A stretch of 45,328 nt of DNA from Salinarchaeum sp. GTDB taxonomy: Archaea; Halobacteriota; Halobacteria; Halobacteriales; QS-1-68-20. Numbering within the stretch: the first letter of the stretch is position 1; each line of letters opens with the position of its first letter. The position numbers and the translations under genes are program-made. Shown here piece by piece: positions 1 through 45,328 of the stretch. The notes beneath the pieces are model-generated. The model was not told the origin of the DNA. It saw nothing but the letters and a program-made list of their open reading frames with translations, and searched no databases. The DNA lies in contig SKSS01000095.1 in assembly GCA_007122875.1 (NCBI GenBank), positions 1-45,328 of the forward strand. The letters run 5' to 3'.

Positions 1-1115
1 TAGAGCCGGACGCGTACTTTTCGGCGACAAAGATGGAGTGGTTGCTGTCGGAGGTCGACGGGATTCGCGCCCGCGCCGAGCACGGCGAGGTGTTGTTCGG
101 GACGGTCGACTCGTGGCTCGTCTACAAGCTGACGGGACGGCACGTGACGGACGTAACCAACGCCTCCCGGACGATGCTGTTCGATCTCGCCGACCTCTCG
201 TGGGACGAGGAGCTCCTCGACGAGTTCGACATTCCACGGGCGGCGCTTCCCGAGATTCGCCCGTCGATCGAGCCTGAGGGATACGGAACGACCGATCCCG
301 AGGGCGTTCTCGGCGCGGAGATTCCGGTTGCGGCCGCCCTCGGCGATCAACAGGCCGCGCTGTTCGGGCAGGCCTGCTTCGAGCCGGGAGACGCGAAAAA
401 CACCTACGGGACGGGCAGCTTCCTGCTGACGAACACGGGCACTGAGCCGGTACGGAGCGATCACGGACTGCTCACGACGGTCGCGTTTCAGCGGGTGGGC
501 GAGCGGCCCCGGTACGCGCTAGAGGGGGCGATCTTCGTGACCGGCGCGGCCATCGAGTGGCTCGCGGAGATCGATCTGATCGCCGACCCGGCCGAGAGCG
601 AGGAACTGGCCCGGCGGGTCGACGACACCGACGGCGTCTATTTCGTCCCGGCATTTCAGGGCCTCGGCGCGCCACAGTGGGACGGGCGTGCCCGCGGAAC
701 GATCGTCGGGCTGACCCGTGGCACCCGTCGAGAACACGTGGTACGTGCGGCCCTGGAGGGGATTGCGTTTCGGACCCGTGACGTCGTCGAGGCGATGGAA
801 ACCGACGCCGGAATCGAGATCGATCGACTGCGCGTCGACGGCGGGGCGATCCGCAACGACGAACTCTGTGCGATTCAGGCGAACGTTCTCGGCTCCGAGA
901 TCGTCCGTCCAACGGTGCAGGAGACGACGGCCGCCGGTGCGGCGTTCGCGGCTGGGCTGGCGGCTGGGGTCTGGGAGGGATACGACGATCTCCGGCGGAG
1001 CCAGCGAATCGACCGGACGTTCGAGCCCGACATCGATCCCGCGGTCGCCGAGACCCGGTACGAACGATGGATCGAGGCGGTCGAGCGTTCACGAGACTGG
1101 GCGCGAGAGGGATGA
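1..1115 (+). CDS. glpK: glycerol kinase, C-terminal ~370 aa (5' end outside window)
   Basis: Frame of track ORF 33..1115 stays open back to base 3 (..EPDAYFSATK-MEWLL..). FGGY carbohydrate-kinase signatures: GTVDSWLVYKLTG, LGDQQAALFGQ, NTYGTGSF, RVDGGA. Confidence 0.9.
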   Translation, partial: EPDAYFSATKMEWLLSEVDGIRARAEHGEVLFGTVDSWLVYKLTGRHVTDVTNASRTMLFDLADLSWDEELLDEFDIPRAALPEIRPSIEPEGYGTTDPEGVLGAEIPVAAALGDQQAALFGQACFEPGDAKNTYGTGSFLLTNTGTEPVRSDHGLLTTVAFQRVGERPRYALEGAIFVTGAAIEWLAEIDLIADPAESEELARRVDDTDGVYFVPAFQGLGAPQWDGRARGTIVGLTRGTRREHVVRAALEGIAFRTRDVVEAMETDAGIEIDRLRVDGGAIRNDELCAIQANVLGSEIVRPTVQETTAAGAAFAAGLAAGVWEGYDDLRRSQRIDRTFEPDIDPAVAETRYERWIEAVERSRDWAREG

Positions 1116-1193
1116 GGAGCCGTCTGTGTTCGATGAGTCGTCCATCGAGCACAACGTCACAGTTCACCCCGTCGAGATCAGGGCAATCAGCCT

Positions 1194-2030
1194 TCACTGG
1201 TCTGGGATCGGAGCCGACACTCCCGGCGGAACGACGATTCGCAAGACGCCAGCGGGTGCGAACGTGACCGCGGTTCCGACGGGGACGGTTCCGACGGCGC
1301 GGTCGTCGGCGTACAGCGTGACCTCGTAGTCGTCGCGGACGACCTGAAGGGAGAGCGATTCGGGTGGGACTACCCACCGATCGGGATTGACCGCGAACGG
1401 CGCGATCGGGACGACGGCGACGACGCCCGATCCCGGCGCGAGCAACGGGCCGCCGGCCGCGTGCGCGTACTCACTGCTTCCGGCCGGGGTGGCGACGACG
1501 ATGCCGTCGGCTCGAACGGCGTCGACGCGTTCGCCGTTTCGACCGAGTTCGAACTCGGAGATACGGGCGGGTTCGCTCGTCACGAGCGTCGCGTCGAACA
1601 GCGCACGGCCGGCCGGTTCGTCGCCGATCGCGATCCGGAGGATCGGACGCTCGACGAGGGGTGGATCGCCGTCCCGAAGCGATCCGAGCGCTTCGTCGAT
1701 GTCCCTCGCTGGCGTCGATGGGAGTCCCTCACCCGCATCGATGGGAAGGACGGGGATGCCGACCCCGCGGCGAGCGAGCGTGAGGAGCGCTCGCTCGCCG
1801 AGTGCGATGAGTACATCGGGGTCGGCGTCGAGCACCGTGTCGAGGTCGTCCGGGCCCGCTGTGTTCGCATCGGCGCGCCCCGTGACGCTGGAACCAACCG
1901 CCGTCACGCCCGCGCGCTCGGCGGCAGTTCGAAGGCTCCGCTCACCGAGCGTCCCCGCACCGTCGTCGACGGCGTTCGGGTAGCTGACGATCCCGATCCG
2001 GACGTCCGCGCCGTCGCCCTGTCGCTCCAT
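1194..2030 (-). CDS. NAD kinase family protein (divergent, GGDG motif degenerate)
   Basis: 278-aa ORF with ATG at 2030. NAD-kinase signature ATPAGSSEYAHAAGGPLL (cf. ATPTGSTAY..SAGGP). The position of GGDGT reads ALGERA. Confidence 0.65.
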   Translation of the reverse strand: MERQGDGADVRIGIVSYPNAVDDGAGTLGERSLRTAAERAGVTAVGSSVTGRADANTAGPDDLDTVLDADPDVLIALGERALLTLARRGVGIPVLPIDAGEGLPSTPARDIDEALGSLRDGDPPLVERPILRIAIGDEPAGRALFDATLVTSEPARISEFELGRNGERVDAVRADGIVVATPAGSSEYAHAAGGPLLAPGSGVVAVVPIAPFAVNPDRWVVPPESLSLQVVRDDYEVTLYADDRAVGTVPVGTAVTFAPAGVLRIVVPPGVSAPIPDQ

Positions 2031-2088
2031 CGGTGGAAGTGTGCGCGGGGCAGGTGAAAAGCCTCCGGGTTTCGAACGGCGGCTCTTC

Positions 2089-3402
2089 CTACTCGTCGTC
2101 GTACGGCCAGTCGCCGATGACCTTCATGCCCTCGGCTTTGTTCTGCTGTTCGAGCGCCCGCGCGATCTCCTCGGGTGCGCGGTGGGCGACCTCGAAGCCG
2201 TCGGCGGCGAGTTCGACGGTGAGATCGGCGAGCAGGATCGAGTGCGTCCTGAAGTCGCGCGAATCCACCTTATCGAGGGTGTCGGCGTGGGTGTGTCCCC
2301 AGCCCCGGCCCTGCTCGCCGGAGGCGCTGCTGGCGTGGTAGCCCGGAACGCCCCACTTCACGAACGGCCAGTGGTCGCTGTGTGGGCCCTGACGTGGGAC
2401 GGCGTGGATTGGGTGATCGAAGCGCTCCGAGACGGTCGCAGCGGCGTCTTCGAGTTCGGGGAAGCCGTGGGTCAGTAACTGGAGGTCGCGGGCCCTACCG
2501 ACCCCGTCGTTGTTGACGATCGCTTTGATCGCGTCGTGGTCCGTGCGGTCCGCGTAGTGGCTCGACCCGACGAGACCGACCTCCTCGGAACCGTACGCGA
2601 TGAAGTGAACGCGGGTGTCAAGTTCGTCCTCGCGCGCGGCGAGCGCCTCGGCGATTCCGACGAGGACGGCGGTGCCGGCCCCGTTGTCCATCGCCCCCTC
2701 CGCGATATCGTGGGCATCGACGTGGCTCGTCACCAGCACCTGCTCGTCGGTGTCCGGCCCGAGTTCGGCGTGGACGTTCCGGCTGGTCGCATCGTGAACC
2801 TCGGCGTCGACCTCGACGGTCACCTCCTCGCCGTCGTAGCGCCGGGCGAGACGTGCCCCGACCTCGCTACTGACGCCGACCGCAGGAATGTCGCCGATCG
2901 GGTCGTCGTTCGTCCCAACGCTCCCGGTCGGGGGAAGTTGCCCCTCGACGTGGTTGCGGTAAATGAACGCCACGGCTCCGCCCTCGACGGCGTAGTAGTA
3001 CTTCTCGCGTCGGTGGATGTACCGGTCGTGATGAGAGGGAACGTCGCTTCGGGCCATGACGACCTTGCCGTCCACGTCGGCGGCCTCGTACTCCTCGGGG
3101 GTTCCATAGCCGACGTCGACGAGTTCGGCCGTCGCCTCGTCGCTCGGACTTCGTGGGAGTGCGATGCAGTCTTGCTCGTCGCCGCCCGCGACGACCCGGC
3201 TCGAACCACGGGTCCACCCTTGAATGTCGTACTCCGAGAGGTGGGCGTTTCGTGCGCCGACGGACGCCAGCACGTCGCGGGTCGCCTCCGCACCGTTTCG
3301 TTCGCCCTCGCTGCCGGCCAGTCGGGGGCTGACGTCTACGAGCGTCTCCAGGAGGTCCATCGAGGTCGTGCTTGCGAACGCGTCGCCGATCCAGCGTGTC
3401 AT
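2089..3402 (-). CDS. M28 family metallo-aminopeptidase
   Basis: Acidic 437-aa product from the in-frame ATG at 3402 (Met210 of the 646-aa track ORF). M28 motifs SHVDAHD, MDNGAGTAVL, GSEEVGLVGS, HSDHWPF. The upstream 209 codons are Ser/Arg-rich and antisense to moaB. Confidence 0.8.
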   Translation of the reverse strand: MTRWIGDAFASTTSMDLLETLVDVSPRLAGSEGERNGAEATRDVLASVGARNAHLSEYDIQGWTRGSSRVVAGGDEQDCIALPRSPSDEATAELVDVGYGTPEEYEAADVDGKVVMARSDVPSHHDRYIHRREKYYYAVEGGAVAFIYRNHVEGQLPPTGSVGTNDDPIGDIPAVGVSSEVGARLARRYDGEEVTVEVDAEVHDATSRNVHAELGPDTDEQVLVTSHVDAHDIAEGAMDNGAGTAVLVGIAEALAAREDELDTRVHFIAYGSEEVGLVGSSHYADRTDHDAIKAIVNNDGVGRARDLQLLTHGFPELEDAAATVSERFDHPIHAVPRQGPHSDHWPFVKWGVPGYHASSASGEQGRGWGHTHADTLDKVDSRDFRTHSILLADLTVELAADGFEVAHRAPEEIARALEQQNKAEGMKVIGDWPYDDE

Positions 3403-3526
3403 GGGTGAGCAGATGCTGGCGGGTCGGTAAGGGGTTGGGAACGGGGAGGGGCTTACCGGGAGTCGGGAGGGATGACTGGGACCCAACGCTTCACGGCGAC
3501 GGAGCACGAAGCGCACTCGAAGCGAT

Positions 3527-4096
3527 ATGACCGACGAACTCCCACCGATCGAGGAGCGACGTTCCGAAGACCACCACGGCCACGACCTGATCGATCCGCT
3601 CGGGGTCGCGATCGTGACCGTCTCCTCGTCTCGAGCGGAAGCGGACGAAGAGGGCCACGAAGCCGAGGACCCCGGCGGCGACGAAATCGCCTCGATCCTC
3701 GACGCCGCCGGCCACGTGGTGACCGTGCGTGAACTCGTAGCGGACGACCACGTCCGTGTCGGATCGACCGTCAGCGCCCTGATCGACCGTGAGGACGTGA
3801 ACCTCGTGGTGACGACCGGCGGGACGGGTGTCACCCGCGACGACGTGTCCCCGGACGCCGTCTCCGAACTGTTCGATCGAACGCTCCCCGGCTTCGGCGA
3901 ACTCTTCCGGATGCTCTCATACGAGGAGGTCGGCTCGCGTGCGATGGCATCCCGGGCGACCGCCGGTATCGTCCGCGGGGTGCCGGTGTTCGTGCTTCCG
4001 GGCAGTGTCAACGCGGTTCGACTCGCCACCGAGGAGCTGATCGCTCCCGAGGCCCCGCACCTGGCCGGGCTAGCGACGCGTCATCGATTCGAGTGA
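3527..4096 (+). CDS. moaB: molybdenum cofactor biosynthesis protein B (MoaB/MogA family)
   Basis: 189 aa. MoaB/MogA motifs VAIVTVSSSR, LVVTTGGTGVTRDDVSPDAV, PVFVLPGS. Confidence 0.85.
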   Translation: MTDELPPIEERRSEDHHGHDLIDPLGVAIVTVSSSRAEADEEGHEAEDPGGDEIASILDAAGHVVTVRELVADDHVRVGSTVSALIDREDVNLVVTTGGTGVTRDDVSPDAVSELFDRTLPGFGELFRMLSYEEVGSRAMASRATAGIVRGVPVFVLPGSVNAVRLATEELIAPEAPHLAGLATRHRFE

Positions 4097-4215
4097 CCGG
4101 CGTCGGTTTCTTGGTCCTCCACCGCAGCACGCCCGTGTTGCCGGATTTGGTGGTCTGAACGCCCGTACTTCCGGATTCCCAAGGCTTACACCACTTCCGT
4201 GATAGTCCCGTCCGA

Positions 4216-6210
4216 GTGTCCGTGGTCAATCTTTCCCCAACACTTTCGGACGTACTGGACATCGAATATCCGGGTCCACCCGCGTGGTCCGACGACGGCG
4301 AGTTCCTCGCAACACTCGTCCACGTAGACGACGATCAGGTGCTGTTGATCGCCACCCCGGACGGCGACGCTGAGTGGCACGTTCACCCCGCCGGCGGCGT
4401 CACCGAGTTCGCGTGGTCGCCCACCGATCCTCGGCTCGTCGCGGCGACCGACGACGGCGAGGTGCTGGTCGTCGATCCGACGGAGCGAACGACCCGTCGA
4501 CTGACGTCCGCGCCCGGCGGAGACGCCGCCCTCACGTGGGGGCCCGACGGCGAACGGATCGCGTGCTACCGCGACGGCGTCCCGTGGGTGGTCCACGTCG
4601 ACGAGCCGGACGCCGAGGGGTTCGACGTACCCGAACGCGGGTCGTTTCTCGGCGAGGCGCGGATGTTCGCCTGGACCGATGAGGGGGACGCACTCGCCTA
4701 CCGATTCGTCGACCGTGACGCGAAGCAACTCGGCGTGATCGATCTCGACGATGGCTCGCTCGCGTGGCGAACCCGAACGCCTCGATCGAGTCACACCCCT
4801 GCCTGGATCGCCGACGGACGGCTCCTGTTCGAGCGAAACGGCGAGAAGGGAACGGTTCGACAGTTGATCGTCGCCGATACGGAACACGGTGAGGAGACGA
4901 TCTGCTACGAGGAGCGAGACGAGGAGCGGGGCACTGCCTCGCGGGGCGCGCCGAGCGTCTCCCCGGATGGCACCCGATTCGCGGTCGCACTTCCCGACGA
5001 CGGCTGGGAACACCTCTACCTGTTCGATCCCGGCCGGGGCGAACGTCGACAGCTCACCCGTGGCCGATTCGAGGACAAGGGACTCGCTGGATCGAGTCCG
5101 CAGTGGGTCGACGATCGGACGCTGGTGTTCGCCTCGAACCGGAACGGTCTCACTCACCGAGGGCTGTTCGCGTTCGACACCGAAATCGGCGAGACGCGAA
5201 CGATCGTGGATTCGGACGGGACGAACGTCCATCCGGCACCGTCACCTGACGGCACCCGGATCGCCTACGTCCACGCCGACCGGGAAGTCTCCCCTGAGAT
5301 CCGGGTGTCGTCGATAGCCGACGACGGCGAAGAACCGATCTGCGTCACCCGATCGACCGTTCGCGACTGGGAGACGCCGCCGATCGAGCCCGAACCGGTG
5401 CAGTTCGAGGGGCCGGACGGACTGGAGATCGACGGATTCGTCCTCGATCCGCGGGACCATCCCGCCGTCGACGACGACGCGACGGACCTCCCCGGCGTAG
5501 TGTACGTCCACGGCGGGCCGATGCGCCAGATGCGCGACGGCTGGCATCCCGGCCGGTCGTACGGGATCGCCTATGCGGTCCAGCAGTACCTCGCGGCGCG
5601 AGGCTACGCGGGGATTCTGGTCAACTATCGGGGCGGAATCGGCTACGGCAAAGAGTTCAGACAGGCGATCGCCGGGTCACGCGGCCACGAGGAGATCGAA
5701 GACTGCGTCCGGGCCGGTGAGTTCCTCGGCGAGCAACCCTACGTCGACGAGGACTCGATCGCCATCTGGGGGCTGTCCTACGGCGGCTACGCGACCCTCC
5801 AGTCGCTCGGGACCCATCCGGATGCGTTCGCCGTTGGGGTCAACCTCGCGGGGCTGGCCGATCTGGCGAACTACCGGGAGTGGGCCTGCGACACCAAGTC
5901 TCCCGAGGAGGCCTCCGCACAGACGGTCACGCTCGGCGGTGCGCCCGACGAAGCGCCGGAGGCGTGGGCGGAGGCAAGCCCCATGACTCACATGGAGCGC
6001 TATGAGTCGCCGCTGTACAACTTCCACGGAACCGCCGACGCCTACGTGAACGTCGACCAACTCGACATCGTCGTCGATCGCCTGCTCGAACTCGACAAGG
6101 AGTTCGAAGCTGAATACTACCCGGACGAAAATCACGTCTTCCGCAAGCGGTCCGTCTGGCGGCGCACGATCGAGAAGATGGAATCGGCGTTCGACGAGCA
6201 CCTCCGGTAG
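4216..6210 (+). CDS. S9 family serine peptidase (prolyl oligopeptidase / acylaminoacyl-peptidase type)
   Basis: 664 aa, GTG start. N-terminal beta-propeller-like repeats (SPDG.., W.PDG..). C-terminal alpha/beta hydrolase with GLSYGGY nucleophile elbow, then Asp (GTADAYV) and His (DENHVF). Confidence 0.85.
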   Translation: MSVVNLSPTLSDVLDIEYPGPPAWSDDGEFLATLVHVDDDQVLLIATPDGDAEWHVHPAGGVTEFAWSPTDPRLVAATDDGEVLVVDPTERTTRRLTSAPGGDAALTWGPDGERIACYRDGVPWVVHVDEPDAEGFDVPERGSFLGEARMFAWTDEGDALAYRFVDRDAKQLGVIDLDDGSLAWRTRTPRSSHTPAWIADGRLLFERNGEKGTVRQLIVADTEHGEETICYEERDEERGTASRGAPSVSPDGTRFAVALPDDGWEHLYLFDPGRGERRQLTRGRFEDKGLAGSSPQWVDDRTLVFASNRNGLTHRGLFAFDTEIGETRTIVDSDGTNVHPAPSPDGTRIAYVHADREVSPEIRVSSIADDGEEPICVTRSTVRDWETPPIEPEPVQFEGPDGLEIDGFVLDPRDHPAVDDDATDLPGVVYVHGGPMRQMRDGWHPGRSYGIAYAVQQYLAARGYAGILVNYRGGIGYGKEFRQAIAGSRGHEEIEDCVRAGEFLGEQPYVDEDSIAIWGLSYGGYATLQSLGTHPDAFAVGVNLAGLADLANYREWACDTKSPEEASAQTVTLGGAPDEAPEAWAEASPMTHMERYESPLYNFHGTADAYVNVDQLDIVVDRLLELDKEFEAEYYPDENHVFRKRSVWRRTIEKMESAFDEHLR

Positions 6211-6270
6211 AGCCCGTCATCGGCCGGTTTCGTACTCGTTACCCACTACGGCCGTTCCCCCCATCCGGGA

Positions 6271-6382
6271 CATCCACCCGCAGACGTTCACTCACGGCCA
6301 TCCACCCGCAGACGTTCACTCACGGCCATCCACCCGCAGACGTTCACTCACGGCCATCCACCCGCAGACGTCCACTCACAGC
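6271..6382. repeat. tandem direct repeat, 4 x 28 bp (catccacccgcagacgttcactcacggc)
   Basis: Copies at 6271-6298, 6299-6326 and 6327-6354 are identical. The copy at 6355-6382 has 2 substitutions. Head-to-tail with no spacers, and the unit length is not a multiple of 3. Confidence 0.95.
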
Positions 6383-6713
6383 CGACCCACTGAACGGGCC
6401 GAACGGGACGAGGATCACGGCGATTCAGCGAATCGGGCTGTTTTGCGACTGTTTGAGAATCCGTTTGCTTCCAGGACGACCGTTTCGTTACCACATCGTT
6501 CTGACGACGATCGTCGTATAAACCGCTTCGCTGGCAGATGGTAGCACACTATCGACGGTGACGATTCTTCGATGACGTTCCCGAAAACCGGTCAAATTCT
6601 GAAGAACCGTATCTACCAACGGGATAAAACCGAAGATTCCTGTGAGAAGAACGGATTTGAGAATCACTTATCTACCTAACCCTCGTTTCCACTGTTGAAC
6701 CTTCGGTGGTTGA

Positions 6714-7766
6714 ATGGCAAGTCTGCCACAAAATATCAAATCAGCGATGGACGTGGACGGGTCGGACTCGACCGCAATGAGTCGCGAGGAACTCGTCGAG
6801 TGCTACCGTCTCCAGGTGCTCGCCCGAACCTTCGACGAGAAGGCGGTTTCCCTGCACCGGCAGGGCCGAATCGGGACGTACGCTCCGCTCGCGGGCCACG
6901 AGGCGACACAGGTCGGCGCGGCGATGGCGCTCTCGCCCGAGGACTACTGTTTTCCGACCTATCGCGATCACGCCATCTACCTCGCCCGTGGCGTCGACCT
7001 CGCGTCCGTACTCACCCACCTCCGGGGGGCGGGCAACTACGTCGACCGGGCGGATCCGGAGACCGTCCGGACGTTCCCGCCGACGATTCCGATCGCCACC
7101 CACCTGCCACACGCCGTTGGCGTGGGGATGGCGGCCGACTATCACGACGATGACGTGGTCGCACTGGCGAGTTTCGGCGACGGAGCCACCAGTGAGGGGG
7201 ACTTCCACGAGGCGCTGAACTTCGCGGGTGTGTTCGACGCCCCGGTGGTGTTTCTCTGCCAGAACAACGGCTACGCGATCAGCACGCCCTTCGAACGCCA
7301 AACGGCCAGCGAGTCGATCGCGATCAAAGCCGACGCGTACGGCATCGAGGGGGTTCGCGTCGATGGAACGGACCTCCTCGCGGTCTACGAAACCGTCTCC
7401 GAGGCACTCGCTCGCGCTGGCGACGGCGACGGCCCGACGCTCGTGGAGGCGGTCGCGTACCGCACGGGGGCTCACACCACTACGGACGACCCGACGAAAT
7501 ACCGGGACGAGTCCGAAGCCGAAGAATGGCCTGATCCAAACGAGCGGACCCGTCAGTATCTGGTCGACGCGCACGGCTGGACTGACGAGGCGGACGCGCA
7601 GGTCCACGAGTGGGCCGACGACCGCGTCCAGCACGCGGTCGAGGAGGCCGAAACCGCCGACCCGTACGATCTCGACGACGCCTTCGAGAACGTCTACGCA
7701 CGGCCACCGGCGTCGGTACTCGAACAGCGTGAGGAAGTCGTAGACGATCCGTCCGTTCGACGGTAG
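6714..7766 (+). CDS. TPP-dependent 2-oxoacid (pyruvate/branched-chain) dehydrogenase E1 component, alpha subunit
   Basis: 350 aa. E1-alpha motifs YRDHA, FGDGATSEGDFHEALNFA, VVFLCQNNGYAIS, YRTGAHTTTDDP. No E1-beta or E2 gene follows. Confidence 0.85.
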   Translation: MASLPQNIKSAMDVDGSDSTAMSREELVECYRLQVLARTFDEKAVSLHRQGRIGTYAPLAGHEATQVGAAMALSPEDYCFPTYRDHAIYLARGVDLASVLTHLRGAGNYVDRADPETVRTFPPTIPIATHLPHAVGVGMAADYHDDDVVALASFGDGATSEGDFHEALNFAGVFDAPVVFLCQNNGYAISTPFERQTASESIAIKADAYGIEGVRVDGTDLLAVYETVSEALARAGDGDGPTLVEAVAYRTGAHTTTDDPTKYRDESEAEEWPDPNERTRQYLVDAHGWTDEADAQVHEWADDRVQHAVEEAETADPYDLDDAFENVYARPPASVLEQREEVVDDPSVRR

Positions 7767-7806
7767 CGTTCGCCCCTCGTCACCGCCGGCCGGTCGGCGA
7801 AAACAG

Positions 7807-8064
7807 TTAGAGCGTTCCTTCGGCTTTCAGCCCCTCGATCACGTCGTCGACGAGCGACTCGACGTCCTCGTAGGGGAACTCCTGGTGACTGCTCAGCTTG
7901 GTCGCCAGCTCCATCGCCGTGAGCTGTACGTCGCCAGCCTCGAAGCGGGTGCTCGGACCGTTCGGAAGTGCGGGGACGAGTTCCATCTGGTTGTTGACCG
8001 GATAGTCGGCCCCTTCGAACGCCTCGGTGAACTGCTCGCGAAGTTCCTCGGTTTCGTCTGCCAT
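7807..8064 (-). CDS. MTH865-like family protein
   Basis: 85 aa from ATG 8064 (MADETEELREQFTEAFEGADYPV..PALPNGPSTRFEAGD..MEL..). Resembles the small conserved archaeal MTH865 family. Confidence 0.65.
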   Translation of the reverse strand: MADETEELREQFTEAFEGADYPVNNQMELVPALPNGPSTRFEAGDVQLTAMELATKLSSHQEFPYEDVESLVDDVIEGLKAEGTL

Positions 8065-8211
8065 GGTAGCTACCAGTCCCACTGCCGGCAAAAACGTTCT
8101 GGAACGACGAGAAACGAAGGGCTGGTTTACCGCGATTATTACCGACTCGGTGTCACGGCCGTCGCCCGAGCGGTCCGCACACCTTTATCCGGGTACGCCC
8201 TACGCGGACAC

Positions 8212-9348
8212 ATGCGGATCGCCGTCCTCGGGGCTGGGTACGCCGGCCTCACGCTGGCCCGCCGACTCGAACGGACCCTCCCGACAGACGTCGACCTGAC
8301 GGTCGTCGACGACACCGGCGACCACCTCGTCCAGCACGAACTCCACCGGGTCGTCCGGCGTCCGTCCCTCGCCGAGGGAATCACCGTCCCGCTGTGCAAT
8401 GTCCTCGATCGTGCCGAGATCGTTGAGGCACGCGTCACCGGTGTCGACCCGGACGCCAAGCGAGTTTCGTTGGCGGGCCGCCCCCCGCTCTCGTACGACG
8501 TGGCGGCCGTCTGCCTCGGAGCCGTCACGAACTTCTTCGATCTCCCCGGCGTCGCCGAGCACGCGACGCCGCTAAAGCGCGTCCCACACGCCCGAACGAT
8601 CCGGGCAGACTTTCTCGACGTGCTCGACGGAGGGGGCCGAACCGTCGTCGGCGGGGCGGGGCTCTCCGGCGTGCAGGTCGCGGGCGAACTCGTCGAACTG
8701 GCTCGCGAGGCGGACGCCGACGCGGAGATCGTCCTGCTCGAACGGGAAGACGAGGTCATCCCCGGTTTCCCGCCCGAATTTCGACGGGCGGTCCGCGACG
8801 AGTTGGTTGAGCGGGGCGTGAGCGTTCAAACGGATCGGACGGTCGTGGGGGCGACCGAGGACGCGGTACGGCTGGGCGAAGGCAGTGAGCTTCGATACGA
8901 CCAGCTGATCTGGACCGGCGGGATCTGTGGACCAACGGCGTTGAACGGCCATCGGCCGCTCGTCCGTGACACGCTCGCGGTAGACGACCGTCGGACGTTC
9001 GTCGTGGGGGACGCCGCTCGCATCGTCGATGCCGACGGGGAGGCAGTCCCGGCGAGTTCACAGTCGGCGATTCGGGCGGCGAGGGCGGTCGCTCGGAGCA
9101 TCACATCGATCGTCGAATACGAGCGGAACGGCGGGCTGTTCGAGCCCCGCCCCGAACCGTTCGTCTTCGACTCGCCGGGCTGGCTCGTGAGCGTGGGTGA
9201 CGGGGCCGTCGGGCTGGTCGGTGGACAGGTCGTTCGAGGACCGCCGGCCCTGGCGCTCAAAGCGACCGTCGGGGGTGGCTACCTGTCGTCTGTCGGTGCG
9301 GTGACGAACGCGGTCGAGTTGGTCTACGAGGAGCTTGGAATCGGGTAA
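8212..9348 (+). CDS. type II NADH dehydrogenase-like FAD/NAD(P) oxidoreductase
   Basis: 378 aa from the in-frame ATG at 8212 (MRIAVLGAGYAGLTLARRL). Second Rossmann motif VVGGAGLSGVQVAGEL, then FVVGDAA. The upstream part of track ORF 7885.. is antisense to the MTH865-like gene. Confidence 0.8.
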   Translation: MRIAVLGAGYAGLTLARRLERTLPTDVDLTVVDDTGDHLVQHELHRVVRRPSLAEGITVPLCNVLDRAEIVEARVTGVDPDAKRVSLAGRPPLSYDVAAVCLGAVTNFFDLPGVAEHATPLKRVPHARTIRADFLDVLDGGGRTVVGGAGLSGVQVAGELVELAREADADAEIVLLEREDEVIPGFPPEFRRAVRDELVERGVSVQTDRTVVGATEDAVRLGEGSELRYDQLIWTGGICGPTALNGHRPLVRDTLAVDDRRTFVVGDAARIVDADGEAVPASSQSAIRAARAVARSITSIVEYERNGGLFEPRPEPFVFDSPGWLVSVGDGAVGLVGGQVVRGPPALALKATVGGGYLSSVGAVTNAVELVYEELGIG

Positions 9349-9373
9349 GCGCTCGGCGTGTCCAGTGTCCCAA

Positions 9374-9739
9374 TCAGACGCCCGGTACGCCGACCGCCTC
9401 GAACTCCGTGATCCCGAGGATCGCGAGCACGTAGAGGACGATCAGGATGGAGAGCCACGCGATCAGCGCGATCGCAACGGCGTCGATCCACCCACCGGGA
9501 TAGCGCCAGTTGATCACGGCGATGTACGCGATCAGTACGAGCAAGGGGCCGAGCAGCGGGATCCACCCCACGAAGAGCCCCGCGATGGCCCACACGATCG
9601 CCCCGAGCAACGCCGTGACGATGGCATACGTGTAATCGTCAGCGTTGACGACAACGCGCGCACCGATATAAATGCCGAGTGCGCCGATCAGCAGGCTGAT
9701 GACGAACACGACGAGGCTGGCGAGTACCATAGCGAACAT
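9374..9739 (-). CDS. small integral membrane protein, function unknown
   Basis: 121 aa, about four hydrophobic helices, no recognisable motif. Confidence 0.55.
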   Translation of the reverse strand: MFAMVLASLVVFVISLLIGALGIYIGARVVVNADDYTYAIVTALLGAIVWAIAGLFVGWIPLLGPLLVLIAYIAVINWRYPGGWIDAVAIALIAWLSILIVLYVLAILGITEFEAVGVPGV

Positions 9740-9871
9740 CCGACGAGGACCCGGTTTGCTATGCGGCGCTTAGTCGCCGTTCGGTCGTGACTATAACCCT
9801 GGCAAACGCTGGATCAACGGAGATGACTTGGAGGCGCGGATTTTTATCGTTGGCCTCCGTTGAGTCGGTTG

Positions 9872-11539
9872 ATGCGTCACGCACAGGGACCCCTTCTTTC
9901 GATCGACGTGGGAGAGCGAACCGCCGAAACCATCGACATCGACGACCGGCTGGCCGAGTTCGTCGGTGGCCGTGCGCTCGCGACCAGCCTTGCTCACGAG
10001 CGGATTCCGTTCGACGCCGACCCGTTCGGCCCCGAGAACGCCGTCTACCTCTCGACTGGGCCGCTCCAGGTGTCGGAGATGAGCTTCACGGGCCGGATGA
10101 ACGCGACTGCGCTGTCGCCACTGACCGACGGCCTCCTGTCGACGAACGCGGGAGGCTATCTCTCGCGAAACTTCGCCGATACGGGGCATCCGATCGTCGA
10201 GATCACCGGCGAAAGCGACGAACTGCTCGCGATTCACGTCACTGACGAGGGCGTCGAGTTCGAGGAGGTGCCGGAACTGGCGGGGGCGCTCGTCTCCGAA
10301 GTCACCGAGGAACTTGATGAGCGCCACGGGCTGGAGGCGGAGAACCTGGTCACGATCGGACCGGCGGGTGAGAACCTCGTCCGGTTCGCCTGCCTGATGA
10401 CCTACGACAGTCGTGCGTTCGGCCGCGGCGGACTGGGTGCCGTCCTTGGATCGAAGAACGTCAAGACGATCTCGTTCCGCGGAGACTCCCCGCCGGAGAT
10501 CGACATGCCGAGCGACGCGCAGATGGAGGTCCACCGGGAGGCGGCCACCGCCGACGACATGATGAAACGGCAGGGGACGACCTCGGGGACGGAGTTCATC
10601 AACGACAACTTCTCGCTGCCGACCCGGTACTTCTCGGAGATGAGCTTCGAGGACGTCGAGGGGATCGGCGGGAACGCCGTCGAGGAGAAAAAGTACAAGA
10701 AGGGGGCGTGTTCGGTGTGTGCGTTCGCCTGTAAGCTCCCGACCCGCGACGAGGAGACCGGCCTCGAAACAGAGGGCCCGGAGTTCGAGACCGTGTTCTC
10801 GTTCGGCTCGAACACCGGCATCGGAAACGTCGTGGACGTGATGCAGTCGAACGAACTGTGCGATCAGCTCGGCATGGATACGATCAGCTGTGGGAACACG
10901 GTCGCCGCCTATCTCGCGTCCGAAGACGAGTTCGGAAACGCCGACCTCGTTCACGAGACCGTCGAGAAGATTGCCCACCGCGAGGGGATCGGCGATAAAC
11001 TCGCGGAAGGCGTCGAGCGCTGTCACGAGGAACTCGGCGTTGACAACTGGACGATGAAGGGGATGTCCTTCGCGGCCCACGACGGCCGTGCGCTCCATGG
11101 CCAGGGTCTCTCGTATGCGGTCGCCAACCGCGGCGCAGACCACATGTACGCATCGATGCTCTCGTTGGAGTACGACGGAACCCTCCCCGCAGAGGGGCTC
11201 GACGACAAGGCCGAGGTGCTGATCCAGCGTGAGAACTACAACGCGTTCCGCGACACCGGCATCGTGTGTGCGTTCGGCAGCGGCTACGTCACCGACGACT
11301 ACCTCGAAACCCTGTTCGACGCCGAGATGGACGATCTGCTCGCCGTCGGCGCGAAGACGGTCGAACTCGAACGGCACTTCAACAACCAGCGCGGGATGAA
11401 TCGGGGTGATGACGAGGACATGCCCTACGAGCTGCCGGACTTCGAGAGCGCGCTCGATGAGTACTACGAACTACGCGGCTGGAACGACGACGGCACCGTT
11501 CCGGACGGGGACGTGGCGGAGTACGCGAGCGCGGACTGA
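9872..11539 (+). CDS. aor: aldehyde:ferredoxin oxidoreductase family (tungsto/molybdopterin enzyme)
   Basis: 555 aa from ATG 9872 (the track ORF starts at TTG 9860). AOR N-terminal domain (SIDVGERT.., GGRALATSL, GPENAVYLSTGPL). [4Fe-4S] CxxCxxxC in GACSVCAFAC. Confidence 0.85.
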   Translation: MRHAQGPLLSIDVGERTAETIDIDDRLAEFVGGRALATSLAHERIPFDADPFGPENAVYLSTGPLQVSEMSFTGRMNATALSPLTDGLLSTNAGGYLSRNFADTGHPIVEITGESDELLAIHVTDEGVEFEEVPELAGALVSEVTEELDERHGLEAENLVTIGPAGENLVRFACLMTYDSRAFGRGGLGAVLGSKNVKTISFRGDSPPEIDMPSDAQMEVHREAATADDMMKRQGTTSGTEFINDNFSLPTRYFSEMSFEDVEGIGGNAVEEKKYKKGACSVCAFACKLPTRDEETGLETEGPEFETVFSFGSNTGIGNVVDVMQSNELCDQLGMDTISCGNTVAAYLASEDEFGNADLVHETVEKIAHREGIGDKLAEGVERCHEELGVDNWTMKGMSFAAHDGRALHGQGLSYAVANRGADHMYASMLSLEYDGTLPAEGLDDKAEVLIQRENYNAFRDTGIVCAFGSGYVTDDYLETLFDAEMDDLLAVGAKTVELERHFNNQRGMNRGDDEDMPYELPDFESALDEYYELRGWNDDGTVPDGDVAEYASAD

Positions 11540-11759
11540 ACGGTCCGAACGCCGTTTTCGGTTGCAGTCGATTCGCTTCCGGGCCGTGCCGGTCGCTCAG
11601 TCGCCGTTGTTCGATCCCTCCCAGTGGCGGGCGGTTGGCGCGCGCCGGGCCGCGCAGCGCTCGCAGAAGCGAGCGCACGCGGCTCAGCACGCGCCACCCG
11701 CCACCAAAAGACGGGATTCTGCGCGAACCACTCGTCCATTCTCCGCCACTCTCGGCAGT

Positions 11760-12038
11760 TCATCCGCCCTTCACCGGGGGAGCCGCCCGAAGCACGTCAC
11801 CATCGGAGAGCGACGTGTCGAGGCCCTCCAGATGGGCGACGTTCTGGCGGTTCCGGGTCAGGTTGATGCCGTCGGCAATCCCGTCCCCGTCGAGCAGGCG
11901 GTCGGCCAGTTCAGGATGGTCCGCTCCAAGATGATCGATCGCATCCCCCACGGTCGCGCCCTCGGGGAGCGAGACCGGGAGCGACTTCTCGCCAACCGGC
12001 TCCCGAAGCGGTCCGAACAGGTGTACCTCGATCTCCAT
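11760..12038 (-). CDS. MoaD/ThiS-type beta-grasp protein ending in Gly-Gly (SAMP/MoaD-like)
   Basis: 92 aa from ATG 12038 (MEIEVHLFGPLRE..). Ends ..LSDGDVLRAAPPVKGG, the C-terminus typical of MoaD and small archaeal modifier proteins. Confidence 0.75.
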   Translation of the reverse strand: MEIEVHLFGPLREPVGEKSLPVSLPEGATVGDAIDHLGADHPELADRLLDGDGIADGINLTRNRQNVAHLEGLDTSLSDGDVLRAAPPVKGG

Positions 12039-12127
12039 GGGGTGTGGTTGGACCGGGATCGACATGAGGTCCGCGGTCGGGCGGAGCGAGCGAAATATCC
12101 TTGGCCTCGGCCCGCTCAGATCCGACC

Positions 12128-12379
12128 GTGCAGGTCACGATCCGCTGTTACGGCCGGTGGCGTGTGGCGATCGGCGAGCGGACGGTTTCCCTCGACCTCG
12201 ACGAGGGGGCGACCGTCGGTGACGCGCTCGCGTCGCTCGTCGATCTCGACTCGGCGGTCACGGACGGCGATGGCCCGGTCGTGTTGAAAGAGGGCACGAA
12301 CGTCCGGCACCTCGACGGCCGCGACACGCCGCTTTCCGACGGGGATACGGTCGCGTTAGGCGACCCGATTTCGGAGTAA
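12128..12379 (+). CDS. MoaD-like beta-grasp paralogue lacking the C-terminal Gly-Gly
   Basis: 83 aa if GTG 12128 is used (the track ORF starts at TTG 12101). Shares EGATVGDA and LSDGD blocks with the neighbouring gene but ends ..ALGDPISE. Start uncertain. Confidence 0.55.
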   Translation: MQVTIRCYGRWRVAIGERTVSLDLDEGATVGDALASLVDLDSAVTDGDGPVVLKEGTNVRHLDGRDTPLSDGDTVALGDPISE

Positions 12380-12499
12380 CGCTGGCTTATCGCCGACAAC
12401 CCCACGAACCGATGCGTCCGGATCGATCGACCGGCGTGCTGGGAGGAAAGCGGCGGGCCTAAGTACGGTCGGTCGAAGGGACACACAAGAGGTATCGTC

Positions 12500-13915
12500 G
12501 TGGATTCGTCCAACCGTTCCCCCCAGCTCGCGGACGCCCTCGCCGTCACCACGCTGGGCGCGTATCTGCTGATCGTCGTCGGCGCGACGACTGCGCTCGC
12601 CGACGCGACCGCTGCGTGTCAGACGTGGCCCGGCTGTAACGGGCAGTGGATTCCGACCTCGTCCGAGCCGTTGCTGCTGATCGCGTGGGGCCACCGGGTC
12701 GCCGCGCTCCTCGTCGGTCTGCTCGTTCTCGGAACGGCGATCCTGACGTGGCGGAGCGATACCGGAACGAAGGTCCGTGCTGCTGTCGCGGTCGCGGTTG
12801 CGCTCTATCCGGTTCAGGTCGGTCTCGGCGCGCTGGCCGCGACTGCGAGTACGCCGGCTTTGCTCTCGGCGGCCCACCTCATCGTCGGCGTCGGAATCTT
12901 CGCCGCGCTCGTCGTCGGACTCGCGTGGCGACTCTCCGAGACGACTCCCGAACGGGCCGTCACCGCGGACGCAGAGCCACAGCCGAATCACGATGCGACG
13001 CCGGAGGCGGCCGGACGTCCGACTGTGGCCGATTCGGGAGGGGGGATCGATCGTGGGAAACGGATCGTTGCGGCCTACGTGAGCCTGACAAAGCCCCGGC
13101 TGATGTGGCTGCTGTGTCTCGTCGCGGCCGCCGGAATGGCACTCGCCGCCGGGCCGAACCTCCGACTCGGAACCGTCGTCGCGACCCTCACCGGCGGCGT
13201 CCTCGCGATCGGTGCGAGCGGGACGTTCAACCACGTCCTGGAGCGGGACATCGACCGGAAGATGGCCCGAACCGCCGACCGTCCGACCGCCACCCACGAG
13301 ATCCCCGTCCGTAACGCACTCGCGTTCGGTTTCGTCCTCACGGCCGCGTCGCTCGCCGCGTTCCTGACCGTCAACCTGCTCGCGACTGCGCTCGGACTCG
13401 TCGCCATCCTCTTTTACAGCGTCGTCTACACGCTGTTGCTCAAGCCGAACACGGTTCAGAACACCGTCATCGGTGGGTTTGCTGGTGCGTTGCCCGCGCT
13501 CATCGGCTGGGCAGCCGTCACCAACGAGATCGGACTGCCCGCGCTCGCGCTCGCCGGCGTGATCTTCCTGTGGACGCCCGCGCACTTCTACAACCTCGCA
13601 ATGGCGTACAAGGAGGACTACGAGCGCGGCGGCTTCCCGATGCTCCCGGTCGTCCGCGGCGAGGCCGTCACTCGACGGCACGTCCTGTACTACCTCGGGG
13701 CGACGCTCGTCGGTGCGGCTGCACTCACGGCGATTGCCGGTCTCGGCTGGCTCTACGCCGCCACCACGGTCGCGTTCGGGGCCGTCTTCCTGTGGGCGGT
13801 CGTCCGCCTCCACCGCGACCGCACCCGAGCGGCGGCCTTCCGCGCGTTCCACGCCTCGAACGCCTACCTCGGTGCGCTGTTGGTCGTGATTCTCGTCGAG
13901 GCGCTCGTACTGTAG
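12500..13915 (+). CDS. ctaB: heme O synthase (protoheme IX farnesyltransferase) with N-terminal CtaA/COX15-like membrane region
   Basis: 471 aa, GTG start. UbiA-type motifs NHVLERDIDRKMARTADRP and YTLLLKP. N-terminal TM region carries CQTWPGC. Confidence 0.85.
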   Translation: MDSSNRSPQLADALAVTTLGAYLLIVVGATTALADATAACQTWPGCNGQWIPTSSEPLLLIAWGHRVAALLVGLLVLGTAILTWRSDTGTKVRAAVAVAVALYPVQVGLGALAATASTPALLSAAHLIVGVGIFAALVVGLAWRLSETTPERAVTADAEPQPNHDATPEAAGRPTVADSGGGIDRGKRIVAAYVSLTKPRLMWLLCLVAAAGMALAAGPNLRLGTVVATLTGGVLAIGASGTFNHVLERDIDRKMARTADRPTATHEIPVRNALAFGFVLTAASLAAFLTVNLLATALGLVAILFYSVVYTLLLKPNTVQNTVIGGFAGALPALIGWAAVTNEIGLPALALAGVIFLWTPAHFYNLAMAYKEDYERGGFPMLPVVRGEAVTRRHVLYYLGATLVGAAALTAIAGLGWLYAATTVAFGAVFLWAVVRLHRDRTRAAAFRAFHASNAYLGALLVVILVEALVL

Positions 13916-13916
13916 G

Positions 13917-14321
13917 ATGGAATCGCTCGAACACTTCGTGATCGGCTCGGTGGCCGCCGCCCTCGCGCTCGTTCCTCTCGCCGAGCGGTTTTCCATTCCG
14001 GTGTTACTCGTGCTGTTCGCGGTCGGTGTCGTGCTGAGCGTCCTGATCGACCTCGATCACTTCGTCCTCGCTCGACTTCGCGTCGGCGACTGGCGACACC
14101 TCCGTCGGGTTCTCGGCGATCCGACGAACGCCCTCTCCGGACAGGGGTGGATCTTCGAGGGCGTCGAACTCGAACGCGAACGGCTGGTGAGCCATCTCGT
14201 CGTGGGACTCGTGCTGGTCGGGGTCGGAGCCGCACTCAACCCGGCGGCCGGGGCGTTCCTGGCCGCCGTGATCGCGGTTCACGTCGTGTGTGACGTGCTT
14301 CGGGACCGAGAGATCGCGTGA
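13917..14321 (+). CDS. integral membrane protein, function unknown
   Basis: 134 aa, 1-nt gap after the ctaB stop, about 4 hydrophobic helices, LIDLDHF motif. Confidence 0.5.
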   Translation: MESLEHFVIGSVAAALALVPLAERFSIPVLLVLFAVGVVLSVLIDLDHFVLARLRVGDWRHLRRVLGDPTNALSGQGWIFEGVELERERLVSHLVVGLVLVGVGAALNPAAGAFLAAVIAVHVVCDVLRDREIA

Positions 14322-14385
14322 TCGCGTCGTTCTGTCAACTCCGCACACTGGACCCCGTTCGATGGCTGGGGACGCCGTGTGTGAC

Positions 14386-15669
14386 CTACGAGGACGCTCG
14401 ATACTCGGGGAGAATCTCCCCGTCTTCGACCACGATCTGCCCATGTTTCAGCACGTACTCCCGGTTGGCCATGCCGATGGCGGCCCACTGCCGGGACGGC
14501 TCGTCGAAGACGACCAGATCGGCGTTCGACCCCTCGGCGATCCCGTACTCGTCGTCGATTCCCAGCACAACTGCACCCTGGTACGTGGCGAGATCCCAGA
14601 GGAAGTCGTATCCTGCGTTCGATTCGGTCCAGCGATACGTTTCGCGGCTGGGATCCGCTCCGATGAGCTTCTGGGCCATCACCGCGAGTCCGAACAGCGT
14701 ATCGCCATCACCGGACGGAAGCACGAAGTCTCTGGTGTTGTCGGTGCCGTGACCGAGCGGAATCCCTGCCCCGACGATCTCTCGAAGGGGCATTTCGTAG
14801 CGGACGCTGTTGTAGCACGTCACCATCTTGAGGTTGATCGATTGAGCCGCATCGAGGAGCGTATCGAGCTGTTCGGGAGACGCTTGCGCGAGCGAGAAAC
14901 AGTGACTCGCCGTCACTCGCCCCTCGTACCCCCGCGCTCGGGTTTCCGTGACGAGCTGGTCGAGCGTCCGGTGTCCGAGCGTGCCGTGATCCTGTATGTG
15001 AACGTCGAGATCGATGTCGTAGTCCGTTGCCACGTCGAACCACGTTTCGATCGTTCTCGGGATGTCCCTGTTTCTCGATCCCGGATCGGCCCCACCGATC
15101 AGCACGTCGCGCTCGTCGTCGACCGCGGACAGCCCCATCTCGATCGCCTCACGGACCTGCTCTTCGCCACCCTCGGCAGTAATGCCGCCGTACGACGCGG
15201 GAACGAGCTGGAGATCGACGAGATCGGCCGTTCGTTCCTTCGCCTCGAGGCACGCTTTCATCGTGTCCGTCCCGATCGAATGATCGACGCCCACGTGGGT
15301 ACGAACGTACGTCGCTCCCGACGCGGACGCCTTCTCGATCGCTCGGACTGCGTTCTCGACGATCTCGTCGAACGGCGTCGTGTCGTAGTGTCTGTCGAAC
15401 TGGGCGTTGATGTCGCCGGAGATTTCGGGATCGTCGACCTCCTTCGGCTTGCGATCCCCAGCGATCGCGAACGCCCGATCGATGTGTTTGTGACTGTCGA
15501 CGAAGCCGGGCGAGACCAGATTCTCCTTGGCGTCGATTTCGGTCTCGCCGGTTGCCGAACCGGGATCACCGATTGCTGTTATTTTCCCGCCGTCGATAGC
15601 GATGTCCACGACGCGGTCACGATCCTGTAGGTAGGCGTTTTTGATAACCGTCTCTGGTGATTCCGACAT
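14386..15669 (-). CDS. metal-dependent amidohydrolase (cytosine deaminase / AtzC-like)
   Basis: 427 aa. GFVDSHKHID (HxH metal ligands), DLDVHIQDH, GHGTDN. Overall amidohydrolase_1 layout. Confidence 0.8.
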   Translation of the reverse strand: MSESPETVIKNAYLQDRDRVVDIAIDGGKITAIGDPGSATGETEIDAKENLVSPGFVDSHKHIDRAFAIAGDRKPKEVDDPEISGDINAQFDRHYDTTPFDEIVENAVRAIEKASASGATYVRTHVGVDHSIGTDTMKACLEAKERTADLVDLQLVPASYGGITAEGGEEQVREAIEMGLSAVDDERDVLIGGADPGSRNRDIPRTIETWFDVATDYDIDLDVHIQDHGTLGHRTLDQLVTETRARGYEGRVTASHCFSLAQASPEQLDTLLDAAQSINLKMVTCYNSVRYEMPLREIVGAGIPLGHGTDNTRDFVLPSGDGDTLFGLAVMAQKLIGADPSRETYRWTESNAGYDFLWDLATYQGAVVLGIDDEYGIAEGSNADLVVFDEPSRQWAAIGMANREYVLKHGQIVVEDGEILPEYRASS

Positions 15670-15803
15670 GGCACCCTCTCAGTTGCTGGATGGATAACCG
15701 TTTGGCATACGGAAGATCGAGACGACGGGCGCGAATCTTCGAACGAGACACTCCACGACCGAATCTCGGAACCCTTACCCCAATCCGCCCGATTGATCGG
15801 TGT

Positions 15804-16763
15804 ATGGAATCTGCGCTCGTCGCCGAGGGCATCAAGAAGCGTTACGGCGACGTGGAGGCGCTGTCGGGCGTCTCGCTGTCGGTCGATCGCGGAGAGACGG
15901 TGGCGTTGATCGGTCCCAACGGAGCCGGAAAGACGACGCTGGTGCGAATCCTGCTCGGGACGCTCACACCCGACGCCGGGACCGTCTCCGTGCTCGGGAG
16001 TGCGCCTCAGTCGGTCGATCGCGAGCGCATCGGGCTGCTCCCGCAGGCGTTCACGCCGCCGGACCGGCTGACCGGCCGGGAACTCGTCCGGTACTACGGC
16101 GGTCTCTACGACGACGCCATGACACCGACGGCAGCGCTCGATTCGGTCGGACTCGACGGGCGCGTCGCCGACACGCGATACGAGGACCTCTCGGGGGGCG
16201 AGAGACGGCGCGTCTGCGTGGCGTGTGCGCTCGTCAACGAGCCGGATCTGCTGGTGCTTGACGAGCCGACGACCGCGATCGATCCCGCAGGCAGGCGGTC
16301 GCTGTGGGCGCTGCTTGAGGACCTTGCTGAGGGCGGAGTGACCGTCCTGTTGACGACCCACGACATGATCGAAGCCGAGCGGTTGGCCGATCGGGTCGGC
16401 CTGCTCGCCGAGGGGCGACTCGTGGACCTCGGAGCACCCACAGAACTGATCGCCGAACACGGCGGGGAGGGACGACTCGTCGTCGCGACGGAAGCGGGCG
16501 TCGAGACCCTGTCGGATGGGAACTTCCCGGTCGAGGCGATCGACCGTGGGCTCGTCGTCCGCGACGTGCCGCCCGAGCGGGTCGACGAGGCGGTCGGACT
16601 CGTCGCCGGAGCCGACATCGAGTACGACGGGCTTCGATGGACCGCCCCGACGCTGGAAGAAGTCTATCTCTCGCTGACAGGCGAGCGATTCGAGGGGCGT
16701 GGGGTGTGGCCGTCCGGTGTGGCGGCCGACGCGCCGGGAGCCGACGGTGGTGATCGGCGATGA
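15804..16763 (+). CDS. ABC transporter ATP-binding protein (ABC-2 exporter type)
   Basis: 319 aa from the in-frame ATG at 15804. Walker A GPNGAGKTT, signature LSGGERRR, Walker B LLVLDEPT. Confidence 0.85.
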   Translation: MESALVAEGIKKRYGDVEALSGVSLSVDRGETVALIGPNGAGKTTLVRILLGTLTPDAGTVSVLGSAPQSVDRERIGLLPQAFTPPDRLTGRELVRYYGGLYDDAMTPTAALDSVGLDGRVADTRYEDLSGGERRRVCVACALVNEPDLLVLDEPTTAIDPAGRRSLWALLEDLAEGGVTVLLTTHDMIEAERLADRVGLLAEGRLVDLGAPTELIAEHGGEGRLVVATEAGVETLSDGNFPVEAIDRGLVVRDVPPERVDEAVGLVAGADIEYDGLRWTAPTLEEVYLSLTGERFEGRGVWPSGVAADAPGADGGDRR

Positions 16764-17506
16764 GCCGTCTCGGACGGATCCGCTCGGAGGCGATCGCGGA
16801 GTGGCGGTCGTTCGTCCGTCGTCGAACCGCGGTGTTCTTTACGTTCCTCTTTCCGACGATTCTCGTTCTCATTTTCGGCGCGCTCGTGCGGACCGACCCG
16901 ACTGGCGGCGGGCTGTTCGCCGAGGAACCCGACTACTACGTCGCGGGCTATCTCGCCGTCGTCGTCCTCTTCACGCCCATGTCGCGGGTGGCGAGCACGG
17001 TCGCTCGCCACCGCGAAGGCAACCGTTTCGAGAAGCTAGCGACGACGCCGCTCTCGCGGATGGAGTGGCTCGCGGCCCACGCCGCCGTCAACGTCGTCTT
17101 GGTGACGCTCGCGTGTGCGCTCGTCCTCGCGCTCGTCCTCGGCCTCACTGGCGCGGAGATCGTCTTCTCGCCGCTCGTGCTCCCCTTTCTCGCCGCTGGC
17201 GTTCTCGTCTTCTGTGGGGTCGGGGCGTTGCTCGGCCGGATCAGCGACTCACGGGACGGTGCGGTCGCCGCGAGCAACACCATCGGGCTTCCGCTCGTCT
17301 TCCTCTCGGAGACGTTCGTTCCCCCGGAGATGCTGCCGGGGTGGTTCGCCCCGCTGATCGACCTCTCGCCGTTGACCTACTTCTCGCGGGGCGTTCGGGA
17401 AGTGACGGTGGGTGGTGGATCGGGACTCGCGGAACTCGCAATCTTGACCGCGCTCGGGCTCGTCGCGTTCGCCGTCGCGGCGCGGGCGCTTCCGCTGACG
17501 GAGTGA
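16760..17506 (+). CDS. ABC-2 type transporter permease
   Basis: 248 aa, about 6 TM helices. ATG overlaps the ATPase stop (ATGA). Confidence 0.8.
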   Translation: MSRLGRIRSEAIAEWRSFVRRRTAVFFTFLFPTILVLIFGALVRTDPTGGGLFAEEPDYYVAGYLAVVVLFTPMSRVASTVARHREGNRFEKLATTPLSRMEWLAAHAAVNVVLVTLACALVLALVLGLTGAEIVFSPLVLPFLAAGVLVFCGVGALLGRISDSRDGAVAASNTIGLPLVFLSETFVPPEMLPGWFAPLIDLSPLTYFSRGVREVTVGGGSGLAELAILTALGLVAFAVAARALPLTE

Positions 17507-17514
17507 CTATTATA

Positions 17515-17730
17515 CTACAGTTCCTCGTGAATCTCGTCGACGTTTCGGGGACCGCCGAGGTGAACATCGAACCCGAGTTCATCGAGGATGTCCCGCATTC
17601 GATACCGCGAGATACCGGCTCGTTCGGCGGCTTGTCCGAGCGTACACTCACCGAGCGCGTATAACCCGATTGCCGTGGCGAGCGCTTCCGATTCGCTGTT
17701 GCCAGCCGGAACGCCCTGGTCGGCAGCCAT
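17515..17730 (-). CDS. UPF0175 family protein (antitoxin-like)
   Basis: 71 aa from ATG 17730. ..EALATAIGLYALGECTLGQAAERAGISRYRMRDILDELGFDV.. matches the UPF0175 pattern. Confidence 0.6.
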   Translation of the reverse strand: MAADQGVPAGNSESEALATAIGLYALGECTLGQAAERAGISRYRMRDILDELGFDVHLGGPRNVDEIHEEL

Positions 17731-17832
17731 GGCCGATGATTGGTCGCTATCCGGGATAAACGTACGCCTGCCCGCTCCCGGCACCGAATTCTCTCCTATC
17801 CCGGTGACGTGCACAGTATGAGAACCACTCGC

Positions 17833-18234
17833 TCAACGATCTTTTTTATCTGCCCGCCGCCGCCCACCGAACACGGCCACGAGCACGTATACGATCCCCA
17901 GGATCCGCGTCGCCGGAACGACCCACGACCGAACCTTGACGGTGTCCGCGTCCTCGTAGGCGACCCACAGCCCCCAGTCGACGAGTCGATCGGGGGTCAG
18001 AAGCGCCGGCAAGCCGATCGTGCCGAGCAGTCCCCTGACGGCAGGGTGAGAGAGATCGCCGCGAACCGCGAGCAGCGCGAACGCGACCCCCTCCGCGCGG
18101 GCGATGGGGACCGTCCACGGACGAAGGGTCGCCTCACCGGGGTTCCCGAACGCCATCCGCTCGCCGAACGCGACGATTCGCTCGGGAACCAGCGCTTCGA
18201 GGACGGCGAACGCGAACAGCAGTCGTCGAAACAT
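17833..18234 (-). CDS. hypothetical membrane protein
   Basis: 133-aa ORF with ATG start, hydrophobic N- and C-terminal segments, no recognisable family. Confidence 0.4.
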   Translation of the reverse strand: MFRRLLFAFAVLEALVPERIVAFGERMAFGNPGEATLRPWTVPIARAEGVAFALLAVRGDLSHPAVRGLLGTIGLPALLTPDRLVDWGLWVAYEDADTVKVRSWVVPATRILGIVYVLVAVFGGRRRADKKDR

Positions 18235-18288
18235 ATCCGAGAGACGACGGGTCAGTACAAAAACCCACGTCGCTCACGAACGGGTACG

Positions 18289-18891
18289 TCAGTGGACGAC
18301 CATCGTCGCGGCCGCGAACTCCCAGCCGTAGACGTGATTGAGCATGAGGTAGGTGATCACACCGAGGACGAGCGAGATGGTCCACGAGAGCGCGGCGATT
18401 CGCCCGACTCGGGGGTGTGCGGTGTTCGGTAGCTCCGAGGGGGTGTAGCTCACCCCGAGCACGACCGCGTGGAGGACGACGGGGACGGCGATGATCGAGA
18501 GGATAACGTGGACGGCGAGCATGAGCAGGTAGGCGTAGTACGGAAGCGTCGGCCCGACGAACTCCTTCGTGCCACCGCCACCGACTTTCGGCAAGTACAT
18601 GAGCAAAAACAGAAGTATCAGCCCGAACGCACCGAGCATCGCCCACTTGTGCTTTTGGACCGCTCCCTTCCGAATCCAGTACCAGCCGAGGACGATGAGC
18701 GCGGTCGCCAGCGTGTTGACGACCGCGATCGCGTGCGTGAGGAAGTCGACCTGTGCGAGCGTGAGCTCCGGATAGATCGGCAGATCCGCGACGAACGTCC
18801 CGATCACGAGGGCGTACCCGACGGCCGAGAGAATCGCCGTGACGACTGCCGGACGCTCTCTGACCCGCGCTTTGGCGCTGGCGGTTGCCAT
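18289..18891 (-). CDS. DUF420 (CtaM-like) membrane protein
   Basis: 200 aa, multiple TM helices. The H-containing helices (FLTHAIAVVNT, LMLAVHVILSIIAVP) resemble DUF420. Confidence 0.7.
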   Translation of the reverse strand: MATASAKARVRERPAVVTAILSAVGYALVIGTFVADLPIYPELTLAQVDFLTHAIAVVNTLATALIVLGWYWIRKGAVQKHKWAMLGAFGLILLFLLMYLPKVGGGGTKEFVGPTLPYYAYLLMLAVHVILSIIAVPVVLHAVVLGVSYTPSELPNTAHPRVGRIAALSWTISLVLGVITYLMLNHVYGWEFAAATMVVH

Positions 18892-18964
18892 ACGCGCTCG
18901 TTAGGACGGGGGGCAGTTGGCGCTTTCCATCCCCAACGGGTCACGACCCGAAGACAAACCTCAT

Positions 18965-20194
18965 TCAGTGCATCGAGATTGCCGTTGTGGATCGACTGGA
19001 GCCGACGACCGCCAGGAGGTAGAACCCGATTGCAACGACCACGATCGACCCACCCGGCGGGAGGCTCGCGAGGATCGAGAATGTCAGCCCACCGAGTACC
19101 GAGAACTGGCCGAACAGAATCGAGAGAGACAGCGTCTCGCGGAAGCTGGTGGCGATCTGCGACGCCGTCGCCACCGGAACGACCAGCATCGCGGCGACGA
19201 GGATCACGCCCAGAATCTGCATCGCGCCGACGACGACGACGGCCGTCAACACGACCAACAGCGTGTTCTGCAGGTCGACATCGAGTCTGGCGACGCGGGC
19301 GGCCCGCTCGTCGAACGTGATGAACAGCAGCTGTTTGTAGTTGACCGCGACCGCCGCGACGACCGCGACGGTGAGAAGCGCCATCATCCGCGCACCATCC
19401 GCGGTGACGATCGCGAGACTGCCGAAGAGAAAGCCCTCCACGTCGACGGAGATCGGCGCGAACTCGCGTCCCCAGCTGATGAGCAGCGTCCCGACCGCGA
19501 AGGAGCCGCTGAGCACGATCGCGATCGGCACGTCGCCGTAGGAACTCGTGTGCGTGGTCAGCCACTGGAGCCCGAGCGCGACGAGCGCGCTCACGACGAG
19601 TGCGACGAACAGCAGCGAGCCGGTCCAGCCGGTGACGGCGATGACGATCACCCCGACGGCGACGCCCGCGAACGCGGCGTGGGCGAGCGTCTCGCCGATG
19701 AGTGCCATCTGACGGTGGACGAGAAACGCCCCGACCAGTGGGGCAACGACGCCGATGAGGACGCCGGTGGCGACCGCCCGCCAGGTCGAGGGCAGCCAGA
19801 AGACGTTCGTCCCCAGGAAGTGATCGATCCACATGCCGACGACGACGAACTGATCGAACAGCAACCCCGCATACGGCGGAACGAGGGTCCACTCGGGAGC
19901 CATCCGAAGCCAGTCGACGACGATGAACGCGATCATGGCGACGGCGAGGAGTCCGGTGGCTACGATCCCCGCGACCTCGATCCGGTGACGCCACGGGCGC
20001 GTCGCGGTCGTGGTGGGCGATCGATCGTGACCTGATGGGGGATTGCTCACCGTCGGGTCCGAGTTGAGGCCGCCGTCGGCTTCCGGGTCCGAGTCACGAG
20101 TATCGAGTTCCGGTTCCGAGTCGTGCCCGTCGTCGTGGTCAAGTTCCTGACCCTGGTCTGCGCGGTCGTCGGGGGGGTCCGTGCGTTCGGTCAT
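18965..20194 (-). CDS. znuB: metal (Zn/Mn) ABC transporter permease, ABC-3 family, with ~75-aa acidic N-terminal extension
   Basis: 409 aa. ABC-3 permease core (HRQMALIGETLAHAAFAGVAVG..). ATG overlaps the upstream ATPase stop (ATGA). Confidence 0.85.
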   Translation of the reverse strand: MTERTDPPDDRADQGQELDHDDGHDSEPELDTRDSDPEADGGLNSDPTVSNPPSGHDRSPTTTATRPWRHRIEVAGIVATGLLAVAMIAFIVVDWLRMAPEWTLVPPYAGLLFDQFVVVGMWIDHFLGTNVFWLPSTWRAVATGVLIGVVAPLVGAFLVHRQMALIGETLAHAAFAGVAVGVIVIAVTGWTGSLLFVALVVSALVALGLQWLTTHTSSYGDVPIAIVLSGSFAVGTLLISWGREFAPISVDVEGFLFGSLAIVTADGARMMALLTVAVVAAVAVNYKQLLFITFDERAARVARLDVDLQNTLLVVLTAVVVVGAMQILGVILVAAMLVVPVATASQIATSFRETLSLSILFGQFSVLGGLTFSILASLPPGGSIVVVAIGFYLLAVVGSSRSTTAISMH

Positions 20195-20952
20195 GGATGA
20201 TCGTGTTCAAGGATACCGTGTGACGGCCCGTATATCTCGGCGAGTGCGTCGCTTTCGAGGAACGAGACGGTGTCACCGTGGTGGTACAGCGTCCGGTTGA
20301 CGCACGCAACCTTGTTGACGTGCTTGGTGAGAACACCGACATCGTGCTCGATGAGGATGATCGTGATGCCGCGGCGGTTGAGATCGTCGAGCAGGCCGTA
20401 GAACCGATCGCGCGATTCGGCGTCGACGCCGACGGTCGGTTCGTCGAGGGCGAGCAGGTCGGCCTCGGAGGCGAGCGCCCGTGCGATGAACGCTCGCTGG
20501 CGCTGTCCGCCCGACAGGTCGCTGATTCGTCGGTCGCCGAGCGAACGGATGCCGACGGTTTCGAGCGCCGTCGTGACGGCCTCGTGATCCTCGGCGGTGA
20601 GCCGCGACCGACCGGCGTGGGCGAACCGCCCCATCGTCACCACCTCGCGAACCGTGACGGGCATGGCCTCGCCGCGATCGGTCGATCGCTGGGCGACGTA
20701 TCCGATCCGCTCGCCGGCGTCGAAGGTCGACGCCGGTTCGCCGAACAGTTCGACCGACCCGCTGTCCGGCCGGTTGAGTCCGAGCATGAGCTGTAACAGT
20801 GTCGTCTTCCCGGAGCCGTTCGGACCGATCAGCCCGAGGAAGTCGCCGTCCTCGATCGTCAACGAGACGTCCTCGACGGCGACCTTCTCGCCATAGGCGA
20901 ACGTGACGTCCTCGACGGCGACGACGGGGTCGGAACCGTCTGTGGCCGCCAT
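20191..20952 (-). CDS. znuC: metal (Zn/Mn) ABC transporter ATP-binding protein
   Basis: 253 aa from the in-frame ATG at 20952, which overlaps the znuA stop (TGATG). Walker A GPNGSGKTT, LSGGQRQR, LLALDEPT. Confidence 0.85.
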   Translation of the reverse strand: MAATDGSDPVVAVEDVTFAYGEKVAVEDVSLTIEDGDFLGLIGPNGSGKTTLLQLMLGLNRPDSGSVELFGEPASTFDAGERIGYVAQRSTDRGEAMPVTVREVVTMGRFAHAGRSRLTAEDHEAVTTALETVGIRSLGDRRISDLSGGQRQRAFIARALASEADLLALDEPTVGVDAESRDRFYGLLDDLNRRGITIILIEHDVGVLTKHVNKVACVNRTLYHHGDTVSFLESDALAEIYGPSHGILEHDHP

Positions 20953-22355
20953 CACTCTACCCCGAGCGCCGTCCGCAGCGAGGGGAGGTTGATCTCCTCC
21001 ATCTGTTCGACCCACCCGTATCCCTCGTCGCGCCACGCCGGCGTGGTTCCTTCCGCAGGCGTAAGCGGCGCGTAGTCGGTCGCACCCGTGTTCTCGATGA
21101 GCGTCTCGACCGCCGCCGGGACGTCCTCGTCGGGGTCCGGGGCCTCGAAGGGATCGTACAGTATCGTGTCGATGCCGTGCTCCTCGACGACGGCAGCCAG
21201 CTCACCGATGTCTTCCAGCGATTCGGCGGCGTCGGGCGAGACGCCGACCGGCGTGTGGAGTTCGAAGCCGTATCGGGCTTCGAGGTATTGAAACGAGTCG
21301 TGGCCGGCGAACACGGCCACATTCCGATCGGCGTCGTCGACGAGCGCGTCGAACTGTCGGTGGACCTCCTGAACTCGCTCGGTGTACGCTTCTGCGTTCT
21401 CCTCGAACGCGTCCACGTTGTCGGGATCGAGTTCGGCGAGTTCGCCCGTGATCTCGTCGATCACGTCCTGGGCCAGCACGGGATCGACCCAGACGTGCGG
21501 GTCGTAGAACTCGTCGATCTCGTCGTCAGTCTCCTCGACGACCGACACGGTGATGTCGTCGTCCGAGGTGTCGAAGACGATGTCGTCACCGTCCCGCAGT
21601 TCGAAGACGACGAGGGTCTGTCCGTCGTCCTCACCGTGGAACTCGACGTGGTCGCCGTGGGATTCGATTTCGACGATTCCGTCGGGTGCGCCGTCGGCGA
21701 GCCTCGCGGCGATTTGGAACGCCCCGTCCTCGCCGAGCGGTGGAACGCGGCCGTCCGCGTCCTCAACGTGGACGTCGAGCGCGATATGTCCGTCGAGTGG
21801 TACGTCAGGAATCCCGCCGTGCCAGTGGTCGTCGTGCCAGTATGCGGCGACCTCGTCCGTCCGGGGATCGATGATCTCGAACTCGGCCGGGGTGAACTCC
21901 TCCGGGTCGAACTCGTGATCGTCGTCCGGTTCCGTTCGTTCCTCGTCGGCTCCCTGAAACGCGAGGAGATCCTCAGACGAGATCCCCGCCATCCCGTCGA
22001 TCACGGCCACGTCGTCGTGATCGGCTTCGAGTTCGGCGGCGAGATCCTGCGCCCACGAGAACTCCGGGGTATCGAGGTAGACGAACGCGTCCGTCGAGGC
22101 GACCCGGGAGACGATGTCGCCGTCGGGTTCCCACCCGTGACCCATCTCACCCGCTTCGACCGGGTTCTCGAACTCGAAGGCGTCGCCAGCGATCTCGGTC
22201 GTCCAGTCCCACAGCGCGAAGAACGCCGCATATCCGGTCCGATTCCCATCGTCCGAGTCGTCGCCTCCCCCCGGCTCGTCCAGACAGCCGGCGAGCGTTC
22301 CCAGCGCCGCTGCTCCCGCCCCATGCCTGAGCATCGAACGCCGTGTCAGCTTCAT
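20952..22355 (-). CDS. znuA: ZnuA/TroA-type (cluster A-I) metal-binding lipoprotein with ~115-aa inserted His-rich domain
   Basis: 467 aa. Tat signal plus lipobox (RRSMLRHGAGAAALGTLAGC). SBP ligand motifs MGHGWEP, YDPHVWVDP, AGHDSFQYL. The insertion at aa ~158-273 carries HDDHWH and HGDHVEFH. Confidence 0.85.
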   Translation of the reverse strand: MKLTRRSMLRHGAGAAALGTLAGCLDEPGGGDDSDDGNRTGYAAFFALWDWTTEIAGDAFEFENPVEAGEMGHGWEPDGDIVSRVASTDAFVYLDTPEFSWAQDLAAELEADHDDVAVIDGMAGISSEDLLAFQGADEERTEPDDDHEFDPEEFTPAEFEIIDPRTDEVAAYWHDDHWHGGIPDVPLDGHIALDVHVEDADGRVPPLGEDGAFQIAARLADGAPDGIVEIESHGDHVEFHGEDDGQTLVVFELRDGDDIVFDTSDDDITVSVVEETDDEIDEFYDPHVWVDPVLAQDVIDEITGELAELDPDNVDAFEENAEAYTERVQEVHRQFDALVDDADRNVAVFAGHDSFQYLEARYGFELHTPVGVSPDAAESLEDIGELAAVVEEHGIDTILYDPFEAPDPDEDVPAAVETLIENTGATDYAPLTPAEGTTPAWRDEGYGWVEQMEEINLPSLRTALGVE

Positions 22356-22483
22356 GGCGATCAGTCGGTCCCCATCGACTAAAAGTGTTATTATTTTCCC
22401 GATTGTGGTTAATAAGACGTGATTGTTTCCGAGGTCGTGTTAGTAAGGTGTTCGGCCCCGGTCCCCGCCCCCGAGCGCCGTGT

Positions 22484-23806
22484 TCAGCCCTCGATCACGA
22501 CTACCTCGATCGGGGCGGTCTCGTAGTCGACGTGATCGTCGTGGTACAGCTGGAAGACGACCTCGGTCTCGCCTTCCTCCTCGCCGATGATGTGGACGTG
22601 GTCGCCGTGGTAGTCGAACGAGACGATGTCGTCCGCACCCTCGGCGAGAGCGACCCGAAGCTCGTATTCGTCACCGAGCGGAATCTCGTTGCCGTCCTCG
22701 TCCTCGAAGACTGCCCCGAGCGAGACGTTGTCATCGACCGGCACCTCGGGCAGTTCGCCGTGCCAGTGGTCGTCGTGGTGATCGGCGACCTCCTCGTGGG
22801 GGTCGTGGGCCCGGTCAAGGATGTGGACGTCGGCGATCGCGTCGGCGTCGTGGTCACCCTCCTCGTCCGGGTCGGCCGAGACCTGTGCCACGATCGCCGG
22901 CGTCTCGTAGTCGACGTGGTCGTCGTGATACAGCTGGAAAACGACCTCGGTCACTCCCTCCTCCTCCCCGATGACGTGGACGTGGTCGCCGTGATAGTCG
23001 AACGAGACCACGTCCTCCGGTGCTCCCTCGGCGAGATCCACCCGGAGTTCGTACTCGCCGTTCATGACGATCTCGTCGCCCTCGTCGTCCTCGATTGTGG
23101 CTCCGAGCGAGACGGTGTCGTCGAGCGGAATCACGGGAAGATCGCCGTGCCAGTGGTCGTCGTGGACGTACGCGACCGTCTCGTGGGGATCATACGCCCG
23201 GTCGAGGATCTCGAACTCGGCCACGGAGCCGTGGTCGTCCTCGCCTTCATCGCTCACCTGAACGGTGATCGCGTCGGTCTGATAGTCAGCGTGATCGCCG
23301 TGCCACACCAGGAAGACGATCTCAGTTACGCCTTCCTCCTCGCCGATGATGTGGACGTGGTCGCCGTGGTAGTCGAACGAGACGACCGAGTCGTCGGCTC
23401 CCGCGGCGACCGCGGCTTTGAGTTCGTACTCGTCGCCGAGTTCGATCTCGTCACCGCCCTCGTCCTCGACGTACGCCCCGAGCGAGACGGTGTCCCCCGG
23501 TGGAACGGTCGGGAGGCTTCCGTGCCAGTGGTCGTCGTGCATGTACGCCACCTCTTCGTGGGGGTCGTGTGCGCGATCGAGAATCTCGAACTCGCCGATC
23601 CCAATCTCGTCGAAGTGCCCGTCTTGCACCTCGTCGGCGGGGTCGTGGTCGTCGTGGTCGTGATCGTGATCGTCGTGGTCGTCACCATCGTCGTCCGGTG
23701 TCGCCTCGTCGTCGTCGCCGAGACAGCCGGCGAGGCTGAACAGTGCGACCGATCCCGATACTGCGAGGAGCTTCCGTCGCGTCGCGAACTTCGCGTCACG
23801 TTCCAT
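22484..23806 (-). CDS. Tat lipoprotein with three tandem His-rich (HxxHxH) domains, putative extracytoplasmic zinc-binding protein
   Basis: 440 aa. Signal TRRKLLAVSGSVALFSLAGC, then a DHDDHDHDHDDHD linker, then 3 repeats each containing HDDHWH, HGDHVH and a further His patch (WHGDHADY in repeat 1, YHDDHVDY in repeats 2-3). Co-directional, 128 bp upstream of znuA. Confidence 0.8.
   Translation of the reverse strand: MERDAKFATRRKLLAVSGSVALFSLAGCLGDDDEATPDDDGDDHDDHDHDHDDHDPADEVQDGHFDEIGIGEFEILDRAHDPHEEVAYMHDDHWHGSLPTVPPGDTVSLGAYVEDEGGDEIELGDEYELKAAVAAGADDSVVSFDYHGDHVHIIGEEEGVTEIVFLVWHGDHADYQTDAITVQVSDEGEDDHGSVAEFEILDRAYDPHETVAYVHDDHWHGDLPVIPLDDTVSLGATIEDDEGDEIVMNGEYELRVDLAEGAPEDVVSFDYHGDHVHVIGEEEGVTEVVFQLYHDDHVDYETPAIVAQVSADPDEEGDHDADAIADVHILDRAHDPHEEVADHHDDHWHGELPEVPVDDNVSLGAVFEDEDGNEIPLGDEYELRVALAEGADDIVSFDYHGDHVHIIGEEEGETEVVFQLYHDDHVDYETAPIEVVVIEG
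22487..23593 (-). repeat. three tandem in-frame coding repeats (~345-387 bp each)
   Basis: Repeat 1 at 23219-23593, repeat 2 at 22832-23218, repeat 3 at 22487-22831. Each starts (E/D)(F/V)(E/H)ILDRA.DPHE.VA..HDDHWHG. Confidence 0.85.
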
Positions 23807-24026
23807 TAGTATTCACCAGTCCTGTGTTGAGAAGGCTTACTAATTAATATTCCGATCTTATTAACTACTGCTAATATCTCTGAGGTCGTTCACTACGAGA
23901 CTCACGAGCGCCTCCAGTCTGTGTTTTCGTAGTCGAAGGCCATCCGACTGGAAACCGATGATCGATGGAGGCCAACGCTCGTTTCCGGGTCGTTCCGTTA
24001 GAGTGAAACCCTGAGCGGCCGAACCG

Positions 24027-24494
24027 GTGACGTATGCGAACCACGATTGCACCCCTCGGGTGGTCGACGTGAGCGCCGACGCGGAGGGCGGGCAGCGGAC
24101 GATCCGCTGTCTCATCGCCAAGGTCGGACTCGACGGCCACGATCGGGGCGCACACGTCATCGCGCGGGCGTTTCGGGACGCCGGCTTCGAGGTGATCTAC
24201 TCCGGTCTGCATCGCGCACCCGAGGAAGTCGTTCAGGCGGCCGTCCAGGAGGACGTCGATGTCCTGGGGATCTCGATCCTCTCGGGGGCGCACAACACGC
24301 TCGTTCCGAAGGTGATCGACGGGCTAGAGGAGTACGACGCCTTCGACGACACCCTCCTCCTGATCGGTGGGGTGATTCCCGACGACGACGAGGCCGAACT
24401 CAAAGACCTCGGCGTCGCCGAGGTGTTCGGTCCCGGCACGCCCTTAGAGGAGACGATCGAGTTCGTCCGCGAGAACGTCCCCGAACGCCGATGA
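24027..24494 (+). CDS. methylmalonyl-CoA mutase, cobalamin-binding subunit/domain
   Basis: 155-aa ORF (GTG start, true start may be further downstream). B12-binding motif IAKVGLDGHDRGAHVIARAFRDAGFEVIY, GISILSGAH. Confidence 0.85.
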   Translation: MTYANHDCTPRVVDVSADAEGGQRTIRCLIAKVGLDGHDRGAHVIARAFRDAGFEVIYSGLHRAPEEVVQAAVQEDVDVLGISILSGAHNTLVPKVIDGLEEYDAFDDTLLLIGGVIPDDDEAELKDLGVAEVFGPGTPLEETIEFVRENVPERR

Positions 24495-25537
24495 TGAGCG
24501 CCGACGTACAGCCGCTGATCGACGACCTCCTGAACGGAAGTCACCGGGCGCTCGCGCGGGCGATCACGAAGATCGAAAACCGCGACCCCGGCTACCGCGA
24601 CCTCGTCGCCACGCTCTACGAGCACACCGGCACGGCGGACGTGATCGGGATCACCGGCAGCCCCGGCTCCGGAAAGTCGACGCTCGTCGACAAACTCGCG
24701 GAGCGCTACCGCGAGCGCGGCGAGACCGTCGGCGTCATCGGCGTCGACCCGTCCTCGCCCTTCACCGGCGGCGCGGTCCTCGGAGACCGCATCCGGATGG
24801 CCTCGAACGTCGGCGACATGGACGTGTTCTTCCGTTCGATGAGCGCCCGCGGCTCGCTTGGCGGTCTCTCGACGGCTACCGCTGACGCGGTCAAGGCGCT
24901 CGACGCGTTCGGTAAGGACCGGATCATCGTCGAGACCGTCGGGGCCGGCCAGAACGAAATCGACGTGGTGCGGACCGCCGACACCGTCGCCGTGCTCGTC
25001 CCGCCGGGCAGCGGCGACGACGTGCAGATGCTCAAGGCGGGTATCTTAGAGATCGCCGACGTGTTCGTCGTCAACAAGGCCGATCAGGACGGGGCGGATC
25101 GAACGGTCCAGGAACTCTCTGAGATGGTCGAACTCGGGCGTGGGGGCGTCTCAGTCGACGCCGGACACCACGGGCCGGACGCGGTGGACGACATCGGCCA
25201 CGGTCACGGAGACGACGGGGGCTGGACGCCCCGAATCGTCGAGTCGGTCGCGACCCGCGGCGAGGGGATCGAAGACGTGCTCTCGGCGTTCGCCGATCAC
25301 CGGGCGTATCTCGACGAGAGCGGCCGCGCCGCCGACCGGGCGCGCCAACGCTACGCCGAGGAGATTCGCACCCTCCTCAGACAGGACGTCGGCGAACTGC
25401 TGGAGGAGGAACTCGACGCCCACGGGGGGATCGATGATCTCGCCCGTTCGGTCGCCGAGCGTGAGACGAACCCCTACGCGGTCGTCGATCGAATCGTCGA
25501 ACCGATCGAGGCGTGCGTGAGCGATCGGCGCGACTGA
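24491..25537 (+). CDS. meaB: methylmalonyl-CoA mutase-associated GTPase MeaB/ArgK
   Basis: 348 aa from ATG 24491 (ATGA overlap with the previous stop). P-loop GITGSPGSGKST, ETVGAGQ, VVNKAD. The 5' 148 codons of track ORF 24047.. are an Arg-rich alternate frame of the mutase gene. Confidence 0.85.
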   Translation: MMSADVQPLIDDLLNGSHRALARAITKIENRDPGYRDLVATLYEHTGTADVIGITGSPGSGKSTLVDKLAERYRERGETVGVIGVDPSSPFTGGAVLGDRIRMASNVGDMDVFFRSMSARGSLGGLSTATADAVKALDAFGKDRIIVETVGAGQNEIDVVRTADTVAVLVPPGSGDDVQMLKAGILEIADVFVVNKADQDGADRTVQELSEMVELGRGGVSVDAGHHGPDAVDDIGHGHGDDGGWTPRIVESVATRGEGIEDVLSAFADHRAYLDESGRAADRARQRYAEEIRTLLRQDVGELLEEELDAHGGIDDLARSVAERETNPYAVVDRIVEPIEACVSDRRD

Positions 25538-25539
25538 TG

Positions 25540-25980
25540 TCACTTGTCATCCGTTTCGGCCGCCACGTCGACTAAGCAGACCGGAACGTCGACTGTCCGC
25601 AGCACCCGATCGGTCGTCCCGCCGAGCACCGTCTCCGAGAGGGTCCGATCGCTCGTCCGACCCATGACGATCAGGTCGGCGTCGATCTCCGCTGCGACCG
25701 ATCGAATCTCGGCCGCTGGCCGTCCGCGTCGGATCACGGCCCGGACGTTGACATCGTCGCGAACCGTCGCGGACTCGGAGACGATCCGCTCGGCCGCCCG
25801 TTCGAGATCGTCGACCGTCTCGACGTCGAACCGAAGCGGATCGGTCGTGGCATCGACGACCGCGAGCACGTAGACGGTCGCGTCGAAGCGCTCGCCGATC
25901 GCGACGGCGTGTCGAAGCGCCTCGTGGGACGGTTCGCTCCCGTCAGTCGGAACCAGAATCGTATCGTAGTCGACGGTCAT
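25540..25980 (-). CDS. universal stress protein (UspA family)
   Basis: 146 aa from ATG 25980. ILVPTDGSEPS.., ..DLIVMGRTSDRTLSETVLGGTTDRVLR.. Confidence 0.85.
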   Translation of the reverse strand: MTVDYDTILVPTDGSEPSHEALRHAVAIGERFDATVYVLAVVDATTDPLRFDVETVDDLERAAERIVSESATVRDDVNVRAVIRRGRPAAEIRSVAAEIDADLIVMGRTSDRTLSETVLGGTTDRVLRTVDVPVCLVDVAAETDDK

Positions 25981-26028
25981 AGCTGATTCAGTGGTTCGAC
26001 GGACAAAGCCGTTGTCCGTTTCGGGGGT

Positions 26029-26082
26029 CGGCACGACCCGCCCGACGCTGGATACGAACCGGCACGACCCGCCCGACGCTGG
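26029..26082 (+). promoter_or_regulatory. two perfect 23-bp direct repeats (cggcacgacccgcccgacgctgg), 31-bp period, abutting a TATA-like box
   Basis: Copies at 26029-26051 and 26060-26082. tattaa follows at 26083-26088, 25 nt before the hydrolase ATG at 26114, in the divergent usp/hydrolase intergenic region. Confidence 0.5.
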
Positions 26083-26113
26083 TATTAAGCCGGGTGCGGG
26101 TGTACTGACGTTC

Positions 26114-27016
26114 ATGGTACGACGGAAACTGCTGGGGGTAGGAGCCGCCGTCGTCGGGATGGCGGCGACGAACCGGTTCCTTCGACGCGCGCCCGACGAA
26201 CTCCCCGAACTCGACGAGGGGAACGAGCGAACGTTCCGCTGGCGGGGAATGGACATCGCGTACGCCGAGGCGGGCGATCCTGCCGATCCCGACGTGCTGC
26301 TCGTTCACGCGCCGGGACTTGCGGCCTCCGGTCACGAGTTCGACGCCACGTTCGACGCCCTCGCCGAGGAGTATCACGTCATTGCCCCCGACCTACCGGG
26401 ATACGGCCGATCTGACCGCCCCGCGATCCGCTATACGTCGTCGCTCTACGAGTCGTTTCTCGCGGACTTCGCTCGTGCGATGACCGAGGATGCGGCCGTC
26501 ATCGCCGCTGGACACTCCGGTGCGTACACTGCCCGGATCGCGACCGAAGTCGGGTTCGATCGGCTCGTTCTCGTCGCGCCGACGACCGGCCGCGACCGCG
26601 AGCGACCGTGGATGCGCGCGCTGCTTCGAACGCCGCTGGTCGGCACGAGCCTGTACAACGTCGCCGTGAGCGCTCCCGCCCTCCGACGACAGAGCGCAGG
26701 GAGCGACGGCGTCGAATATCGCTGGCTGTCGGCACACCTTCCCGGTGCGCGCTACGCTCCGTCGGCGCTCATCGCTGGCGACCTCGATCCGGACGCCTCG
26801 CTCGGATCGATCCTGGCGGGCGTCGACGTGCCGGTGACGCTGGTATGGGGCCGGGGAGCGACGGACCCGCCCCTGACGGCGGGCCATCGCCTCGCCGAGG
26901 AGGCCGACGCGACGCTTCTCGTGGTCGAGGGGGCCGGTGACCGTCCGCAGGTCGAAGATCCCGACGCCTTCGTGGAGGCGCTCGAACGCGCGCTTCCACG
27001 AATCGAGGAGGAGTAG
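26114..27016 (+). CDS. alpha/beta-fold hydrolase
   Basis: 300 aa from ATG 26114. LLVHAPG.., PDLPGYGRSD, nucleophile elbow AGHSGAY. Confidence 0.8.
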   Translation: MVRRKLLGVGAAVVGMAATNRFLRRAPDELPELDEGNERTFRWRGMDIAYAEAGDPADPDVLLVHAPGLAASGHEFDATFDALAEEYHVIAPDLPGYGRSDRPAIRYTSSLYESFLADFARAMTEDAAVIAAGHSGAYTARIATEVGFDRLVLVAPTTGRDRERPWMRALLRTPLVGTSLYNVAVSAPALRRQSAGSDGVEYRWLSAHLPGARYAPSALIAGDLDPDASLGSILAGVDVPVTLVWGRGATDPPLTAGHRLAEEADATLLVVEGAGDRPQVEDPDAFVEALERALPRIEEE

Positions 27017-27040
27017 CGAACACCGCGCTCGTTTTCGTTC

Positions 27041-27427
27041 TCACTGCGGTCGGAAGACGAGCACGGGATCGCCGGTCGTCGCGCGCTCCTCGACGGTGAC
27101 TCCGACCGGAATGCCGACCGAAACCTCGTCCGCGTCGATTCCGCGGACGATGCCGGTCAGCCGCACCGGGCCGAACGAGGCGACCGCGGTGACGTAGGGC
27201 GTGTCGGCCTCGAAGGCGGGCGTGCCGACGTGAACGACCGTGTACGTGTCGATCGTCCCACCGTCCGGGAGCGGTCGCTCTGTCAGGTCGCGCGCGCCGC
27301 ACTCCGGACAGACCCGTCGGGGTGGGAGACTTCCGTGGCCGTCCGGGCAGGCCAGATAGTACCCCTCCCCATCGTCGATCGCCTCGACGAACTCGTCGAA
27401 TCCGGCGTCACGTGCGTCCCCGGTCAT
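27041..27427 (-). CDS. Zn-ribbon / OB-fold protein (DUF35), thiolase partner
   Basis: 128 aa. CPDGHG..CPECG zinc ribbon followed by an OB-fold region. ATGA overlap with the thiolase stop. Confidence 0.8.
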   Translation of the reverse strand: MTGDARDAGFDEFVEAIDDGEGYYLACPDGHGSLPPRRVCPECGARDLTERPLPDGGTIDTYTVVHVGTPAFEADTPYVTAVASFGPVRLTGIVRGIDADEVSVGIPVGVTVEERATTGDPVLVFRPQ

Positions 27428-28587
27428 GGCTCGACCTCCAGGACGTGAACGACCGCACTGGCGACGGTTCCCCCCGCGTTGTGGGCAACGCCGACGGTCC
27501 CGTCAACGTGATCGCTGTTCGGGTGATCGCCGCGTAGCAGCCGCGTCAACTCCGCGATCTGGCTCGTGCCGGTCGCGCCGACCGGGTGCCCTTTCGCCTT
27601 CAGTCCGCCCGAGAGGTTGACCGGACGATCCCCGTCGGCCGTCGTCTCGCCGCGCCGGGCCGCCCCGATCCCCGCTCCGTGTTTGGCGAGTCCGAGCGAC
27701 TCGATCGCCAGCACCTCGGCGATCGTAAAGCAGTCGTGGACCTCCGCGACCGCCACGTCGGCTGCGTCGATTCCGGCGTCCGCGTAGGCCTCCGCTGCCG
27801 CCTCCTCGGCGGCCGGCGACCGGGCGAGATGCTCGCGGTCCTGAAGCGCCATCCGATCACCGCCCTGACCGGTTCCGGTGATCGACACTGGCGTGTCGAG
27901 GTCCCGTTCCGCCGCGTACGCCTCGCTGACGAGGACGACCGCGCTCGCGCCGTCAGTCAACGGACAGGAGTCGTACAGTCCCAGCGGGTCGGCCACCATC
28001 GGGGCTTCCAGTACGTCCTCGACCGAGATCTCGGAGCGATACTGGGCGTGTTCGTTCGGCAGGGCGTGGCGATGGTTCTTCACGGCGATGGCCGCGAGAT
28101 CCGATCGGCTCCCGCCGAACTCCCGGAAGTACGCCCGCGCCATCAGCGCGTACGCTCCGGGAAACGTCATGCCAGCGCGAACCTCGTAGAGGTCGTCGGC
28201 GGCGATTGCGAGCGCTTCCGTCGCGCCCGCCGTCCCGAGGTTGTTCATCCGCTCTGCGCCCCCCACGAGTGCGACGTCGACCTCGCCGTTTCTGACGTTT
28301 CGGACGGTTTCGCGGACCGCGGCCCCCGAGGAGGCACACGCGCTCTCATAGCGGGTCGCCGGGGCGGAGACGCCCGCGGCCTCGGCCACCAACGGCCCCT
28401 GATGACCCTGATGCTCGGCGAGTTCGCCCATGAAGTTCCCGTAGTGGACCTCTTCGACCGCATTCGGGGCGATCCCGGCGTCATCGAGCGCACGGACTGC
28501 GGCCTCCGCGAAGAGGTCGCGGCCGGTGCGGTCGGGATATGTGCCGAAGTGGGTCAGCCCCACCCCCGCGACGCGCGCGTCTGTCAT
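27424..28587 (-). CDS. thiolase (acetyl-CoA C-acetyltransferase type)
   Basis: 387 aa from the in-frame ATG at 28587 (MTDARVAGVGLTHFG). Active-site Cys in YESACASSGAA. C-terminal GHPVGATG and HNAGG. Confidence 0.85.
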   Translation of the reverse strand: MTDARVAGVGLTHFGTYPDRTGRDLFAEAAVRALDDAGIAPNAVEEVHYGNFMGELAEHQGHQGPLVAEAAGVSAPATRYESACASSGAAVRETVRNVRNGEVDVALVGGAERMNNLGTAGATEALAIAADDLYEVRAGMTFPGAYALMARAYFREFGGSRSDLAAIAVKNHRHALPNEHAQYRSEISVEDVLEAPMVADPLGLYDSCPLTDGASAVVLVSEAYAAERDLDTPVSITGTGQGGDRMALQDREHLARSPAAEEAAAEAYADAGIDAADVAVAEVHDCFTIAEVLAIESLGLAKHGAGIGAARRGETTADGDRPVNLSGGLKAKGHPVGATGTSQIAELTRLLRGDHPNSDHVDGTVGVAHNAGGTVASAVVHVLEVEP

Positions 28588-28715
28588 GGCTCTCCCTTCG
28601 CCATCCACGGCCAAAACGGGAACGGTTCCCGAATGGGTCGACGGACGTTCGGTCCCGATCATCGAACAGATCTCGCCCGGACAACAGCTAAGTCCGAAAG
28701 CGTCGAATCGGGCGT

Positions 28716-28973
28716 ATGTCACGCACTGTCAAGCTGAGCCGAGTGGAGGAGACGCTCGACGAGCTTTCGTACCCGGTGACGCGGACGGACGCAGCGGCCG
28801 AGTTCGAGGACGTGACCCTGCTGCTCGCCAACGGGGAGGCGAACCTCGGGAAGCTGATCGACGGTACCGACACCGACGCGTACACGTCGGTCGACGATCT
28901 GGCGTCGGAGCTTCACAACGTCCTTCCGCGAGACGCGGTTGGAGAGCCGTACCAGTCCGAAGGGGAGGGATAG
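28716..28973 (+). CDS. conserved small acidic protein, function unknown
   Basis: 85 aa, acidic, ATG start. Resembles small conserved haloarchaeal hypothetical proteins (..YPVTRTDAAAEF.DVTLLLANGE..). Confidence 0.5.
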   Translation: MSRTVKLSRVEETLDELSYPVTRTDAAAEFEDVTLLLANGEANLGKLIDGTDTDAYTSVDDLASELHNVLPRDAVGEPYQSEGEG

Positions 28974-29035
28974 CGTTCCGACGCGCACAGAGCGTACGGC
29001 TTAAGGCGTGGTGGGTCCGTATGGTCAGGTCACGA

Positions 29036-29353
29036 ATGGAGTTCTGTGATGAGTGCGGTTCGATGATGAAAGCCGACGAGGAGCTGTGGGTCTGTACGAG
29101 CTGTGACTACCGAACGCCGAAAGATCCCGATGCCTCGTACGTCGTCACCGAAGATCAGGACGTCAGCGAGATCATCGAGAGCGCCGGCTCCGGCGAGGGA
29201 ACCGGACTCCCGACGACCAACGCCCAGTGTCCCGAATGCGACAACGATCGCGCCCACTGGTATATGCAACAGATCCGATCGGCCGACGAGAGCGAAACCC
29301 GATTTTTCATCTGTACCGAGTGCAGCCACAAGTGGCGAGAGGACGATCACTGA
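29036..29353 (+). CDS. tfs: transcription factor S (TFIIS/RpoM-like)
   Basis: 105 aa from ATG 29036. N-terminal ribbon CDECG..CTSCD. C-terminal TFIIS ribbon CPECDN..QIRSADESETRFFICTEC. Confidence 0.9.
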   Translation: MEFCDECGSMMKADEELWVCTSCDYRTPKDPDASYVVTEDQDVSEIIESAGSGEGTGLPTTNAQCPECDNDRAHWYMQQIRSADESETRFFICTECSHKWREDDH

Positions 29354-29394
29354 CCCCTGGCTAACCTTTTACTCCCGGGCGGAGAACCATCGCC

Positions 29395-30597
29395 ATGGAT
29401 CCGAACGAGGGGGGACCGACGCCGGGATCCGTCGGATACGAGCCGGTTCCGGTGAAGGACCTACTCGTCGAGATGAAAGACACCGCCGAGTTGCTCATCG
29501 ATCTCGCGTACTCGGCGGTGCTCCACGACGGCGGGGTGATCGCTGACGAGGTCCTCCGACTCGAACGTCGGATGAACATCCTCGAACTCCGCGCGCGGAT
29601 GAGCCTCCTGATGGCCGCCCGAAGCCCGACCGACGCGGAGACGCTTACACCCGTTCTCGGAATCGTCTCCGCGACCGGCCAGATCAGCGATGCGACCGCC
29701 GACGTGGCTGCGATCGTCCACGACGAGGTTGGCCTGCCGGAGGCGCTACGGACGGCCATCCCCGACGCCGTCGAAACCGTCGCCCGCGGCGTCGTCGACG
29801 CGGACTCGCCGTACGCCGGGCGAACACTCGGTGGGATCGACCTGGAGTCCGACACTGGCGTTCGCCTCGTCGCCATCCGCCGCGGCGACGACTGGATCCA
29901 CGATCCCGGTCCCGAGGCGATCGTCGAACCCACGGACGTTGCGTTCCTTCGCGGGGCCGAGGAGGCACTCGGCGGCGTCTACGAGCGGCTGACCGGCGAG
30001 CGGTACGATCCCCCGGCGACGCCAGCACCCGAGATTGCCGACCTCGACCGCGCCGTCACCACGATCGTCCTGATGAAGGATCTCAGCGAACTCGCCGTCG
30101 ATCTCGCCTATGGGAGCGTCCTCTTCGACGATCCCGAACTCGCTGAGGAGGTCCGGACGGTCGAAGTCGAGGTCGATGCGCTGTACGAGCGCCTCGAAGC
30201 GTGGACGTTGCGGGCTGCTCGTGACGTGGACGATCCGATCTCGCTCAGGGGACTCCTTCGAATCGGCGCGGCCACGGAGGCGATCAGCGACGCCGCGCTC
30301 GTCATCAGCGAAGGAATTCTCCGTGGAATCGACGTTCACCCGGTCGTCGAACTCGCCGTCGGCGAGAGCGAGGAGGTCATCGTTCGGGCGGTCATCGAGG
30401 ACGGGAGCGACCTCGTCGGCGTCAAACTCGACGACGGAAAGCCGGTCGACGGTCCCAGAGTAACGATCGGTGCGATCAGACGGCCGGGAGAGGGGTGGCT
30501 GCTCTCACCCGCCACGACGCTTCAGGCCGGTGACGTGGCGATCGCGAAGGGCACGCAGGCCGCAACTGGGGCGTTCGGGGAGCGTGCCCGACGCTAG
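29395..30597 (+). CDS. cytosolic regulatory protein with two PhoU-like + TrkA-C (RCK_C) modules
   Basis: 400 aa with an internal duplication (VKDLLVEMKDTAELLIDLAYSAVL.. and IVLMKDLSELAVDLAYGSVL..). Each copy is followed by a TrkA-C-like segment. Confidence 0.65.
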   Translation: MDPNEGGPTPGSVGYEPVPVKDLLVEMKDTAELLIDLAYSAVLHDGGVIADEVLRLERRMNILELRARMSLLMAARSPTDAETLTPVLGIVSATGQISDATADVAAIVHDEVGLPEALRTAIPDAVETVARGVVDADSPYAGRTLGGIDLESDTGVRLVAIRRGDDWIHDPGPEAIVEPTDVAFLRGAEEALGGVYERLTGERYDPPATPAPEIADLDRAVTTIVLMKDLSELAVDLAYGSVLFDDPELAEEVRTVEVEVDALYERLEAWTLRAARDVDDPISLRGLLRIGAATEAISDAALVISEGILRGIDVHPVVELAVGESEEVIVRAVIEDGSDLVGVKLDDGKPVDGPRVTIGAIRRPGEGWLLSPATTLQAGDVAIAKGTQAATGAFGERARR

Positions 30598-30653
30598 ACG
30601 GGATACGGGGGCGTTCGGAGAACGCGCCAGACGCTAGACGGTCCCCGATGCGA

Positions 30654-31730
30654 TCAGTCAGGATCGCTGAGACGAAGGGTGAAGCCGAACGAATCCTCGT
30701 TTTCATCTCCGTCCCGTTCGCTTCGGACGGATCCGGTGAATCGGTACTGGCCGTTCGGCGCACACGCGTCGGCTTCGTTCGGCGTAGCGATTCCCACCTC
30801 TCGCGTCACGGTCTCGCCGAGGGCCATCGAGACCGACCGTTCGTCGGTGTCCTCGTCCGCTGGCTCCCCGCGCCAGCAGTCGTCGTCGTCGACGACGGCA
30901 TCGGGATCGATCAACAACAGCGCTTCGTCCGCGTTGGTGCGCGTCGCCCGAAGCTCGCCGAACGGCTCCGGGCCGTCTAATTGGACCTCCTGGAACGCCT
31001 CGCTTCGGAACCCCACGCGTACGATTGCGGGAGCGTCGTCACCGTGGGGCGACTCCAGTTCCACGGTGGCCGTTCCCGGCACCTCCTCCGACGGTTCGTC
31101 GTGAATGATCTCGACGATCCGTCGTCCACCGGGATCGATTCGGGGCTCGGCGACGACTTCGAACAGCGTAGCCCACGTCAACGGATCCTCGACCGTCTCG
31201 CTGTTCCCCTCCACGTGAAAGGCGTAGCGGCCCTCCGTCAGCTCATCGCGGAGATCGACATCGAACCACCACGTGTGCGACGATCCGGGTTCGAAGACGA
31301 CCTCGTCGCCACCGTTCCCGCGTTCGACCGTCGTCCACTCGCCGCCGTCGTCCCGCTCGATCCTCCAATCGTCGACATCGACCGTGAGTTCGGGATCGTG
31401 GTTGTCGAACAGCGTGAACTGGAGTCGCTCATCCTCATAAATGACCTCCCGGAGCGGCGAGAGGTGGGCGGGAATCGGTTCATCGAGGGCGTGATATGCG
31501 AACGTCTCGTTGCCGCGGAACGCGACCTCGTCGTCGAACCGGGAGTCGATCGCCGGTTCGCCGTCGATCTCCAGGTCGTCTCCGTACGCTCTGGGGTCGG
31601 GCGTGTCCCTGGGAGTCGTTCGATGGGGCGTCGGCTCGTCATCGTCGTCCGATCCGGTACACCCAGCGAGTCCCAGCGGAAGGGCTATCGCGGCTGTTTT
31701 TAGGGCGTCTCGTCGCGAGACGGGGCACAT
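30654..31730 (-). CDS. Tat-exported lipoprotein, function unknown
   Basis: 358 aa. SRRDALKTAAIALPLGLAGC signal with lipobox, then an acidic mature part. Confidence 0.65.
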   Translation of the reverse strand: MCPVSRRDALKTAAIALPLGLAGCTGSDDDDEPTPHRTTPRDTPDPRAYGDDLEIDGEPAIDSRFDDEVAFRGNETFAYHALDEPIPAHLSPLREVIYEDERLQFTLFDNHDPELTVDVDDWRIERDDGGEWTTVERGNGGDEVVFEPGSSHTWWFDVDLRDELTEGRYAFHVEGNSETVEDPLTWATLFEVVAEPRIDPGGRRIVEIIHDEPSEEVPGTATVELESPHGDDAPAIVRVGFRSEAFQEVQLDGPEPFGELRATRTNADEALLLIDPDAVVDDDDCWRGEPADEDTDERSVSMALGETVTREVGIATPNEADACAPNGQYRFTGSVRSERDGDENEDSFGFTLRLSDPD

Positions 31731-31780
31731 GCTCGAATCGAGCCGTGGAGCCTGTAAGTACTTTCTGTCATCGATCCTCG

Positions 31781-32362
31781 CTATCCGAGTACCATGAGCG
31801 CCACGATCGAGAGGATCACGACCCCGAGGATGTCACAGAGGTTGGTCACGATCGGAATCGTGGTGTCGTCGGGATCGAGTCCCAGCCGGTAGGAGGCGTA
31901 GCTCGCCGCAATACTGAGGACGACCGCGACGAACGCCAGCACCATCCCGCTGACCATCGAGATCACCAAGAGATCCGAGAACGCCATCGGACCGGCGTAG
32001 AGCCGTCCGATCCCGTACGCTGCCACCGCGAGTGCGGCGAAGATCGTCACCGCGAGTCCGAGAATCGCGGCCACGTTCGTCCACAGCGCCACGTCACGGG
32101 GGGAAAACGAGAGCGTACCGAGGTGGAGCCGAGTCGAGAGCCGCGAGCTGAGGATGCTGCCGAGGTTGCCACCCATGTCGATCATCACCGGAACGAGGAT
32201 CAGCAGCGTCGGGTTGGCGAGATACGTCTCCTCCAGTGTCTCTAACACCAGCCCCGATCCCATCTCCAGAATCGAGAGGACGATCAACAGCGGGATCATG
32301 GTCGTGACGATCGACCGAACGGTCCACGTATCGAACGACCTCCGTGGCAGTCCGTGGCTCAT
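31781..32362 (-). CDS. MgtE-type divalent cation transporter, membrane domain only
   Basis: 193 aa from ATG 32362. MgtE TM-domain motifs MIDMGGNLGSILSSRLST and PIVTNLCDILGVV. Confidence 0.75.
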   Translation of the reverse strand: MSHGLPRRSFDTWTVRSIVTTMIPLLIVLSILEMGSGLVLETLEETYLANPTLLILVPVMIDMGGNLGSILSSRLSTRLHLGTLSFSPRDVALWTNVAAILGLAVTIFAALAVAAYGIGRLYAGPMAFSDLLVISMVSGMVLAFVAVVLSIAASYASYRLGLDPDDTTIPIVTNLCDILGVVILSIVALMVLG

Positions 32363-32408
32363 GCCGTTCCTCCGTCCACACCCGACCTTCGAGCGTCCCA
32401 CCCGGGCC

Positions 32409-32984
32409 TCATCCGAGCACCTCCACGACGATCAACGCGACGTAGAGAAACGCCACGCCGAAGATGTCACCGAGGGTCGTGACGATCGGACCGATCAGGT
32501 TGTCCGGATCGAACCCGCGGCGAAAGCCCAGAAACACGAGCGCGAGCAGTCCGACGATCAGCACGAACGCTGTCAGCGTCCCAGCGATGAGGGTGATCCC
32601 GACGAGTTCGGTGAGTTGGGCGGATTCCCGCCCGAGCAACTGGAGAATGAGCCAGGAGAGAAAGCCGATGAACACCGAAATCGTGATCCCGTTGATGAAC
32701 GAGGCGATCACCGCGTTCAGCAGCCGTCGGTCACGCTCGAAGCGTGGCTCGATCAGCCCCTGGTGAAGCCCGCTTGCGATCCGCGCACCGAGCGCACCGT
32801 AGACGTTCCCCCGTGTCGCCAGAAAGGCCGGCAACAGCAACAACAAACCGGGATACGCGCGAAATCCGTCCCGCATTCCTTCGGTTCCGAGGACCGCGCC
32901 CGCCAGGATTCCTCCGCCGAGGCTGATGGTCAACACGCCGATCGACTCGGCGTAGATCCGTCTCGCCTCGCCCCAGTCGATCAT
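32409..32984 (-). CDS. MgtE-type divalent cation transporter, membrane domain only (paralogue)
   Basis: 191 aa. FLATRGNVYGALGARIAS and PIVTTLGDIFGVAFLY. In tandem with the previous gene. Confidence 0.75.
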   Translation of the reverse strand: MIDWGEARRIYAESIGVLTISLGGGILAGAVLGTEGMRDGFRAYPGLLLLLPAFLATRGNVYGALGARIASGLHQGLIEPRFERDRRLLNAVIASFINGITISVFIGFLSWLILQLLGRESAQLTELVGITLIAGTLTAFVLIVGLLALVFLGFRRGFDPDNLIGPIVTTLGDIFGVAFLYVALIVVEVLG

Positions 32985-33073
32985 GTGTCGGGGAGAACGG
33001 CCCGATCATAGAAGTAAGAGGGGGTGAGCGTCGTGGACGCTCGTCCCACACCGTCTCAACTGCGATCCGTTCG

Positions 33074-33820
33074 TCACTCGATCCGACCGACCGTCAGATA
33101 CCCGGTGTGTCCGACGCCGGCCGTCGAGGGCCGCGAGCCCCGCTCGTCGAAGTCCATTCGACGCTGGATCGTCTCGATCGTCTCGACGGTCGCGAAGCCG
33201 GCGTCCCGCGCCGTCTCGGCTACTTCTCGGGTCGCCTCGACGAACGGCGAATAGACCGCGACCGAACCGCCGGCAGCGAGCAGTTCGGGCGCGCGTTCGA
33301 CGACCGCCGGCGCGTCGGCAGTGTCCAGCGTGATCGCGTCGACGGGTTCGTCGATCCCTCCATCGTCCCCCTCGACAGCGTCGACGTGGTCGGTCACGTC
33401 GCCCGTCCTCACGTCGACGCGGTCGGCGACCCCGCCTCGTTCCATGTTCTCGCGGGCGACCGCGGCGAACTCGGGGTTTTCCTCGTAGGTGACGACGTCG
33501 ACGCCGAGTCGACCGAGCGCCGCCGCGAGGATTCCGGTTCCCGTTCCGGCGTCGAGGACGCGGTCGCCCGTCCCGACGCCCGTGAACCCGATCACGAGAC
33601 CGATGTCTCTGGGCATCATCGGCGCGCCGGTCCGCTCGAAGTGCTCGAAGAAGTCGGGAAGCCGCGGCTCGCGGACCGTGAACGTCGTTCCGAGGTGGCT
33701 TTCGACCGTATCCCCGGGTTCGACGTCCTCGGGAACGGTGAGGACGCCGAGATCCGTCTGGAGTTCCGTGCCCGGCTCTCGAAGGTAGGCACGGTCGTCC
33801 CGCACTAACAGGACGCTCAC
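33074..33820 (-). CDS. trmI: tRNA (adenine-N1)-methyltransferase TrmI/GCD14 family
   Basis: 248 aa. GCD14-type N-terminal region and SAM motif VLDAGTGTGILAAAL. Confidence 0.8.
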   Translation of the reverse strand: MSVLLVRDDRAYLREPGTELQTDLGVLTVPEDVEPGDTVESHLGTTFTVREPRLPDFFEHFERTGAPMMPRDIGLVIGFTGVGTGDRVLDAGTGTGILAAALGRLGVDVVTYEENPEFAAVARENMERGGVADRVDVRTGDVTDHVDAVEGDDGGIDEPVDAITLDTADAPAVVERAPELLAAGGSVAVYSPFVEATREVAETARDAGFATVETIETIQRRMDFDERGSRPSTAGVGHTGYLTVGRIE

Positions 33821-33821
33821 G

Positions 33822-34205
33822 TCACTCCAGCCGCGCGATGGCAGCCGCGAGGTCGCCCTCCTCGGCGAGCGCCTCGCGCGCCTCGTCCTCGCTCGCGCCG
33901 GTCTGGGTCACGATGAGATCGACATCGTCGTCGGTGAAGCCGTGGATGTCCTCGTCGGCTTCATCATCGGCCTCCGCGTCGTCGCCGGACGGATCGCGGG
34001 ATTCCGGTTCACCGATCACCTGGTAGGTCTGCTGGCCACGGGCGTCCATTCGGGTGACTTGCGCGTCCGCGAACACCAGTTCCTCGTCGGCGGTCCTGAT
34101 GATCACTTCCTCGGCGTCGATCTCGTCGACGTCGATTCCCATCTGTTCCATCATCTGTTGCATCTTGCGGGGATCAAGCCCGCCGCCACGTCCTCCACCG
34201 AACAT
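33822..34205 (-). CDS. nac: nascent polypeptide-associated complex protein
   Basis: 127 aa. NAC domain ([21 protein letters not shown]..) plus a C-terminal UBA-like helix bundle ([24 protein letters not shown]). Confidence 0.9.
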
Positions 34206-34257
34206 ACCCGAACGCTCGGGATGGGGAGCAAAAAGGGTGGCGGAGCGTCCCGTTCGT

Positions 34258-34728
34258 TCAGTCCGCGCCGTCGCGGACCATCACCGCCATCCCGGTGTCG
34301 AAGTCGGCCATCGCTCCGGCGGATAGCTCCGCTCGTCCGACACCGAGTACCGTCCCGTCGTGAACGACGCACACCTCGTCTCCCGGACGGATCTCGGGGT
34401 CGACGCCGGTGACGAACCGCGCGAACGCGTTCCGGCCCTCGCGAACGAAGGGGACGCTCTCTTTGTTGACCGCCACCCGGCACGCCGGCGGCTCGAACGA
34501 GCGAGCCAACCGTCGGCCGCCCTCGATCCCGAGGGTGAACCGTCCGTCGACGCCGACCGAGACGACGTGCCCGTCGTCGGTGCGAACCTGGCGAATGCGG
34601 TCGGAAGACGATCGTTTGAGTTCGTAGTCGTCCCCGGCCGAAAAGAGCGCGTCGCCCGCGCCCCGGCCGAACTGGTAGTCGGCGATCCGCCGCAACGTCG
34701 TCGCCCCTTCGAACGGCTCGGTCATCAA
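34258..34728 (-). CDS. PUA domain-containing RNA-binding protein
   Basis: 156 aa. ..[10 protein letters not shown].. pre-PUA region and a C-terminal PUA-like segment ([24 protein letters not shown]). Confidence 0.7.
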
Positions 34729-34917
34729 CGGCTCGTACGTGGCCCGCCCGCGAAAGCGCTTCGACTCTCGGTGCTCGTGCGCGTTGATTTTCGGTGCTCG
34801 TTCCGCGGGCCTCCCCGAGAGGCCCGCGACGGATCGACGACCTCGTCACCGTTGACGGCTTCCGGTCCGGGATGGCAAGCGTTTATACGGGCGGGTTCGT
34901 AGCTTCCGCAAGTTCCC

Positions 34918-35358
34918 ATGGCAGAGATGTACTTGATCGGCATGGTCCTGATGGGGTTGGTTCTGGTGGCGATCATCGCCTCAGCGATGCGTAGCGATCG
35001 ATTCGATGCCTCCGTCATCGAATCGCCACCATGGCAGGACGACGACGAGTCCGGCGGACTGACGAGCCGACCCACAGTCTGGCGGGCAGGCCTCCTGTTG
35101 CTCGCGTTCGGACTGGGTGGCGCGCTGATCGGCACGGCCGCCGGGCCGGAACTCGTCGGCGATGACGCCGCTGGCACGTTCGGCTTCCTCGTCGGCGGGC
35201 TACTGGCGGGAGTGGTGGCGATGGTCGTCTTCTCCGGCACCTACACCGTCCTCAGAAACCGCGGATTCGGGCAGGCTCCCGCGACCGCCGCGGTCGCGTG
35301 GGTCGCCGGAATTATTCTGATCGCGACGATCACCTTCCACCTGATCGAGAACCTCTGA
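34918..35358 (+). CDS. hypothetical membrane protein
   Basis: 146 aa, 4 hydrophobic helices, ATG start, TATA-like tttata about 30 nt upstream. Confidence 0.5.
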   Translation: MAEMYLIGMVLMGLVLVAIIASAMRSDRFDASVIESPPWQDDDESGGLTSRPTVWRAGLLLLAFGLGGALIGTAAGPELVGDDAAGTFGFLVGGLLAGVVAMVVFSGTYTVLRNRGFGQAPATAAVAWVAGIILIATITFHLIENL

Positions 35359-35392
35359 CCGCCGCTGTCGGCACCGACCGTCTCGCTCACTA

Positions 35393-36061
35393 ATGTCCGT
35401 CCTCGCCATCCACGCGCGGACTGTTCTCGACCGTCTCACGCTCGACGAGGTGGCGCTGTGGGCTGGCGTTCTGACGGCTGAACTGCTCGCGGTCGGCATC
35501 TACTTCACCGCGACCGGAGCCCAGTCGACAACGCTCAGGTACGTCCTCTATCCGTTCGTCTGGATCAATCTCGGGCTGTGGGCCGCCCTCCACGTCAGAC
35601 CTCGACCGGCCGGTCGACGGACGCAACTGGTCGCTGGTGGCGTCGCACTCGGATACTTCCTCGTACTCACGTGGTTCGCCGGGCTGTTCGGAACGGCGAC
35701 CGGTGACGGAGCGGTCGGTCTCGACGTGACGTTCGCCTCTCCGGGACTCGGCCCCATCGTTGGCTACTTCGGGACGGTGGTGTACGTCGTCGCCGTTCCG
35801 TATCTCGTCGTCGGCTACCTCACCCTGTCGTATCTGGTCTACGTCGCCGCACTCGATGCGTCGCGGGCGGCACTGCCTGGCGTGCTGGGACTCGCATCCT
35901 GTGTCGGCTGTGCGTTTCCGATCGTGGCGACGATCGTTGCCGGGGTCGCTGGCGGCTCCTCGGCGGTCGTCGCGACGATCTACACCCACTCGATGGATCT
36001 CTCGACGGTCGCGTTCGTGCTCGCGTTCGCGTTGCTCTATTGGCGTCCGGGGTTCGAGTAA
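35393..36061 (+). CDS. polytopic membrane protein with intramembrane CxxC (SCVGCAFP)
   Basis: 222 aa, about 6 TM helices, no family recognised. Confidence 0.55.
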   Translation: MSVLAIHARTVLDRLTLDEVALWAGVLTAELLAVGIYFTATGAQSTTLRYVLYPFVWINLGLWAALHVRPRPAGRRTQLVAGGVALGYFLVLTWFAGLFGTATGDGAVGLDVTFASPGLGPIVGYFGTVVYVVAVPYLVVGYLTLSYLVYVAALDASRAALPGVLGLASCVGCAFPIVATIVAGVAGGSSAVVATIYTHSMDLSTVAFVLAFALLYWRPGFE

Positions 36062-36074
36062 CCGACGACCTCAA

Positions 36075-36344
36075 TCAGGCGTCGGCGACGGTCTCGGCGT
36101 TCGTCTCGGCAGATTCGGTCTCCTCGTCGGTCGCCGGCTCGACGTCCTCGGCGTCGTAGCTCCCGCCCCGTTCGTCGGATTCGCCAGCCCACGCCGACGA
36201 TCGATCCGGGGCGAACGAGGCGTACACCAAAAACAGCATGGCGATGGTCATCACTGCCGCAGCGAGGACGGTGGCAGCGATGGCTACCTGTTCGAACTCC
36301 ATTCCGAATTGCAACACGGTCAGATCAGGGGACATTGCACTCAC
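36075..36344 (-). CDS. small single-pass membrane protein with acidic tail
   Basis: 89-aa ORF with one TM helix (VAIAATVLAAAVMTIAMLFLVYA) and an acidic C-terminus. Start uncertain. Confidence 0.4.
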   Translation of the reverse strand: MSAMSPDLTVLQFGMEFEQVAIAATVLAAAVMTIAMLFLVYASFAPDRSSAWAGESDERGGSYDAEDVEPATDEETESAETNAETVADA

Positions 36345-36408
36345 CTCTTAGCGGACCGTACCAGCTACCCCCATATCAGGGTTGTCTTCCCGGGTGACGA
36401 CTCGACGG

Positions 36409-36681
36409 TCAGCTGATCGAGTAGGCCGCCGCGACGGCCAGCAACAGCACGGCGAACACACTCGACAGCATCACGTACGATACCGACCGGGGCTCGTGTT
36501 TGAGGTGCTGGTAGTACTCGGCGATCAGTACCGTCTTCGCCACTGCTGACACCATGATCAGACTGAACATCGTCCAGTAGTCCAGCCCGAAGAGGAAGAA
36601 AACGTACTTCGAGAGCGCCAGCGCCAGCAGGACGACGTAAATCGACACGTACAGGCGGATCGATCCCATTACCGCGATCAA
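36409..36681 (-). CDS. cytochrome c oxidase subunit IV-like (prokaryotic COX4 family) membrane protein
   Basis: 90 aa, 3 TM helices. AEYYQHLKHEPRSVSYVML resembles the COX4_pro signature. Confidence 0.65.
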   Translation of the reverse strand: MIAVMGSIRLYVSIYVVLLALALSKYVFFLFGLDYWTMFSLIMVSAVAKTVLIAEYYQHLKHEPRSVSYVMLSSVFAVLLLAVAAAYSIS

Positions 36682-36795
36682 TGGGTTTCTGGAACTTAAG
36701 CGTGCTGTTAGCCGACGGGATCGACGCCGTCACACCCGCCGAAACCACACGGCTTTACTCCCGTCGCCGTTTCGATTCGGCGTATCCGATCGAGC

Positions 36796-38115
36796 ATGGG
36801 TTCGCTGATTGACCGACTCCGTCGTCGGATGGCTACCGAAGGGGTCACAAAGGGGTTGCTCGCACTCGCCCTCGCGGAGTGTATCGCCGCGTTCGGAGCC
36901 GGGATGATCGTCCCGCTGTTGGCACCGCTGCTTGCGGGTCTCGACGACCCCCACTTTCCCGAGACGCTACTCGGGCTTCCGGTGACGACCGAGCTGCAAG
37001 TCGGGATCCTCTTTGCGGTCTTCGGGCTCGTTCGGTCGACCTTCGAGATTCCGCTCGGCCGACTGTCCGACTACGTAGGGGTCAGAAAGCCGTTTCTGGA
37101 GGTCGGCATCTTCACGAGCGCCGTCGCGTTGTACCTCTACAGCACGGCGGGAACGGTCGCCGCGTTGATGACGATTCGGGCGTTTCACGGCTTCGCGCTC
37201 GCGATCTCGACGCCCGCGCTGTTCGCACTGATCGAGGGCATCACCGAACAGCGCAGCCGCGGCGGCAGCATGGGCTTTTTTTCGACGATCCAGACGCTCG
37301 GGTGGGGCGTGGGACCGATCGTCGGCGGGGTGATCGCCGACGTTCATGGGGTAGAGTTCACGTTCACCGTGGGGGCGGTCATCGTCGCACTCGCGGTTGT
37401 CGCCATCCACGTCGCAGTGCCCGAAGTTCGGAGTCGCGACGACCACGGTCGACGAGACGAGTCCGACGACGGATCGCTCGAGACCGCCCCCGACGGCGGC
37501 AGAAGCTTCCTCTGGGTGTTCTCGACCCGCGAGCAGGCGGCGAGTCTGCTCGGGCTTGCGGTCGCGATGATCACCCTCATGGCCGGATTTTCGGCGATGA
37601 TCGCGATGGAGAATCCCATTCTCGATCGGATCGGGGGGACGCTCGCCGGCTTCGGCGTGATCTTCGCCATCGCGACGATCACCCGACTGTTCGTCCAGTT
37701 TCCGATCGGGGCGGCCACCGATCGCCTCGGCAGGAAGCGCTTTATCATCGCCGGGTTGGTGATGAACGCGCCGCTGGTCGCGTTGATGGGGTACTCACAC
37801 ACCCTCTTCGAGTTCACCGCGCTCCGCGCGCTCCAGGGAATCGCGCTCGCTGCCGTGATCGCGCCGACGTACGCACTCGCTGCGGACGTGGTCGACGAAC
37901 GTCGATCCGGCGAACAGATGGCCGTCATCTCGACGGCGTTCAGCGTGGGGCTCGTGGTCGGCCCGATCCTCGCGGGCGCGGTCGCCTTTCTCGGGTTCGC
38001 GATTCCCTTTCTCGTCTCCGGGGTGCTCACGTTGCTGGGAGGGATTCTCGTCTGGCTGCTCGTCGACGAGCCGAATCCGAGCGGGCCGCGCGATGGCGGG
38101 TTGCTCGCGGACTGA
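36796..38115 (+). CDS. MFS transporter
   Basis: 439 aa, about 12 TM helices. MFS motif A GRLSDYVGVRKP, repeated in the second half (ATDRLGRKR). Confidence 0.8.
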   Translation: MGSLIDRLRRRMATEGVTKGLLALALAECIAAFGAGMIVPLLAPLLAGLDDPHFPETLLGLPVTTELQVGILFAVFGLVRSTFEIPLGRLSDYVGVRKPFLEVGIFTSAVALYLYSTAGTVAALMTIRAFHGFALAISTPALFALIEGITEQRSRGGSMGFFSTIQTLGWGVGPIVGGVIADVHGVEFTFTVGAVIVALAVVAIHVAVPEVRSRDDHGRRDESDDGSLETAPDGGRSFLWVFSTREQAASLLGLAVAMITLMAGFSAMIAMENPILDRIGGTLAGFGVIFAIATITRLFVQFPIGAATDRLGRKRFIIAGLVMNAPLVALMGYSHTLFEFTALRALQGIALAAVIAPTYALAADVVDERRSGEQMAVISTAFSVGLVVGPILAGAVAFLGFAIPFLVSGVLTLLGGILVWLLVDEPNPSGPRDGGLLAD

Positions 38116-38246
38116 GTGTAACTTCAACCGTGAACGTGCGGGTACATCAGTTTACTCTATACTCAGTATAGGTAAATAAATTACCAATTTGACATGTATC
38201 AAAAGCAGGTGGAGTCGCTGTCGGGATGGGTCGAGCACCAGCTAGC

Positions 38247-38651
38247 TCAGCCTTCGACGGCCATCCAAACGTCATCGGCGTCCTCGTACTTGTCTTCGAA
38301 CTCCTGAATGAGTTGCCCCATCTTTGCGTACCAGTCGTTCAACATGCGCTGCATTTCGTTTGTGATCTGACTCGGGTTAGTTGGGTAGTAGACATGATAG
38401 TAGCCGCCCTGTTCATAGTTGATTTGCTCTTTCTGGATAAATCCGCTCTGGAGCAGTCGCTGGATCGAGCGGTAAGCGGTCGAGCGTTCGCGGTCGACCC
38501 GATCGGCGACCTCGTCGATCGTGAGCGGTTCGTCGCTCTCGACCATCGCCCGGAAACACTCTTTGTCGAGTTGCTTGAGTCCATGGAGACACTCGAGCAG
38601 TCCCTCACATTCCATATCCTGCTGCAGTAGTTCTGCCATTGATTGCGCCAT
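38247..38651 (-). CDS. winged-HTH transcriptional regulator (TrmB/MarR-like) with Cys-rich N-terminus
   Basis: 134 aa from ATG 38651. HTH LTIDEVADRVDRERSTAYRSIQRLLQSGFI. N-terminal MECEGLLECLHGLKQLDKEC. Noticeably lower GC than the flanks. Confidence 0.7.
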   Translation of the reverse strand: MAQSMAELLQQDMECEGLLECLHGLKQLDKECFRAMVESDEPLTIDEVADRVDRERSTAYRSIQRLLQSGFIQKEQINYEQGGYYHVYYPTNPSQITNEMQRMLNDWYAKMGQLIQEFEDKYEDADDVWMAVEG

Positions 38652-38696
38652 TATTCTGTGTCGAGGTAGGGACCGTGACGGTATAAGGGTTGTGTG

Positions 38697-38709
38697 AATA
38701 TTGCGCAAG
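38697..38709 (-). promoter_or_regulatory. CTTGCGCAATATT motif upstream of the wHTH regulator gene
   Basis: Exact 13-mer on the minus strand, 45 nt before ATG 38651. The same 13-mer occurs at 40624-40636. Confidence 0.45.
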
Positions 38710-38775
38710 TGTGCTGAACGGCAGACGACCGTCGTCCAGGTCCCGATTCGCCGGGAAATCGGTACAGCACCCGTC

Positions 38776-39221
38776 TCAGCCGTGGGGATGGAACCGCTTG
38801 ACTGCACGCTCGACGGCGTCCACCTGGCCGATGAACGTGACGCGGTCACCCTCCCGGAGTCCGTGATCGCCCGTCGTGACTTCGGTCGCGCCGTCTTGGT
38901 GGGTGAGCAATCCAACGATGATTCGATCGGGAATTTCCGCGTCGGCGTTGTCGGGCTGGGTGACTCGCGAAGCGACGTTTTCGACATCGAAGATCGTCCT
39001 CGCGAGCTGACAAACCAGCAGGTTGCCGTCGTCGCGTCATCCGCGCACGCTTGCCTGAGAACGTCGGCGTCTGCGCTTCTCCCGAGGGGGTGAGACCGCG
39101 TTTTCGAGCTTTCTCGACCGCGTCGGGGCCCCGATCGACCAGCAGTACGTTCTCTCCGCCCTGTTCGAGCCGTTCCGCAAGTGAGAGGCCGGCTCGCCCG
39201 ACCGACGATGATGGAAGTTGC
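38776..39221 (-). pseudogene. TrkA-like (TrkA-N/TrkA-C) gene remnant with multiple frame disruptions
   Basis: Minus-strand pieces lie in three frames: SIIVG / GRAGLSLAERLEQGGENVLLVDRGPDAVEKARKRGL / ADADVLRQACADDATTA / DDGNLLVCQLARTIFDVENV..GDHGLREGDRVTFIGQVDAVERAVKRFHPHG*. No start codon. Confidence 0.55.
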
Positions 39222-39244
39222 AAGGCAAAGATCAGGGAAAGAAC

Positions 39245-39549
39245 GCTGGTGATCCGGAGCCGATCCGCGAGGACGCGGGATGTGACGCCGAGTGCGAGCA
39301 CGAGCGCGACGATAGCGAATTTCGGCTGGCGGACCTGGCCGCCAAGTTCGAGGAGTGGAACATCAAGACGCGGACGGTCTTCGGCCAGGGCAACCCGGCC
39401 GACGAGACGCGGAGACTGAGTATAACCCGACGACGATCCTCGTCGGCTCGCGCGGTCACAGTCGGCTTCGGCGACTGGTGCTCGGAAGCGTCTCCGAGAA
39501 TCTTGTCGCTCGCGCGAACGGGAACGTGCTGCTCGTCCCGCCCAGGTAG
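39245..39549 (+). pseudogene. universal stress protein fragment (C-terminal part, frameshifted)
   Basis: ..RLADLAAKFEEWNIKTRTVFGQGNPADE in one frame, then AETEYNPTTILVGSRGHSRLRRLVLGSVSENLVARANGNVLLVPPR* in another (shift near 39408). N-terminal half is missing. The 5' limit is approximate. Confidence 0.5.
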
Positions 39550-39691
39550 GATGATCCGGTGGGCATCGTCCAGATCGAACGATTTTCCCCCGTGAGAACG
39601 ATCATTCTTGAAATTGGGAAATCCGAGCAAGACTTAAGCGACGTGGCTCCGAACTTCCGTCCGGGACGGACGAGGTCCCCACGATCCGACG

Positions 39692-40117
39692 ATGACACGA
39701 CCTGATACCGTGACAACGTACGAACTGATGGGAGAACGGCTCAGCCCGAAACGCACCCGAATCGACACCGGCGACGCCGAGTTCGTCGTCGGAAAGGACG
39801 TCAACCCCGTCGAGTACTTCCTGGGTGCGGTGCTCGGCTGTCTGAACTCGACGGCGACGATGGTGGCCCGAGATCTGGATCTCGAAATCGACGACATGGA
39901 GATGACCGTCCGGGGAGACGTCGACTACGCCAGCTACCGCGGCGAACCGTCCGAGGCCCGGCCCGGCCTCACGGACCTCGACGTCACGATCACGGTCGAC
40001 GCAGATGCCGACGATAAAGAGCTCGAAACGTGGCTCGCGGCCGTCGAGGACCGCTGTCCGGTCACCGACAACGTCGCCCACGCGACGCCGCTCAACGTCT
40101 CCGTAGAATCGACCTGA
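39692..40117 (+). CDS. OsmC/Ohr family peroxiredoxin
   Basis: 141 aa. The two conserved Cys lie in AVLGCLNS and VEDRCPVTDN. Confidence 0.85.
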   Translation: MTRPDTVTTYELMGERLSPKRTRIDTGDAEFVVGKDVNPVEYFLGAVLGCLNSTATMVARDLDLEIDDMEMTVRGDVDYASYRGEPSEARPGLTDLDVTITVDADADDKELETWLAAVEDRCPVTDNVAHATPLNVSVEST

Positions 40118-40130
40118 CGACGGGCGTCCA

Positions 40131-40462
40131 CTACCCGATCGTCAGCACGCGATCGGACTCCGTCATGACTTCGAGGAGGCCCGACATCCTCAACATCGGA
40201 CAGTGGTCGCTCTCCTCGCTGTTGTGGAGTTTCAGGCACGTTCCACAGGCCTGCAGGTCGCCGTCGATGTCGATGAACGCCCCCATCCGGTCGCGGACAT
40301 CGAACTGATCGCCGGCAATCTCCTTCGCTTCGACCCCCACTCCGAGGAGGAAGCCGAGACGTCGTGACCCTCATCCATGGCTGTGATCCCGACCCGGAAC
40401 GCGTTCCACGCTCGTTCGGGATCCGCCGTCTCGAGGACGATTCCGATCCGTTCTACCGTCAC
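40131..40462 (-). pseudogene. DsrE/DsrF-like sulfur-relay protein, interrupted by a 1-nt frameshift
   Basis: GTG 40462: MTVERIGIVLETADPERAWNAFRVGITAMDEGHDV, then the frame changes near 40355. It continues as GFLLGVGVEAKEIAGDQFDV..LQACGTCLKLH..RVLTIG* (track ORFs 40232..40462 and 40131..40340). Confidence 0.6.
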
Positions 40463-40623
40463 GTCGCATTACGCGCCGTGATAGTGTGTAATAACGACAC
40501 AATCATGAGTGTTCTCCCTGACCATTTCTACGTCGAAATTATTGCTGACCGAACTTAGTAGGCATCCAATCCGAAATTCCCAGGTCGGATCAGTTGTCGG
40601 CTCCTGCCATCAATAATCATAAT

Positions 40624-40636
40624 CTTGCGCAATATT
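40624..40636 (+). promoter_or_regulatory. CTTGCGCAATATT motif overlapping the thioredoxin promoter
   Basis: Exact 13-mer. Its 3' end runs into the TATA-like tattaaaata (40633-40642), 22 nt before GTG 40665, which looks like a leaderless arrangement. Confidence 0.45.
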
Positions 40637-40664
40637 AAAATACCTACGGGGCCTCAGTCCAGTA

Positions 40665-41036
40665 GTGACTGACACGGCACACCCGGAGACGCCCGCCGAC
40701 TCGAACGCGCCGCGAACGCCCGTTCAGGTGGACAGCACTACTGATTATGACGAGTTGATCGAGGCCCACGACCTCGTGTTACTCGAGTTCGTCACGTCCG
40801 GTTGCGGGATCTGTGCATCGATGGAACCGGTGCTCGGCACGGTCGCGCGCAGCGCACCCGGCGTGGTAGCGACCGTCAACGCCGGCCTCGTCCCGGATCT
40901 CGCCGGTGAGTTCGGTGTTCGACGCGTCCCGACGCTCGTCGTCCTGAAAGACGGGATCGAGGTCGAGCGACTGGACGACGGCTTCCAGGACGCCGCGACA
41001 CTCGTGGAGGCGCTCGAGACGCACGCCGATCGGTAA
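40665..41036 (+). CDS. thioredoxin-fold protein with CGIC active site
   Basis: 123 aa, GTG start. ..LLEFVTSGCGICASMEPVL.., RRVPTLVVLKDG (cis-Pro loop). Confidence 0.8.
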   Translation: MTDTAHPETPADSNAPRTPVQVDSTTDYDELIEAHDLVLLEFVTSGCGICASMEPVLGTVARSAPGVVATVNAGLVPDLAGEFGVRRVPTLVVLKDGIEVERLDDGFQDAATLVEALETHADR

Positions 41037-41410
41037 CGCGGCCAGACCCTCCTGCCGGCGGAGTTGGACCGGCTACTCGTCAACAGCGCTTTTCGACGCG
41101 AACGGTATCCCATTCCGGCGAGCGGTGATGCGGGGACTGGCTGGCGGCTGACAGCGCCAGCGATCGACCGTGGATCAGCGGTTCCGATTCGACGATGCGG
41201 ATCGTGTCCGATTCGACGGCGGCGCTAGTGATGGGGTCACTCCGCCCGCGAACCCATGTCATTTCCCAAACCACACAAGATAGTTCGCAAAGCGAATCCG
41301 ATCGTAACCCAATAAACGCGCCGATGAACGGGTTTCGGTGGGCAGACACAGCTTCGAAACCCCCTAATATTCCCACACGGTGCAATAATCGATATCCCTT
41401 TAGGGGAGTG

Positions 41411-41420
41411 GCAATATTGC
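41411..41420. promoter_or_regulatory. perfect 10-bp palindrome GCAATATTGC upstream of the TusA-like gene
   Basis: Shares the GCAATATT core with the two 13-mers. Lies 33 nt before ATG 41454. Confidence 0.35.
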
Positions 41421-41453
41421 GTCATAATCCCAATATAGTACAGGAAGTCGACC

Positions 41454-41698
41454 ATGAGTTCGGAATACGACACCACGAATGCGCTCGACTGAAGGGACAG
41501 TCCTGCCCGATGCCGATCATCAAGACCAAGCAGGCGATCGACGACCTCGACGGCGGGGACATACTGGAAGTCGTAGCGACCGATTCAGGCAGCATGAGCG
41601 ACATTCAAGGCTGGGCGGATGGCACCGACGGAGTCGAACTCCTCGACCAGGTCGAGGATGGCGACCGTTACACCCATTACGTCAAGAAAGCAGAATAG
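41454..41698 (+). pseudogene. TusA-like sulfurtransferase, interrupted by a 1-nt frameshift
   Basis: ATG 41454 gives MSSEYDTTNALD then TGA at 41490. The -1 frame continues LKGQSCPMPIIKTKQAIDDLDGGDILEVVATDSGSMSDIQGWA.. to TAG 41698. There is no usable start in the CPMP frame. Confidence 0.6.
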
Positions 41699-41699
41699 C

Positions 41700-42038
41700 A
41701 TGAGCACGGAAAACCAAACGATATCGGCCGACAACGCCGTGATCGATGCCGCGGAGTTGCAAGCGCTGCGCGAGCGCGTTGACGAACTCGAGGCGTCGGT
41801 CGCCGATAGCGACTCTGGCCACGATCAGAAAACGATGACCATCGTCGCCACCCAGGGGAGTTTCGATATGGGGTATCCGCCGCTGATCCTCGGGAGCACG
41901 GCCGCCGCGTTCGGCTGGGACGTCGTCATTTTCCACACGTTCTGGGGACTCGGCATTCTTCACAAGGAGAAGTCGAAGAACCTCAAGTTGAGCGCCGTTG
42001 GGAACCCGAATATCTTTCATCTGCCGTTCGAGAATTAG
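41700..42038 (+). pseudogene. DsrE/DsrF/DrsH-like (DrsE_2) protein, 3'-truncated
   Basis: 112 aa from ATG 41700. ..KTMTIVATQGSFDMGYPPLILGSTAAAFGWDVVIFHTFWGLGIL..LSAVGNPN, then an unrelated FHLPFEN* as the sequence turns AT-rich at ~42013. The expected C-terminal half is absent. Confidence 0.55.
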
Positions 42039-42334
42039 AGAAGTTGGTGTCGAACGGTCGCAAAAGGCCGTTCACGACTGGATTCACGAGGACGATTTAC
42101 AGCGTGGTTCCCCGATTTTTGATTCGAACGCCACGGAAATCGAAACGCCATAGATCGTGTCGCTCGGGCGGTAAAACGACGTGCCTCCTTATTTAGTAAT
42201 AGTTTAGCCACGTCGATCCAGTAACCGCCGAAACGTGGTTGCAGGCCTTCGCCGTCTGGTGGAATTCGTGTGACTAAACAAGGTAGTGATAATTCACCAT
42301 AACATTTTTGTAATTCATACGTTATTATATAACG

Positions 42335-42781
42335 ATGGTAGATAGGCCTGGCGCGGAGAGTATCAGTGGTGCCGAGGTCGAAATCGACGGAACGCAGGTT
42401 GACGGGTGGACTGAAATAACGCTGCCGAGTCAGACGACGGAAGCAGGGGAGTACAGGGACGGTGATGACCCCGCCTACGAGAAGAAAATCTGGGGGCAGA
42501 CGACGCTCGGAACGCTCACGATGGAGCGCGAACTTCTGTCGTCGGACGAAACGGTGCTCTGGGAGTGGAGCCAGAAGATTCGGCAGGGTGACACCGATGG
42601 GGGTCGCAGAAGTCTCGAAATAACGTTCTTCGACGGGGAGGGCGGAGAGCACTCCCTCTGGACGTTCGAGGGCGCCTGGATTCAACACTACGAACCACCG
42701 GGGCTGGACACCTCGAACGACGAGACAGCAAAGGAGCGAATCGTCGTCGCGTTCGGCGCTATGAAACGCGAGGAGCTGTGA
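42335..42781 (+). CDS. T4 gp19-like contractile-tail tube protein family (phage tail protein)
   Basis: 148 aa. ..EVEIDGTQVDGWTEI.., EYRDG, TLTMEREL, LWEWSQKI, RRSLEITFFDGEG, WTFEGAWIQHYEPPGLDTSNDE..ERIVVAF matches the tail-tube (Afp1/gp19) pattern. Confidence 0.75.
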   Translation: MVDRPGAESISGAEVEIDGTQVDGWTEITLPSQTTEAGEYRDGDDPAYEKKIWGQTTLGTLTMERELLSSDETVLWEWSQKIRQGDTDGGRRSLEITFFDGEGGEHSLWTFEGAWIQHYEPPGLDTSNDETAKERIVVAFGAMKREEL

Positions 42782-42788
42782 TCCGAGG

Positions 42789-43607
42789 ATGACCGACACA
42801 GGTAACCACCCCGAGGATGACGAGGTGTCCACGGAACGACTGGCCGACATCGAGGACGCGCCCGGCCACGCGGAGGAGAGCGGCGAAAGTGCCGACGATA
42901 CGCTCACGACGTGTTCGACTAGATGCACTCCGACCCAACGACTGTCGAGACGATCCGTTCTACTGGGGGTCGGTGGAGTCGGACTCCTCGCCTCCGGGGT
43001 CGGACTCGGTAACGCACGCGAGGCCCGCGTTTCGTCCACTCCGTCGAGCGTCTTCGTTCAGTCAGCAGCGGCACTCTCGCAGTCCACGACCCTGCAGGAG
43101 TCTGCACACGCGTTCGGCAACGGGGCTAGAGCAGTTCACGAGGGCGCGTTTGTGATCGCCGACTCGTCGCCACAATCGTTCAGTTCCAAGCAACCAGACG
43201 AGGTTCGAACACAGATGCCGATCTATGCCCCGGCGTTTAACACGACCAGCGCCCGTGCCGCGAAAACTGATCTCGATCCGGTCGATCCCCGGACGATTCT
43301 CGAGGGCGTCGAAGACTTACCGATCCACACGTGGCGGTTCGCCGACAACTCCACGCACGGCGACGACGTTCGACACATCGGTCCGATGGCCGAGGACTTC
43401 CACGACGCGTTTGACCTCGACGGGCCCGACGACGCCATCGCTACCGTCGACGCCGATGGGGTCGCACTAGCAGCCATCAAGGGACTTCTCGATCGACTCG
43501 AATCCGATAACCGATATCTCGAGGAGGAACTAGACGAGCGACGAGAGCGACTCGTGGAACTTGAGTCCCAGCTTGCAGACATCGAAGCCGGGGTCGCTGA
43601 AGAATGA
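42789..43607 (+). CDS. exported tail-fibre-like protein with C-terminal peptidase S74 intramolecular chaperone domain
   Basis: 272 aa. Twin-arginine motif LSRRSVLLGVGGVGLLASG. S-x4-K dyad NTTS(154)ARAAK(159). ..LPIHTWRF..VRHIGPMAEDF..ATVDADGVALAAIKGL plus a coiled coil. Starts 7 nt after the tube gene stop. Confidence 0.7.
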   Translation: MTDTGNHPEDDEVSTERLADIEDAPGHAEESGESADDTLTTCSTRCTPTQRLSRRSVLLGVGGVGLLASGVGLGNAREARVSSTPSSVFVQSAAALSQSTTLQESAHAFGNGARAVHEGAFVIADSSPQSFSSKQPDEVRTQMPIYAPAFNTTSARAAKTDLDPVDPRTILEGVEDLPIHTWRFADNSTHGDDVRHIGPMAEDFHDAFDLDGPDDAIATVDADGVALAAIKGLLDRLESDNRYLEEELDERRERLVELESQLADIEAGVAEE

Positions 43608-43682
43608 GTCGCCAACCGGTCATCGCGCACGTGATTCCGTACTACAGCGGATGGGAACGTACGTACCCAAGGAGAGGTAATC

Positions 43683-44459
43683 ATGGTCGATGAGGCCGAA
43701 AGGGACGACAGGGAGCGATCACCGGAGGGTGTCGTCGAAGCAGACCCAGTAAATGCTGACGTGTCCCTCTCCCACCGTATCGGGGTTGGGGTGGCGTCGA
43801 TCGGAGCTGCGATGTCGCTTGCAGGCTGCAACGCTGAGGTCTCCTTGGACGACGAGGAAGAATCGTCGGAAGCCGACGACAGTGAGGAGTCCGATGCGGA
43901 CGACAGTGAGGAATCCGATGCGGACGACAGTGAGGAATCCGATGCGGACGGCCATACTCACTCGTACGGCCGAGGATCGAACGCAATCCACGAAGGTGTG
44001 TTTCTGATCGCCGACTCGTCGCCACAATCGTTCAGCTCCAAACGGCCAGACGAGGTTCGTACACAGATGCCGATCTATGCCCCGGCGTTTAACACGACCA
44101 GCGCCCGCGCCGCGAAAACTGGTCTCGACCCGGTCGACCCCCGGACGATTCTCGAGGGCGTCGAAGACTTACCGATCCACACGTGGCGGTTCGCCGACAA
44201 CTCCGTCCACGGTGACGGTGTTCGACACCTCGGGCCGATGGTCGAAGACTTCCACGACGCGTTCGATCTCGACGAGCCCGACGACGCCATCGCTACCGTC
44301 GACGCTGATGGGGTCGTATTCGCAGCCATTCAGGGGACTCTCAACCGGCTCAAGACGAGAAACAAGAATCTACGGGCAGAGCTGAAGACGTTGGACGTCC
44401 AAATTGACGAGGTGGAATCACGACTCGATCGTGTCGCGTCCGAACGTGACGAGCCTTGA
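43683..44459 (+). CDS. tail-fibre-like lipoprotein paralogue with S74 intramolecular chaperone domain
   Basis: 258 aa. Hydrophobic segment plus lipobox IGVGVASIGAAMSLAGC, 3 x DDSEESDA, the same FLIADSSPQSF..NTTS(140)ARAAK(145).. S74 block, coiled coil. GGAGAGG lies 6 nt before the ATG. Confidence 0.7.
   Translation: MVDEAERDDRERSPEGVVEADPVNADVSLSHRIGVGVASIGAAMSLAGCNAEVSLDDEEESSEADDSEESDADDSEESDADDSEESDADGHTHSYGRGSNAIHEGVFLIADSSPQSFSSKRPDEVRTQMPIYAPAFNTTSARAAKTGLDPVDPRTILEGVEDLPIHTWRFADNSVHGDGVRHLGPMVEDFHDAFDLDEPDDAIATVDADGVVFAAIQGTLNRLKTRNKNLRAELKTLDVQIDEVESRLDRVASERDEP
43875..43946 (+). repeat. 3 x 24-nt in-frame tandem repeat (gacgacagtgagga(g/a)tccgatgcg = DDSEESDA)
   Basis: Units at 43875-43898, 43899-43922 and 43923-43946. 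There is one substitution between unit 1 and units 2/3. Confidence 0.9.
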
Positions 44460-44510
44460 TACTGTTAGACGTTCCTTCCGAAAAGAGAGTTACGCAGCCC
44501 GACAACGGTC

Positions 44511-44516
44511 TTTTTT
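44511..44516 (+). terminator. oligo-T tract (T6) downstream of the tube/fibre genes
   Basis: tttttt begins 51 nt after the stop at 44459. Archaeal terminators are typically oligo-T runs. It may equally be part of the IS terminus. Confidence 0.35.
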
Positions 44517-45146
44517 AGTTAGTAGCATTGTGCCAACGAGCGGATTTTTACAATCAATCTCCGGCGGTTTCTGGTTCGACGTGACTGAAGCAATTCGAGA
44601 ACGACGAGGTTCGTCGGTTCAGCTCTCGAAAGATTCGTTCGACAGCGCTCCGATTTCCGTGGCGACATATCTGAAATCGGAGGCCAACTCGTTGCAATGC
44701 AGTTTGGAGGTGTTTCGCGCCGTCAACAAGAAAGACGGCAGTTTCGAAATCGTGTTTTTGTCGCAGTTCGCGGAGAAATATCTCGGTGATGAGGGTTGTC
44801 ATCGTCGAAAACAATCGGACGTGAAGCAGTTGATTCATAGCTGGATCAGCAGCAGCGTACAGCCAGAACTGCTGATCGTTAATCCGAATCACTGTCTCGT
44901 CAACGGCGGCCTGATTCGGAGACTGTTTTACCCGGATTCTTCGCCGCAACATCCAGCACCAGTTCAATATCCGAACCCATTTACACTTCTTGACTCCGGT
45001 GAATCGCTGGAAAGCGCCGACTTGATCCGTTACAACGAGGGAGTTGAAACGGGAAACAGCGGATGCTTCATGTTATCGAGAGTTCTGTAAAATCGTCCTG
45101 ATCTGTGTCGTCTACAACATCAAGCGTGCAATCATACAATAAAATC
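44512..45146 (-). mobile_element. decayed IS6-family insertion sequence (transposase pseudogene)
   Basis: Track ORF 44554..44967 encodes the DDE core (..AVDETVIRINDQQFWLYAAADP..VFLVDGA..RHGNRSAVERIFRELNRRTSSFSNCFSHVEPETA). The N-terminal HTH part (44968-45100) is broken by stops or frame changes, and the C-terminus is cut short. The ends form imperfect inverted repeats (ttttagttagtagcattgtgcc / gcgtgcaatcatacaataaaa). Boundaries approximate. Confidence 0.5.
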
Positions 45147-45183
45147 AACCGCAGTGGTGCGGTTCACCATGGCCAAGCGGTCT

Positions 45184-45188
45184 AAAAA
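45184..45188 (-). terminator. oligo-T tract (T5 on minus strand) 23 nt downstream of the tRNA 3' end
   Basis: The plus strand reads aaaaa at 45184-45188. Confidence 0.35.
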
Positions 45189-45211
45189 GAGGATTCGATA
45201 CCAAAGGTGTA

Positions 45212-45315
45212 TAGTCCCGGGCGGATTCGAACCGCCGTCAATGGCTGTCTTCCGCGACGAGCGGAACTCGGTCACGTCCAAAGGCCATCATGATTGGCCG
45301 CTACACCACGGGACT
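45212..45315 (-). tRNA. tRNA-Gln(UUG) with a 31-nt intron at the canonical 37/38 position
   Basis: Minus strand: acceptor AGTCCCG/CGGGACT plus discriminator A. Anticodon stem ATGGC/GCCAT with loop CTTTGG^A. T arm GGCGG-TTCGAAT-CCGCC. The intron (45247-45277) interrupts the anticodon loop. Mature length is 73 nt. Confidence 0.85.
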
Positions 45316-45328
45316 TCACCTCGTCTGA

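Follow-up and report, generated by a model that had tools for sequence, protein, structure and literature searches.

[quoted passage not shown] That role is still termed 'poorly defined' (PMC7858048). In the AdcA crystal, 14 residues of the loop are invisible; a folded accessory domain of this zinc SBP, joined to it covalently and itself able to bind zinc, helps to recruit the metal when zinc is restricted (PMC7858048). Zinc recruitment by a partner protein is exemplified by PhtD, whose HxxHxH motif (His83, His86 and His88, together with Glu63) binds zinc that is passed on to AdcAII, the gene for which lies in an operon with phtD (PMC3842936). AztD and ZinT, which bind zinc outside the cytoplasm, pass it on to a cluster A-I SBP (PMC6689063).

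Here we describe a haloarchaeal ZnuA encoded in a 45,328-nucleotide stretch of DNA (the whole stretch that was analysed, hereafter the window), and use computational analysis to establish the homology, position, fold and conservation of a domain inserted in this protein, together with its evolutionary interchange with His-rich loops. In the part of the literature that was covered, neither a ZnuA with a folded insert nor an archaeal His-triad protein was found.

Results

The znuA gene and its operon

ZnuA matches PF01297 over residues 43-437 at 138.6 bits (Pfam scan; cut-off 29). Its full-length AF2 model has a pLDDT of 87.6, and in this model helices 292-341 connect the two lobes, the two-lobe and long-helix arrangement expected of a cluster A-I SBP (Table 1). 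Among 78 homologues, residues R5, R6 and C24 of the putative export signal vary hardly or not at all, and the Pfam TAT_signal match is sub-threshold only (E 0.06). Directly downstream of znuA, on the same strand, lie the PF00005 and PF00950 genes of the transporter, and the same genome encodes a second Zn-type SBP operon, which is loop-less. The equivalog cut-offs of NCBIfam are all missed by ZnuA (38.5 versus 268 for NF007091, 73.8 versus 700 for NF033605 and 74.8 versus 350 for NF040870), and these ZnuA/AdcA/AztC models match its C-terminal half only. Relative to them, the protein represents a distinct subfamily.

Table 1 Features of the znuA locus, with positions in the window
Feature	Position	Strand	Basis
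znuB, ABC-3 permease	18965..20194	-	PF00950, 180.7 bits
znuC, ABC ATPase	20191..21036	-	PF00005, 108 bits
znuA, cluster A-I metal substrate-binding lipoprotein with inserted domain	20952..22355	-	467 aa; PF01297, AF2, Foldseek
Inter-lobe helix and C-lobe, residues 284-467; H287 (21495-21497), H352 (21300-21302), E435 (21051-21053)	20955..21506	-	Conservation and alignment
Acidic C-terminal linker, residues 274-283, EETDDEIDEF	21507..21536	-	pLDDT
Inserted His-triad beta-sandwich domain, residues 158-273	21537..21884	-	Homology to repeats, AF2 fold
Second, decayed His cluster H233-G-D-H236-V-E238-F-H240	21636..21659	-	Conservation
H174-D-D-H177-W178-H179 triad, beta2-beta3 hairpin, putative accessory zinc site	21819..21836	-	Conservation, AF2 strands
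Acidic N-terminal linker, residues 133-157, GADEERTEPDDDHEFDPEEFTPA	21885..21959	-	Lower pLDDT; aligns with His/Glu-rich loop of YcdH/AdcA
SBP N-lobe, residues 39-132, including first metal ligand H73 (22137-22139)	21960..22241	-	H73 invariant; aligned with YcdH/AdcA ligand His
Tat-type signal and lipobox (MKLTRRSML...LAGC, residues 1-24)	22284..22355	-	Read from sequence
Upstream lipoprotein, three free domain copies (23243-23599, 22868-23224, 22487-22837), N-terminal DDHDDHDHDHDDHD tract	22484..23806	-	BLASTP

Across the 78 homologues the metal ligands H73, H287 and H352 never vary, and E435 is kept in at least 90%; in the alignment with YcdH and AdcA, the last three fall at the ligand positions DPHVW, HxxFxY and PLE. 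Judged from the alignment, this set of three His and one Glu is of the zinc type. Mn/Fe-type A-I proteins use two His and two carboxylates as ligands. His-triad sites such as that of the inserted domain have no intrinsic zinc specificity, which would allow a system that handles Ni, Co, Cu or Mn recruited by the triad domain; we regard this as very unlikely, given the three His and one Glu of the primary site, the zinc SBPs (AdcA, AdcAII, YcdH, Lbp and AztC) that are the best structure and sequence matches, and the orthologues without the insert, which carry a His/Asp/Glu loop typical of zinc-specific SBPs.

Position and predicted fold of the insert

The original prediction, made from the sequence alone, described an insert of ~115 aa between MGHGWEP (residues 71-77) and YDPHVWVDP (residues 284-292), took its site to be that of the classical His-rich loop, and suggested that it was a whole folded domain homologous to each repeat of a free triple-repeat protein next door. 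All of this stood up to the analyses that follow. The insert, encoded on the minus strand at 21537-21884, comprises residues 158-273 (EFEIIDPRTDEVAAYWHDDHWHGGIPDVPLDG...VEIESHGDHVEFHGEDDGQTLVVFEL...ITVSVV), with the ligands H73 and H287 on either side. When ZnuA was compared with the PDB by phmmer, residues 33-148 aligned with YcdH 16-125 and residues 279-464 with YcdH 125-300, and AdcA aligned alike. These alignments set the insertion point, placing ~130 additional residues exactly at the His/Glu-rich loop site of YcdH and AdcA, between H73 and H287. A flexible low-complexity His-rich loop is absent between the first and second ligands of ZnuA; the folded domain takes up its site, and all that is left of the loop is a short acidic stretch containing one His (DDDHE).

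Foldseek superposition of the full AF2 model gave TM scores by target of 0.85-0.91 to AdcA, AdcAII, YcdH, Lbp, AztC and TroA, AdcA being the best, while the TM score by query was ~0.5 with half of ZnuA covered (~428 alignment columns against targets of ~265 residues). Because the solved SBPs are covered almost fully but the query only by half, the insert lies outside the SBP fold. That the segment might be an ordinary part of this fold, an objection raised together with the original prediction, is ruled out by the phmmer alignment to PDB chains and by a superposition in which the SBP core matches and the insert is left over.

Modelled alone, the domain is all-beta with a pLDDT of 95.6 and a pTM of 0.87, and its predicted fold is an 11-strand Ig-like beta-sandwich. 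Confidence is lower in the linker regions, where pLDDT averages 63 for residues 131-140 and 72 for residues 271-280. We conclude from these models that the insert is predicted to fold autonomously as a domain of about 116 aa, with an acidic linker tethering it at either end. Against the PDB, Foldseek returned generic Ig-like neighbours of the domain (S-layer, Rib and filamin; best TM 0.4-0.5), and with viral models included the matches were again confined to Ig-like, Rib, filamin and BIG2 folds at TM 0.4-0.5, with no specific structural ancestor among the PDB and viral models.

The domain family and its history

BLASTP with compositional adjustment aligned the insert with every one of the upstream lipoprotein's three repeats, at 43-44% identity and E values of 1e-22, 2e-21 and 1e-15. 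Over all comparisons, identity is 42-44% between the insert and the repeats and 69-73% among the repeats themselves. The Smith-Waterman scores are 232-238, whereas 1000 shuffles gave 39-43 ± 8 (z = 24-25), and because the similarity survives both compositional adjustment and shuffling, the explanation that it is merely compositional is ruled out. No Pfam or NCBIfam family was found for either the lipoprotein or the insert, with sub-threshold noise only (TOBE_2, T2SS pilus N). A sequence search of the PDB with the lipoprotein gave 0 matches, and a profile built from 141 copies of the domain, which scores the insert at E 3e-50, gave a single 30-residue chance match in the PDB (E 0.016). Among 1.84 billion proteins the family amounts to 421 clusters at 50% identity. 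The domain thus has no Pfam, NCBIfam or PDB relative, and appears to constitute a small undescribed family that is also found as free repeated surface lipoproteins.

The domain is present in 71 of 401 sampled Halobacteria genomes, mostly of haloalkaliphiles, although its link to soda lakes and alkaline habitats is suggested by organism names and general knowledge. It occurs almost only inside or beside ZnuA genes. With N and C denoting the SBP lobes and D the domain, the architectures are N-D-C (121), N-DD-C (10), N-DDD-C, N-D-C-D (8), N-DD-C-D and a circularly permuted C-N-D-D, so that some relatives have two or three copies in the loop position or a copy at the C-terminus; the permutant keeps the junction of N-lobe and domain. 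At the insert site, low-complexity loops of the HDHE type are found in four orthologues, those of Halobiforma haloterrestris, Halovenus marina, Saliphagus infecundisoli and a Natronomonas MAG. These orthologues are nested inside the insert-bearing clade, with SH-aLRT values of 97-99 for three of the four sister relations and of 92 for the Saliphagus node, and represent four independent replacements of the domain by a classical HDE-rich loop. Since close orthologues carry the classical loop at the same site, domain and His-rich loop are evolutionarily interchangeable.

Domain shuffling within the locus, which the original prediction had also proposed, holds in part. In the domain tree, a long-branched clade of their own (100*) unites the single inserts, and the grouping of the window's insert with the three repeats of its neighbour is rejected by an AU test (lnL difference 101, p 0.001). 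A recent copy from the neighbouring gene is ruled out by these trees and this test, and the insert is old, with no recent event in the locus. At the level of the family, however, shuffling is real, because the loop position holds one to three copies, the domain also occurs at the C-terminus, one form is circularly permuted and four orthologues have reverted to a loop. The domain has been coupled to ZnuA repeatedly and independently.

Of 78 ZnuA genes, 45 are preceded by the heptamer TTAATAA/TTATTAA, as are 28 of 51 free-domain genes, and the heptamer is present in 26% of equally AT-rich control windows. This enrichment is only suggestive of a shared operator, and the heptamer may instead be a TATA-like element.

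A conserved His triad

Within 76 ZnuA inserts, H174, H177 and W178 are each 100% conserved and H179 is 92% conserved, and the triad falls on the hairpin of the AF2 strands 168-174 and 177-180. Of the His clusters present in the free copies, the second and third are degraded in the inserts; for the second cluster, the three His are conserved at 85, 85 and 57% in free copies versus 39, 45 and 7% in inserts. Foldseek neighbours restricted to S-layer, Rib, filamin and BIG2-type Ig-like domains could be taken to mean that the insert is a purely structural spacer or cell-envelope contact, its histidines reflecting the acidic, His-rich composition of the locus. We find this highly improbable, since H174, H177, W178 and H179 are 92-100% conserved against a mean column identity of ~40%, and since the domain has repeatedly been exchanged with metal-binding low-complexity loops and is almost confined to ZnuA genes and their neighbours.

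Several positions are nearly invariant in the inserts and not so in the free copies, namely W173 (88%), P183 (100%), P206/L207/G208 (95-96%) and A217 (93%). Such positions suggest a specialised surface, and in more than half of 74 insert-bearing loci the gene immediately upstream of ZnuA encodes the free domain. The insert might then be mainly a docking module, in which homotypic pairing with the copies of the free lipoprotein holds this scavenger on the SBP and the insert's own histidines are not a transfer site; the shared fold of both partners and their conserved adjacency would fit. We nevertheless judge this improbable, as ~30 of the 74 insert-bearing loci have no adjoining free-domain gene, the genome studied here holds four domain copies only (the ZnuA insert and the three lipoprotein repeats), and the most conserved residues of the insert are the His/His/Trp/His of the triad themselves.

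Discussion

We propose that the insert is probably a tethered zinc-capture and hand-off module of ZnuA. We take the protein to be a Tat-exported, lipid-anchored, zinc-type cluster A-I SBP with a His3-Glu site and a folded domain in place of the flexible His-rich loop. We infer that the H-x-x-H-W-H hairpin, which is nearly invariant, most probably provides a pre-organised accessory site for zinc, which would take the metal from the medium or, in partnership, from the free multi-copy lipoprotein and would pass it to the primary H73/H287/H352/E435 site, whereupon ZnuBC would import the metal. The insert would then be a built-in counterpart of the zinc-recruiting accessories represented by His-rich loops, ZinT and Pht proteins. 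The four nested orthologues with a loop support the view that domain and His-rich loop may be functionally equivalent. It should be noted that the Ig-like sandwich is generic and that such folds are often merely structural, which counts against a role in capture, as does the dispensability of His-rich loops in several systems, for example upon deletion of the ZrgA loop (PMC9820375).

The location of the domain by the metal cleft and its conserved triad would suit a sensor as well as a chaperone. As a regulatory element, the domain would bind zinc only when it is plentiful, and would then obstruct the primary site or keep ZnuA from docking to ZnuB and so throttle import, a hypothesis on record for loop-bearing zinc proteins, including some His-rich loops and PA4063 (PMC9820375). 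This seems unlikely to us, because it leaves unexplained the free multi-copy neighbour, the extra C-terminal copies and the two or three tandem copies in the loop position, all of which look like devices for capacity or avidity. The enrichment in soda-lake lineages, a habitat read from names, also points the other way, to zinc that is scarce rather than in excess.

Returning to zinc capture, this lineage offers a natural experiment, in which a disordered HDE loop and a folded single-site domain occupy one site in close orthologues, while in other relatives the domain is multiplied, stands at the C-terminus or has the chain permuted around it. A comparison of these variants would give a direct test of the accessory as a zinc antenna, and of the benefit of a pre-organised site. 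As a tentative extension, about which we are in some doubt, the folded HxxHWH domain may be a pre-organised, higher-affinity substitute for the loop, selected where high pH, carbonate or sulfide tie up zinc, as in soda lakes, and all of the swapped accessories may be tethered zinc antennae for the primary site. If this is true, an antenna role common to the natural swaps (domain or loop, one to three copies, C-terminus, circular permutant) would settle the disputed function of the His-rich loop. The locus also adds an undescribed metal-associated domain family, without a Pfam or PDB entry.

Comparison with known zinc-recruiting systems

The insert sits at the same site as the His-rich loop of E. 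coli and Synechocystis ZnuA, B. subtilis YcdH, P. denitrificans AztC and the N-domain of AdcA, between the first and second ligand His, and it shares with that loop a high content of His, Asp and Glu. The classical loop, however, is short to medium in length, of low complexity and disordered, whereas the insert is predicted to be a 116-aa, 11-strand fold with one fixed HxxHWH site. With S. pneumoniae AdcA, a fusion of ZnuA-like and ZinT-like parts, it shares the principle of a zinc SBP with a covalent folded accessory domain, and the N-D-C-D relatives carry the domain C-terminally just as AdcA carries its ZinT-like domain. In AdcA the accessory is ZinT-like and appended, while here it is unrelated to ZinT and inserted within the SBP chain at the loop: the ZinT family is absent from the Pfam and NCBIfam scans of ZnuA, and Foldseek of the domain returned Ig-like folds only. 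AztD and ZinT are separate proteins with other folds, a beta-propeller and a lipocalin-like fold respectively; neither was related to the domain by profile search of the PDB or by Foldseek.

The Pht proteins (PhtA/B/D/E) with AdcAII likewise present HxxHxH on beta-strands, the corresponding motif here being HDDHWH (residues 174-179). In both cases multi-copy surface lipoproteins are encoded beside a zinc SBP, and the second, loop-less operon of the genome studied here resembles AdcAII. The domain described here is a 116-aa Ig-like sandwich, in contrast to the Pht unit, which is a short element of three strands, and Pht motifs are not known from within an SBP chain. Pht homology was not seen at the level of PF04270 (no match at E<=1), nor was any Pht chain recovered in the PDB profile search or by Foldseek. 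Because no relation of the domain to Pht, ZinT or AztD could be detected, the analogy to these systems rests on a short motif and genomic context. Overall, the locus provides an archaeal counterpart to two arrangements known in bacterial pathogens, AdcA/ZinT and PhtD/AdcAII.

An inserted domain at the His-rich-loop position

The znu locus comprises four genes, all on the minus strand. ZnuA begins with a twin-arginine signal and lipobox (MKLTRRSML...LAGC), in which R5, R6 and C24 vary little or not at all between homologues. The alignment of homologues shows no variation at H73, H287 and H352 and very little at E435; these ligand positions correspond to the His3-Glu set characteristic of zinc-type members of cluster A-I. 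The protein scores below the NCBIfam equivalog cut-offs for ZnuA, AdcA and AztC alike; it belongs to the cluster A-I zinc substrate-binding proteins (SBPs), without their classical loop.

Features of the znu locus (window coordinates)
Feature	Position	Strand	Length or residues	Remark
Lipoprotein	22484-23806	-	440 aa	upstream of znuA
Low-complexity tract of lipoprotein	23640-23690		residues ~40-55	DDDGDDHDDHDHDHDDHD, mature N-terminus
ZnuA	20952-22355	-	467 aa	PF01297, 138.6 bits (cut-off 29)
Insert in ZnuA	21537-21884	-	residues 158-273	translation agrees with the strings quoted in the original prediction
ABC ATPase	20191-21036	-		PF00005
ABC-3 permease	18965-20194	-		PF00950
AT-rich element 5' of znuA	22395-22425			9-mer GTTAATAAG
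AT-rich element 5' of lipoprotein gene	23845-23875			9-mer GTTAATAAG, opposite orientation

A phmmer search against PDB sequences split ZnuA in two, with residues 33-148 aligned to YcdH 16-125 and residues 279-464 to YcdH 125-300; AdcA gave the same two-part alignment. The His/Glu-rich loops of these proteins (e.g., YcdH EEEHEEHDHGEHE) align with the acidic ADEERTEPDDDHE immediately N-terminal of the insert, indicating that ~130 residues were added exactly at the loop. Together with the classical loops found at the same site in insert-less orthologues, this places the insert where it had been predicted from the sequence.

In an AlphaFold2 model of full ZnuA built from 78 homologues (mean pLDDT 87.6, pTM 0.79), residues 158-273 form eleven beta-strands (pLDDT 83-97), flanked by acidic linkers of lower confidence (63 in block 131-140, 72 in block 271-280). 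Foldseek matched this model to AdcA, YcdH, Lbp, AdcAII, AztC and TroA in the PDB, with TM scores of 0.85-0.91 by target but only about 0.5 by query (~428 alignment columns, targets of ~265 residues). These scores speak against the segment being an ordinary part of the SBP fold: as modelled, the core of ZnuA accounts for an entire SBP, and the insert lies outside it as an extra. Modelled alone from an alignment of 141 copies, the insert is all-beta (pLDDT 95.6, pTM 0.87), in agreement with the proposal that a whole folded domain is present.

The domain family is small and undescribed. It had no match in Pfam, NCBIfam, or PDB sequence and profile searches, with Pht (PF04270), ZinT and AztD absent from the Pfam, NCBIfam and PDB matches, and Foldseek returned only generic Ig-like sandwiches (S-layer SbsC domains, Rib, filamin, phage BIG2; TM 0.4-0.5). 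When 1.84 billion representative proteins were searched with the profile, only 421 clusters emerged at E<=1e-3 (63 at E<=1e-30), many of them single-domain lipoproteins of 150-200 aa, some with bacterial-type signal peptides.

Relationship to the upstream repeats

The insert was said to align along its length with every repeat of the upstream lipoprotein, and BLASTP with compositional adjustment bears this out: all three align with it across the full 116 aa at 43-44% identity (E = 1e-22, 2e-21 and 1e-15). Local alignment scores were 232-238 against 39-43 +/- 8 when the insert was shuffled 1000 times (z = 24-25), which demonstrates homology and rules out a merely compositional, acidic and His-rich resemblance. 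The free repeats are 69-73% identical among themselves, so that of the four copies, the only ones in this assembly (a MAG, 60% complete), the insert stands apart.

Comparison of 76 ZnuA inserts with 65 free copies revealed different patterns of conservation. H174/H177/W178/H179, which lie at the beta2-turn-beta3 hairpin of the full model (strands 168-174 and 177-180), are kept in 100/100/100/92% of inserts versus 89/86/100/52% of free copies. H233/H236/H238 (HGDHVH) are found in 39/45/7% versus 85/85/57%, and H255/H258 in 29/7% versus 66/63%, while W173, P183, P206-L207-G208 and A217 are near-invariant specifically in inserts. These patterns mark the insert as a single-site specialisation of the domain, which carries as many as three His clusters when free.

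Besides its three folded domains, the lipoprotein also has a classical His-rich metal-binding stretch at its mature N-terminus (DDDGDDHDDHDHDHDDHD). The AT-rich elements upstream of the lipoprotein gene and znuA share a 9-mer, and among relatives the heptamer TTAATAA/TTATTAA precedes ZnuA genes in 45 of 78 cases and free-domain genes in 28 of 51, compared with 26% of AT-rich control windows. The motif may serve as a shared promoter or operator.

Distribution and exchange of domain and loop

With one genome taken for each species, a locus scan yielded 78 loci, 74 with a domain-carrying ZnuA, mainly from Natrialbaceae, Natronomonas, alkaliphilic Halorubrum species and soda-lake MAGs. More than half of these 74 have a gene directly upstream that encodes one or two free copies. 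The domain is a minority, lineage-restricted feature, present in 71 of 401 genomes and 26 of 91 genera of an even sample of Halobacteria.

In domain trees, single inserts form one clade apart from all free copies (SH-aLRT 83 in the loci set; 100*, branch 0.86, in the protein set), and a tree in which the window's insert groups with the three repeats of the adjacent lipoprotein was rejected by an AU test (lnL difference 101, p 0.001). The insertion is therefore ancient and inherited vertically with ZnuA; a recent copy from the neighbouring gene is ruled out. The domain shuffling proposed for this locus thus stands as an ancient, family-wide event and falls as a recent, local one.

On a ZnuA core tree, from which the insert was excluded, each of four insert-less proteins is nested within the insert-bearing clade. 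Those of Halobiforma haloterrestris, Halovenus marina and a Natronomonas MAG are sisters to insert-bearing proteins (support 97-99), and the fourth is from Saliphagus infecundisoli (support 92). All four have classical low-complexity His/Asp/Glu loops at the insert site (e.g., HDHDHDHEDEDEHDHEDEEDEHDHEEE..., GGHDHADHDHGSGDHGEGEDHEGDH...), indicating at least four independent exchanges of the folded domain for a loop and providing the strongest support for functional equivalence of the two.

The H. haloterrestris protein (L074:6001-7128) has a ~60-aa HDHE-rich loop, while its neighbour on the core tree, from H. nitratireducens (locus L023), has the folded domain, and nature thus offers the two as a swap pair. 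The loop-bearing species is neutrophilic and the domain-bearing one alkaliphilic, which would fit a possible link to habitat. Such natural swaps between domain and loop open the role of the His-rich loop to direct testing.

Other architectures

With N and C denoting the SBP N-lobe and C-half and D the domain, the retrieved proteins include 121 N-D-C, 10 N-DD-C, one N-DDD-C (Halorubrum gandharaense), eight N-D-C-D and one N-DD-C-D. N-DD-C originated at no fewer than three points of the domain tree, its two copies usually being sisters, which indicates tandem duplication. The N-D-C-D proteins (P0152, L079:1051-2694, and seven similar ones), encoded in znuABC operons, have one domain in the loop and a second appended C-terminally. 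This recalls the two-accessory layout of AdcA with its appended ZinT-like domain, although the domain differs.

Three proteins (P0191, P0196 and P0199) are circular permutants in which the C-half precedes the N-lobe and two domains. By BLASTP, P0191 (L080:443-2146) starts at DPHVWMSP straight after a membrane anchor, continues from the DPHVW helix and C-lobe into the N-lobe and two His-triad domains, and ends past the second. The cut falls exactly between the domain and ligand 2, preserving the N-lobe-to-domain junction. The P0191 gene directly follows that of a DtxR-like metal regulator and has ZnuC and ZnuB downstream. To our knowledge, no circular permutant has been described for a cluster A-I SBP.

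That domain and SBP were coupled several times independently argues for the two working together, with the domain beside the metal site. The multi-copy and fusion patterns are less well explained by a sensor or throttle, and likewise by homotypic docking; a metal other than zinc or a purely structural role also fits these patterns less well.

Proteins of ~760-970 aa with one or two domain copies are encoded upstream, at a distance of a few kb, of a second ZnuA paralogue that carries the insert (L014:852-3713, L060:2996-5665, L060:9445-11736 and G040:C1:2039303), the one in L014 with additional CARDB and CarboxypepD_reg domains. They are possibly large surface scavengers.

Proposed role and known systems

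Based on our findings, the best-supported reading is that the insert would act as a tethered zinc-capture and hand-off module, all of the metal steps being inferred. The folded domain at the loop site would be an accessory of ZnuA with a putative zinc role, in which the HxxHWH histidines, probably with a carboxylate or water, may provide a pre-organised zinc site. The upstream lipoprotein, with its three domains and N-terminal DDHDDHDHDHDDHD tract, would serve as a surface scavenger.

The same genome encodes a second zinc-type (His3-Glu) PF01297 SBP of 331 aa (L082:2051-3046, equal to G000:C58:17550-18545), with neither His-rich loop nor insert, in its own SBP-ATPase-permease operon. This pair, one with the insert and one loop-less, resembles pneumococcal AdcA and AdcAII. 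Zinc is bound in PhtD by His83/86/88 and Glu63 and passes from PhtD to AdcAII, phtD being in one operon with adcAII (PMC3842936). We liken the putative HxxHWH site to that of PhtD and propose that the insert, though a member of neither family, works in the manner of the Pht or ZinT accessories.

What the first reader, a model, noticed from the sequence alone, without database searches (positions are those of the whole stretch)
22484..23806. Triple-repeat histidine-triad (HxxHxH) lipoprotein upstream of znuABC: a possible archaeal analogue of streptococcal Pht zinc scavengers
The 440-aa Tat lipoprotein has a DHDDHDHDHDDHD linker followed by three tandem domains (aa 72-196, 197-325, 326-440). 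Each domain keeps two exact HxxHxH motifs (HDDHWH and HGDHVH) plus a further His patch (WHGDHADY in repeat 1, YHDDHVDY in repeats 2-3). The gene is co-directional with, and 128 bp upstream of, a ZnuA-ZnuC-ZnuB operon. HxxHxH is the defining motif of the pneumococcal histidine triad proteins (PhtA/B/D/E). Those proteins bind Zn2+ at the cell surface and pass it to the ZnuA-type binding protein AdcAII, whose gene is adjacent to phtD. Outside the motif I see no resemblance to Pht, so this looks like an independently evolved surface zinc-capture domain. I do not recognise it as a described family.
Basis: partly seen in the sequence, partly recalled or inferred. Interest (0 to 1): 0.7.

Follow-up and report, generated by a model that had tools for sequence, protein, structure and literature searches.

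The report
Histidine-triad surface domain beside zinc importer
A membrane-anchored surface protein made of three copies of an undescribed histidine-studded beta-sandwich domain sits next to a zinc importer that carries a fourth copy, and it most likely captures scarce zinc (in some bacteria nickel or cobalt) for uptake in soda-lake microbes.

Summary
A 440-aa Tat lipoprotein is encoded on the minus strand at 22484-23806. It has a (D/H) linker and three ~125-aa repeats, each with HDDHWH, HGDHVH and a third His patch. It lies 128 bp upstream of znuA-znuC-znuB.

New findings:
- A fourth copy of the domain is inserted in ZnuA, exactly where other zinc-binding proteins have their His-rich loop.
- The domain matches no Pfam or NCBIfam model. 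It is rare: 556 cluster representatives among 1.84 billion proteins.
- It models confidently as an Ig-like beta-sandwich and has no detectable homology to Pht or ZepA.
- It is not specific to archaea. It occurs in many phyla, overwhelmingly in soda-lake and haloalkaliphilic organisms.
- Of 64 assessable genomic loci, 44 link it to znuA/znuB and 9 place it inside a cbiQ-cbiO-X-cbiM-nikL Ni/Co importer cluster.
- ZnuA-inserted copies keep only triad 1. Stand-alone copies keep both triads.
- An operator-like dyad precedes both this gene and znuA, and elsewhere a COG0523 GTPase gene, which suggests a zinc-starvation regulon.

Best reading: a surface metal scavenger that feeds ZnuA, analogous to Pht but not homologous to it. 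Metal binding has not been tested.

The parts
23837..23864 (-). Operator-like dyad TTAATAAGATCGGAATATTAATTAGTAA (TTAnTAA-N14-WTAnTAA), ending 30 nt upstream of the start codon of the three-repeat gene
   Evidence: the pattern occurs at only two places in the 45-kb window, with 0 expected in 100 shuffles; the same motif lies at the same position upstream of orthologues in about 20 haloarchaeal loci.
22484..23806 (-). Gene for the 440-aa lipoprotein with three His-triad Ig-like domains (stop codon at 22484-22486)
   Evidence: GC3 is 0.85. An identical protein, P0001, is in public data.
23723..23806 (-). Tat-type signal peptide plus lipobox (aa 1-28, TRRKLL...LAGC)
   Evidence: Read directly from the sequence. 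193 of 245 family proteins have a lipobox-like Cys in the first 50 aa. All haloarchaeal orthologues show RR plus AGC.
23606..23722 (-). Acidic/His-rich low-complexity linker (aa 29-67, includes DHDDHDHDHDDHD)
   Evidence: Linkers of (D/H)n with variable length are present in all haloarchaeal orthologues.
23231..23605 (-). Domain repeat 1 (aa 68-192): HDDHWH at 90, HGDHVH at 147, WHGDHADY
   Evidence: One search gives HMM E=1e-50.
22844..23230 (-). Domain repeat 2 (aa 193-321): HDDHWH at 215, HGDHVH at 272, YHDDHVDY. This repeat was the one modelled.
   Evidence: E=1.5e-51. AF2 gives pLDDT 94.2, pTM 0.86 and 11 beta-strands.
22487..22843 (-). Domain repeat 3 (aa 322-440): HDDHWH at 344, HGDHVH at 400, YHDDHVDY
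   Evidence: E=1.5e-50.
22388..22415 (-). Second copy of the operator-like dyad, TTATTAACCACAATCGGGAAAATAATAA, followed by a TATA-like CTTTTA, upstream of znuA
20952..22355 (-). znuA: Tat lipoprotein, cluster A-I metal-binding protein with a Zn-type ligand set (H73, H287, H352, plus E404 or D401)
   Evidence: Pfam ZnuA 3.5e-40. The best solved relatives are the zinc proteins YcdH, AdcA, Lbp/Lmb and AdcAII.
21522..21911 (-). Fourth copy of the domain, inserted in ZnuA (aa ~149-278) at the position of the His-rich loop. It keeps HDDHWH (aa 174). Triad 2 has degenerated to HGDHVEFH and the third patch is lost.
   Evidence: E=3.9e-37. Alignments to 2O1E and 7JJ8 jump from query residue 148 to 279/283.
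20191..21036 (-). znuC ABC ATPase. The true start is probably the ATG at 20952, which overlaps the znuA stop (TGATG).
   Evidence: (AztA 1.4e-56).
18965..20194 (-). znuB ABC-3 permease, with a ~135-aa acidic N-terminal extension. Its start overlaps the znuC stop (ATGA).
   Evidence: (ABC-3 4.9e-53, matching aa 138-397).

Best explanation
The gene encodes a lipid-anchored, extracytoplasmic metal scavenger. It is exported by the Tat pathway and tethered to the outer face of the membrane through Cys28 and a flexible Asp/His linker.

It displays three rigid Ig-like beta-sandwich modules. Each module presents two conserved HxxHxH hairpins. In this protein each also presents a third HxxHxD hairpin. 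That gives up to nine His-based sites for borderline divalent metals.

The protein would capture Zn2+ from a brine where free zinc is scarce and concentrate it at the membrane. It would then hand the metal to ZnuA. ZnuA's own inserted copy of the domain, in which only triad 1 is conserved, replaces the usual His-rich loop. This copy probably acts as the receiving or fishing site next to the high-affinity three-His cleft. ZnuBC then imports the metal.

Both genes carry the same operator-like dyad and are probably induced together under zinc starvation.

What is shown: the gene, the repeats, motif conservation, fold confidence, the insertion point, synteny and fusion, and motif co-occurrence.

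What is inferred: metal binding, zinc preference, transfer to ZnuA, regulation by zinc, and the link to alkaline habitat.
For: 1. Domain fusion. The same domain is inserted into, or appended to, ZnuA-family proteins. 27 of the 120 listed homologues carry PF01297. All 120 best ZnuA homologues are 450-484 aa (one is 740 aa) and cover the insert. The insertion is exactly at the His-rich-loop position of YcdH and AdcA.
2. Synteny. Of 74 genome loci, 44 have a co-directional znuA/znuB, usually within 1 kb. Nine lie inside cbiQ-cbiO-X-cbiM-nikL clusters. Ten are cut by contig ends and only 11 are unlinked. Only the X-znuA-znuC-znuB cassette is conserved; the flanking genes are not.
3. Selection on the His residues. 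Triad 1 is nearly invariant in 122 ZnuA-inserted copies (H23 121/122, H26 122/122, H28 117/122), while triad 2 decays there (H85 5/122). Both triads are kept in 449 other copies, mainly from stand-alone proteins (H80 374, H83 389, H85 318).
4. Geometry. AF2 gives pLDDT 94.2. In each triad the first His ends one strand and the second and third lie on the next strand. The Zn site of PhtD is arranged the same way (H83, H86, H88 plus E63; PMC3842936).
5. Zinc assignment. ZnuA has His at all three canonical ligand positions, and its best solved relatives are zinc-specific. NCBIfam gives AztC/AdcA, AztA and AztB as the best hits, although below the curated cut-offs.
6. Regulon. The dyad TTAnTAA-N14-WTAnTAA occurs only twice in the window, upstream of this gene and of znuA, with 0 expected. 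In relatives it also precedes znuC and a cobW+CobW_C (COG0523) GTPase gene. A subset of COG0523 proteins is linked to zinc homeostasis (PMC2770081). A second COG0523 gene neighbours the domain gene in a Trueperaceae locus.
7. Location. A lipobox-like Cys is present in 193 of 245 family proteins.
Against: There are no experimental data on metal binding, specificity or transfer.

The association with CbiM/CbiQ/NikL in Firmicutes shows the domain is not tied to zinc alone.

Eleven of 64 assessable loci show no metal-transport neighbour.

The homologous ycdH-zurA-zurM operon of Halobacterium NRC-1 is described in the literature as a SirR-regulated Mn/Fe uptake system (PMC3600143).

The idea that alkaline pH causes zinc limitation is my inference. 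One study of Synechocystis at pH 9.2 found ZnuA decreased and a Zn-efflux pump increased (PMC12382314).

Some distant family members have lost triad 1, so the fold can serve other roles.
Confidence: 0.6

Rival explanations
1. The domain is a general-purpose extracytoplasmic capture module for borderline divalent metals (Zn, Ni, Co, perhaps Cu). It has no intrinsic zinc specificity. The importer encoded next to it decides which metal is taken up: ZnuABC in archaea, Mollicutes and others, and the CbiMQO/NikL ECF transporter in Syntrophomonadaceae and Tindallia. In the latter it would take the place of NikK.
For: Nine loci place an intact two-triad protein between cbiO and cbiM, followed by a NikL-like gene. 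All-His sites follow the Irving-Williams order and do not discriminate sharply between Zn, Ni and Co (established coordination chemistry). The triads in the Tindallia protein P0080 are intact.
Against: In most loci, and in every fusion, the partner is a ZnuA-type protein with a Zn-type three-His ligand set. The haloarchaeal operator also precedes a COG0523 gene. Lineage-specific tuning of specificity could explain both contexts.
Confidence: 0.2
2. The protein is a surface metal buffer, store or detoxifier. It would sequester excess or toxic metal at the cell surface instead of feeding an importer. A related idea is that the ZnuA insert acts as a sensor that throttles uptake, as has been proposed for the His-rich loop of some ZnuA proteins.
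For: There are many low-complexity D/H linkers and up to nine sites per protein. Some metagenome-assembled genomes (MAGs) come from metal-contaminated hypersaline soil, the Ods MAGs. The regulatory-loop idea rests on general knowledge of ZnuA.
Against: The genes sit with importers, not with efflux pumps or resistance genes. They share an operator with znuA and with a COG0523 gene, which fits a starvation regulon better than a resistance regulon. Stand-alone multi-domain proteins are hard to explain as regulators of ZnuA.
Confidence: 0.1
3. The domain is mainly a structural or adhesive cell-envelope Ig-like domain of haloalkaliphiles. Its histidines and acidic residues would stabilise the fold or the envelope, for example through structural metal or pH effects. 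On this view the link to transporters is incidental.
For: The nearest structural matches are Rib, S-layer (SbsC, Sap, EA1) and filamin-type Ig domains, though only weakly (TM no higher than 0.53). Some large surface proteins carry a copy that lacks triad 1, next to CARDB, PGF-CTERM and similar domains.
Against: The domain is precisely inserted at the metal-fishing loop of ZnuA in hundreds of proteins. Triad 1 is near-invariant there. 53 of 64 assessable loci lie with metal importers.
Confidence: 0.07

Closest known systems
Streptococcal polyhistidine triad proteins (PhtA/B/D/E; Pfam PF04270, TIGR01363)
   Same: Both are surface lipoproteins with repeated HxxHxH motifs. The local sequence HGDHVHVI resembles Pht's HGDHYHYI. 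In both, the first His ends one beta-strand and the second and third lie on the next. Both genes lie next to a ZnuA/AdcAII-type zinc-binding protein gene. PhtD has been shown to pass Zn2+ to AdcAII (PMC3842936).
   Different: No homology is detectable. There is no PF04270 hit. The published Pht pattern matches 0 of 120 family members. hhalign aligns only 13 columns at 17% probability. Foldseek returns no Pht structure. Here two or three triads are built into one compact ~125-aa Ig-like sandwich, whereas Pht has short three-stranded units joined by long disordered linkers. The domain is also inserted into the binding protein itself, and it is found in archaea and many bacterial phyla.
His-rich loop of ZnuA/AdcA-type cluster A-I zinc-binding proteins (e.g. 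B. subtilis YcdH 2O1E, AdcA 7JJ8)
   Same: It occupies the same position in the ZnuA fold, between the first His ligand and the DPHxW ligand. It is rich in His and acidic residues. The presumed role is the same: low-affinity capture close to the high-affinity site.
   Different: A folded 125-aa beta-sandwich with a fixed HxDHWHG triad replaces a short disordered loop. The same module also exists as a separate multi-copy protein.
ZepA (Anabaena All3515), a Zur-regulated zinc-acquisition exoprotein (PMC10957091)
   Same: It is extracellular. It has an Ig-like beta-sandwich domain. Its predicted zinc site has the motif H-x(2-9)-H-[FY]-H (NHFHG, against DHWHG here). It belongs to a zinc-starvation regulon and has a patchy phyletic distribution.
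   Different: hhalign probability is 1.5%. ZepA has one site, a second domain with a novel fold and a PEP-CTERM anchor. It is reported as absent from archaea and is linked to outer-membrane uptake, not to ZnuA fusion.
ZinT/YodA, AztD, ZrgA and PA4063: accessory periplasmic zinc chaperones of ZnuABC/AztABC
   Same: They have the same functional logic: an extra metal-binding protein encoded with, or co-regulated with, a ZnuA-type importer.
   Different: The folds are unrelated. AztD is a beta-propeller and ZinT is lipocalin-like (both from my own knowledge). [quoted passage not shown] The Pfam and NCBIfam scans of the 440-aa protein listed no zinc-chaperone family.
NikK/NikL accessory components of Nik(MN)QO / CbiMNQO ECF transporters
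   Same: In 9 bacterial loci the domain protein lies between cbiO and cbiM, next to a NikL-like gene. That is where an extracytoplasmic accessory component would be expected.
   Different: No sequence relationship was tested or found. The equivalence rests on gene position only.

Membership tests
Streptococcal histidine triad (Pht) family | Presence of repeated HxxHxH motifs | tested here: met
   There are seven HxxHxH motifs in the protein, six of them in the three domains. They are conserved across the family.
Streptococcal histidine triad (Pht) family | Match to the family profile (Pfam PF04270 Strep_his_triad) | tested here: not met
   hmmscan against Pfam-A at E<=1 lists no PF04270. Other family members give the same result.
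Streptococcal histidine triad (Pht) family | Bersch et al. pattern [DEH]-G-[YILVTFMW]-x(12,16)-[YILVTFMW]-[YILVTFMWA]-[YILVTFMW]-x-H-x(2)-H-x-H-[YILVTFMW](2) | tested here: not met
   There are no matches in the window protein or in any of 120 homologues. Even the core part of the pattern fails in the window protein (pattern taken from PMC3842936).
Streptococcal histidine triad (Pht) family | Sequence or fold similarity beyond the motif to PhtA/PhtD (2CS7, 3ZFJ, 6CSL, 9P1V) | tested here: not met
   hhalign of the domain profile against five Pht triad units aligns 13 columns at 17% probability. A PDB profile search at E<=10 gives no Pht. Pht is absent from the 50 listed Foldseek PDB matches.
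Streptococcal histidine triad (Pht) family | Triad placed on a beta-hairpin (His1 on one strand, His2 and His3 on the next), binding one Zn2+ | tested here: inconclusive
   The secondary structure of the AF2 model places H23 at the end of strand 17-23 and H26/H28 on strand 26-29. H80 follows strand 75-79, and H83/H85 lie on strand 83-88. This matches the PhtD description.
Streptococcal histidine triad (Pht) family | Gene adjacent to an AdcAII/ZnuA-type binding-protein gene; Zn2+ transfer to it | tested here: met
   Adjacency is met (128 bp in the window; 44 of 64 assessable loci). The transfer itself cannot be tested with these tools.
ZnuA / cluster A-I zinc-binding protein (for the neighbouring gene and its insert) | PF01297 fold with His at the three metal-ligand positions, and an insert at the His-rich-loop site | tested here: met
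   PF01297 scores 3.5e-40. H73, H287 and H352 align with the conserved His of YcdH. Residues 149-278 are absent from YcdH and AdcA and lie at their His-rich loop.
ZepA zinc exoprotein family | Sequence homology to All3515 (Ig-like domain A plus domain B, H-x(2-9)-H-[FY]-H) | tested here: not met
   hhalign of the domain profile against the All3515 sequence with its signal peptide and PEP-CTERM removed gives 1.5% probability (sequence from the supplement). Only the motif style and the general fold class are shared.
Bacterial Ig-like domains (Rib, Big, S-layer SbsC/Sap type) | Fold-level match with convincing TM-score, or a profile match | tested here: inconclusive
   The best Foldseek hit is 9avk, a Rib domain, with E=8.8e-4 and TMq 0.42. 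The highest TMq is 0.53. Pfam gives only sub-threshold hits to T2SS-T3SS_pil_N, Big_14 and similar models. It is a beta-sandwich of the general Ig-like class and not a member of a named family.
Zur-type zinc-starvation regulon (functional class) | A shared operator upstream of znuA, accessory binding-protein genes and COG0523 genes; response to zinc | tested here: inconclusive
   A shared dyad was found upstream of this gene, znuA, znuC and a COG0523 gene. The regulator and the zinc response are unknown.

The most novel reading that the evidence does not exclude
This is a habitat-specific protein module for metal capture. It is an undescribed Ig-like domain with two or three built-in His-triad hairpins, and it has spread horizontally among archaea and at least seven bacterial phyla living in soda lakes. 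It plugs into two mechanistically different importers: it is fused into ZnuA of ABC importers, and it is encoded inside CbiMQO/NikL ECF clusters. In haloalkaliphilic archaea it belongs to a previously unrecognised zinc-starvation regulon. That regulon is defined by a TTAnTAA-N14-TTAnTAA operator and an unknown regulator. Its other members include a COG0523 GTPase and a second uncharacterised 'DHDHAC' lipoprotein domain.
Probability: 0.4. Interest if true: 0.75.

Novelty: new variant of a known kind. Interest (0 to 1): 0.62.

Why it matters
Accessory surface proteins that capture zinc for ZnuA-type importers are known almost only from pathogens (Pht, ZinT, AdcA's ZinT domain) and a few model bacteria (AztD, ZepA). 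If the function holds, this family would be the first such system described for archaea.

It would also be a clear case of convergent use of the HxxHxH hairpin in an unrelated fold. And it shows a natural way to replace ZnuA's disordered His-rich loop with a rigid domain.

The near-exclusive occurrence in soda-lake organisms across many phyla points to trace-metal acquisition as a shared and transferable adaptation to high-pH carbonate brines.

The conserved operator gives a direct handle on zinc-responsive regulation in haloalkaliphilic archaea. I found no description of such regulation in the literature I searched.

The compact, salt- and alkali-adapted multi-site His domain could also be useful for metal capture or as an affinity module.

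Tried and rejected
- Pfam, NCBIfam and PDB sequence searches of the protein and the domain profile gave only sub-threshold noise. The precomputed PF23893 and PF06572 labels on two homologues are marginal local matches in which no single stretch passes.
- Homology to Pht was rejected.
- Homology to ZepA was rejected.
- I tested whether the domain arose by duplication of a triad-bearing half. hhalign of the N-half against the C-half gives 28 columns at 3.9% probability, which is no support.
- I tried to infer 3D proximity of the triads by mean-field DCA on 515-543 domain sequences. The top couplings were dominated by indel artefacts and noise, so I did not use them.
- Model coordinates are not exposed by the tools, so His-His distances could not be measured.
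- The first attempt at search for related loci with the 81-sequence alignment failed because no stretch was conserved enough. A 10-sequence alignment worked.
- I looked for a conserved regulator gene or other conserved neighbours around the cassette. None was found beyond X-znuA-znuC-znuB.
- Literature searches for a prior description of the domain or of ZnuA inserts in haloarchaea or soda lakes found nothing relevant.
- I considered a carbonic-anhydrase-like or other enzymatic three-His site. I rejected it because nothing supports it and because the domain is tied to importers.
Full report
**Observation**

The ORF at 22484-23806 is real but lies on the minus strand (440 aa). The window matches an ENA metagenome assembly contig that carries the identical protein and the same neighbouring genes (ERZ27301261, k141_2298704, 46,989 bp).

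- The N-terminus MERDAKFATRRKLLAVSGSVALFSLAGC has a twin-arginine motif and a lipobox.
- Residues 43-55 are DHDDHDHDHDDHD.
- HDDHWH occurs at 90, 215 and 344, and HGDHVH at 147, 272 and 400.
- The third patch is WHGDHADY in repeat 1 and YHDDHVDY in repeats 2 and 3.
- The three repeats are 66-67% identical. HMM envelopes place them at 68-192, 193-321 and 322-440.
- The gene ends 128 bp before znuA (20952-22355). znuC and znuB follow with overlapping stop/start codons.

A six-frame scan with the domain profile finds exactly four copies in the window.

**What the domain is**

Neither Pfam nor NCBIfam has a model for it, and a PDB sequence-profile search finds nothing.

A word-indexed search found 156 homologues. 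An exhaustive profile search of 1.84 billion cluster representatives found only 556 at E<=0.001, so the family is rare.

Proteins carry one to four copies: 98, 123, 24 and 7 proteins respectively. 193 of 245 have a lipobox-like Cys near the N-terminus. The copies are stand-alone, or inserted into or appended to ZnuA-family proteins.

Conservation in 81 non-redundant instances:
- The family signature is H-x-D-H-W-H-G. W is 81/81, and the three His are 66, 73 and 59 of 81. The third His is replaced by Asp in 18.
- The second signature is H-G-D-H-V-H, with the three His at 76, 78 and 66 of 81.
- The third patch is present in only about half (H102 49/81, H105 32/81).

AlphaFold2 with this alignment gives a confident all-beta model (pLDDT 94.2, pTM 0.86, 11 strands). 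Foldseek against the PDB returns only weak Ig-like matches: Rib, S-layer SbsC/Sap and filamin domains, with best E 8.8e-4 and TM no higher than 0.53. It returns no Pht structure.

In the model all three His patches have the same local layout: strand, His, two-to-three-residue turn, then His-x-His (or His-x-Asp) on the next strand.

**Relation to Pht and ZepA**

The Zn site of PhtD uses H83 on strand 2, H86 and H88 on strand 3, and E63. PhtD transfers Zn2+ to AdcAII (PMC3842936). The predicted hairpin layout here is the same, and HGDHVHVI resembles Pht's HGDHYHYI.

Every test of homology fails, however:
- There is no PF04270 hit.
- The published Pht pattern matches 0 of 120 family members.
- Profile-profile alignment covers 13 columns at 17% probability.

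ZepA of Anabaena is an extracellular zinc-binding protein with an Ig-like domain and an H-x(2-9)-H-[FY]-H site (PMC10957091). It is also unrelated by sequence (1.5% probability).

So the resemblance is one of mechanism and context, not of ancestry.

**The ZnuA insert**

Alignments to B. subtilis YcdH (2O1E) and AdcA (7JJ8) cover ZnuA residues up to 148 and resume at 279/283. The missing stretch corresponds to their His/Glu-rich loop, just before the DPHVW ligand motif. ZnuA keeps His at the three canonical ligand positions (H73, H287, H352). Its nearest solved relatives are zinc-specific proteins.

The 120 best homologues of this ZnuA mostly cover the full query, including the insert (lowest coverage 67%). 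All but one are 450-484 aa long. Every named source is a haloalkaliphilic archaeon: Natronobiforma, Natrarchaeobius, Natronococcus, Natrialba, Natronomonas, Halalkaliarchaeum, Halorubrum vacuolatum and others.

The two kinds of copy are conserved differently:
- In 122 ZnuA-inserted copies, triad 1 is almost invariant (121, 122 and 117 of 122). Triad 2 has decayed (56, 44 and 5 of 122), and the third patch is absent.
- In 449 other copies, mainly from stand-alone proteins, both triads are kept.

This pattern argues that the histidines are under functional selection. It also suggests that triad 1 is the site that works together with ZnuA.

**Genomic context elsewhere**

A scan of one genome per species returned 74 loci.
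- In 44 loci a znuA or znuB homologue lies co-directionally within 6 kb, nearly always within 1.3 kb or fused.
- Nine loci (Syntrophomonadaceae, Tindallia) have the gene between cbiO and cbiM of an ECF Ni/Co transporter cluster that ends with a NikL-like gene.
- Ten loci are truncated by contig ends.
- Eleven loci have no metal-transport neighbour. One of these has a COG0523 GTPase next door.

Only the four-gene cassette is conserved. The flanking genes are not.

**Habitat**

46 of the 74 loci are MAGs whose names carry the codes of the Kulunda Steppe soda-lake metagenomes (CSSed, CSBr, B1Sed, T1Sed, T3Sed, Tc-Br). Cock Soda Lake has pH 10 and 0.62 M carbonate alkalinity (PMC6704655). I assigned the codes other than the Cock Soda Lake ones partly from my own knowledge.

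Three more loci carry Cariboo soda-lake codes, also assigned from my own knowledge. The cultured hosts are haloalkaliphiles. The phyla include Halobacteria, Thermoplasmata, Methanonatronarchaeia, Firmicutes, Izimaplasma/Mollicutes, Deinococcota, Myxococcota, Spirochaetes, Fibrobacteria and Actinobacteria.

No locus came from the well-known neutrophilic haloarchaeal genera. The scan used exact peptide patterns, so absence is not proven.

My view that the habitat link reflects poor availability of free Zn/Ni/Co at high pH and high carbonate is an inference. One cyanobacterial study at pH 9.2 points the other way.

**Regulation**

Upstream of the gene (23837-23864) and upstream of znuA (22388-22415) lies the same dyad, TTAnTAA-N14-WTAnTAA. 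These are the only two places in the window where it occurs, against 0 expected.

The motif is conserved at the same positions in about 20 haloarchaeal loci. There it also precedes:
- znuC;
- a lipoprotein with a second unknown 'DHDHAC' domain;
- a P-loop protein with a Cys/His tail;
- in Halorubrum vacuolatum, a cobW+CobW_C (COG0523) GTPase gene.

A subset of COG0523 proteins is linked to zinc homeostasis (PMC2770081). This suggests a zinc-starvation regulon with an unknown regulator.

One caveat applies. The related ycdH-zurA-zurM operon of Halobacterium NRC-1 has been described as a SirR-controlled Mn/Fe uptake system (PMC3600143).

**Mechanism and verdict**

The most likely reading (about 0.6) is a lipid-anchored, multi-site His-triad scavenger. 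It would capture Zn2+ at the cell surface and pass it to ZnuA, whose own inserted copy of the domain replaces the His-rich loop.

The main rival (about 0.2) is a broader Zn/Ni/Co capture module whose metal is set by the partner importer. Buffering or sensing roles, or a purely structural role, are less likely.

It is too narrow in calling the domain archaeal and zinc-only, and it missed the ZnuA copy.

The family is a new variant of a known kind of system. It is undescribed, habitat-restricted and experimentally tractable. Metal binding, specificity, transfer and regulation all remain to be shown.

Noticed in passing
window 22388-22415 and 23837-23864; also L005, L006, L007, L009-L015, L018, L019, L022, L025, L026, L029, L043, L051, L060, L076: An operator-like dyad, TTAnTAA-N14-WTAnTAA, lies 30-60 nt upstream of start codons. 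In the window it occurs only before the three-repeat gene and znuA (0 expected by chance). In relatives it also precedes znuC (L012 2947-2974, L019 2309-2336). It is a candidate zinc-responsive operator of haloalkaliphilic archaea, and the regulator is unknown.
   Followed up: partly
L009 7972-7999 (minus strand), gene start at 7937: In Halorubrum vacuolatum the same dyad lies 35 nt upstream of a 422-aa cobW+CobW_C (COG0523, GCICC motif) GTPase gene, about 2 kb from the domain gene. A second COG0523 gene is the downstream neighbour of the domain gene in a Trueperaceae MAG (L059 8871-10985).
   Followed up: yes
L022 3539-4081 (dyad at 3483-3510); L023 12330-14027; C-terminus of P0002 (aa ~590-710); P0135 and P0232: A second uncharacterised extracytoplasmic domain of about 120 aa has the signature D-H-D-H-A-C-x-H-x-E-x-D-x-R-T-P-L...H-V-x-W-x-V-x-Y. 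It is fused to, or encoded next to, the His-triad domain, and in L022 it is preceded by the same dyad. It has no Pfam match. It may be another metal-binding module of the same regulon.
   Followed up: partly
L011 15984-16011, gene from 16049: A 248-aa P-loop protein (GESDVGKTT) ending in YYRCNCRCHDGHVIARLHEEG is preceded by the same dyad. It has no Pfam match. It may be a metallochaperone-like NTPase.
   Followed up: partly
window 18965-20194 (minus), first ~135 codons: ZnuB has a ~135-aa N-terminal extension ahead of the ABC-3 domain, which matches aa 138-397. The extension is very acidic and contains some His (…DHDDGHDSEPE…), followed by an extra hydrophobic segment. The start codon overlaps the znuC stop (ATGA), so the extension is probably real.
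   Followed up: no
window 20952-21036: The mechanical znuC ORF starts at a GTG 85 nt inside znuA. The likely true start is the ATG at 20952, which overlaps the znuA stop (TGATG). This implies translational coupling of znuA, znuC and znuB.
   Followed up: yes
L001 4387-7995, and L028, L033, L037, L038, L040, L044, L045, L047, L052: In soda-lake Syntrophomonadaceae and Tindallia the gene order is cbiQ-cbiO-[two-domain His-triad lipoprotein]-cbiM, followed in six of the ten loci by a detectable nikL-like gene. No cbiN gene appears among the called genes of L001. The His-triad protein may act as the extracytoplasmic component of this ECF transporter.
   Followed up: partly
window 30654-31730 (minus): This is another predicted Tat lipoprotein (MCPVSRRDALK…LAGCTGSDDDDEPTPH) with a poly-Asp linker. 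It has only a weak Ig-like (Big_14) hint and does not match the His-triad domain profile.
   Followed up: no
window 24027-25537 (plus): A methylmalonyl-CoA mutase B12-binding subunit gene and a MeaB G3E GTPase gene are transcribed divergently from the three-repeat gene. This neighbourhood is not conserved in related loci, so it is probably unrelated.
   Followed up: yes
window 18289-18891 (minus): A DUF420 membrane protein gene lies directly downstream of znuB. It is not conserved next to the cassette in other loci.
   Followed up: yes

Follow-up and report, generated by a model that had tools for sequence, protein, structure and literature searches.

Tube proteins of phage tails, contractile injection systems (CIS) and T6SS are parts of contractile machines that are put together in the cytoplasm. 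Why is a gene for such a protein found in a haloarchaeon directly upstream of two genes whose small products combine a fibre-type self-cleaving domain with export-type signals? The question is raised by three genes, here called g1, g2 and g3, in a 45,328-nt stretch of DNA from Salinarchaeum sp. (contig SKSS01000095.1), which is referred to as the window throughout this paper. All three genes run in the same direction, and their ORFs lie exactly at 42335-42781, 42789-43607 and 43683-44459 of the forward strand, which confirms the gaps of 7 nt (g1/g2) and 75 nt (g2/g3) given in the first-pass annotation. The motifs placed there before the start codons stand in part: GGAGAGG is present 6 nt upstream of the g3 ATG, whereas the GAGG assigned to g2 touches the ATG (spacing 0 nt) and is therefore a doubtful Shine-Dalgarno site. 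A TATA-box-like element, TTTTTGTAAT, can be read in an AT-rich stretch at 42305-42314 of the forward strand (-30 to -21 relative to the g1 ATG), and is a candidate archaeal promoter of a leaderless operon transcript. The GC content of the triad is lower than that of the rest of the window.

The first gene, g1, encodes a 148-aa protein of the Cis1/Afp1 inner-tube type without signal peptide; inspection of its N-terminus revealed neither an RR motif nor a hydrophobic stretch. It was matched to PF06841 (E=9.5e-22, 77.7 bits, cutoff 28.2) and TIGR02241 (74 bits, cutoff 62.4), and its best NCBIfam model is CIS1_fam, but with 85 bits it remains far under the CIS1 equivalog cutoff of 220. In a PDB profile search the tube family profile reached the solved structures of Cis1, Alg1, Pvc1 and Afp1, and in Foldseek the AF2 model (a monomer prediction, pLDDT 78) was matched with probability 1.0 and TM 0.65-0.74 to Cis1 (7b5h), Alg1 (7adz), Pvc1 (6j0b) and Afp1/5 (6rao). 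The assignment as a contractile-tail tube protein is thus confirmed by family profiles and by fold. With the haloarchaeal CIS tubes of the Cis1/Afp1/Pvc1 type (PF06841, TIGR02241), g1 shares fold, family and the length of 148 aa, but it is only ~30% identical to H. borinquense Cis1, and instead of a nearby sheath, second tube, baseplate, spike, Pvc16 or ATPase gene it has S74 mini-proteins downstream.

When the 45-kb window was compared with the ORFs of four haloarchaeal CIS loci, g1 was the only match, and no counterpart of their sheath, GPD hub, LysM-tube, Pvc16, eCIS_core or second tube was detected. The other 41 genes of the window are metabolic or housekeeping genes, among which no PHROG head, tail or integration family was detected; nor was any capsid, terminase, integrase or baseplate gene found in the 45 kb. 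The earlier statement that the window is free of such genes, sheath included, is borne out. This absence covers the window and 10 kb around the relatives described below, and a CIS elsewhere in these genomes is possible. No relatives of the tube were detected in GenBank phages or IMG/VR, and the best S74 match in viral contigs is 39% identical.

The two downstream genes encode paralogous mini-fibres, designated type A (g2, 272 aa) and type B (g3, 258 aa). The type-A protein begins with a disordered, acidic N-region, which is followed by the RR motif and its uncharged segment; a linker then leads to a beta stub of 45 aa, and the chain closes with an S74/ICA domain of 119 aa that terminates in a coiled coil. 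It matches PF13884 with 31.3 bits (cutoff 22). In the type-B protein, an HR pair precedes a hydrophobic segment and a lipobox, acidic repeats lead on to the 45-aa stub, and the S74/ICA domain has a coiled coil peculiar to this paralogue; the match of the type-B protein to PF13884 is marginal (22.1 bits against the cutoff of 22), and its assignment is supported by a core 86% identical to that of g2 and by orthologues. Sequence searches of solved structures, with g2 or with the S74 family profile, returned coiled-coil noise only and reached no solved S74 structure; since they were uninformative, the fold of g2 was tested through AF2 and Foldseek. The best seven PDB matches of the model were all ICA domains, including 7dc3 (probability 0.99), 3gud (0.98) and 3gw6 (0.4-0.6), with modest E-values of 0.02-0.7 and TM of 0.43-0.48 to the target.

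The Ser-x4-Lys dyad proposed for both paralogues (NTTS|ARAAK) was recovered together with the S74 domain, as Ser154 (43248-43250) and Lys159 (43263-43265) in g2, and as Ser140 (44100-44102) and Lys145 (44115-44117) in g3, all on the forward strand. Across an alignment of 40 S74 family members, K159 never varies and S154 is conserved to at least 90%, and the Ser/Lys spacing of g2 is the same as in endoNF and MyRF. Directly upstream of the predicted autocleavage site of g2 lies the 45-aa stub (FGNGARAVHEGAFVIADSS...PIYAPAFNTT; 43113-43247, forward strand), which was modelled with pLDDT >90 as three short strands and is conserved in both archaeal and bacterial members of the family. The one bacterial S74 neighbourhood looked at, on a Deinococcus plasmid, was uninformative. 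With removal of the signals and autocleavage at the predicted sites, 77 aa of g2 and 91 aa of g3 would be left; the earlier estimate was ~75-90 residues. Fibres of endoNF, T5 pb1, the GA-1 neck appendage and the S74 genes of eCIS share with g2 and g3 the C-terminal domain, the dyad and a conserved beta-structured segment just upstream of the cleavage site. However, phage and eCIS fibres retain hundreds of residues after cleavage, whereas g2 and g3 would retain only ~45 structured residues; the former have a virion-attachment domain, and the latter have N-terminal export-type signals instead. Unlike those of phage fibres, the genes of g2 and g3 are also cellular, chromosomal and under purifying selection.

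In g2, which contains SRRSVLLGVGGVGLLASGVGLGNA, the export-type signal (42948-43016, forward strand) is formed by R54-R55-S-V-L and a 21-residue uncharged segment, SVLLGVGGVGLLASGVGLGNA, with a Kyte-Doolittle 15-residue maximum of 2.07. RR and 15-23 uncharged residues are kept in the orthologues P0003, P0004, P0006-P0009 and P0012, in which the N-region ranges from 25 to 88 aa and the motif position from residue 26 to 88. In g3, the lipoprotein-type signal HR-IGVGVASIGAAMS-LAGC occupies 43773-43835 (forward strand), with the codon of the lipobox Cys49 at 43827-43829, and the lipobox [LV]AGC is found in all type-B orthologues (P0010, P0024, P0028 and L028:10843-11625). Were translation to begin instead at the GTG of codon 27 (43761), the N-terminus would read MSLSHRIGV... 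The twin-arginine motif and the lipobox had both been noted before and are present in g2 and g3, respectively, but g3 lacks a twin arginine; the HR in its place counts against Tat export, although the orthologue P0010 has RR there (LGRRHLGYGLASTGTVTVLAGC). The predicted lipid anchor of g3 is joined to the stub by an acidic linker of three DDSEESDA repeats, which TRF confirmed as a tandem array with a 24-nt unit present in 3.2 copies (43875-43950, forward strand). The copy number varies by strain, and the metagenome contig L001, from a sister strain, has one unit fewer (250 aa vs 258).

It is distinctly unlikely, yet consistent with several observations, that the hydrophobic segments have no part in export, and that the proteins form an intracellular or lysis-released particle, or fibres anchored at the inner membrane face. 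Phage S74 fibres mature in the cytoplasm; the RR of g2 at residue 54, behind a long acidic N-region that has a conserved start and is atypical for a Tat signal, lies deeper than expected for haloarchaeal Tat signals and counts against export; and the uncharged segment could alternatively be a signal/membrane anchor. The type-C (dyad-type) S74 proteins carry no signal, which means that export is not universal across the family, and none of the 148-aa tubes has one. Against a cytoplasmic assembly, RR and the uncharged stretch are kept in type-A orthologues though their flanks vary, the lipobox Cys is kept in all type-B orthologues, apparently clear short Tat signals are read on second tubes and on a 124-aa partner protein, and adjoining genes encode secreted proteins. 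Neither this 124-aa partner nor the N-terminal domain of the type-C proteins has a Pfam, PHROG or NCBIfam match.

The recurrence of the module was examined in other haloarchaea. With g1 alone as query, only 4 loci (single-sequence scan of reference genomes) and 3 proteins (word-indexed search) were recovered, so that alignment-based queries were needed. The full triad of tube, RR-signal S74 and lipobox S74 genes was found in three unrelated chromosomal neighbourhoods, including L007 and L028/L029, with the same gene order and tight spacing, and dyads of a tube and an S74 gene occur in Natronosalvus and other haloarchaea (L005, L006, L012, L023 and L030/L031); comparison of the match lists gave at least 12 apparent co-occurrences of S74 and tube matches on common contigs. 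Tube and S74 genes are the only genes that the locus types have in common. No sheath or baseplate Pfam match lies within 10 kb in L005, L006, L007, L012, L028, L030 or L033. An apparent CARDB-tube fusion in L023 was rejected, as it is probably an in-frame upstream ORF with the GTG start at VDRHGP. The tube, S74 and 124-aa partner genes are under purifying selection, with dN/dS of 0.06-0.36 overall and 0.21-0.30 even among distant triads.

These results bear directly on the suggestion that the locus is a simple deletion remnant, a decaying and no longer functional piece that IS-mediated rearrangement left behind from a CIS or provirus. The surroundings are indeed rearranged, as the cut-short DsrE gene and the pair of degenerate IS copies show, and within the long-branched clade formed by the triad tubes that of the window has diverged most. 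But all three ORFs are intact and in frame in every strain variant, the catalytic dyad and the fold are retained, selection is maintained, and the same arrangement without nearby sheath or baseplate genes recurs at unrelated sites and, as dyads, in further genomes. Decay is largely refuted by these observations and is regarded as highly improbable. The alternative raised in the first-pass annotation, a domesticated module, fits the recurrence and the selection, and it receives independent support from the many haloarchaeal tube homologues that appear to bear Tat or lipoprotein signals.

The flanks, which were overlooked in the first reading, contain IS6-type remnants and a tRNA-Gln integration hotspot. 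A DsrE/DsrF-like gene (41619-42038, forward strand) is truncated to profile positions 2-65 of 156 in PF13686 (DrsE_2), where it is cut by an internally deleted IS6-family transposase remnant (41998-42235, forward strand). The latter consists of an N-terminal piece (..KAVHDWIHEDDLQ..), which we take to be IS6 from its likeness to haloarchaeal IS6 transposases, and a C-terminal piece (..RHGNRNAIDRVARAVKRRASLFSN..), with the 3' end toward the triad. On the other side, a second remnant (44554-44967, reverse strand) has kept the DDE core and lost the N-terminus, also with the 3' end toward the triad; its match to PF13610 (DDE_Tnp_IS240) is weak (E=2.5e-4) and under the cutoff. The two are related by a 59-nt inverted repeat (42129-42187 / 44606-44664, 71%), and a blastn alignment of the left flank with the reverse complement of the right one covered 103 nt at 71%, with concordant translations. 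From sequence comparison, two inverted degenerate IS6-type copies appear to bracket the triad and to have disrupted the DsrE gene. The contig ends 870 nt past g3, at a tRNA-Gln(UUG) gene with a 31-nt intron (45212-45315, reverse strand; RF00005, 49.6 bits), which was missed by ARAGORN with default settings and recovered by aragorn -i and Rfam. In L001, the 3' 13-mer of this tRNA occurs twice, with a new ORF behind the duplication, which points to the tRNA as the integration site of another element in the sister strain. Reading the new ORF beyond the duplicated att as an integrase is unsupported (no Pfam match). A search for a further att-like repeat of the tRNA 3' end, which might delimit an island around the triad, gave nothing above chance.

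Such surroundings might indicate that the operon is cargo of a mobile element and serves against viruses or in competition, with displayed stubs that act, for example, as receptor masks or decoys and are spread by IS elements and integration hotspots. The inverted remnants, the lower GC, the use of the tRNA in the sister strain, the different neighbourhoods in different genomes, and the repeat-number and recombination variants within one population would all agree with this idea. It is nevertheless very unlikely, given that no PADLOC defence family was matched, that the Pfam neighbourhoods of L007, L028, L030 and L033 contain no mobile-element genes, and that the stub is conserved instead of diversifying.

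In true haloarchaeal CIS loci the sheath gene lies directly 5' of the tube gene. The dyad tubes are 71-79% identical to the sheath-adjacent tubes of the true CIS loci L008 and L010, and g1 is 44-48% identical to the sheath-adjacent tubes of L008, L010, L018 and L021, which are likewise 148 aa long. By these sequence relationships, the triad and dyad tubes derive from the tube lineage of haloarchaeal CIS loci. A rival reading is that the operon supplies an alternative tube subunit and fibre or anchor accessories to a complete CIS elsewhere in the genome, to which tube identities of 44-79% to sheath-adjacent tubes of true CIS loci and a contig that stops just past the operon lend some weight. 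The S74 domain is also an enriched 'shell' domain in eCIS operons without Afp13 fibre (PMC8213781), and haloarchaeal CIS are membrane-anchored and act in a T6SS-like mode for which extra, unidentified envelope components are expected (Zachs et al. 2024, PMC11566945). However, CIS are present in only 12% of Halobacteria genomes (PMC11566945), whereas sheath-less tubes appear common. The triad tubes are strongly diverged from CIS tubes (41-48% identity for the window copy), no S74 gene was found in the four haloarchaeal CIS loci examined or in pHBOR03, and no Natronosalvus plasmid has a full-length sheath. Assembly of CIS, moreover, takes place in the cytoplasm, yet export or lipoprotein signals are read on g2 and g3 as well as on many tube homologues. 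The published list of CIS-positive strains has no overlap with the species found here and is neutral as to co-occurrence with a CIS. An auxiliary CIS module is considered unlikely.

What stands out in the wider family is the association with export. Putative Tat or Tat-lipobox signals were read on about one third of the 120 tube homologues listed, and sister clades of the family of g1 seem to bear Tat or lipoprotein signals, in contrast to CIS tubes. Some signal-bearing homologues are solo genes amid housekeeping genes, second tubes bear a Tat signal together with a PKD domain, and each sheath-less tube-partner operon examined has at least one partner with a predicted Tat signal. Common neighbours encode giant beta-helix/CARDB/PQQ secreted proteins, subtilase and DUF4397.

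The explanation that we prefer, to which about an even chance is given, is that the conserved three-gene operon joins a CIS inner-tube gene and a phage/CIS-type fibre gene, domesticated as an envelope-directed module without sheath, baseplate or spike. In the mechanism proposed, g1 would provide a Cis1-like tube-fold protomer without signal peptide, while g2 and g3 would fold and trimerise in the cytoplasm through the C-terminal S74/ICA domain, which would then cleave itself at Ser154 (g2) or Ser140 (g3) with the help of Lys159 or Lys145. The Tat route takes folded oligomers. Folded trimers might in this way reach the outer side of the membrane, guided in g2 by the twin-arginine/hydrophobic segment and in g3 by the lipobox signal, and the products left would each consist of a flexible linker and the conserved stub, lipid-anchored in the case of g3. 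The tube-fold protein could be the partner of the stubs, for example as a ring-shaped hub, and co-export by hitch-hiking is conceivable. Export of g2, lipid anchoring of g3, autocleavage, surface display, tube-fibre contact and the trimer state are all predicted features, and adhesion, cell-cell recognition or envelope scaffolding would be the likeliest classes of role. Against this envelope-directed module stand the deep position of the RR in g2, the HR of g3, the signal-free type-C proteins, the possibility of a CIS elsewhere in these genomes and the occurrence of S74 mini-proteins apart from any tube gene (L034); in addition, g1 has no signal while its partners carry export-type signals, and the stub is highly conserved, unlike a variable receptor-binding tip.

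Two known systems offer partial parallels to the proposed module. The ICA domain of MyRF (7dc3) is the best structural match of the g2 model, and MyRF, as proposed for g2 and g3, is a non-viral, membrane-tethered ICA protein, which is split in two by trimerisation-dependent self-cleavage. In MyRF, however, the ICA domain precedes the membrane span, faces the cytoplasm and sets free a transcription factor, whereas in g2 and g3 the hydrophobic segment comes at the N-terminus, and it is the chaperone that would be released while the stub stays. The orphan hcp/vgrG islands of bacterial T6SS share with the triad a stand-alone tube gene and small, presumably co-transcribed partner genes away from the machine. 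Their partners are cytoplasmic effectors, immunity proteins and adaptors loaded onto the machine, whereas those of the triad bear signals of the export or lipoprotein type, in a genome for which no main machine is documented.

A more far-reaching view, held only tentatively and judged rather doubtful, is that the inner-tube fold and the S74 mini-fibres of CIS were repeatedly domesticated in Halobacteria as a Tat-exported, partly lipid-anchored outer-surface apparatus, in which a tube-fold ring is the hub for trimeric stubs, often beside giant beta-helix/CARDB surface proteins. If true, the apparatus would represent a class of archaeal envelope structure not recognised before, and might serve adhesion, self/non-self recognition, or as the missing extracellular dock or conduit of archaeal T6SS-like machines. 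If a conserved, sheath-less tube gene under selection is indeed coupled to mini-fibres that are exported and cleave themselves, archaea would provide a new case of domesticated tail parts, the more so in view of the wider set of signal-bearing tube homologues, and no description of the module was found in the literature searched. The triad also offers candidate components of the poorly understood haloarchaeal cell surface. Annotations such as 'phage tail protein' or 'tail fiber domain-containing protein' in haloarchaea often mark neither a provirus nor a CIS locus.

The three co-directional genes g1 (42335-42781, 148 aa), g2 (42789-43607, 272 aa) and g3 (43683-44459, 258 aa), all on the forward strand with gaps of 7 nt (g1-g2) and 75 nt (g2-g3), lie where the first-pass annotation had placed them. 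The best-supported interpretation of this triad, a tube-type gene of contractile injection systems (CIS) followed by two S74 mini-fibre paralogues, is a domesticated module directed to the cell envelope. An AT-rich stretch containing TTTTTGTAAT at -30..-21 relative to the g1 ATG fits a candidate leaderless archaeal promoter. The proposed identity of g1 as a contractile-tail tube-type protein was confirmed by matches above cutoff to PF06841 (E=9.5e-22) and TIGR02241, by a profile built from g1 and related proteins that matched the solved inner tubes of Anabaena tCIS, AlgoCIS, PVC and Afp, and by an AF2 model that superposed on those tubes at TM 0.65-0.74. The best NCBIfam model for g1 was the CIS1 inner-tube family, but the score was far under its equivalog cutoff.

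The C-terminal S74 domain, a self-cleaving intramolecular chaperone (ICA), was likewise verified in both g2 and g3. PF13884 was matched by the two proteins, g3 barely over the cutoff. Across an alignment of 40 family members, the catalytic Ser-x4-Lys dyad showed no variation at the Lys and at least 90% conservation at the Ser. The dyads, at which autocleavage is predicted, were located at S154/K159 in g2 and S140/K145 in g3, the two serines named in the annotation. Solved S74 structures were out of reach of sequence searches with g2 and the family profile; the top seven PDB matches of the g2 AF2 model were MyRF-ICA, the GA-1 chaperone and the endoNF chaperone. The DDSEESDA repeats of g3 are encoded by a 24-nt unit present in 3.2 copies (43875-43950). 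An N-T-T N-glycosylation sequon directly precedes the cleavage Ser (FNTTS; 43239-43250 and 44091-44102); it is found in haloarchaeal S74 family members, including those of the signal-less type C, but is absent from bacterial members.

The earlier view that the window contains no other CIS or virus gene was also borne out: among the window genes, g1 alone showed similarity to genes of the four haloarchaeal CIS loci compared, and the other 41 genes are metabolic or housekeeping genes, with virus-structural and integration families absent. A 46,989-bp metagenome contig, 99.7% identical to the window, ends just past the operon, which limits this statement on the 3' side. True haloarchaeal CIS loci (L008, L010, L018, L021) have a sheath gene directly upstream of a 148-aa tube and also encode Pvc16, a GPD hub, a LysM-tube and eCIS_core, and, unlike the triad and the tube + S74 (dyad) loci, they lack an S74 gene. 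The tubes of dyad loci are 71-79% identical to those of true CIS loci, and the triad tubes form one long-branched clade, whose most divergent member is the window copy (41-48% identity). Across locus types, tube and S74 are the only shared genes. An auxiliary module serving a CIS encoded elsewhere in the genome is the first-ranked alternative, though unlikely. A decaying remnant is highly improbable: dN/dS was 0.06-0.36 throughout, and the module recurs in other genomes. Neither GenBank phages nor IMG/VR yielded close relatives.

The S74 mini-proteins (200-300 aa) make up a large family with 1063 matches in haloarchaea and bacteria, and the haloarchaeal members can be categorized by their N-termini as type A (g2-like; an acidic N-region, then RR and an uncharged stretch), type B (g3-like; RR or HR, then a lipobox and an acidic linker) and type C (without signal; a conserved 'NHDYNTP..DWH.PLN.NF..LD' domain). 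The exact triad of tube, type A and type B, for which a search of other genomes had been proposed, was found again on L007, next to subtilase and DUF4397 genes, and on L028/L029, next to ribosomal-protein and prefoldin genes; two more contigs, recognised from their lengths, probably carry A+B pairs. On L028, and also on L029, two small acidic Tat-lipoprotein-type genes follow the triad (L028 12011-12778 and 12805-13335; MLRRALLVAIAAGLAGC.., ..RLHRRTVLGGGAAVVLLAGC..), with no counterparts in the window. Dyads of tube and type C were found in three Natronosalvus genomes, L023 and L030/L031; the genes next in line encode a Tat-signal protein of 122-124 aa and a giant PQQ/beta-helix/CARDB protein. 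Carriers of a tube + S74 or tube + Tat-tube module include Natronosalvus amylolyticus, N. hydrolyticus and Natrialbaceae A-CW2/A-CW3. On L023 (6777-8282), the tube frame is open for 350 more codons upstream through a CARDB-like domain; this stretch probably belongs to a gene of its own, with a GTG (VDRHGP) as the tube start, and a CARDB-tube fusion is less likely.

In a third sheath-less arrangement, a signal-less tube is followed by a second tube that combines a Tat signal with a PKD domain and the C-terminal motif '..LLLDVINAW', which is shared with the 124-aa protein of dyad loci. The full motif, 'YY(A/T)DD.GV....EAF.DW..G.I.T.LLLDVINAW', is present at the C-terminus of Tat-tube-PKD proteins (L015 4498-5460; L033 10619-11476; second tubes of L014/L016/L017/L019) and of 122-124-aa Tat-signal proteins (L005 10842-11216; L012 21302-21676; L030 10836-11204). 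It was matched by no model in Pfam, PHROG or NCBIfam and may serve in docking to the neighbouring giant beta-helix/CARDB/PQQ proteins. Directly downstream of a Methyltransf_23/11 gene, L030 (8591-16257) carries tube, S74-C, Tat-122aa and giant genes, and L033 (9187-14748) carries tube, Tat-tube-PKD and 1040aa genes at the same site, which suggests exchangeable cassettes. S74 'tail fiber domain-containing' genes without an adjacent tube were seen on L013 (14197-15501), a Halalkaliarchaeum plasmid (pAArc-CO) with hypothetical genes around and a transposase adjacent, and on L034 (10001-10780; Haladaptatus), adjoining a DNA_pol_B fragment.

A tube-family profile search gave 233 matches at E<=1e-10, and about one third of the 120 tube matches listed carry a Tat or Tat-lipobox signal before an intact tube domain (among them P0166, P0174-P0176, P0183, P0186, P0189-P0191, P0194, P0197, P0199, P0201, P0202, P0207-P0209, P0211, P0223, P0229, P0230, P0233, P0237; loci L024-L027). 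The Tat signal has the form ..GRRTAMKAAGL..LVGLAS.. and the Tat-lipoprotein signal the form ..SRREFIRVIEVGGVTVTLAGC... Three such tubes examined in context (Natrinema, Halorubrum and an uncultured haloarchaeon) are solo genes in housekeeping surroundings, each near a Peptidase_M24 gene. NCBI records label some signal-bearing tubes 'cysteine protease', apparently in error. Tube-fold proteins bound for the cell exterior thus look like a general haloarchaeal feature, which makes an envelope role of g1-g3 more plausible. The CIS tube and the S74 fibre are known parts, and S74 was listed as a shell domain in an eCIS survey (PMC8213781); the sheath-less tube + S74 combination appears to be new. Sheath-less tube + S74 operons and signal-bearing tubes are described neither in that survey nor in the haloarchaeal CIS paper (PMC11566945), and no description of such operons was found in the literature searched. 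The published strain list on CIS covers species other than the module carriers found here.

In the proposed mechanism, g2 and g3 would undergo S74-driven trimerisation and self-cleavage in the cytoplasm, after which the folded trimers would leave the cell through the Tat pathway, one form ending up soluble or held by its N-terminus, the other tethered by a lipid anchor on an acidic linker of variable length; the Cis1-like g1 would be their partner, presumably in contact with the stub, the conserved 45-aa beta segment before the cleavage Ser. Four features do not fit easily: in type A, the acidic N-region ahead of the RR motif is unusually long, in g3 HR stands where RR is expected, and both g1 and the type-C partners lack a signal. 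Purely cytoplasmic assembly is nevertheless quite unlikely, given the signals of types A and B.

Within a genome, the stub + S74 cores of A and B are 86% (window) and 83% (L007) identical, above the 74% and 70% between orthologues of different genomes, and a 360-nt block of the g2/g3 core shows 88-100% DNA identity; gene conversion therefore keeps the cores alike. The C-terminal coiled coil is paralogue-specific (A-A 62-85%, B-B 46-65%, A-B 25-41%), consistent with two separate homotrimers that would present the same stub. In the same population, L001 (11349-12101) has one DDSEESDA unit fewer than the window, and in L002 (609-1427) g2 and g3 have recombined across the 360-nt core, with the loss of 852 bp, into a single in-frame chimeric gene whose head is of type A and whose tail is of type B. 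Together with P0003, a similar natural chimera of another lineage, it shows that the A/B arrangement is plastic.

The triad is flanked, as in a composite transposon, by two degenerate IS6-type transposase remnants (41998-42235, forward; 44554-44967, reverse), inverted relative to each other with their 3' ends towards the triad. Mobile-element cargo with an anti-virus role is very unlikely; the module matched no defence-system family. The left remnant cuts a DsrE/TusA/thioredoxin/OsmC sulfur-redox cluster, interrupting the DsrE-family gene (41619-42038) at profile position 65 of 156. GC content of the window is 0.64-0.69 (haloarchaeal-type) and falls to 0.54-0.61 over the last 5 kb. An intron-bearing tRNA-Gln(UUG) gene (45212-45315, reverse), missed by ARAGORN at default settings, lies just beyond the operon and the IS remnants. 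In L001 (12855-13064), the 13-mer of the tRNA 3' end, TAGTCCCGGGCGG, is present twice, 19 nt apart, followed by foreign sequence with a new ORF (MTSTEDVQNYGTKFENQLERLRGADIDERDREAILAFVRSED...); the site is therefore an integration hotspot, and in this sister strain the tRNA-Gln(UUG) gene is apparently occupied by an integrative element.
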